Below are positions 1-24,000 of a stretch of 24,000 nucleotides of DNA, one piece after another. Position 1 is the stretch's first letter, and the number at the start of each line of letters is the position of its first letter. Source of the DNA: Geopsychrobacteraceae bacterium (lineage in GTDB: Bacteria; Desulfobacterota; Desulfuromonadia; Desulfuromonadales; Geopsychrobacteraceae); the NCBI GenBank assembly GCA_963677135.2, contig CAXXLS010000009.1, positions 74,834 to 98,833 of the forward strand. The letters run 5' to 3'. Made by a program: the position numbers and the translations under genes. The notes under the pieces are model-generated. The model saw only the letters and a list, made by a program, of their open reading frames with translations, was not told the origin of the DNA and ran no database searches.

Positions 1-229
1 CCAAGTGCACATTGCTCCAAGCCGGGAGCGGAATAAACTCGCATCTCGCCTCACATCCCAGCACCTTTCAAGAGCGGTGGCCCCAGGGTGGCGGCATGAA
101 AACCGCGCCATTAAGCTCATGTTTAAATTTACTAAATTGACACGAAAGATATCAACAATATCTTCCCAGGAGAGGGCCTTGAGGTGACAAAGCTGCCGTG
201 GATGCTGAACCGGTTCAAGGGGGAGGTCG

Positions 230-448
230 TCAGTCCTCTGCGATAAATTGAAACCGCGGAACCGGTACGCCGTCCTGTTCTTTCATGTCGAAAAACATGG
301 CAACCGGCCGCACCCAGAGGGAATAATCTCCGTACAGTGGCCGGTAGAGAACCAGTTCTTCTTCGGTTTCCGAGTGCCTGACGATATCAAGGACTTCATA
401 TTCCCTGCCCTTGAAGTGGCGATATTTCCCTGGCCTTATTGTTGTCAT
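230..448 (-). CDS. DUF1653 domain-containing protein
   Basis: The translation contains GKYRHFKGREYEV...HSETEEELVLYRPLYG...WVRP..MF, the pattern I recall for DUF1653. The ORF track starts at 472, but the internal ATG at 448 follows GGGGAGAAGGGA (GGAG about 6 nt upstream). The 472 start has no Shine-Dalgarno sequence. Confidence 0.8.
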   Translation of the reverse strand: MTTIRPGKYRHFKGREYEVLDIVRHSETEEELVLYRPLYGDYSLWVRPVAMFFDMKEQDGVPVPRFQFIAED

Positions 449-629
449 TCCCTTCTCCCCTGCGGTGAGCATGTCTTCATCAAATGTGACTTTTTACCGG
501 GACCCGGCCTCCCCGGTACGGATCCGAAAAGGACCCCTCGCGGGAAATCTGCCAACCCGCTTGCACTCATCCTCAGCGGGCCCTCCATTTGATTATTTCT
601 TTACTTTATTTCACGTCTCCCCGCAGAAT

Positions 630-986
630 ATGGTCATGAAACTCGCGCGCCCCAAGTCAATTCGCCAGCAAAAATCCTTTTTTGGGTTCCTCGTTATTCT
701 GACCGCGATCGGTCTCTTTTCTGCGACCGGCCCGGTGCTCCGCACCTGGTCAGGGATGCTGATCATGTCCGTGCTCGCCCTGCTTTCCCTCGCCACGGTT
801 ACTGCCCTGTGGATGGTTCTCAATTTTCGCCTGCAATCCCAGAAGCGGGCCAACCTGCACATCTATCGCATGCAACTGATGAAAAACCTGAACATCATCC
901 AGGTGGACAACGGTGGCCTGGTAGACAGGAAGGGCAAACCCATAGCCTCCCGTTGTGCAAAGAAAGCTAAAAATCCCGCGGATTAA
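630..986 (+). CDS. hypothetical small membrane protein (two predicted hydrophobic helices)
   Basis: This is the distal part of ORF 411..986. From the ATG at 630 the codons show strong G/C third-position bias. Two hydrophobic stretches are present (FFGFLVILTAIGLFSATGPV and MLIMSVLALLSLATVTALWMVL). I recognise no family, and the RBS is weak. Confidence 0.5.
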   Translation: MVMKLARPKSIRQQKSFFGFLVILTAIGLFSATGPVLRTWSGMLIMSVLALLSLATVTALWMVLNFRLQSQKRANLHIYRMQLMKNLNIIQVDNGGLVDRKGKPIASRCAKKAKNPAD

Positions 987-1024
987 ACCCACCATCCTCC
1001 CGGCGGTCCTGGCAGCCATTCACT

Positions 1025-2416
1025 CTATGGTGCTTCGATCCTTTTTCCGACCCGCCCCAGGGAACAACCGATACCGATCACGCACAGGCCACAGAAAACC
1101 AGCAGGGCGAAATGCATGCTCTTTAAAAATGCCGGCTGGGTTTCTGCCGTCACCTCCTGCCCATGCATCAGGAAGGAGAAGACCAGGGTGATGATCATCA
1201 TGCTCGACACCATGCCGAGAGTCCGCATGCTGGCATTGAGCCCTGAGGCAACGCCCAGGTAGCGCGGCTCGACGCTCCCCATGATCATACTGGTGTTGGG
1301 CGAAGAGAACAGGGCAAACCCCAACCCCATGAAAACCAGCAATACCAGCACCTGGGCAAACGAGGATGAAGCCGACAGGAATGCGGCCACACTAAGCCCG
1401 CAGGCACACAAAGCCATACCGGTCGTCGCCACCAGGGACGCGGGAATCCGATCGGACAGGCGGCCGCAAAGAGGGGAAAAGATGGTTTGGACGATAGGCT
1501 GGACGATCAGCACGGTGCCGGCCTGCTGAGGGCCCAACCCTTTGACATACTGCAGGTAGAGACTCATGAAAAAGGTCACCCCGAAGGTCGCCGCATAGTT
1601 GAACAGCGCGGCCAGGTTGCTGAGGGCAAAAACCCGGTTTTCACTGAGCAGCCTGATATTGAGCAGCGGATAGGGGGTGCGGCGCTCCTGACGCAGAAAC
1701 AGGACAAAACCGATATTGGCGATGACGACCAGGCCCCAGGCCCACCAGCCGTGCCCCAGGGTAGCCACCCCGGAGACCAGCAGCATGACCGAAAATCCGT
1801 AGACCAGAGCGCCGCGCAGGTCAAAAGGTTCTCCTGAGGCTGGGGCCCACTCTCCCCTGATCTTGAAAGAGGTCACCAGCCAGGTTGACAAGCCCAGGGG
1901 GATAAGCAGATAGAACAGTGAGCGCCAGCCGAACCAGGCAACCAGGTAACCGCCGAAAAAGGGGCCGCAGGAGATCCCGGCGTAGACGCTGGCGACCGCG
2001 ATCCCCAGAGCTTTGCCGCGATCTTTGAGAGGAAAAACCGTGACCACGATCGCCATCGTGGTCGCCATCACCATTGCGCCGCCGACACCCTGAAGAAATC
2101 TCATCAAGATAACAGCTTCAACAGACCAGGCTTGCGATATGGCTGCACCGGAAAAAGTAAATATCAACAAGCCGGCCTGAAAAATCCGCCGCCGCCCATG
2201 AATGTCGCCGAAACGACCCATGGCCAGGAGAAAAATTGCGGAAGACAGGGCATAAGTGGTCTCGACCAGACCCAGCTGCATGGCGGTGGCGGAAAACTCC
2301 CGCCCCATGACCGGCAGGGCCACCCCCACCGATGACATCATGAACGGCATCAGGAAGTGGGCAATACAGACCGCAAACAGGATGGCCGTCCGTGATGACG
2401 CGTCGTCCTGGGTCAT
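1025..2416 (-). CDS. MFS transporter, DHA2/EmrB-like drug:H+ antiporter type
   Basis: The 463-aa protein is hydrophobic throughout. The MGRFGDIHGRRRIF loop matches the MFS motif A position, and the length fits 14-TMS DHA2 proteins. Its ATG overlaps the upstream S1 gene stop (ATGA at 2413-2416). Confidence 0.88.
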   Translation of the reverse strand: MTQDDASSRTAILFAVCIAHFLMPFMMSSVGVALPVMGREFSATAMQLGLVETTYALSSAIFLLAMGRFGDIHGRRRIFQAGLLIFTFSGAAISQAWSVEAVILMRFLQGVGGAMVMATTMAIVVTVFPLKDRGKALGIAVASVYAGISCGPFFGGYLVAWFGWRSLFYLLIPLGLSTWLVTSFKIRGEWAPASGEPFDLRGALVYGFSVMLLVSGVATLGHGWWAWGLVVIANIGFVLFLRQERRTPYPLLNIRLLSENRVFALSNLAALFNYAATFGVTFFMSLYLQYVKGLGPQQAGTVLIVQPIVQTIFSPLCGRLSDRIPASLVATTGMALCACGLSVAAFLSASSSFAQVLVLLVFMGLGFALFSSPNTSMIMGSVEPRYLGVASGLNASMRTLGMVSSMMIITLVFSFLMHGQEVTAETQPAFLKSMHFALLVFCGLCVIGIGCSLGRVGKRIEAP

Positions 2417-3618
2417 TTGCGCTTGTTCCGCTCTTTTTTCTGCTGGCTGGCCTTGAGCAGATCGCCCAGGGTCCCCATCCCTGAAGAAACAGGTTTGTCG
2501 GAATAACTGGTCTCCATCACCTCTTCGTCCGCATTGCCGGCCAGGGCCAGACTGATACGGCGTTCCGCCAGGTCGACCTTTTCAATCACGACATTGAGGC
2601 TCTGTCCCACCGTCAGCACATCCTGGGGATGGCGGACGCGCTGCCCCCCTTCCCCCAGTTTGGAGATATGCAGCAGACCGTCGACGCCATCCTCCAGGGT
2701 GACAAAGGCGCCGAACTGAGCCAGGCGGCTGACTTTGCCCGAATACTGGCCACCCGCCTTGTAGATGGTTCCGACCTTGCTCCAGGGATCGGCCAGGGTA
2801 TCGCGCAGGCTGAAGGAGAACTTGTTGTTCTCCCAATCGATCTTTTTAATGGCGACCTCGATCTGCTGGCCAACGTGGAGCACGTCATTGACATCTTCGA
2901 TACGGCCGTAGCTGATCTCGGAAATGGGCAACAGCCCTTCAATGCCGCCGATATCCACGAAGGCCCCGAAATTGAGGATATTGGTGACTTCCCCCGTGAC
3001 GACCATGCCCTCTTTGAGACTCTTGCGCAGACTTTCGCGCTGCTGCTGGCGTTCCTCGTCAAGCAGCTGGCGGTGGGACACGACGATATTGCGACCGCGT
3101 TCACTGAACTGGGTAATCTTGAATGACAGGCTGGTCCCGATCAGGTCGGCCGGTTCCCCCTGGCGGATGCCGGTCTGGGAGAAAGGGCAGAACGCCCTGA
3201 TATTTCCGGCCAGCTTGACTTCAAAGCCTCCCTTGATCTCTTTTTCAATGCGCCCCTCGACAGGGATGCCGCTCTGATAGGCATTCTCCAACTGTTCGGT
3301 TCCGGAACCGCTGCCGCCGACCTTGGTCGTAAAACGCAGCTCGCCGCCACTGCGAGACAGGAAAAAGACCGCAATTCTGTCACCAGCCTGGAACTGGGGC
3401 TCGCCCTCGGCATTCAGCAGTTCGGCTGTTGCCAGCACCCCTTCACCTTTCTGACCGACATCGAGAAAGCTCCAGTCCTTGCCGATCTGCAGCAAGGTCC
3501 CTTCGATCTTCTGCCCCGGTTCGAGCTGCTGTCCGACCCCCGACAGGCTGGCTTCGAACATGGCTGCAAAATCTTCTTCCTCTGCGCTGAACTCGTCGTC
3601 TCTGAAATCGTCACTCAT
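2413..3618 (-). CDS. S1 RNA-binding domain protein (four S1 domains, acidic N-terminus, basic C-terminal tail)
   Basis: Four S1-like segments are visible, for example GMVVTGEVTNILNFGAFVDIGGIEGLLPISEIS and GGQYSGKVSRLAQFGAFVTLEDGVDGLLHISKLG. I placed the start at the ATG at 3618 (MSDDFRDDEF), which follows GAGGA. The track start at 3681 has no RBS. Confidence 0.85.
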   Translation of the reverse strand: MSDDFRDDEFSAEEEDFAAMFEASLSGVGQQLEPGQKIEGTLLQIGKDWSFLDVGQKGEGVLATAELLNAEGEPQFQAGDRIAVFFLSRSGGELRFTTKVGGSGSGTEQLENAYQSGIPVEGRIEKEIKGGFEVKLAGNIRAFCPFSQTGIRQGEPADLIGTSLSFKITQFSERGRNIVVSHRQLLDEERQQQRESLRKSLKEGMVVTGEVTNILNFGAFVDIGGIEGLLPISEISYGRIEDVNDVLHVGQQIEVAIKKIDWENNKFSFSLRDTLADPWSKVGTIYKAGGQYSGKVSRLAQFGAFVTLEDGVDGLLHISKLGEGGQRVRHPQDVLTVGQSLNVVIEKVDLAERRISLALAGNADEEVMETSYSDKPVSSGMGTLGDLLKASQQKKERNKRK

Positions 3619-3975
3619 GACCCAATCCTCTTTGTTGACTGGTTTTCCTTCTGAAAACCTGGCCGCAGACACCCGGAACATCCGAAGCTCCGCAACCGGA
3701 TAAAAAGGGAAAGATTAGCCCTTTTCAGAGAGAGAGTAAATGGAGAGATTGGTATTTTATCTGAAAAATGCCGCTGGCATTTTGATAAATGAAAAAATAG
3801 ACATTCAAGCCGGGCAGCGGCTTTGCGGTTCTGCCCGTTGATGCGTCAGCATCCGGGCGGGCTCTCATGTGCTGGCGACAGCAATAAATCGCAGACGGAC
3901 TCAGTTGTCGTCAGTGTGTTTGACCTTCAAGGGCATTTTTGCTTCCTTTTGTTGCCCAGGACAAAAGGAAGCCGG

Positions 3976-4001
3976 CTGCCGGGCCGGGACCCGGCGGTTT
4001 T
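3976..4001 (+). terminator. terminator-like GC hairpin plus T4 (T1 of unit 1; equivalents at about 4439-4463 and 4894-4919, degenerate at 5354-5380)
   Basis: CTGCCGGG-ccggga-CCCGGCGG forms an 8-bp stem with one G-U pair, followed by TTTT. It is present in units 1-3. Confidence 0.45.
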
Positions 4002-4065
4002 GATGGTGCTTTAATGTTTTAACAGAAACAGTCAAAGACAAGGTCGCGGGGTCGCGCCCCCGCCC

Positions 4066-4123
4066 GGCGCCTTACTATTTGTCCCAGGCGGGCGACAAAT
4101 AGTAAGCACAAAACGCCCTTTTT
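4066..4123 (+). terminator. long hairpin plus T5 (T2 of unit 1; equivalents in units 2 and 3)
   Basis: CTTACTATTTGTC (4071-4083) pairs perfectly with GACAAATAGTAAG (4094-4106). GGCG/CGCC extends the stem across a bulge. TTTTT follows at 4119-4123. Confidence 0.45.
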
Positions 4124-4223
4124 ACATGTCCGGATGACGATCAGCAATTCCCAGTAGGGAGACATTCAGGCTGGCAACGACCCGGCCCACGCTGAGCAGG
4201 CTCAGCTAAAGGCCAGAACCACA

Positions 4224-4242
4224 AAAACACCAAAGGTGTTTT
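4224..4242. terminator. A-tract/hairpin/T-tract element at the unit 3' end (T3; equivalents at 3765-3783, 4685-4703, 5141-5159)
   Basis: The sequence is AAAACACC-aaa-GGTGTTTT here and AAAATGCC-gnt-GGCATTTT in the other copies. It is symmetric, so it could terminate transcription in either direction. The minus strand reads T5 after the stem. Confidence 0.5.
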
Positions 4243-4266
4243 GACCGTTGAAAAGACCCTCACCTC

Positions 4267-4723
4267 CAAGCCGCAAAGCGGCTTTACGGTTCTGCCCGTT
4301 TATGCGTCAGCATCCGGGCGGGTTGTCATGTGCTGGCGACAGCAATAAATCGCAGACGGACTCAGTTGTCGTCAGTGTGTTTGACCTTGATAAGATCTTT
4401 TTGGTTCGTTTTTCCATCGTTGGGAAAAATGAACCCGGCTGCCGGGCCGGGACCGGCGGTTTTGATCTTGCTTTAAGGTTTAAACAGATACAATCAAAGG
4501 CTAGACCGCGGGGTCGCGCCCCCGCCCGGCGCCTTACTATTTGTCCCAGGCGGGCGACAAATAGTAAGCACAAAGCGCCCTTTTTACATGTCCGGATGAC
4601 GATCAGCAATTCCCTGTTGGAGACATTCAAGCCAACAACGACCCGGCCCACGCTGAGCAGGCTCAGCTAAAGGCCAGAAACGCAAAAATGCCGTTGGCAT
4701 TTTGATAAATGATCTGTGATCTT
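4267..4723. repeat. array unit 2 (type B)
   Basis: It carries the B-type hairpin GGTTCGTTTTTCC/GGAAAAATGAACC at 4403-4435, in place of the A hairpin. The flanking sequence is conserved with units 1 and 3. Confidence 0.9.
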
Positions 4724-5183
4724 CAAGCCGCAAAGCGGCTTTGCGGTTCTGCCCGTTGATGCGTCAGCATCCGGGCGGGTTGTCATGTGCTGGCGACAGC
4801 AATAAATCGCAGACGGACTCAATTGTCGTCAGTGTGTTTGACCTTCAAGGGCATTTTTGCTTCCTTTTGTTGCCCAGGACAAAAGGAAGCCGGCTGCCGG
4901 GCCGGGACCCGGCGGTTTTGATGGTGCTTTAAGGTTTTAACAGAAACAGTCAAAGACAAGGTCGCGGGGTCGCGCCCCCGCCCGGCGCCTTACTATTTGT
5001 CCCAGGCGAGCGACAAATAGTCAGCACAAAGCGCCCTTTTTACATGTCCGGATGACGATCAGCAATTCCCAGTTGGAGACATTCAGGCTGGCAACGACCC
5101 GGCCCACGCTGAGCTGGCTCAGCGAAAGGCCAGAACCACAAAAATGCGGTTGGCATTTTGACAGAGGCAACATATTCAATTTC
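4724..5183. repeat. array unit 3 (type A)
   Basis: The A-type hairpin is at 4859-4890. The unit differs from unit 1 by a few substitutions, for example in the 13-bp stem at about 4990-5025 (AGTAAG to AGTCAG). Confidence 0.9.
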
Positions 5184-5423
5184 CAAGCCGCGCAGCGGCT
5201 TTGCGGTTCTGCCCGTTGATGCGTCAGCATCCGGGCGGGTTGTCATGTGCTGGCGACTGCAATAAATCGCAGACGGACTCAATTGTCGTCAGTGTGTTTG
5301 ACCTTGATAAGATCTTTTTGGTTCGTTTTTCCATCGTTGGGAAAAATGAACCCGGCTGCCGGGCCGGGACCCGGCGACCTTGATCTTGCTTTGCAGGTTT
5401 TTAACAAAAACAGTCAAAGACAG
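5184..5423. repeat. array unit 4 (type B, truncated after about 240 bp)
   Basis: The B-type hairpin is at 5320-5352. Homology to the other units ends after GTCAAAGACA at about 5423. Confidence 0.85.
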
Positions 5424-5529
5424 AACCACCGGAGCGACACCCGCAAGACACAAGCCTGTTTGCCTTTTTGAAATTCAATGGTATTTTCTAATTCTCAAAA
5501 AACATTATAACCCGTGAGGACATGTCACC

Positions 5530-6228
5530 ATGAAACCGACCAGCTGGCTGGAAAGTCTGAATTGTGCAATTGAGGGGATCCTCTGGGCGGCCCGCGGCGA
5601 GCGCCATGTCCGCTATCACCTGTCTGCCGCCCTGGCCGTGGTCTTTCTGGCCCTCTTCTTCAAGGTCTCGGCCATGGAGTTTTTTCTGCTGGTGCTGGCC
5701 GCCGTCATCGTCATCTTTGCCGAGCTGATGAACACCGCCATCGAGGCGGTCGTCGACCTGGTCACCGACGAATATCACGAGCTGGCGAAACGCGCCAAAG
5801 ATGTCGCTGCCGGAGCCGTCCTGGTGACCAGCATCGGAGCCATCGTCCTCGGTTACCTGGTCCTGTCAGGGCATATCTTCACTCTCTTCGACAGCCAACC
5901 GACCCTGATCCAGGAGCCCCGCGGCACGGTCCCCGTCGGCGCGCTGCTGATGGTCATTATCCTGGTTGTGCTGTTCAAGTCACGCTTCAACCACGGCACC
6001 CCGTTGCACGGCGGCATGCCCAGCGGCCATGCGGCCATCGCGTTTTCCATCGCCACCTCGACTCTGTTGCTGGGCGACAACCTGGTCATCGGCCTGCTGG
6101 TTCTGCTCCTGGCCCTGCTGGTCAGCCAGAGCCGCCTGCTGATGAAGATTCACACGCCGCGGGAAGTCTTCCTCGGGGCCCTGCTCGGCACCGCAGTGAC
6201 CCTTTTTACCCATCTGCTATTCAGCTAG
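5530..6228 (+). CDS. diacylglycerol/undecaprenol kinase (DgkA) fused to a PAP2 lipid phosphatase domain
   Basis: The N-terminal half has the DgkA signature ELMNTAIEAVVDLVTDEYHELAKRAKDVAAGAVL. The C-terminal half has PAP2 motifs PSGH and SRLLMKIHTPREV (SRx5Hx3E/D). GAGGA lies about 10 nt upstream of the ATG. Confidence 0.85.
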   Translation: MKPTSWLESLNCAIEGILWAARGERHVRYHLSAALAVVFLALFFKVSAMEFFLLVLAAVIVIFAELMNTAIEAVVDLVTDEYHELAKRAKDVAAGAVLVTSIGAIVLGYLVLSGHIFTLFDSQPTLIQEPRGTVPVGALLMVIILVVLFKSRFNHGTPLHGGMPSGHAAIAFSIATSTLLLGDNLVIGLLVLLLALLVSQSRLLMKIHTPREVFLGALLGTAVTLFTHLLFS

Positions 6229-7313
6229 CCGGCCGAGTCTGCCACCAGGTCCCGGGCGACCTTGTCAGCCAGGGCAACCAGATCTTCCGCACCGTCCAGG
6301 CCATCCAGAAAGCGCCGGGGGATACCCGTCTGTCCCACCAGGGCACCAACCAGGGCGCCGGTCAGCATAGCCCGGGCCTGATTCTGACCGCCCCCGTTCA
6401 CGGCGTGCAGGACCGCCTGTTCAAAATCACTGCTGTATCGAGCCGCCAGATAATAGGCTGCGGGGAGCTGATGGTAAATGGCACACGGCATCCCGTAAAC
6501 CAGAGACACTTTCCAGGCCGGTTCGATGCGAATATCGGGGTCATGGGCGGCACGGGCGATAAAGGACGGAGTCAGCAGCGCGTCCGGCGAGGCGAAGGTC
6601 CCGCTTTTGAGGGGATGTTCCCCCGGCCTGGGAGGCTGCAGATCACCGCTGGTCACCGCGTGAAACGGCAACTGACCGCTTTTGACCAGCGCCATCAGCT
6701 TGCCGGAAAGCCGATCATCAAGCTCTTCACCCTGAACCAGCTGGGCGAGCACCGCATTGTAGGCCACGGTCATGGCCACGACAGCTTCGTCGATTTGACT
6801 CAGCACCGTATTACTGGTCACCGCGCTGGCCAGTTTGTCCGGGTCCAGGGCATAGCGAACGGCAATCGCCAGGGTCCGCTCGATCGCTTCCGTGGTATCG
6901 GCCTGACCGCCGGTCTCCGCCCATGGTTTTTTCTGTTGATGGCGTCGCTGCCACAGTTCCCTAATCGACTGGCTGGTATAGCCGCCCGGTCCGGACATGG
7001 GCTGGCCGTCAAGCTGCGGAAGCAGGTCGTCATCAAGCCGGCGGCAGAAGTCCTCTTCGCTGTAGCCACCCGTTTCGGCAAGGGACTGAAGGGTCATCTT
7101 CAGAATATAGCCGGGCTGGGACAACTGGCCGGCTTTCAGGCCGGCATGATAACGGTCCGGCTTCGGATCGGTGTAATCCGTGATCCAGTCGCCATAATCC
7201 CTGCGTAAGGCGGAAAGATCATAATACCAGTGGGGGCCAACGGCCAGGGCTTCGCCGATGAAGGCGCCCAAAAGCGCTCCCCGGGCCCGGTCTGCGAGTG
7301 ATGTGCGCGACAT
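6225..7313 (-). CDS. ADP-ribosylglycohydrolase family protein
   Basis: The N-terminus DRARGALLGAFIGEALAVG and the C-terminus GGGQNQARAMLTGALVGALVG are typical of the ARH/DraG family. I placed the start at the ATG at 7313, which follows AAAGGA. The track start at 7328 is a GTG. Confidence 0.85.
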   Translation of the reverse strand: MSRTSLADRARGALLGAFIGEALAVGPHWYYDLSALRRDYGDWITDYTDPKPDRYHAGLKAGQLSQPGYILKMTLQSLAETGGYSEEDFCRRLDDDLLPQLDGQPMSGPGGYTSQSIRELWQRRHQQKKPWAETGGQADTTEAIERTLAIAVRYALDPDKLASAVTSNTVLSQIDEAVVAMTVAYNAVLAQLVQGEELDDRLSGKLMALVKSGQLPFHAVTSGDLQPPRPGEHPLKSGTFASPDALLTPSFIARAAHDPDIRIEPAWKVSLVYGMPCAIYHQLPAAYYLAARYSSDFEQAVLHAVNGGGQNQARAMLTGALVGALVGQTGIPRRFLDGLDGAEDLVALADKVARDLVADSAG

Positions 7314-7457
7314 GATCCATCCTTTCACGGCTACCAGGGTTGACAGAAACTACGCGTTGACCGCCTCGCCGGACAGCCGACGCTGCATTCGATTCTAACC
7401 CGCCGGTTTCAGAAAAAGATAGCTCGGCACCAATATTTTAGGACCTTCATCCGGCCG

Positions 7458-8804
7458 CTACAGGGCCGGCGGACCGGGAACAGGTTTGTCGGAATGAGTC
7501 AGGACGGCCTCGTCGCCTGCCTTGGGACTGACGTCGACCAGGTTCAGTTCGCCATAGGAGAGGGCCTGCTGCAGGCCGGCCAGGCTGAAGCGGCTGGCGG
7601 CGTTCCAGAGCATCCAGCCGGAGCTGCCGACCTGATCACTGGCGTTGATCTGGGCATGAATATCGTCAGCACGGTAGGAACGCCGATCAAACGCGTAATC
7701 CCGGAACGCCTGCAGCCAGGGGCGGAACCGGGCCGGTTCGAGACCGCTGAGGCTGACCGCTTTCTTGAGGGAATGGGCAATCACCTCGAAATTATGGGTG
7801 ACGGGGACGGGATAGCCTGGAATTCCGTAAGGAAAGCCTGAGGGATACAGCATGGGAGACAGGTAATCGACCTGCTCGCCCATGTCCACCAGGCGCTGGC
7901 CGATCTTTTGATCTTTCGGTTTCCAGCAGATATAGCCGAAAATGTTGGCCGCGGTCATCACCGGGTAGGGAGCAAGGCGCTCTTTGGCCTGGGCCAGGAA
8001 CTGATTGATGGCGGCAACCCGGTTGTCCCCGGTATTGGCCCGAGCGAATTTCAGATCGGACCTGGCCGGAAAACGGATATAGTCGAATTGGATCTCGTCA
8101 AAGCCAAGGCTGGCCACCTCTTCCGCGAGGTCGAGATTATAATCCCTGACCTGCTGGATGAAGGGATCGCTCCACGAGATGCTTTCGCGATCCTCCCAGA
8201 TTTCGCCGGCGGGATCATAAACCGCCAGATCGGGACGCCTCTTGGCCAGTTTGTCATCCTTGAACACCGCTAGCCTGGCGATGGTGTAGATTCCATGCGC
8301 TTTCAGATCCGCGAGAAAATCGGGAAGATCCTTGAGGGTCCTCGCCCGTTGGGCCCCGATCTGCCGGGCCAGGGGCAAGCTGCTGCGAAAAGCCACATCG
8401 CCCCGGGTCGATTTGATATCGATGACCAGGGCATTCATCCCGGTCTCTTGCAGAAGTTGAAGCAGGTGGGCGCGCAGATCACGACTGTCGGCCGCCCAAT
8501 AGGACATGTAAAGGGCTTTGGGAGCGACCGGCTGCAGTTCTACCCGCAGGACGTGGTCACCGGCGATTTTGATCGGCTGATAGCCCGGTTTGCGGACCAC
8601 CAGGGTCCCCGTCTCGCTGGTCAGGGCAAAGCTGCCGTCTTCGAAACTGACGGTCCTGTCCCCTTCCGTCCAGACCCTGGCGCCGGCAAGGGGCTGACCA
8701 CTGACACCGTCAAGCACCCGTCCGAAAACCTCCTCGGTTTCCGCCCAGGCAGCAGCAGTCATTCCAAAGAGAACCGCCATCAGGATCGTGACTGCACTTT
8801 TCAT
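7458..8804 (-). CDS. secreted putative glycoside-hydrolase-like TIM-barrel protein (DUF4015/GHL10 type) with an N-terminal carboxypeptidase-regulatory-like domain
   Basis: A signal peptide is present (MKSAVTILMAVLFGMTAAAWA). GRVLDGVSGQPLAGARVW suggests a small beta-sandwich domain. The core NALVIDIKSTRGD...ARLAVFKDD...GFDEIQFDYIRFP matches my recollection of DUF4015. GGGAGG RBS. Confidence 0.72.
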   Translation of the reverse strand: MKSAVTILMAVLFGMTAAAWAETEEVFGRVLDGVSGQPLAGARVWTEGDRTVSFEDGSFALTSETGTLVVRKPGYQPIKIAGDHVLRVELQPVAPKALYMSYWAADSRDLRAHLLQLLQETGMNALVIDIKSTRGDVAFRSSLPLARQIGAQRARTLKDLPDFLADLKAHGIYTIARLAVFKDDKLAKRRPDLAVYDPAGEIWEDRESISWSDPFIQQVRDYNLDLAEEVASLGFDEIQFDYIRFPARSDLKFARANTGDNRVAAINQFLAQAKERLAPYPVMTAANIFGYICWKPKDQKIGQRLVDMGEQVDYLSPMLYPSGFPYGIPGYPVPVTHNFEVIAHSLKKAVSLSGLEPARFRPWLQAFRDYAFDRRSYRADDIHAQINASDQVGSSGWMLWNAASRFSLAGLQQALSYGELNLVDVSPKAGDEAVLTHSDKPVPGPPAL

Positions 8805-8887
8805 TTAAAGCCTCCCGCCCAGGTACCAGAAAGAATAACGGACAGAAACAGCTTAGATTATTTTTACTGAATAATAAACTTTTAATT

Positions 8888-9793
8888 TTAATTGAAAAGG
8901 TATTTCTGTGCGCCGCTGCGAAGCTGTTCGGTCAGCTTGTTCAGAGGGGCCGCGGAGAGATTCCAGCTGTGCCAGTAGAGGGTTACGGAAAGTGACGCAT
9001 CGCCAATGAATTCCTGCAGGATTCCGGCCGCCAGCAGGTCCCGGCTCTGCCAGTCGGGAACCATTCCATAGCAGTAGCCCTCCCTGATCACCTGGAGGAA
9101 TTGTGCAGGCGCGGGTATATAATGGGCCGGGATTCGCACCGGCTCTGAACTGATGTAGGTTTCGATAAACTGTTGATGCAGCCTGTCATGACGATTGAAA
9201 ATCACGGCCGGGGCCTGTTCGAGTGCCGGCCGAGTCAAACCCTCCGGAAACCAGCGCGCCTTGAATCCCGGCGTGGCCACCAGCCGGTAGCGCATGCCGC
9301 CCAGCCGGTCGACCCGGCAGCCCTGCATGGCCCTGGATTCGGCACTGATACAGCCGACCACGTCGCCGTCCCGCAGATACCGGTGGGTCTGTTCCTGGTC
9401 ATCAACCCGCAGATCGAGAAGCAGGCCGGCCTCCTGCAACAGGGGTGCGACGGCATCGATGAACCAGTAGTCCAGGCTGTCGGCGTTGATGCCGATGGCG
9501 AGTTGTTGGGGCCCGGCCGAGTCCGCCCCCGACAACTCCCCGGCCAGAGCCGACTCCAGCATGCGCACCTGCTGGTAATGTTTCAGCAGCGCCTTGCCCG
9601 CTGCGGTCGGCTGCGGAGGCGACGTTCTGGTCAGTAATAATTGGCCGCTCTGATCTTCAAGCAGGCGAATGCGCTGGGACACTGCGGACTGGGTCAACAA
9701 CAGCACCCGCGCAGCGCGCTCAAAACCGCCTTCCTGAACAACCATGGCCAGCGCATTGAGGAGCTTGTAATCGATCATCGGCAACCGCATCAT
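8888..9793 (-). CDS. argP: LysR-family transcriptional regulator, ArgP/IciA-like
   Basis: The N-terminal HTH [48 protein letters not shown] parallels E. coli ArgP ([24 protein letters not shown]...). The gene is divergent from an ArgO-like exporter. Confidence 0.82.
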   Translation of the reverse strand: [301 protein letters not shown]

Positions 9794-9947
9794 TGGTCAG
9801 AGTTTGTGAACAGGCAGATTGCATATTAGCAAAACTGATATATCCTCTGAATAATTAATTTTACTTTTGAGCCGAGGATCTCTAGGCTGAGTCCTGCGTC
9901 CCACGACGACCTCTTGCCGGTCGCTGTCACATCAGGAATCACGGAGC

Positions 9948-10559
9948 ATGGATATGATCTGGCCATATTTTCAGGGAATCGGCATCGGCGGCGGCCTTAT
10001 CATAGCCATCGGTGCCCAGAACGCTTTTGTTCTGGCCCAGGGAATCCGCCGCAATCATCCCGTTCAGACCGCTGCGGTCTGCAGCCTCTGTGATGCGATC
10101 CTGATTTTCGCCGGAGTCAGCGGGGTCGGCGCCCTGCTCGCCACCAACAGCCTGCTGCAACAGGGAGCCACCTGGTTGGGCACTTTGTTCCTGTTCTGGT
10201 ACGGGATACGTTCCCTGCGCTCGGCACTGTCCGGAGGCGACCTGGTTCCCATGGAGACCGGGCGGATGACCCGTTCGAAACTGCTCGCCACCACCCTGGC
10301 CCTGACCCTGCTCAACCCCCATGTCTATATCGATACCATCATCCTGCTCGGCAGCCTGGCCGGCCGTCTGCAGCCCCAGGAGCGTTACCTGTTCGCCGCG
10401 GGCGCCATCACCTCCTCCTTCCTCTGGTTTTTCGGTCTCAGCCTGGGAGCCGGATTTCTTGCTCCCCTGTTCCGCCGGCCCATCGCCTGGCGCTGCCTCG
10501 ACAGCCTGGTTTGTCTGACCATGTGGAGCATCGCCCTGTCTCTGATCTGGTCGGATTGA
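9948..10559 (+). CDS. argO: LysE/ArgO family amino-acid (arginine) exporter
   Basis: YFQGIGIGGGLIIAIGAQNAFVLAQGIRRNH parallels the E. coli ArgO N-terminus ([31 protein letters not shown]). The 203-aa length and hydrophobicity fit. Confidence 0.85.
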   Translation: MDMIWPYFQGIGIGGGLIIAIGAQNAFVLAQGIRRNHPVQTAAVCSLCDAILIFAGVSGVGALLATNSLLQQGATWLGTLFLFWYGIRSLRSALSGGDLVPMETGRMTRSKLLATTLALTLLNPHVYIDTIILLGSLAGRLQPQERYLFAAGAITSSFLWFFGLSLGAGFLAPLFRRPIAWRCLDSLVCLTMWSIALSLIWSD

Positions 10560-10802
10560 AGGTCACCTCAGGGGCCGCCCATCGATAAAAAGCCGAATAA
10601 TTTTTATTCCAGGATTTAATCCGGGATCAAATCTGCCCATGCGTGAAAAGCAACCAGCGGCGTCTTTACCGATGCCGGAACCGTATGATCTTTAATCCAA
10701 GAGTGAAGAAAAATGTTAAAATAACAAGGCAGGGTGCCATTAGTCCTCAGAAGCAATGCTTTGCCGCAATCCGATATCTGGGCAACGGGAGAGGAGGTCA
10801 TC

Positions 10803-10973
10803 ATGAAAGACAGTGTTGTGCGACTCAAAAATCTCTGTGAAATCCTGATCAATATGGGAGTGACCAATACCCCCAACGAAAACCAGATAAAAAAAATGAT
10901 TTTAGAACTTGAAACAACAATCCTTAAGGAAATGGAATTATTGAAGGACAGAGAGTCGATGTCTGACTTTTAA
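10803..10973 (+). CDS. hypothetical small protein (56 aa, predicted helical)
   Basis: The ATG at 10803 follows a strong RBS, GGAGAGGAGG. It lies in an AT-rich intergenic block, and I recognise no family. A competing antisense ORF sits at 10616..10876. Confidence 0.35.
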   Translation: MKDSVVRLKNLCEILINMGVTNTPNENQIKKMILELETTILKEMELLKDRESMSDF

Positions 10974-11061
10974 TCGTTCAAATCATTTTAAGTGGATAGA
11001 ATAGCAAGAATTAGGTGGTCATCACATCAAACGCCCTCCCGAACAGGATACGGAGGCCACT

Positions 11062-12894
11062 ATGACCCATCTCCCCCCGCTTCCCAAGGATCCCCATACC
11101 CTGTTTGTGTTGGGGCTGGCTACCCTTGCGCTCTTCCTGTTCTCTCGTAAAAAACTTCCCCTGGAAACCGCCAGTCTGATCATTTTGGTCATCTTGGCCT
11201 GCGTATTCGAGTTGTTCCCATACGCAAAACCGGGCCAGGTTATCAGGGCTACAGACTTTTTCCATGGCTTCGGTCATGAAGCTCTGATCGCTGTGTGTGC
11301 GTTGATGGTCGCCGGGCAGGGTATTGTCAGAACGGGCGGACTGGAGCCCATTGGCCGAGCGCTTTCACAGCTCTGGAAAATCAGCCCCAGTCTTTCCATG
11401 ATTACGACCCTGTTCATTGCTGCCGGAATCAGTGCCTTTATCAATAATGTTCCCGTCGTTATTCTGCTTTTACCCATTTTGATCAGTGTTTCGGTGAAAA
11501 CAGGAAGCAAGGCGTCAGGCATGTTGATGCCTATGGGCTTCGCCACGATTATCGGAGGAACCAGCACGACCATTGGAACTTCGACCAACCTCCTGGTTGT
11601 TTCCGTGGCCGCCGATATGGGCCTTCGAAAAATGGAGATGTTTGATTTCTTTGTGCCGGCGGCAACGGCCGGCATTCTCGGTTTACTATACCTGTGGTTT
11701 GTCGTTCCACGCATCATGCCTGAGCGGGGAATTGACCTCAGTGATACCTCGCCCCGCATTTTCACTGCCCATCTCGCCCTTCTTGAAAAAAGTCCCATGA
11801 TTGGTAAAACCCTCGCTGAAGCGCAGGAAAAAGTCGGAGAAACCATCAGGGTGACAAATATCAGGAGGAATAACGACACGTTAGCCATGCCATTGCCAAG
11901 CCTCATCCTCCATGCGGGGGATCAATTGATCCTGCGTGATACGCCTGAAAAGCTGAAGGAAATTGAAAAAATTTTTGAAGGAACCCTGTATCAATCCCAT
12001 GCAGGTGAAACGCATTCCGACGACAGTAACCTCTTTGAGGCAAAGGATCAGCAAATTGCCGAAATTGCCGTCATCCAAGGTTCCTACCTGCAAGGTCGGA
12101 CGTTAAGCGGGCTGCGCTTTGCAGACCGTTTCGGCCTTATCATCCTGGCTATCCACAGGGCGGGAAAGCCCTTGAGTAAAAACAGCGAGGCCATTGGAGA
12201 TATAAGACTTGCATCTGGAGACATTCTTCTGGTTCAGGGTCCCCGCGACCAGATCGCAAAACTTAAACAGATTAAAGATTTTCTCGTTTTGGATGCGACT
12301 ATCGACCTGCCCTACACCAAAAGAGCCCCCCTGGCCATGATGATCATGATTGCCATCATCACCCTGACAGCTGCCGATATTCTGCCTATCGCAATCAGTG
12401 CCAGCGCCGGTGCGTTAATCATGATCATGACCGGATGTCTGAATTGGCGAGATGCGACAAGAGCCCTGAGCGTCCAGGTCATTTTTCTTGTCGTTGCAAG
12501 CCTGGCCTTGGGGCACGCCTTACTGGAAACAGGTGGTGCAGACTATCTTGCGGAACTGATGCTGCTATTTTCAGGACATGCTTCACCGCCCGTCATGCTC
12601 AGTGGAACCATGCTGGTCATGGCCGTACTGACAAATCTTGTTTCCAATAATGCCACGGCGGTTATCGGTACCCCCATCGCGGTATCCGTCGCAACCCAGA
12701 TGGGGCAACCGGCCGAGCCATTTGTCCTGGCGGTCCTGTTTGGAGCAAATCTGAGCTTTGCGACACCAATGGCCTACAAAACCAATTTACTTGTCATGAA
12801 TGCCGGTCGTTACACCTTCAATGATTTCCTGCGTATCGGAATTCCCCTGGTGCTTATTGCTCCGGTGATTAAACAGTTAAATCAAGCAGCATAA
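11062..12894 (+). CDS. SLC13/DASS-family anion permease with two central TrkA-C (RCK C-terminal) domains; native 3' end replaced by IS sequence
   Basis: The termini are hydrophobic, with two TrkA-C-like segments between them (IRVTNIRRNNDTLAMPLPSLILHAGDQLILRD and LIILAIHRAGKPLSKNSEAIGDIRLASGDILLVQG). ACGGAGG RBS. The last 12 codons (from 12857) are read from the IS630 terminal repeat. Confidence 0.85.
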   Translation: MTHLPPLPKDPHTLFVLGLATLALFLFSRKKLPLETASLIILVILACVFELFPYAKPGQVIRATDFFHGFGHEALIAVCALMVAGQGIVRTGGLEPIGRALSQLWKISPSLSMITTLFIAAGISAFINNVPVVILLLPILISVSVKTGSKASGMLMPMGFATIIGGTSTTIGTSTNLLVVSVAADMGLRKMEMFDFFVPAATAGILGLLYLWFVVPRIMPERGIDLSDTSPRIFTAHLALLEKSPMIGKTLAEAQEKVGETIRVTNIRRNNDTLAMPLPSLILHAGDQLILRDTPEKLKEIEKIFEGTLYQSHAGETHSDDSNLFEAKDQQIAEIAVIQGSYLQGRTLSGLRFADRFGLIILAIHRAGKPLSKNSEAIGDIRLASGDILLVQGPRDQIAKLKQIKDFLVLDATIDLPYTKRAPLAMMIMIAIITLTAADILPIAISASAGALIMIMTGCLNWRDATRALSVQVIFLVVASLALGHALLETGGADYLAELMLLFSGHASPPVMLSGTMLVMAVLTNLVSNNATAVIGTPIAVSVATQMGQPAEPFVLAVLFGANLSFATPMAYKTNLLVMNAGRYTFNDFLRIGIPLVLIAPVIKQLNQAA

Positions 12895-13969
12895 GCGATC
12901 TTTGGATGCTTGAAGTAATTTTGCACATGCCTCGGACGATTCTGTAGGGTGCACATGAAGGAACGGGTCTTTTTCTCCAAGTCCTTCTGTGTTCGAGCAG
13001 GTAGTCCGGAGCGGATCTTCTGCTTGAGGTCGCCGTTAAGATATTCGTCCGGGTTGAGTTCCGGGGAATATGACGGCAGATAAAAGACCTCGATTTGCTC
13101 TTTGTTTTCTTCCAGCCAGGCCTTTACGACCTTGCTGTGATGGACCCGCAGGTTGTCGAGAATCAGAAACACCTTGCGGTCCGCGTCCTTGATCAAACGG
13201 GACATAAATTTGATCAGCACTTTGGCGGTCATGGTTTCACGATACAGCATGAACCGCACTTTGCCACGGTTCGTAACCGAAGAGATCATATTGACCCGGC
13301 TCTTGGTGGCATTGATTCGCACCACAGGGGTTTTGCCCTTTGGAGCAAATCCCCGGGCATGATACGCATCATTTTGGATGCCGGTCTCGTCGCCCCAGTG
13401 TATTTCGGCCTTTTCCTGCTTGGCTCGGGCCTGAATCTTCGGGTACTCCGAATCAAGCCACTGGGCGACGTGCTTGGAACTCTGTTCGTAGGCACGCTTT
13501 GTTGGCCTTTGCGGGGTGAAACCCCAGCGTTTCAGGTAGTCCGTGATCGTTCGCAGCGGCAGGTCTTGACCATAGAGGTGTTTGATCACCAGGCGAATCG
13601 CGTCACGGGTCCAAAGCGCAAAAGACAGCTTGAACTGATCCGGGGTCTTGTCCACCAGTAGCTTCTGGATTTCGGCTTCCTGATCGCTGGTCAATTCTCG
13701 CTTGTCGCCATGACGGCGACCGCGCTGACCCGGCTTGATGGCATCAAGGCCGCCACGTTCGTACTTTTTCCAGATTGTACTGACGTGGGGTTGACTGAGA
13801 CCAACGATTTCGGAAATGGCCGTGTTGTTCAGACCTTTTTCACGTAAACGAACGACTTGTTTACGTAGTTCGTATTGCGCTTGTTGATTGAGTTTTCGGG
13901 CATCGAAGTTATTCATGCCCTACAATAACACGAATTAAAGTAGATTTAAATATTTATCCGCCGAGTCAA
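12857..13969 (-). mobile_element. IS630-family insertion sequence (1113 bp) with TA target-site duplication
   Basis: The terminal inverted repeats match at 19 of 27 positions by my count: TTGCTCCGGTGATTAAACAGTTAAATC (12857-12883) against the reverse complement of 13943-13969, TTGACTCGGCGGATAAATATTTAAATC. TA lies at 12855-12856 and at 13970-13971. There is one intact transposase ORF. Confidence 0.85.
12882..13916 (-). CDS. IS630-family (Tc1/mariner-like) DDE transposase
   Basis: The 344-aa protein has an N-terminal HTH (LNNTAISEIVGLSQPHVSTIWKKY). DDE-type motifs are present: HWGDETGI, FLILDNLRVHHS and YLPSYSPELNPDEYLN. No internal stops. Confidence 0.92.
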   Translation of the reverse strand: MNNFDARKLNQQAQYELRKQVVRLREKGLNNTAISEIVGLSQPHVSTIWKKYERGGLDAIKPGQRGRRHGDKRELTSDQEAEIQKLLVDKTPDQFKLSFALWTRDAIRLVIKHLYGQDLPLRTITDYLKRWGFTPQRPTKRAYEQSSKHVAQWLDSEYPKIQARAKQEKAEIHWGDETGIQNDAYHARGFAPKGKTPVVRINATKSRVNMISSVTNRGKVRFMLYRETMTAKVLIKFMSRLIKDADRKVFLILDNLRVHHSKVVKAWLEENKEQIEVFYLPSYSPELNPDEYLNGDLKQKIRSGLPARTQKDLEKKTRSFMCTLQNRPRHVQNYFKHPKIAYAA

Positions 13970-13971
13970 TA

Positions 13972-14021
13972 TCCTGTGGGGAGCACTATCGATTATTCTG
14001 CCTGCCATTTACGATTTATAG
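13972..14021 (+). pseudogene. displaced native 3' end of the SLC13 permease gene
   Basis: Joining 12856 to 13972 restores the frame as ...PLVLILWGALSIILPAIYDL*, a hydrophobic tail typical of this family. TAG stop at 14019-14021. Confidence 0.7.
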
Positions 14022-14130
14022 CCTTTGAATTAAACTTCAGAGATTCACTTTACTTGGTACATAGGCAGGTTTACACTTGCGGGCCTGATCCGGAAGAATT
14101 GTGCCGCAGATGCCGACCAGCGAGGAAAGT

Positions 14131-15111
14131 ATGAACAAAACGTCTCACCCTTTTGACAAGCTGACTCCCGATTTCATAATGGATGCCGTCGAGTCCCTCG
14201 GGTACCGCTGCGATTATCGTATCCTGACCCTGAACAGTTATGAGAATCGGGTCTACCAGGTGGGCATTGAGGACGGCGCTCCGCTGATCGTCAAATTTTA
14301 TCGCCCCGATCGCTGGAACAAGGCCCAGATCCTTGAGGAGCACGACTTTATCCAGGAGCTGGCGGAACACGAATTACCGGTCGTCGCCCCGGTTCGCAGT
14401 GAAGAGGGCCAGACCCTGTATCGCTTTCGTGGATTTTATTTTGCCCTGTCACCACGTAAAGGGGGCCACTCTCCCGAGCTGGCCAACCTGGATCACCTCC
14501 AGGTAATCGGCAGGTTGCTGGGCCGTATTCACAATATCGGATCCCAGCGACCGTTCCGTCATCGCCCGACCCTGAATCCTCAAAGCTTCGGACATGAGTC
14601 GGTGGAGTTCATCAGCGAGGGCTTCATTCCCGCGGACTATCAGGCCGCCTATCAGTCCCTCACCCGTGATCTGCTGGCCATCATCGATGACCGTTTCGCC
14701 AATGCTGCCGCCCGTCCCATCCGGGTGCACGGCGACTGTCACAGCGGCAACATGCTGTGGCGGGATGATGCCCCTCACTTCGTGGATTTTGACGATACCC
14801 GCATGGCGCCGGCCATCCAGGACTTGTGGATGCTGCTGTCCGGCCGGGAAGACCAGCAACAGCAGCAGCTGGAAAAAATCCTTGATGCCTATTGCCTGTT
14901 TTGCGATTTCAATCCGGTCGAGCTGCAGCTGATCGAGGTCATGCGCACCCTGCGCATGCTCAATTATACGGCCTGGCTGGCCCGGCGCTGGGACGACCCG
15001 GCCTTTCCGCGGACCTTCCCCTGGTTCAACACTGTTCAGTACTGGGGAGAACACATCCTCGAGCTGCGTGAACAGCTTGCCGCCCTCCAGGAATCGCCCC
15101 TGCACATATAA
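14131..15111 (+). CDS. srkA: stress-response serine/threonine kinase SrkA (YihE/RdoA family)
   Basis: LTPDFIMDAVESLGY...LNSYENRVYQVGIEDGAPLIVKFYRPDRWNKAQILEEHDF closely parallels E. coli YihE (LNSYENRVYQF...VVKFYRPERWTADQILEEHQF). I placed the start at the ATG at 14131, after GAGGAA. The track start at 14101 is a GTG. Confidence 0.85.
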   Translation: MNKTSHPFDKLTPDFIMDAVESLGYRCDYRILTLNSYENRVYQVGIEDGAPLIVKFYRPDRWNKAQILEEHDFIQELAEHELPVVAPVRSEEGQTLYRFRGFYFALSPRKGGHSPELANLDHLQVIGRLLGRIHNIGSQRPFRHRPTLNPQSFGHESVEFISEGFIPADYQAAYQSLTRDLLAIIDDRFANAAARPIRVHGDCHSGNMLWRDDAPHFVDFDDTRMAPAIQDLWMLLSGREDQQQQQLEKILDAYCLFCDFNPVELQLIEVMRTLRMLNYTAWLARRWDDPAFPRTFPWFNTVQYWGEHILELREQLAALQESPLHI

Positions 15112-15127
15112 AAGGTGGCGGCGACCT

Positions 15128-15158
15128 CGTGTCCATCCCCAAGGTCCGGATGGACACG
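15128..15158. terminator. hairpin between convergent srkA and aldolase genes
   Basis: CGTGTCCATCC (15128-15138) pairs perfectly with GGATGGACACG (15148-15158) around a 9-nt loop. There is no clear T-tract on either side. Confidence 0.4.
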
Positions 15159-15160
15159 TC

Positions 15161-15997
15161 CTAGCACTTGAGAATGGTAATCTTCTCGGCCACGACCTTC
15201 TGAACCGCAGCCTGGGCACTGCGAATACAGGGCAAGGTATCCGCCGCGTCACTGGCCAGCTCACGGCGCATGGCTCCCAGCCAGGCCTCGCGTAATTCCG
15301 TCGAGAAATTGACCTTCCCGACCCCCAGCGTCACCCCCTGCTGCAAAGTGGCGGGGGATAATCCCGAAGCCCCGTGCAGGACCAGGGGAACGGACGTCTC
15401 CTGGCTGATCTTTTCCAGCCTCGGAAAATCAAGCTTCGGCTCGCCCCGGTAAGGTCCGTGGACCGTACCGACCGATACCGCCAGAGCATCAACTCCGGTT
15501 TCCTCAACAAAATAGGCCGCCTCCCGAGGATCGGTAAAACTGGCCTCCGCCTCGTCGACAACCACGTCCCCTTCGCTGCCTGAAAGCCGACCAAGCTCGG
15601 ACTCTACCGTAACCCCCATAGGATGGGCCGCCTTCACCACCTGACGTACCAGGCCGATGTTGTCATTAATCGGGTGATGGGAGGCATCGATCATCACCGA
15701 GGAAAAACCGTGACGTAGACAGGCCATGACCTGCTCCCAGGTTTTGGCATGGTCGACCTGCAGGACAACAGGCACCTTCGCCTGTTCCGCCAGATCGGTC
15801 AGAAATCGCGTGGCGACCGGCGCACCGGCATACTCAAGAAACGGCCACTGGGCCTGCAGCACAACGGGGAAATCAGCAGCCTCGGCAGCCGCAATAATCG
15901 CCGGGGCCATTTCCCAGCAGGTGACGTTGAAGGCGCCCAGCGCAGCGCCACGGGCTGCGACTAACGCTACCCCCTCGTGCAGATTAATCAAGCTCAT
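15161..15997 (-). CDS. class II fructose/ketose-bisphosphate aldolase family protein
   Basis: GAFNV...VVLQVDHAK...MIDASHHP...ESELGRLSG...LAVSVGTVHGPY...VPLVLHGASG is the metal-dependent class II aldolase (FbaA/GatY/KbaY) pattern. Confidence 0.85.
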   Translation of the reverse strand: MSLINLHEGVALVAARGAALGAFNVTCWEMAPAIIAAAEAADFPVVLQAQWPFLEYAGAPVATRFLTDLAEQAKVPVVLQVDHAKTWEQVMACLRHGFSSVMIDASHHPINDNIGLVRQVVKAAHPMGVTVESELGRLSGSEGDVVVDEAEASFTDPREAAYFVEETGVDALAVSVGTVHGPYRGEPKLDFPRLEKISQETSVPLVLHGASGLSPATLQQGVTLGVGKVNFSTELREAWLGAMRRELASDAADTLPCIRSAQAAVQKVVAEKITILKC

Positions 15998-16153
15998 TCA
16001 AAATCCTTTTCGGCTGTTGTTGCGGTATGCCAAAACTCGCTTAAATCCCACAGGACGCAGGATTTCATGTTCCTCTGTTTATATCCGTTAACGGACCAAG
16101 AGACAAGGAATGGCAGAAATGACCGTTAAGACTTTAATATTTGCTTTTTTGAT

Positions 16154-16474
16154 TCATAAATTCGTCATCAGCCACAGAGCTCCCATACCTGCAGAGATGG
16201 TCAGCAACACATTCCGTGACCGCCAGGCCACTATGGCAGCGATGAGTCCAGCCAGCAACCGTGGATTTGCATAAGAGAATGTTTCAGAAGAAAAAACGAA
16301 TGCTGGCAGTGCTAAAGCAGCAAGAACAGCAGCAGGAACAAATTTTAACAGCTGTTCAATTTCAGGTCGCACCTTCCCCCGACCAAAGAGCCAGATAAAA
16401 GAAAAACGCAGCATAAAGGTACCGACACCAATGACGATCATCGTTAACCATAAACGTAAACCGCCTTCAGGCAT
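16154..16474 (-). CDS. azlD: AzlD-family branched-chain amino acid transport protein
   Basis: The 106-aa hydrophobic protein overlaps the upstream AzlC-like gene by 8 bp, which is the typical azlCD arrangement. Confidence 0.78.
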   Translation of the reverse strand: MPEGGLRLWLTMIVIGVGTFMLRFSFIWLFGRGKVRPEIEQLLKFVPAAVLAALALPAFVFSSETFSYANPRLLAGLIAAIVAWRSRNVLLTISAGMGALWLMTNL

Positions 16475-17156
16475 GGCGTTTCCTCCGGCTCACCAGATAG
16501 CCGGCACCAATGCCCGCCAATGTCGCAATAAACAGCCCTAAATTATAGGGCAACGGATGGCATAATAACGCAAGACTTCCGGCCACTGCCGCCGCGATCA
16601 GGCAAGCGCTATCTTTAATGGCAGGAAACAGCAATGCCAAAAAAGTCAGTGGGATAGCAAAATCAAGTCCCCACTCTTTTGGTACTTGTGCTCCCAGGAA
16701 AACTCCGGCTACGGTGCCTATATGCCAGGTAGCCCACATGGTTAATGCGCCTCCCAGATAGTACCAGTGCTTGAACTCTTTAATATTAAGGTCAAAAGCT
16801 GATATAGAAATGGCAAAAGATTGATCGGTAATAAGGTAAGCGAGGCCACTGCGCCAGGTGAGTGGCAGCTGCTGAAAGTGAGGAGCTAAAGAGGCGCTGT
16901 AGACACAGAACCGCAGATTTATAACCAGGGCGGTAAGGATGATGACAAAATCAGATGCCTGGCGACTGATTAAATCAATAATAGCTAACTGAGCAGCACC
17001 GGCGAAAACCAGGTGCGACATTCCCAAGGCAGCAAACTTAGACAACCCGACACCAACTGCAGACAAGCCGGCAATCACGGCAAAGGGCAGAGCTCCAAGA
17101 GTCAAAGGAACCATCGCCTGAGCACCCGCAATAAAAGCAGTTTTTGGTGACGACAT
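16467..17156 (-). CDS. azlC: AzlC-family branched-chain amino acid permease component
   Basis: It is a hydrophobic multi-TMS protein paired with azlD. I placed the start at the ATG at 17156 (MSSPKTAFIAGAQA...) rather than the track start at 17204. Confidence 0.78.
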   Translation of the reverse strand: MSSPKTAFIAGAQAMVPLTLGALPFAVIAGLSAVGVGLSKFAALGMSHLVFAGAAQLAIIDLISRQASDFVIILTALVINLRFCVYSASLAPHFQQLPLTWRSGLAYLITDQSFAISISAFDLNIKEFKHWYYLGGALTMWATWHIGTVAGVFLGAQVPKEWGLDFAIPLTFLALLFPAIKDSACLIAAAVAGSLALLCHPLPYNLGLFIATLAGIGAGYLVSRRKRHA

Positions 17157-17211
17157 TGTCTTAACCCTTCTGCTGACGTCAAGACCAATAACGCAACAAA
17201 CCATTCAGTAC

Positions 17212-17238
17212 ACGCTCCACCTGGAAACCAGGTGGAGC
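17212..17238 (-). terminator. hairpin downstream of the dehydrogenase gene
   Basis: CGCTCCACCTGG-aaa-CCAGGTGGAGCG forms a perfect 12-bp stem, 85 nt after the stop at 17323. There is no T-run, so a terminator function is uncertain. Confidence 0.35.
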
Positions 17239-17322
17239 GCTATAAATCCGTTCGCGAACAGCACGAACAGACAGAAATACCGCTATATTTCCTGACGCAA
17301 TAAAACCGTTTCGGGAAAAAAA

Positions 17323-18279
17323 TCAGTTCACTACGTTAACAGCTTTGTTAGCAAGAAATGATGCCAGATTGTCTACTGCAGTATTCAACAGGCGTGCGCG
17401 TGCTTCCAAAGGAGCCCATGCAATATGCGGGGTAATGAAGCAATTAGGCGCCTGCAACAAGACATTATCCCCTTTGATGGGCTCGGTTGATACCACGTCC
17501 ACACCGGCAGCCTTGACCTTCCCGGAATGAAGCGCAGCGGCCAGGTCCTGCTCGACAATCAGCGGGCCTCTGGAGGTGTTGATGATGATGACACCATCTT
17601 TCATTTTGGCAATAGAACTTTCGTTGATCATGCCTTCGGTGGATTCAAACAATGGACAATGTAAAGAGATAACGTCAGATTCGGCATAAAGAGTGTCAAG
17701 ATCAACATACTTGATGCCATTGCCTTCCAGCTCTTTGTTTGGATATGCGTCATAAGCCAACACATTCATGCTGAAACCCTGGGCAATTTTAGCTGCCTGC
17801 TGGCCAATACGACCAAAACCGACAAAACCAATCGTTTTCCCGGCAAGCTCGATCAGGGGATGATTCCAGAAACAGAAATCGGGGCAACGTTCCCAATCGC
17901 CCTGATACACTGCATTGCTGTGATCCTGAACATGGTGACAAATTTCAAGTAACAGAGCAAAAACAAACTGAGATACGGCAGTCGTACCATAGGTCGGGAT
18001 ATTGGTAACAGGAATTCCCTTTTCTCTAGCCGCAGCAACATCGACAACATTGTAACCGGTTGCTAAAACACCCACGTATTTAATGCCCGGACAAGCAGCA
18101 AAGGTCTCACTGGTCAGTGGAGTCTTATTGGTAATGACCGCTTCGGCATCACCGATTCTGCTGATAATATCGGCACTATCGGTACGGTCATAACAAGTAA
18201 CTTCACCTAATTTTTCAAACCCTTCCCAGCTTAAATCGCCCGGGTTCAATGTATAGCCATCTAAAATGACAATCTTCAT
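17323..18279 (-). CDS. D-isomer-specific 2-hydroxyacid dehydrogenase (glycerate/hydroxypyruvate reductase-like)
   Basis: An NAD-binding motif GFVGFGRIGQQAAKIA is present. TSRGPLIVEQDLAAAL and the catalytic-region PHIAWA are typical of the D-2-HADH family. 318 aa. Confidence 0.88.
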   Translation of the reverse strand: MKIVILDGYTLNPGDLSWEGFEKLGEVTCYDRTDSADIISRIGDAEAVITNKTPLTSETFAACPGIKYVGVLATGYNVVDVAAAREKGIPVTNIPTYGTTAVSQFVFALLLEICHHVQDHSNAVYQGDWERCPDFCFWNHPLIELAGKTIGFVGFGRIGQQAAKIAQGFSMNVLAYDAYPNKELEGNGIKYVDLDTLYAESDVISLHCPLFESTEGMINESSIAKMKDGVIIINTSRGPLIVEQDLAAALHSGKVKAAGVDVVSTEPIKGDNVLLQAPNCFITPHIAWAPLEARARLLNTAVDNLASFLANKAVNVVN

Positions 18280-18503
18280 CTTTCAAAACTCCTTATTATT
18301 CTCCTGTTAGGGACGATTCTTTTAACTCGTTTTCATCCGGAAACTAAACAGCACAACCAACCCGTTTCTGATTTGGAAAGATGCAATTTTTTTCCAGATC
18401 AAGAAAATCAAGCATTAGCACGGAGTCGTAATACTTTACGCCGCACAAGCGAATGCGCTGATTGACGCCGAGCTGGTGAAAAAGGACGTTTTCCCGACAG
18501 AAA

Positions 18504-19436
18504 CTAACCAGCAATCAGCTGACGGGCTGCCGCGACAATATTTTCAGCGGTGATACCATTTTTATTCATCAGGAACTCATACTGCGCAGACTCCCCGAAC
18601 TGATCCTGAATGCCGATCCGCTTGACGATCCCTTTGCCTCTTTCGGCAACGACCTCACACACGGCGCTGCCGAGGCCGTTAAGAATGTTGTGGTCCTCAA
18701 CGGTAACAATTTTACCGATCTCATCAATAGCTTTATTGACGGCATCATTATCAAGAGGCTTGATGGTATGCATATCGAGAACCCGCACCGTATGTCCTTG
18801 TTTTTCAAGTTCAGCGGCCGCGGTCATCGCCAGGTTGACCGTATCACCATTGGCGATCAGGGCAACATCCTTTCCATCTTTAAGCTGATTAGCTTTGCCG
18901 ATCGTCAACTCTACCCCCTCATCATAAAGAGAGGGCATGGGATTCTTGGTAAAGCGCAAATAAACCGGGCCAACATGTTCTGCCGCAGCTTTAACCAGCT
19001 TCTTGGCCGAATTGAAATCTGCCGGCATGATAATCGTCATGTTGGGCAGGGTGCGCATAACGCCCATATCTTCACTCCCCTGGTGGCTGGCGCCATCGGT
19101 CCCGGGAGTCAGGCCGCCATGAGAACAGGCGATCTTGACATTCAAATCTGGATAACAGATTTCCTGACGAATCTGCTCACACATGCGCATACTGCCGAAC
19201 ACAGCATAAGTGGTTACGAAGGGAATCTTACCGGTCGTCGCCAGTCCGGCGCCGACTCCGGCGGCATTCTGTTCGGCAATCCCGACATTGACGTGCTGAT
19301 TCGGCAGCTGTTGAGAAAAGGGAATGGTCATACAGGGTTTGGCGATATCCGCATCGACAACAAAGATATCCTTATTAGCCTTGCCCAGTTCAAGTATTGC
19401 TTCGCCGTATGCTTCTCTGGTTGGTCTTGCTTCCAT
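18504..19436 (-). CDS. transketolase, C-terminal (pyrimidine-binding plus C-terminal domain) subunit
   Basis: R.AYGEAILELG..N.DIFVVDADIAK...NVGIAEQNAAGVGAGLA..GKIPFVTTYA.F is the split-transketolase B-subunit pattern. Its ATG overlaps the upstream subunit's stop (TAATG at 19434-19438). Confidence 0.9.
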   Translation of the reverse strand: MEARPTREAYGEAILELGKANKDIFVVDADIAKPCMTIPFSQQLPNQHVNVGIAEQNAAGVGAGLATTGKIPFVTTYAVFGSMRMCEQIRQEICYPDLNVKIACSHGGLTPGTDGASHQGSEDMGVMRTLPNMTIIMPADFNSAKKLVKAAAEHVGPVYLRFTKNPMPSLYDEGVELTIGKANQLKDGKDVALIANGDTVNLAMTAAAELEKQGHTVRVLDMHTIKPLDNDAVNKAIDEIGKIVTVEDHNILNGLGSAVCEVVAERGKGIVKRIGIQDQFGESAQYEFLMNKNGITAENIVAAARQLIAG

Positions 19437-20284
19437 TATTGCGCCTCCTCAATCTCTTTCATGGCCTGAGCATATTGTTCATCGTTGGGAGCACCCCCAT
19501 GCCAGGCAACGACATCTTCCATGAAAGAAACGCCTTTCCCTTTTACTGTGTGGCCGACAATGACCTTGGGCAATTGGTTATTTTTATGCCGATTTGCTTC
19601 AAGAGCATCAACAATCTCTTCCATACTGTGTCCATTGATGGCCTGAACATCGCAACCAAACGCTTTAAATTTAGCCGCAAAGTCACCAGTCGGCATGATT
19701 TCTTCACAGGTGCCGTCATTCTGCAGCCGGTTGGCATCGACAATAATAGTCAGGTTATCGAGCTTATACTTCACGGCGCACATCACCGCTTCCCAGATTT
19801 GCCCTTCCTGAGTTTCGCCATCACCAACCATGGAAAAAACACGATAATCGCGACCATCACGTTTTCCCGCAATAGCCATACCAACAGCCGTAGACAGCCC
19901 TTGTCCAAGAGAACCCGTGCTGATATCGATACCGGGACATTTTTTCATGCATGGATGCCCCTGCAGGATTGATCCTTGCTTACGCAGAGTATTGACTGTC
20001 TCCATCGGGAAATATCCGCGCATCGCCAGGGCGGAGTAAAGAATCGGACAGACATGCCCTTTTGAGAGGATAAAACGATCACGATCGGCCCAGCGCGGTT
20101 CCTCCGGACGAAGGTTCAATTCATCGAAATAAAGTGCGGCAATGAAATCAGCTGCGGAAAGGGAACCGCCAGGATGCCCCTCCTGTGCTGTGTAGATCAT
20201 TGTCATTGCTGTTTTACGTAACTCTTTTGCCTTTTCCTTAAGAAAGGCCACCTTTTCCTGTTTTGACACAATAGCCTCCATCAT
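19436..20284 (-). CDS. transketolase, N-terminal (thiamine-diphosphate-binding) subunit
   Basis: GHPGGSLSAADFIAALYF...RDRFILSKGH...GSLGQGLSTAVGMA...VGDGETQEGQIWEA is the TPP-binding motif region of transketolase. Confidence 0.9.
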   Translation of the reverse strand: MMEAIVSKQEKVAFLKEKAKELRKTAMTMIYTAQEGHPGGSLSAADFIAALYFDELNLRPEEPRWADRDRFILSKGHVCPILYSALAMRGYFPMETVNTLRKQGSILQGHPCMKKCPGIDISTGSLGQGLSTAVGMAIAGKRDGRDYRVFSMVGDGETQEGQIWEAVMCAVKYKLDNLTIIVDANRLQNDGTCEEIMPTGDFAAKFKAFGCDVQAINGHSMEEIVDALEANRHKNNQLPKVIVGHTVKGKGVSFMEDVVAWHGGAPNDEQYAQAMKEIEEAQ

Positions 20285-20444
20285 ATAGCTATCAGTAAAA
20301 TAACCTGACTTCTCAGCCAGACGTGCTGAGCAATATATATGTATTCCGGGTTTTTAAATCAGCAGGCAGCTGAAAATCATTCGCGCTGTAATGACGACCT
20401 TGATGACCTTGATGACCTTGTCAATACTCTGTTGCATGCAGCTG

Positions 20445-20476
20445 CTGTCAGGACAGCAGCTGCATGATCAGGATAG
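20445..20476 (-). other. perfect 13-bp hairpin immediately downstream of dctM
   Basis: CATGCAGCTGCTG (20445-20457) pairs with CAGCAGCTGCATG (20464-20476) around the loop TCAGGA. It begins 9 nt after the dctM stop. No T-run follows on the minus strand. Confidence 0.35.
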
Positions 20477-20484
20477 AATCTGTA

Positions 20485-21741
20485 TTAATAGATGGTAAAT
20501 GCGGGGATATAGCTGATCAGACCAAGGATGAGTATGGCCAGGGCATAGAAAGGAACCAGTTCCTTGACGATTGTCCCGATCGGCACCCGCGCGATGGTTG
20601 AGGAAATGAAGAGGGTCGTACCAACCGGTGGGGTATAGAGACCAATCGCCAGGTTAACGACCATCATCAGACCCAGCTGAACCAGGTCCAGGCCAATCGC
20701 ATTGGCAATACCGACAAACAATGGACCGAGCAGCAGAACAGCGGCAGGAAGATCCAAGAAGGTTCCGACAATCAGCATAATGACGTTGAGCGCCAGAATA
20801 ACCATCCATGGTTCACTCAGTGACGAGGTCAGCCAGATAGTCAGGTTCTGCGGTACTTGCTCGAGAGTAAGGATCCACTGAATAACCGATGACCCCATGA
20901 TGATGAGCATAACGGCACCCGTCATGATACCGGTTTCAAGAATGGCGTTGTAGAAGGTCTTCCAGGTCATATCCCTGTAGACCACAGTTGCGATAAACAG
21001 TGAATAGGCGCAGGCCAGAACACTGACTTCTGTTGGGGTGGCGATGCCGAAACGCAGAGTGACAACAATCATGACGGGCATAAGCAGAGCCGGCAAGGCA
21101 TGCAGAGCCTCTGACTTAAACTTTTTCCAGCCCCCGTCGACCTCAGCTTTAGGCATACCACGCAGGGTGGCGATCAGCCAGGCTAAACCGAGCATACCAA
21201 AACCGATCATGCAGCCGGGGACAATACCGGCAATAAACAGATCGATAATCGACACGTTGGAAACCAGCCCGAAGAGAATTAACGGGATCGATGGCGGAAT
21301 CAGAACCGCAATGGTGGACGCTGCCGAGTTGATGGCACCGGCAAAACCAAGAGGGATACCGTTCTCCTTCTGAACCGGAATCATTGCGTTACCAAGGGCC
21401 GAAGCATCAGCCACAGCGGAACCGGAAACTCCCCCGAACATGACCGAACCGACAATCGTGACATGAGCCAGGCCACCACGCATACGGCCAACCATCAGCT
21501 TGGCAAAGTTCACCAGGTGCTCACCAAACTGACCCGACATCATCAGGCTGCCGGCGAGAATAAAGAAGGGGATCGCCAGCATCGGAAAACTCTGAGTCGG
21601 CGTATAAAGACGTTGTGCGATAACGGCCAGTGGCTTTCCGGCAATCATAAGAACCGCGCCGGAGGCACCAAGCATTGAGTAGGCAACCGGAACCGACAGT
21701 AGCAACAGTAGCGGGAAGAGCCAAACAATTATACTTGCCAT
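20485..21741 (-). CDS. dctM: TRAP transporter large permease subunit (DctM family)
   Basis: The 418-aa polytopic protein has a typical DctM N-terminus (LFPLLLLLSVPVAYSMLGASG). GAGGAG RBS lies 8 nt upstream of the ATG. Confidence 0.9.
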   Translation of the reverse strand: MASIIVWLFPLLLLLSVPVAYSMLGASGAVLMIAGKPLAVIAQRLYTPTQSFPMLAIPFFILAGSLMMSGQFGEHLVNFAKLMVGRMRGGLAHVTIVGSVMFGGVSGSAVADASALGNAMIPVQKENGIPLGFAGAINSAASTIAVLIPPSIPLILFGLVSNVSIIDLFIAGIVPGCMIGFGMLGLAWLIATLRGMPKAEVDGGWKKFKSEALHALPALLMPVMIVVTLRFGIATPTEVSVLACAYSLFIATVVYRDMTWKTFYNAILETGIMTGAVMLIIMGSSVIQWILTLEQVPQNLTIWLTSSLSEPWMVILALNVIMLIVGTFLDLPAAVLLLGPLFVGIANAIGLDLVQLGLMMVVNLAIGLYTPPVGTTLFISSTIARVPIGTIVKELVPFYALAILILGLISYIPAFTIY

Positions 21742-21876
21742 AAAACAATCTCCTCACGACCAAATACGGCCGAAACTTCTGACAGAGTGCTGAAAAACGT
21801 TCCCAGGGGCAGCGAGTGCAACGCTGACGGTTTTTCACCAGCCTGCTAAACTTGATCAATAGTGTTGATACACAAA

Positions 21877-21910
21877 GGGCTGTGACTGTATAAGGTCACA
21901 GCCCTTTTTT
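21877..21910. terminator. strong hairpin with flanking A- and T-tracts in the dctQ-dctM gap
   Basis: GGGCTGTGAC (21877-21886) pairs with GTCACAGCCC (21895-21904) around an 8-nt loop. TTTTTT follows on the plus strand. On the minus (operon) strand it is followed by TTTGTGTAT. Confidence 0.5.
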
Positions 21911-21940
21911 CAAAAACAGCCTGTCGGATCTTTTGTTCTA

Positions 21941-22447
21941 CTAACCGTACTGAGCTGATGTCGTGTCAGCTTTTTCACCCAACGCGGTACGTATGCAATA
22001 AAGAGCCGAAATGATCGCTATCGCATAGAAGGCATAAAGAATACTTATATAACCATACATCTGCGGAATGTGAGTCTCAGGCAAACGACTGAATTTAGCA
22101 GCTCTGACGATCGGCATTGATGAGTAAGCCACCGTGAAACTGATTACTGCCGTAGCGGCATAAACCACCATAACGATGATCCGGCGCACCGCAGAAGGGA
22201 CAGCGTCAACAAGAACCGAAACAGCAATATTCGCCCCCCTGGCACTGGCCATCACAGCCCCCCCGGCAACCAGCCAGGGGAGAAGGATTTGATGCATTTC
22301 ATAAGCCCAGGTAATACCTTCCTCAAACAGATAACGCAGGATGACATTTACAAGCAGGGCCGCAAACATGGAAACCAGGGTTGTGCAGACAATGACAATT
22401 CCGGTCATGTCGATAATGCTGGTTATTTTTTTACATATTCCAATCAT
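21941..22447 (-). CDS. dctQ: TRAP transporter small permease subunit (DctQ family)
   Basis: The 168-aa protein has four hydrophobic helices. I placed the start at the ATG at 22447, 25 nt after the dctP stop. The upstream part of track ORF 21941..22603 overlaps dctP and looks non-coding. Confidence 0.8.
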   Translation of the reverse strand: MIGICKKITSIIDMTGIVIVCTTLVSMFAALLVNVILRYLFEEGITWAYEMHQILLPWLVAGGAVMASARGANIAVSVLVDAVPSAVRRIIVMVVYAATAVISFTVAYSSMPIVRAAKFSRLPETHIPQMYGYISILYAFYAIAIISALYCIRTALGEKADTTSAQYG

Positions 22448-22472
22448 TGGAGCACACCCGCTTTCTTTGATA

Positions 22473-23447
22473 TCAGTTTGCTGCTGCTGATTTACGCAGG
22501 GTATCGATGAAGCTTCCATATTTCTCCCCATACTTTGCATAGACGGACTCTGTTGCATCCTGGAATACCTTTTTGTCGATAGCTTTAAATTGAGCGCCTT
22601 CATTTTCCATAACTTTCTTCAGCCCGATACTATCGATGTAAGAACGGCCACGCTGATACCAGCCAGCTTGCTTGGCTGCACTTTCTACGCAAGCCTGTTC
22701 TTTAGAAGAGAGAGACTCCCACCACATCAGGCTGGCAACAACCGGAGTACTTTCATACTTGTGGTCCGTCATGGTGATGTATGGAGTGATGGTATGAATT
22801 TTAGCTGAGTAGATATTGGTCAGAGGGTTTTCCTGGCCTTCGAAAGTACCAGCCTGCAGAGCAGTCGGCAATTCCGACCATGCCAGCGGTGCCGGGGTAG
22901 CGCCCAGGGCTTTAAAGATATCGGTCGTTACTTCATCTGGAGGAGTACGGATCATCATCCCTTTGATGGCGTCGAGAGAATCAACAAATTTTTTGGTATG
23001 GGTTGTCTGGCGGAAACCGTTATCCCAGAAGGTAATGATCTTCAGACCGGCTTCATTGGCTTTTTTATCAAGCATCTGGCCAACTTCGCCATCAAGAACA
23101 TTCCAGACATTGGGTAGATCTTTAAACAGGAAGGGCAGACCAAGCATACCGATTTCCGGAACGATCTGAGCCATTGGCCCTTGTGAGTTGGCGGACATCT
23201 GAATAATACCAGCCTGGGCAGAGGTCAGCATTTCTGAATCGTCACCCATGGTCGAGGAAGGAGCAATCTTCACAACAGTATCAGGGGAGCAAGCGGTCAT
23301 CAGCTGGCCGAACATCTCAGCAGCATCGTAACGAGGATTACCTGGGTTAGCACCATGGCCAAACACCAGCTCACCTGCCTGAACTGTAGATGCCAGCATT
23401 GCAGTGGCAACTGCAACAGTCGTAATTACGCGAAACATTCTCTTCAT
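22473..23447 (-). CDS. dctP: TRAP transporter substrate-binding protein (DctP family)
   Basis: A signal peptide is present (MKRMFRVITTVAVATAMLASTVQA). DctP-type motifs are visible (GLPFLF, WDNGFRQ, IRTP with the conserved Arg, QENPL). AAAGGAGAA RBS. Confidence 0.9.
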   Translation of the reverse strand: MKRMFRVITTVAVATAMLASTVQAGELVFGHGANPGNPRYDAAEMFGQLMTACSPDTVVKIAPSSTMGDDSEMLTSAQAGIIQMSANSQGPMAQIVPEIGMLGLPFLFKDLPNVWNVLDGEVGQMLDKKANEAGLKIITFWDNGFRQTTHTKKFVDSLDAIKGMMIRTPPDEVTTDIFKALGATPAPLAWSELPTALQAGTFEGQENPLTNIYSAKIHTITPYITMTDHKYESTPVVASLMWWESLSSKEQACVESAAKQAGWYQRGRSYIDSIGLKKVMENEGAQFKAIDKKVFQDATESVYAKYGEKYGSFIDTLRKSAAAN

Positions 23448-23914
23448 CGAGATTCTCCTTTCATAAGGGAAAAATGTTTTTTACTTCCGCACATTGACGA
23501 TTAGTAAATCAACGATTCACCATTTAGTTTCAGGACCAACTTAATAAATTCATCTGCCTCACAAAATCGACTCACACAAAAAACTGTTTACAAACAGCTG
23601 CCGCTCTCAAAAACCATCTTTCCCACGACTGAAAAAAAAGAGATTATCCTTTTATAACCAACTACTTAATCAGCGCCACAAAAAATAAAACAGCTGTCTA
23701 TTTCTGGGAAGGGTAACACCTTGACTACTAGTGGTCAAACGAATTAAAATGGCAAATAGGTGAGGTCAATTCATCTAAAAATCACCCGGTTTCGCCCCAA
23801 AATATTTCACCTGAGAAATATGTAACACTTTATACCATTTATTGTTTTACCATTAAACATACGAATGCCGACAACAACCACTGTCCCTGCTCCCACTAAC
23901 GAAAGAGTCGTTCA

Positions 23915-24000
23915 ATGAGCAACCGCCGATTAGCGCTGAAAGCGATCCAGGCCTTTGAAGCCGCCGCCCGGCACGAATCTTTTGGTCTCGCGGCCGAAGA
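23915..24000 (+). CDS. LysR-family transcriptional regulator (GcvA-like), N-terminal fragment running off the window
   Basis: My own translation from the ATG at 23915 is MSNRRLALKAIQAFEAAARHESFGLAAE..., the LysR/GcvA HTH signature (AFEAAARH.SF..AAE). It is divergent from the TRAP operon and absent from the ORF track because it is truncated. Confidence 0.7.
   Translation, partial: MSNRRLALKAIQAFEAAARHESFGLAAE

Follow-up and report, generated by a model that had tools for sequence, protein, structure and literature searches.

A tandem A-B-A-B array of a hairpin-rich non-coding cassette in the dgkA promoter region of a Geopsychrobacteraceae bacterium, a candidate set of small structured RNA genes

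In heterocystous cyanobacteria, the small RNA gene nsiR1 (NsiR1) occurs as 12 tandem copies that all carry a promoter of their own (PMC4030482). We analyzed a comparable array in a 24-kb window, the whole stretch of 24,000 nucleotides considered here, from a Geopsychrobacteraceae bacterium. In both cases non-coding repeats are arranged head-to-tail in a single intergenic region, a terminator-like hairpin ends each copy, and conserved bodies alternate with variable spacers. In contrast to the 60-nt NsiR1 sRNA, the units described here are ~460 bp long and composite, with 2-3 terminators each and no recognisable per-unit promoter; the array has no conserved counterpart in related genomes, and there is no sequence or Rfam relationship to NsiR1. 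Tandem duplication within an intergenic region and variability between strains are also listed as traits of type I toxin-antitoxin (TA) loci (PMC2887945). Like ldr-rdl, ibs-sib and zorO-orzO, the present units measure a few hundred bp, carry heavy RNA structure, stand in tandem in an intergenic region that is short in relatives, and differ from their neighbours patch by patch; unlike those loci, they are missing a small hydrophobic toxin ORF. The BIME/REP elements of enterobacteria, the NIME elements of Neisseria and the BOX elements of pneumococci consist of modules of 20-150 bp in tens to hundreds of dispersed copies. They share with the present array a modular, hairpin-forming extragenic organization, separable modules and lineage-variable presence, but here the period reaches 458 bp, and the ~120 kb examined showed no additional copy. 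Dense and thermodynamically exceptional structure, as in the structured RNAs of Rfam 15 (riboswitches, 6S, tmRNA, RNase P, OLE, GOLLD, ROOL, HEARO, raiA and ribozymes), was also seen here, but none of these classes matched.

Analysis of the window using Tandem Repeats Finder revealed a single array at 3764-5422 (period 456, 3.6 copies, 85% matches, score 2422). Alignment and anchor mapping identified it as 3.6 copies of a ~458-bp cassette arranged head-to-tail on the + strand in the order A-B-A-B. The anchor CAAGCCG marks unit starts at 3806, 4267, 4724 and 5184, and reproduced the periods (461, 457 and 460 bp) and the A-to-A and B-to-B spacings (918 and 917 bp) given in the original prediction. 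The whole ~458-bp period is repeated and the units are homologous over their full length; an internal half-unit duplication within the cassette was considered and received no support. The alternation of two unit variants was genuine but was limited to one patch, alignment columns 169-215, where 22 of the 22 variable sites followed the pattern u1 = u3 and u2 = u4. Identity within this patch was 100% between units of the same type and 53% between types, while the scaffold outside it was 94-97% identical among all copies. No two copies were the same, as each carries private substitutions and a distinct junction spacer. The last unit, from which the second half of the cassette is missing, had been described as ending at ~5423; the alignment revealed no clean stop at this point and a degenerate continuation to ~5478.

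Every hairpin named in the original prediction was present, including a 13-bp perfect stem (4533-4545/4556-4568). All coordinates refer to the + strand. The first half of the cassette begins with H1 (AAGCCGC-loop-GCGGCTT; 3807-3823, copies at 4268, 4725 and 5185), in which variation is restricted to the loop and the closing pair, followed by the two-tier hairpin H2 (GCCCG..GATGC-GTCA-GCATC..CGGGC; 3833-3858, copies at 4294, 4751 and 5211). H3 (3872-3914, copies at 4333, 4790 and 5250) has an 11-bp stem, two of whose pairs are G.U, and a loop of 21 nt, and overlaps a small hairpin, GTCAG-N5-TTGAC. The variable hairpin H4 occurs as type A, with a predicted 13-bp stem (3941-3972 and 4859-4890), and as type B, with a 13-bp stem containing one G.U pair (4403-4435 and 5320-5352). 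It is followed by T1, a GC-rich hairpin with T4 directly behind it (3972-4003, copies at 4435, 4890 and 5352). The second half of the cassette contains H7/T2, a two-tier structure (GGCGCC, a 13-bp perfect stem, GCGCC) followed by T5 (4066-4123, copies at 4528 and 4984), and H9 (GGCC..GCTGAG-CAGG-CTCAGC..GGCC; 4184-4214, copies at 4645 and 5101). The junction hairpin T3 (A5-TGCC-loop-GGCA-T4) is located at 3764-3783, 4223-4242, 4684-4703 and 5140-5159; its 3' arm is TGGCATTTT, and the copy at 4223-4242 is a variant with ACACC/GGTGT. T3 looks like a bidirectional terminator. In every full unit T1, T2 and T3 each consist of a hairpin with T4-T5 behind it, and terminator-like sites with a hairpin and a T-run numbered 16 compared with 3.7 expected.

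The region is non-coding, as had been proposed. ORF tables and a hydrophobicity scan revealed no ORF common to all units and no conserved ORF with a hydrophobic segment. One frame stops after MTISNSQ in unit 1, spans 24 aa in unit 2 and reads through to 55 aa in unit 3, and the 114-aa minus-strand frame exists in unit 2 only, in line with the earlier description. Exact look-ups of window proteins gave no record. Protein searches with a 140-aa + strand frame and the 114-aa - strand frame identified no real protein relatives, and none of the 10 longest array ORFs was found in the protein collection, which does include the flanking proteins of the source genome. The original prediction had also not recognised the unit as a known RNA class, and Rfam 15 agreed: no family reached its gathering score anywhere in the window, and positions 3600-5600 gave nothing at E <= 1; a tRNA/tmRNA search found none. 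A far-under-threshold Rfam match to a viral element in one relative (L011) was disregarded. Several other element types were rejected. The number of GGA motifs, ~6 per 460 nt, equals the random expectation and does not indicate a CsrA/RsmA sponge. The entire 458-bp period repeats, rather than short identical repeats of ~25-40 bp with unique spacers as in a CRISPR array, and no cas domains were detected among the window genes. An integron cassette array was rejected with integrase absent from the window and units homologous end to end rather than alike at attC sites only, a retron or other RT-linked ncRNA with no reverse-transcriptase domain in the window, and DGR-type adenine mutagenesis with A/B differences affecting all four bases. 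As for MITE or IS traits, the array is bounded by a 9-nt direct repeat, yet this repeat also matches the native promoter, and reading of the array ends gave no convincing terminal inverted repeats. The published Geobacter/Pelobacter 'multicopy sequence' elements did not match the cassette.

The array lies between a gene for ribosomal protein S1 of the short four-domain type (2413-3618, - strand; Pfam and NCBIfam) and, downstream, a DgkA-PAP2 fusion gene (dgkA, lipid kinase; 5530-6228, + strand; Pfam). Both flanks show synteny with relatives. In three relatives with flanking proteins 86-94% identical (L001, L002 and L011), the syntenic site measures 131-310 bp and contains no homologous sequence; comparison of the L011 intergenic region with a unit gave local alignment scores of 28-33 against a shuffle maximum of 31. 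An S1 promoter-like element at ~3706-3745 is conserved in the relatives, in which the dgkA promoter site reads TTGTTT-16-TGnTATCTT. The left bounding repeat of the array, TGGTATTTT (3750-3758, + strand), falls within sequence homologous to the -35/spacer part of this promoter, and the right bounding repeat lies in the likely working dgkA promoter identified by a promoter scan (TTGCCT, 16 nt, and TGGTATTTT as extended -10; 5460-5487, + strand). The motif TGGYATTTT occurs five times in 24 kb, at the array ends and junctions only (0.53 expected). As read from these sequences, the array was inserted or expanded within the promoter region of dgkA. No consensus sigma-70 promoter was identified in the units and a relaxed scan found no site conserved across them; the array also contains no sigma-54 pattern. 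The sole per-unit promoter candidate was the extended -10-like TGGCATTTT, present at three of the four junctions with a C at -12.

Further copies of the cassette were absent from the other 22 kb of the window and from ~97 kb of other loci, of which ~58 kb came from relatives (L001, L002, L004 and L010-L012). When two units were searched by blastn, plasmid and phage records yielded no match. Scans with 20-mers yielded one match of only 22 nt across one genome per GTDB species and five in JGI metagenomes, all unrelated beyond 20-22 nt, and exact-word scans of IMG/VR with 20-30-mers found no homologue. A homologue was identified by a protein search with the spurious 114-aa - strand frame (match P0245) on a JGI contig (L013) from a different sample. 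This contig was matched at an nhmmer E value of 7.8e-28 over profile positions 69-274, using a profile built without it. It carries a single copy of the first half of the cassette (module 1), adjoining a UDG gene, and the second half is absent. Type B H4 together with T1 is 92% identical to the contig (T1 alone 100%), and the middle of module 1 only about 40-55% identical. The arms of H4-B are identical, with the difference confined to the central spacer; H2 is retained, one of its pairs having changed from A-U to C-G in a compensatory manner and another from G-C to G.U; the small hairpin that overlaps H3 is conserved, and H3 is not. A T7 run is found 4 nt past the T1 hairpin, and the homology reaches ~170 nt upstream of the terminator. 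Rfam 15 gave no match to this contig at E <= 1. No co-oriented gene lies downstream of the module, and T1 could there simply serve to terminate the convergent UDG gene. The cassette does not fit the picture of a ~460-nt unit of a widespread unknown class: it is composite, only its first half has an outside relative, and three close relatives are without it.

Folding of single units compared with shuffles gave z = -6.25 on the + strand and -4.6 on the - strand. Local folds were 5-11 kcal/mol per unit more stable on the + strand, which also had more G.U pairs (15-17 versus 11-13), and H4-B folded at -16.3 on the + strand versus -11.7 on the - strand. The direction of transcription appears ambiguous at the terminators, with T1 and T3 terminator-like on both strands. 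Types A and B of H4, a hairpin of 32-33 nt, have different bases at 16 of 32 positions, yet each has a 13-bp stem. Preservation was assessed by mutation simulation, which replaced RNAalifold and pair counting on MAFFT alignments, as these were blurred by a one-column misregister of the A/B stems. Not one of 5000 random mutants matched H4-B in folding. The T3 variant, changed at 7 of 20 positions, folds equally well, and the same was achieved by 0.6% of random mutants. These simulations bore out the proposal that hairpins are preserved despite many changes. The further argument that stem-preserving changes point to selection was not supported in that form, as only H4 and T3 underlie it and the paralogues concerned are 94-97% identical elsewhere. 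Stem substitutions outside H4 and T3 were uncompensated, and covariation on five sequences was not significant (55 of 500 shuffles reached the observed level). Palindrome-templated mutation at the DNA level could restore hairpins without any RNA selection.

We tentatively favour, at somewhat less than an even chance, the view that terminator-capped genes for small structured RNAs, encoded on the + strand, were recently multiplied into a tandem array via the promoter-derived TGGYATTTT repeats. Module 1 would be a structured RNA of ~220-270 nt comprising H1, the two-tier H2, H3, the small hairpin, an AU-rich linker, H4 and T1 with its U-tract, and in the putative RNA the sequence of H4 would vary with its pairing always kept. 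The second stretch of the cassette would comprise H6, the strong terminator T2 and H8-H9, ending at T3. The first element probably inserted in the extended -10 promoter of dgkA, and unequal recombination between the promoter-derived repeats may then have multiplied it, with a full promoter copy apparently remaining beside dgkA. Each T3 could therefore both end the transcript of one cassette and supply the next with a weak promoter relic, TGGCATTTT. The cassettes would be transcribed, presumably from the + strand, and their RNAs may function as regulators, for instance through base pairing or protein binding, with a dose raised by copy number. The A and B types of H4 might represent alternative specificity or stability elements. 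Any function of the cassette is putative, because the close relatives are without the array and only one partial relative was found elsewhere; the cassette is a new candidate rather than an established new class. A bolder extension, which we consider unlikely, is that module 1 founds an undescribed family of ~220-270-nt structured regulatory RNAs in Desulfuromonadales-like bacteria, in which an exchangeable 13-bp hairpin comes in discrete types, A and B, that preserve its structure and set protein or RNA partner specificity, and that capture of the dgkA promoter and tandem amplification led to a mixed-specificity, high-dose array.

The main rival explanation, possible but on the unlikely side, is a mosaic intergenic repeat, functionless or selfish, made up of palindromes that resemble terminators and REP elements, akin to BIME/NIME mosaics or a minisatellite. 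Such a repeat would have landed in the dgkA promoter and been multiplied by slippage or unequal crossing-over; gene conversion would homogenise the copies, and palindrome correction together with module mobility would preserve the hairpins. The lineage-specific presence (missing from three relatives), the swapping of whole patches between units, the short direct repeats at the flanks, the lack of any promoter found in the units and the uncompensated stem changes outside H4 and T3 are consistent with this explanation, and the fact that only half of the cassette is common to the JGI contig suggests independent module movement. In contrast, no other copy was found in the examined sequence (the remaining 22 kb of the window and ~97 kb of other loci), and the cassette is therefore not a high-copy dispersed repeat. 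In addition, ~170 nt of homology upstream of the terminator exceeds what a terminator or REP element needs, and the G.U-containing stems and + strand energy bias suit RNA better than DNA palindromes.

Viewed as DNA, the palindromes have a geometry of 12-8-12 (H4-A), 13-7-13 (H4-B) and 13-10-13 (H7), which we take to be similar to lox/FRT-type core sites. This similarity was counted in favour of an improbable explanation, that a site-specific recombinase, or another DNA-binding protein that acts as a dimer, uses the palindromes for binding or crossover, and that direct repeats of identical sites 917-918 bp apart let an A+B circle be excised or amplified. It would account for two discrete alternating 'specificities', each 100% identical within type, and for H4-B arms that are identical in the JGI contig with only the central spacer changed; however, T-runs follow the GC hairpins in terminator style, G.T positions disrupt the DNA symmetry, and the 24-kb window contains no recombinase, integrase or partner gene, its only mobile gene being an IS630-type transposase 7.5 kb off. 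It is likewise improbable that the array is a cis-acting insulator or attenuator for dgkA, with ~10 terminator-like hairpins that block or tune read-through and no trans-acting RNA. Its position immediately upstream on the same strand, the full promoter copy kept after it and the enrichment of terminator-like sites agree with such a role, but the relatives do with 131-310 bp and no hairpin stack, there is no obvious upstream transcription to block because the S1 gene is transcribed away from the array, and the module on the JGI contig is not upstream of a co-oriented gene.

An assembly artefact, in which a repeat was mis-assembled or a small circular element was joined up as tandem copies, is very improbable. 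The source is apparently a metagenome-assembled contig, the flanking proteins being recorded a single time, on a contig of 406 kb, and the copy number is that of the assembly; against this, the copies differ by private substitutions and junction spacers, the flanks are syntenic on both sides, and part of the unit was found independently in another sample. A tandem locus for a type I TA system or another small protein, of the kind known from ldr-rdl, ibs-sib or zorO-orzO, is effectively refuted: the traits listed for such loci (PMC2887945) are present in the form of tandem duplication in one intergenic region, variable presence between relatives and structured units of comparable size, but the units share no conserved ORF of <70 aa that contains a hydrophobic segment, and the candidate small frames are interrupted by stops or frameshifts and have no ribosome-binding sites, with the start codon of the best + strand frame gone in the JGI contig.

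If transcribed, the cassette would represent an unclassified structured RNA in the poorly studied, metal- and sulfur-reducing and environmentally important Desulfuromonadales, and a natural example of a non-coding gene that captured its neighbour's promoter, amplified, and kept two hairpin 'alleles' side by side. If untranscribed, it would represent a new kind of long-period mosaic intergenic repeat, and a warning that hairpin-preserving differences among a few paralogues do not prove RNA function. With respect to method, a protein-database search with spurious ORF translations of a non-coding repeat found a homologue that exact-word DNA scans had missed.

The region 3764-5422 forms a single strong tandem array (period 456, 3.6 copies, 85% matches, score 2422; Tandem Repeats Finder) and is a real and unusual feature. 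The unit starts, the periods of 461, 457 and 460 bp and the A-A and B-B spacings of 918 and 917 bp given in the original prediction were reproduced by CAAGCCG anchors at 3806, 4267, 4724 and 5184, and the alternation of the A and B variants was visible in a four-way alignment of the units. The same alignment corrected the proposed truncation of the last unit at about 5423: a degenerate copy carries on past 5422 to ~5478. All of the hairpins named earlier were present, including the 13-bp perfect stem. On the + strand the cassette opens with T3, the junction hairpin (A5-stem-T4); after a spacer come H1, the two-tier H2 and H3, whose 11-bp stem includes two G.U pairs and closes a 21-nt loop. A small hairpin (GTCAG-N5-TTGAC) and an AU-rich linker then lead to H4, after which come T1 (a GC hairpin, then T4) and a spacer. 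The second half runs from H6 through the two-tier H7/T2, followed by T5, to H8, H9 and the next T3.

Variation among the copies was strikingly patchy. The H1-H3 scaffold was 94-97.5% identical in every pair of copies, with no A/B signal, and the second half of the cassette was 94-96% identical between copies. Identity in the H4 patch was 100% within a type and 53% between types; in the stretch after T1 it was 98% between A copies and 72-78% otherwise, and in the junction spacers 46-73% between copies. The suggestion that the changes preserve stems held for H4 and T3 and failed for the other stems, in which the few substitutions were uncompensated. The H4 cores of A and B differ at 16/32 positions, with 13-bp stems predicted for both (-18.2 and -16.3 kcal/mol), and of 5000 random mutants of H4-A carrying 16 substitutions none matched B in folding. 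At 4223-4242 the T3 variant retained its fold with 7/20 positions changed, as did 0.6% of random mutants. Covariation by pair counting in a five-sequence alignment, where misregistration of the A and B stems by one column blurs the count, was not significant (55/500 shuffles reached the score).

No ORF common to all units and no frame with a hydrophobic segment conserved between units was found. The candidate frames lacked ribosome-binding sites and were interrupted by stops or a 1-nt indel, and an ORF check of the units bore out the earlier statements that no frame is conserved. The 140-aa array frame had no protein relatives, and a 15-billion-protein collection that includes the flanking proteins of that genome contained 0/10 of the longest array ORFs. 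No Rfam family matched the array, in line with the original failure to recognise a known RNA class.

Exact 20-30-mer scans of one genome per GTDB species, JGI metagenomes and IMG/VR returned chance matches only, which did not extend, and blastn of plasmid and phage records gave no match. A phmmer search of 1.84 billion representative proteins with a spurious 114-aa minus-strand frame gave one match, P0245 (60 aa, E 5e-5), itself a spurious ORF from the JGI contig Ga0451648_056218 (L013). Positions 1088-1299 of L013 matched positions 69-274 of a profile made solely from units of the window (E 7.8e-28); this span, running from H2 to ~45 nt beyond T1, is the cassette's first half. The B-type H4 plus T1 was 92% identical over 93 nt (T1 100%, one loop base changed in H4); mid-module identity was only ~40-55%, H3 was lost, and H2 was retained with one A-U pair replaced by C-G (a double change) and one G-C pair by G.U. 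The module is a single copy, convergent with a UDG-family gene, with TTAGTTTTTTT directly after T1. L013 comes from a different organism, since its GC3 is 58% versus 72-82% in the window's genes. L013 lacks the cassette's second half; the 460-bp unit is therefore a composite, and its first half is a separate element.

One unit folded at -191.6 kcal/mol (z = -6.25) on the + strand and -184.2 kcal/mol (z = -4.6) on the - strand, and 16 terminator-like sites (hairpin plus T-run) were observed versus 3.7 expected. Local folds were more stable on the + strand than on the - strand by 5-11 kcal/mol per unit and held more G.U pairs (15-17 versus 11-13), H4-B reached -16.3 versus -11.7 kcal/mol, T-runs lie 3' of T1, T2 and T3, and the G.U of H2 in L013 pairs on the window's + strand only. 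The + strand is thus modestly favored; the choice is not decisive because, in a sequence scan, T1 and T3 could terminate on the - strand also.

We rated the array as non-coding RNA or intergenic repeat modules amplified in tandem. The reading with the best support, held tentatively, is that small structured RNA genes on the + strand, capped by terminators, were recently amplified into an array. The cassette's first half (module 1) would yield an RNA of about 220-270 nt. Many bacterial sRNAs end in an AU-rich linker, a hairpin and a U-tailed terminator, and module 1 is similar. The junction hairpins may be terminator and weak promoter relic in one. The main weaknesses of the RNA-gene reading are that no recognisable promoter conserved across units was found, that the array is narrowly distributed and that the covariation evidence is thin. 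Among known systems the array is closest to tandem sRNA gene arrays such as NsiR1, with 12 tandem copies each having its own promoter (PMC4030482), whereas here no promoter is demonstrable per unit. In layout it is also similar to tandem type I toxin-antitoxin loci (PMC2887945), where structured units, each a few hundred bp long, are duplicated within an intergenic region whose counterpart in relatives is short; those loci carry a toxin ORF, but none was demonstrable when this defining ORF was looked for in the units, and a type I locus was rejected. With no per-unit promoter, toxin ORF or Rfam match, the array belongs to neither system. It is a reasonable candidate for a new structured-RNA locus, of narrow distribution and unproven function.

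A functionless mosaic intergenic repeat, its uniformity maintained by gene conversion, is the main rival, rated somewhat less likely than the RNA-gene reading. Palindromes acting at the DNA level as recombination or binding sites are improbable, and the window holds no recombinase; a stack of terminators acting in cis on dgkA, the downstream DgkA-PAP2 fusion (lipid kinase) gene, has an equally slight chance. An assembly artefact is also improbable, as the copies differ from one another and part of the unit was found in another sample.

The array sits between two divergently transcribed genes: a short, four-domain ribosomal-protein-S1-type gene (2413-3618, minus strand; the next gene encodes an MFS transporter) and dgkA (5530-6228, plus strand). 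By flanking proteins the closest named relative is Pelobacter seleniigenes (82%), with placement in Desulfuromonadales. Relatives with flanking proteins 86-94% identical keep the gene pair and have a much shorter intergenic region (131 bp in L001, 259 bp in L002, about 310 bp in L011). In these three regions blastn and nhmmer found no unit homology, and local alignment of L011 to the unit scored 28-33, while shuffles reached up to 31; the array is therefore specific to the window's lineage.

The three relatives share a dgkA promoter, read from sequence as TTGTTT, 16 nt, TGnTATCTT. The window's left flank, to ~3772, aligns with the -35 and spacer part of this promoter, and the right flank holds a complete copy at 5460-5487 (TTGCCT-16-TGGTATTTT). 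Against an expectation of 0.53, the window's 24 kb hold five copies of the 9-mer TGGYATTTT, 5/5 on the + strand: at the array ends (3750, 5479) and in the 3' arm of 3/4 junction hairpins (3775, 4695, 5151). These short T-rich similarities suggest that an element inserted into the dgkA promoter, where unequal recombination between promoter-derived TGGYATTTT repeats then raised its copy number.

The spacer of L011, the closest relative, carries its own hairpin-bearing sequence of ~240 nt (95-330; for example TGCCGGCA then T4A5, and CTGTCGCC-CGCAT-GGCGACAG). As this insert is not homologous to the array, the dgkA-S1 site seems to gather different structured inserts, lineage by lineage. For an S1 relative with 90% identity, the JGI contig (L004, 1-50) stops 135 nt upstream of the gene in a perfect inverted repeat of 12 nt, TTTCAAAAAATG ... 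CATTTTTTGAAA, where the assembly may have broken; its upstream sequence is unlike both the window and L011. The mechanical ORF of the S1-type gene opens at 3681 (3616-3681), but the ATG at 3618, after AGAGGA, is the likely true start because it gives a 401-aa protein 100% identical to the database entry P0001. An element conserved upstream of this gene in 4/4 genomes, GGGAAAGATTAGCCCTTTT...GAGTAAATG (window 3706-3745, L001 9930-9965, L002 9850-9885, L011 60-95), resembles TTTACT-17-TAATCT on the minus strand and is probably the S1 promoter. Directly downstream of dgkA, L001 (4776-9000) and L002 (4702-8916) carry a three-gene sensor kinase/response regulator cluster; the window has ADP-ribosylglycohydrolase and DUF4015 genes instead. 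An IS630-family transposase gene (DDE_3 plus HTH; 12882-13916, minus strand) lies 7.5 kb from the array, and no similarity to the units was found. GC is low (0.43, elsewhere 0.5-0.64) at 10500-11060, upstream of a CitMHS/TrkA-C transporter gene, and at 20392-20420, between the transketolase N-terminal subunit and DctM genes, the short sequence TGATGACCT is repeated in tandem 3.2 times.

Follow-up and report, generated by a model that had tools for sequence, protein, structure and literature searches.

Repeats of the REP/BIME/REPIN type, described in Enterobacteria (REP/BIME) and in Pseudomonas (REPINs), are multicopy, intergenic, non-coding palindromic sequences, which occur as inverted pairs, either tail to tail or head to head, and also form mosaic arrays in which the orientation alternates and the linkers are of two kinds. 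Their coexisting types (Y, Z1 and Z2 in the case of REP) keep the hairpin by compensatory change, and the repeats are biased to gene 3' ends, confined to lineages and vertically persistent. All of these traits recur in the element described here, which was found in a stretch of 24,000 nucleotides (hereafter, the window) from a Geopsychrobacteraceae bacterium, and, judged by its anatomy, the element appears closest to repeats of this type. As with REP and REPINs, its copies are numerous in intergenic DNA and form inverted doublets (34 of 34 neighbouring pairs; about 76 units). However, REP is one hairpin of 20–40 nt, whereas the arms observed here are ten times longer, at about 200 nt, with five to six hairpins and pseudoknot-type pairings, and the complete unit measures 440–460 bp. 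Also unlike REP and REPINs, no Y1 (RAYT) gene flanked by cognate repeats was found in the window genome, and the GTAG tag at the hairpin foot was not seen. As to CGTC, the other form of this unpaired tag, some members of the order share a conserved CGTCAG block, which is however 30–40 nt away on the upstream side of the hairpin, and reads CGACAG, CGCAG or CGCCAG elsewhere.

Bidirectional intrinsic terminators are a second point of comparison, as they also display, on both strands, a GC-rich stem followed by a U-rich tail, the two being oriented toward one another; moreover, solitary units of one relative (genome G014) lie mostly between convergent genes. Nevertheless, in the element each hairpin is preceded by a homologous structured region of about 150 nt, the hairpin loop pairs upstream, the U tails are often weak, and each genome carries tens of copies of the same cassette, which also forms tandem arrays. 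Correia/NEMIS (Neisseria), ERIC and BOX (pneumococci) are likewise non-autonomous repeats, which fold as RNA and are co-transcribed with their neighbours. These MITE-like repeats can terminate or stabilise transcripts, and BOX resembles the element in being modular, with a tandemly repeated middle module. In contrast to them, neither terminal inverted repeats with target-site duplication nor, around the two Y1 genes of the window genome, a matching insertion sequence could be identified here; it is the whole unit that is an inverted repeat, and the element is much longer and contains covarying pseudoknot-type pairings.

Within the same order, Aklujkar et al. reported two groups of multicopy sequences from Pelobacter carbinolicus, Pcar_R10## and Pcar_R11##, which form intergenic arrays and have their function listed as unknown (Aklujkar et al. 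2012, PMC3543383, Table S1). As in the window, two sequence families alternate in these arrays, with a single family at both ends (R1001-R1101-R1002-R1102-R1003-R1103-R1004), but no structure is described for them (PMC3543383). Compared by description only, the Pcar sequences and the element may be the same family. Our literature search uncovered no earlier account of the structure or its pseudoknot pairings, nor of the palindromic unit or its occurrence across the order, as reported below.

A Tandem Array of Palindromic Units

The array extends over positions 3764–5422 of the window (plus strand) and contains 3.6 units of approximately 459 bp (TRF period 456, 3.6 copies, 85% matches). Alignment of the units, all on the plus strand, delimits U1 (type A) at 3764–4222, U2 (type B) at 4223–4683, U3 (type A) at 4684–5139 and the partial U4 (type B) at 5140–5422. 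The unit is an imperfect palindrome of 440–460 bp, each arm of about 200 nt being closed by a copy of a motif that we call motif M: when the right half is reverse-complemented and aligned end to end with the left one, identity is 72%, with an alignment score of 81 as compared to 34 ± 7 for shuffles. A structural model of the motif (R2) matches each unit on both strands, with 66–71 bits on the plus strand and 27–36 bits on the minus strand (for the partial U4, the plus-strand match is given).

On the plus strand, motif M of unit 1 (type A) occupies 3929–4007 (R2 68.6 bits; also supported by the fold and by pair counts). It comprises the leader segment a (3931–3935), the two arms b and b' of the first stem (3941–3952 and 3961–3972) around a loop at 3953–3960 that includes a' (3953–3957), the segment a2 (3972–3975), the arms c and c' of a GC stem (3976–3983 and 3990–3997) around a loop at 3984–3989 that includes a2' (3984–3987), and a U tail (3998–4001). 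The copy of unit 2 (type B), at 4390–4469 (R2 66.2 bits; fold), has b at 4403–4415, the loop at 4416–4422, b' with a G.U pair at 4423–4435, a2 at 4435–4438, c at 4439–4446, the second loop at 4447–4452 and c' at 4453–4459. The copies of unit 3 (type A, 4847–4925, R2 68.6 bits) and unit 4 (type B, 5307–5387, R2 71.3 bits) are 97% identical to those of units 1 and 2, respectively.

On the minus strand, unit 1 holds a copy at 4034–4120, tail to tail with the plus-strand one (R2 36.5 bits; fold; palindrome alignment), which consists of a TTACTATTTGTC hairpin and a GGGGTCGCGCCCC hairpin read on that strand. The corresponding copies of units 2 and 3 lie at 4496–4582 (R2 35.3 bits; the two halves of the unit are 72% identical in the palindrome alignment) and 4952–5038 (R2 27.1 bits). 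In addition, an outer hairpin of the right arm, made of an A-run, a stem and a T-run, mirrors the first hairpin of the left arm in the palindrome alignment; together with the variable inter-unit linker it occupies 4223–4264 (repeat family D5, no strand assigned), with equivalents at 3764–3805, 4684–4721 and 5140–5181. The linker itself has about 20 nt and is hypervariable.

The facing arrangement is general, as all 34 pairs of neighbouring motif copies in the alignment are tail to tail, on opposite strands and 10–50 nt apart, with none of them head to head or on the same strand. Moreover, 32 of the 34 members on each strand of these tail-to-tail pairs have the U.G wobble in their own orientation. 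Such wobble on each arm's own strand, combined with the interleaved covariation presented below, indicates a folded single strand on both strands, either RNA or single-stranded DNA, and not a duplex.

The Variable Hairpin Is Part of a Larger Covarying Motif

The earlier note on this DNA had described two hairpins, A and B, at equivalent positions of alternate units, and both were observed exactly where it placed them. The type A hairpin has a perfect stem of 12 bp, GCTTCCTTTTGT / ACAAAAGGAAGC, at 3941–3952 / 3961–3972, with a second copy at 4859–4890, while type B has a stem of 13 bp with one G.T pair, GGTTCGTTTTTCC / GGAAAAATGAACC, at 4403–4415 / 4423–4435, with a second copy at 5320–5352; conserved GTGTGTTTGACC and CGGCTGCCGGGCCGGGAC bracket both. 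Folded as RNA, the type A segment reached −37.0 kcal/mol (z −2.9), the type B segment −32.6 kcal/mol (z −2.7; on its minus strand only −22 kcal/mol), and a segment of a third type, C, from another array −37.1 kcal/mol (z −4.7).

The A/B hairpin and its 15-nt leader are the first half of motif M, which is strand-specific and has about 85 nt. The first hairpin, of 12–16 bp, pyrimidine-rich in its 5' arm and purine-rich in its 3' arm, is followed by a GC hairpin of 6–8 bp with a 6-nt loop, and then by a U-rich tail. The first four loop bases of the GC hairpin pair with four bases located 2–3 nt upstream of its stem, the pairings found being CCGG:CCGG, GCGG:CCGC, GCGT:ACGC, GCGC:GCGC and TCGC:GCGA, as well as TCGG:CCGA in type C of the window genome. 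This topology is that of an H-type pseudoknot, whose formation in RNA rather than in DNA is predicted only.

As register shifts make column-based pair counts unreliable in sequence-only alignments of the variable hairpin, 131 distinct copies from many genomes were aligned instead with R2, a model that holds the two stems but not the pseudoknot helix. Homologous copies do fold at the hairpin position: 95.4% of cells are paired, as compared to 39–56% in slid controls, and 13 of the 14 modelled pairs changed on both sides. The proposal that the sequence is swapped while a similar hairpin length and position are kept thus holds throughout the order, with massive compensatory change. In the same alignment, the GC stem has 94.7% of cells paired, with six of eight pairs changed on both sides, and a U.G pair lies at its base in 123 of 131 copies; the pseudoknot helix (columns 79–82 with 95–98) has 95.2% of cells paired, its outer pairs being CG 57 / GC 38 / UA 23 and GC 76 / CG 27 / UA 19. 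None of 500 shuffles matched the observed pairing values. A separate alignment, for which the model was the 6-bp GC stem alone, also recovered the pseudoknot, with 87% of cells paired against 29–51% in slid controls, and with three pair types at both outer positions. A perfect 4-bp pseudoknot is present in 51% of distinct parses, versus 8% with shuffled partners. Furthermore, compensatory changes were found in five hairpins across 16 units from about four genera.

The leader could also be assigned a partner. Loops of at least 6 nt pair with a segment one U-run upstream, in the leader, and the two partners change together, as in GGGCA:TGCCC (type A), GGCCA:TGGCC, AGCCG:CGGCT, AGCCA:TGGCT, AAACG:CGTTT and AGGCTG:CAGCCT, and, in relatives of type B, CAAGCGAT:ATCGCTTG and CAAGTGATG:CATCACTTG. 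Using a conservative parse, the longest Watson-Crick run between leader and loop (loops of at least 6 nt) has a mean of 3.4, compared to 2.56 ± 0.11 with shuffled partners, and runs of at least 5 bp occur in 30% of copies versus 2.4% across classes. Types with loops of 4–5 nt, C included, show no leader-loop pairing. It is true, as noticed earlier, that the leader of about 15 nt differs between A and B, and the observation can be refined, since the leader differs because it base-pairs with the hairpin loop.

At the other end of the motif, the U tail is weak in many copies, reading GACCTTGAT (type C, and the last unit of the window) or GGTGTTG. A terminator pattern scan flagged the GC hairpins of units 1–3.

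Hairpin Types and Their Reassortment

In the window genome, the segments between the two flanking anchors of every copy were assigned to type A (20), type B (11) or type C (42), with one further copy representing an intermediate form, D. Type C, the commonest, consists of CTCCCTTTTCTTTG, a loop of 4–5 nt and CAAAGAAAAGGGAG. The polarity of the two arms, pyrimidine-rich and then purine-rich, is common to all types, as are an invariant U4/A4 core and the overall geometry. A and B had been considered unrelated sequences at the same position, a view that is contradicted by this common geometry and core and by the existence of intermediates; A, B and C are therefore homologous hairpins and not unrelated inserts. 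They are long-lived sequence variants of one hairpin, kept foldable by compensatory changes.

The strict A/B alternation seen in the window does not extend to the genome, where array orders such as AACC, ACCCA, CBCBB, CCBC, AAA, ACCC, CBBB, CCCC and AABAB, among others, follow no such rule, and the suggestion that A and B act as an alternating pair is left without support. The ABAB order in the window results from the recent duplication of an A-B dimer, as the two copies of this 918-bp block are 97% identical, in comparison with 85% matches between adjacent copies (TRF).

Units of different arrays have a left-flank identity of 0.753 when they share the hairpin type and of 0.763 when they do not, and the left flanks of the A and B units in the window are approximately 94% identical by our own count on the alignment. 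Since the flanks do not track the hairpin type, the leader-plus-hairpin segment reassorts as a block. The idea of a swapped module is in this way retained, with the addition that the leader also belongs to the module and that the flanks are uncorrelated with it. Breakpoints flank the whole leader-hairpin domain, and rare chimeric copies have their two arms, or their leader and loop, from different types. Altogether, the pattern shows that the types have been reassorted between units by recombination or gene conversion. As to homologues lacking the hairpin with the rest maintained, which the earlier note regarded as contrary to a structural module, one such unit was found in one relative: in the distant genome L152, one of two adjacent units has no variable hairpin, and its remainder is conserved.

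Distribution and Gain

Matches to the unit were found at about 100 places in the window genome, corresponding to approximately 76 units in some 22 arrays of 1.2–5 units, two of them at contig ends; arrays total about 35 kb, or 0.9% of the genome. Using a region model, the motif was detected in 129 of 151 sampled genomes of Desulfuromonadales, covering 55 of 63 genera and often with at least 26 motifs per genome, while none of 150 genomes from other parts of the phylum gave a match to the same model. The element, which is multicopy and does not code for protein, is confined to the order Desulfuromonadales (0/150 sampled genomes outside). Among the matches listed by a pattern scan of contigs for the GC-rich flank, most were chance matches in high-GC genomes, and two came from relatives, a Desulfuromonadales MAG and a Geopsychrobacteraceae MAG.

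The family is absent from Rfam 15, with no match at gathering scores in the window and, for positions 3600–5560 searched at E up to 10, only chance-level matches with E above 3. The same scan returned none of the known self-cleaving ribozymes. Open reading frames cross the hairpin, but the hairpin modules are 46, 47, 49 and 50 nt long and shift the frame between types, and a coding region was therefore rejected. A type I toxin-antitoxin or SD/anti-SD hairpin was also rejected, as neither strand offers a start codon with suitable spacing that is present in all types.

Genomes differ in copy number. The S1-domain gene and the dgkA-PAP2 gene are direct neighbours in all six congeners, with no intervening array, and the array of the window is therefore a lineage-specific gain. 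Comparison of filled and empty sites gave no clear target-site duplication, and array ends have no common sharp boundary. Arrays tend to begin inside a left-arm GC hairpin and to finish inside a right-arm one. Moreover, units inside an array are as diverged from one another as from units elsewhere, and most arrays are therefore old rather than recent local amplifications.

Genomic Context and Proposed Function

Concerning gene context, the 25 solitary units of relative G014 are flanked by convergent genes in 14 cases, by tandem genes in 8 and by divergent genes in 3, while other gene pairs in the same loci are 9 convergent, 45 tandem and 17 divergent; the gaps between unit and flanking ORFs are mostly 20–200 nt, all by crude, longest-ORF gene calls. 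In the window genome, ORFs read roughly place 7 arrays between convergent genes, 11 between tandem genes and 2 between divergent genes, with the array of the window being a divergent case and not between convergent genes.

The reading that we favour, tentatively and with a confidence that approaches but does not reach an even chance, is that of a REP/BIME/REPIN-like repeat that would be transcribed inward and act at the RNA level as a two-sided 3'-end cassette. The element would spread or expand within genomes as an intergenic repeat, and read-through transcription would enter each unit from both flanks. Inward read-through is favoured by the orientation of the arms, which are "sense" toward the centre and end in a GC hairpin and a U-rich tail, and also by the proximity of solitary units to their flanking genes and the lack of a visible promoter. 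The cassette would then contribute to termination and/or protection, by placing a terminator-like GC pseudoknot hairpin after a protective structure. For the variable hairpin, structure rather than sequence would matter, so that it could drift freely as long as the stem and the loop-leader pairing are kept.

We also consider a further-reaching proposal, which is possible but doubtful: the motif of about 85 nt may be a new RNA domain carried by a self-propagating palindromic cassette, which would supply intergenic sites throughout the order with paired, matching 3' ends of defined structure, or with RNAs derived from 3' UTRs. The type-specific loop-leader pairing might then work as a compatibility code, in which recombinants would be functional only if leader and loop are of the same type.

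Several observations count against the cassette reading. Arrays of 3–5 units exceed the needs of a terminator, the U tail is weak in many copies, and the array of the window is located between divergent genes. In addition, neither a mobilising enzyme nor a target-site duplication was identified, precise ends were not found, single-stranded DNA can likewise form G.T pairs and pairing of the pseudoknot kind, and the bias to convergent genes could merely mark sites where insertion is tolerated.

A different explanation, which we regard as unlikely, is that small regulatory RNAs are transcribed independently from each unit or arm, with hairpin, loop and leader as a module for targeting or partner recognition, in line with the specificity module suggested in the earlier note, and with A, B and C addressing different targets or pairing together. 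The strand-specific structure, the strong covariation and the terminator-like 3' end would fit such an RNA, as would discrete hairpin types that persist across species of the genus, and type-specific sequence placed in the loop and the single-stranded leader. Nevertheless, a pattern scan found no sigma-70-like promoter in the array, and comparison of genera by eye showed no conserved −35/−10 or sigma-54 motif; any divergent promoters would need to fit in the hypervariable inter-unit linker of about 20 nt. Moreover, the solitary units of G014 are near both flanking genes (gaps mostly 20–200 nt), at least 76 copies and 0.9% of the genome are far above known small RNA families, the commonest type, C, has a loop of 4–5 nt and no leader pairing, and the hairpin types do not alternate.

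It also seems rather improbable that the hairpins and loop-to-flank pairings form in single-stranded DNA, as signals for an HUH/Y1 transposase (IS200/IS605 or REP-associated) or a recombinase, with the 4-nt segment as a "guide" like that of IS608 and the unit as a giant REPIN. The 4-nt segment at the 5' foot of the hairpin does covary with a 4-nt partner, as such a guide might. However, the IS608 guide pairs with the flanking cleavage site and not with its own hairpin loop, while here the segment pairs with the hairpin's own loop. In favour of such signals, the window array is a lineage-specific insertion, copy number differs between genomes, and the inverted-pair architecture is like that of REP dimers and REPINs (concept: PMC3116915, PMC3733652). 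Two Y1-transposase-like genes (PF01797 matches) are present in the window genome, but neither is flanked by any part of the unit, and one of them carries its own unrelated short repeat; an association with RAYTs was discarded, as the flanks of both genes share nothing with the unit. Further against a transposase signal are the lack of target-site duplication and of sharp common ends, and the age of most arrays, whose units are as diverged from each other as from those elsewhere.

Finally, it is very improbable that the arrays work as duplex DNA, offering nucleoid proteins or gyrase, for instance, a field of binding sites as the BIMEs of E. coli do, with the hairpins as mere palindromic protein sites, since, despite a mosaic with alternating orientation and two linker kinds like BIME-2 and a central-spacer ATCAA half-site reminiscent by eye of IHF sites, one-orientation wobble on each arm and interleaved pseudoknot-type covariation are meaningless in a duplex, and stem sequences vary freely so long as pairing is kept.

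Implications for the Desulfuromonadales

Returning to the two-sided 3'-end cassette, the sequence evidence suggests that the element probably serves as a two-sided gene-end signal. If this reading is true, up to approximately 1% of the genomes of these environmentally important metal- and sulfur-reducing bacteria would correspond to one uncatalogued, structured and strand-specific element, which would account for many of the long "empty" intergenic regions, and for contig breaks, in assemblies of the order. The element would extend the REP/BIME/REPIN idea to multi-hairpin arms of 200 nt, and its hairpin-plus-pseudoknot fold, with over 130 distinct variants, represents a large natural data set for work on RNA structure. 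Moreover, the idea of a portable, two-sided gene-end signal could be put to the test with it.

Sequences within and around the units

Each of the units in the window holds an AT-rich central spacer between its two facing motifs (4000-4045, 4462-4505 and 4918-4960), and this spacer carries a conserved stretch, AACAG..ACA(A/G)TCAAAG, with a core, ATCAA, that is similar to an IHF half-site. A short motif, GC(C/T)TG-TT(T/C)CAT, is conserved directly outside both ends of solitary units from two other genera, where it borders the outer side of each arm's first hairpin (loci L148:1230-1260, L149:890-915 and L153, from genomes G014 and G023). Compared with the sigma-70 and sigma-54 consensus sequences, this motif fits neither.

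In the window, approximately 105 nt (5423-5529) separate the end of the array from the start of the dgkA-PAP2 gene, and within them lies GCCTGTTTGCC, which resembles the motif found outside solitary units elsewhere. These approximately 105 nt are missing from the empty sites of the congeners, which indicates, from sequence comparison, that the inserted block is larger than the recognisable repeat and reaches past it.

Variant copies, an unrelated repeat and copy number

Locus L152 (1900-2650) of G028, a genome from another family of the order, contains two adjoining units of approximately 344 bp. In the second, the approximately 58 nt that make up the leader and variable hairpin are missing, and the GC hairpin and the remainder of the unit are retained. 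Two further copies, at L156:12965-13099 (minus strand) and L144:7152-7286 (plus strand), are chimeric: one fuses an A-like 3' arm to a B-type 5' arm, which breaks the stem, and the other combines a TGCCC loop with a GGCCA leader, which breaks the leader-loop pairing. On their sequence, both look like recombinants between hairpin types.

A separate repeat of 50-60 nt adjoins a Y1-transposase-like (RAYT-like) gene on contig C16 of the window's own genome (L158:922-981), and was found again at no fewer than six other loci (contigs C12, C17, C9 and C14); it is probably a REP family belonging to this gene and has no relation to the 460-bp unit. In the same genome, contig ends fall in two arrays (C18:1-1136 and C10:6-667), showing that the repeat breaks the assembly, and the real number of units is probably above 76.
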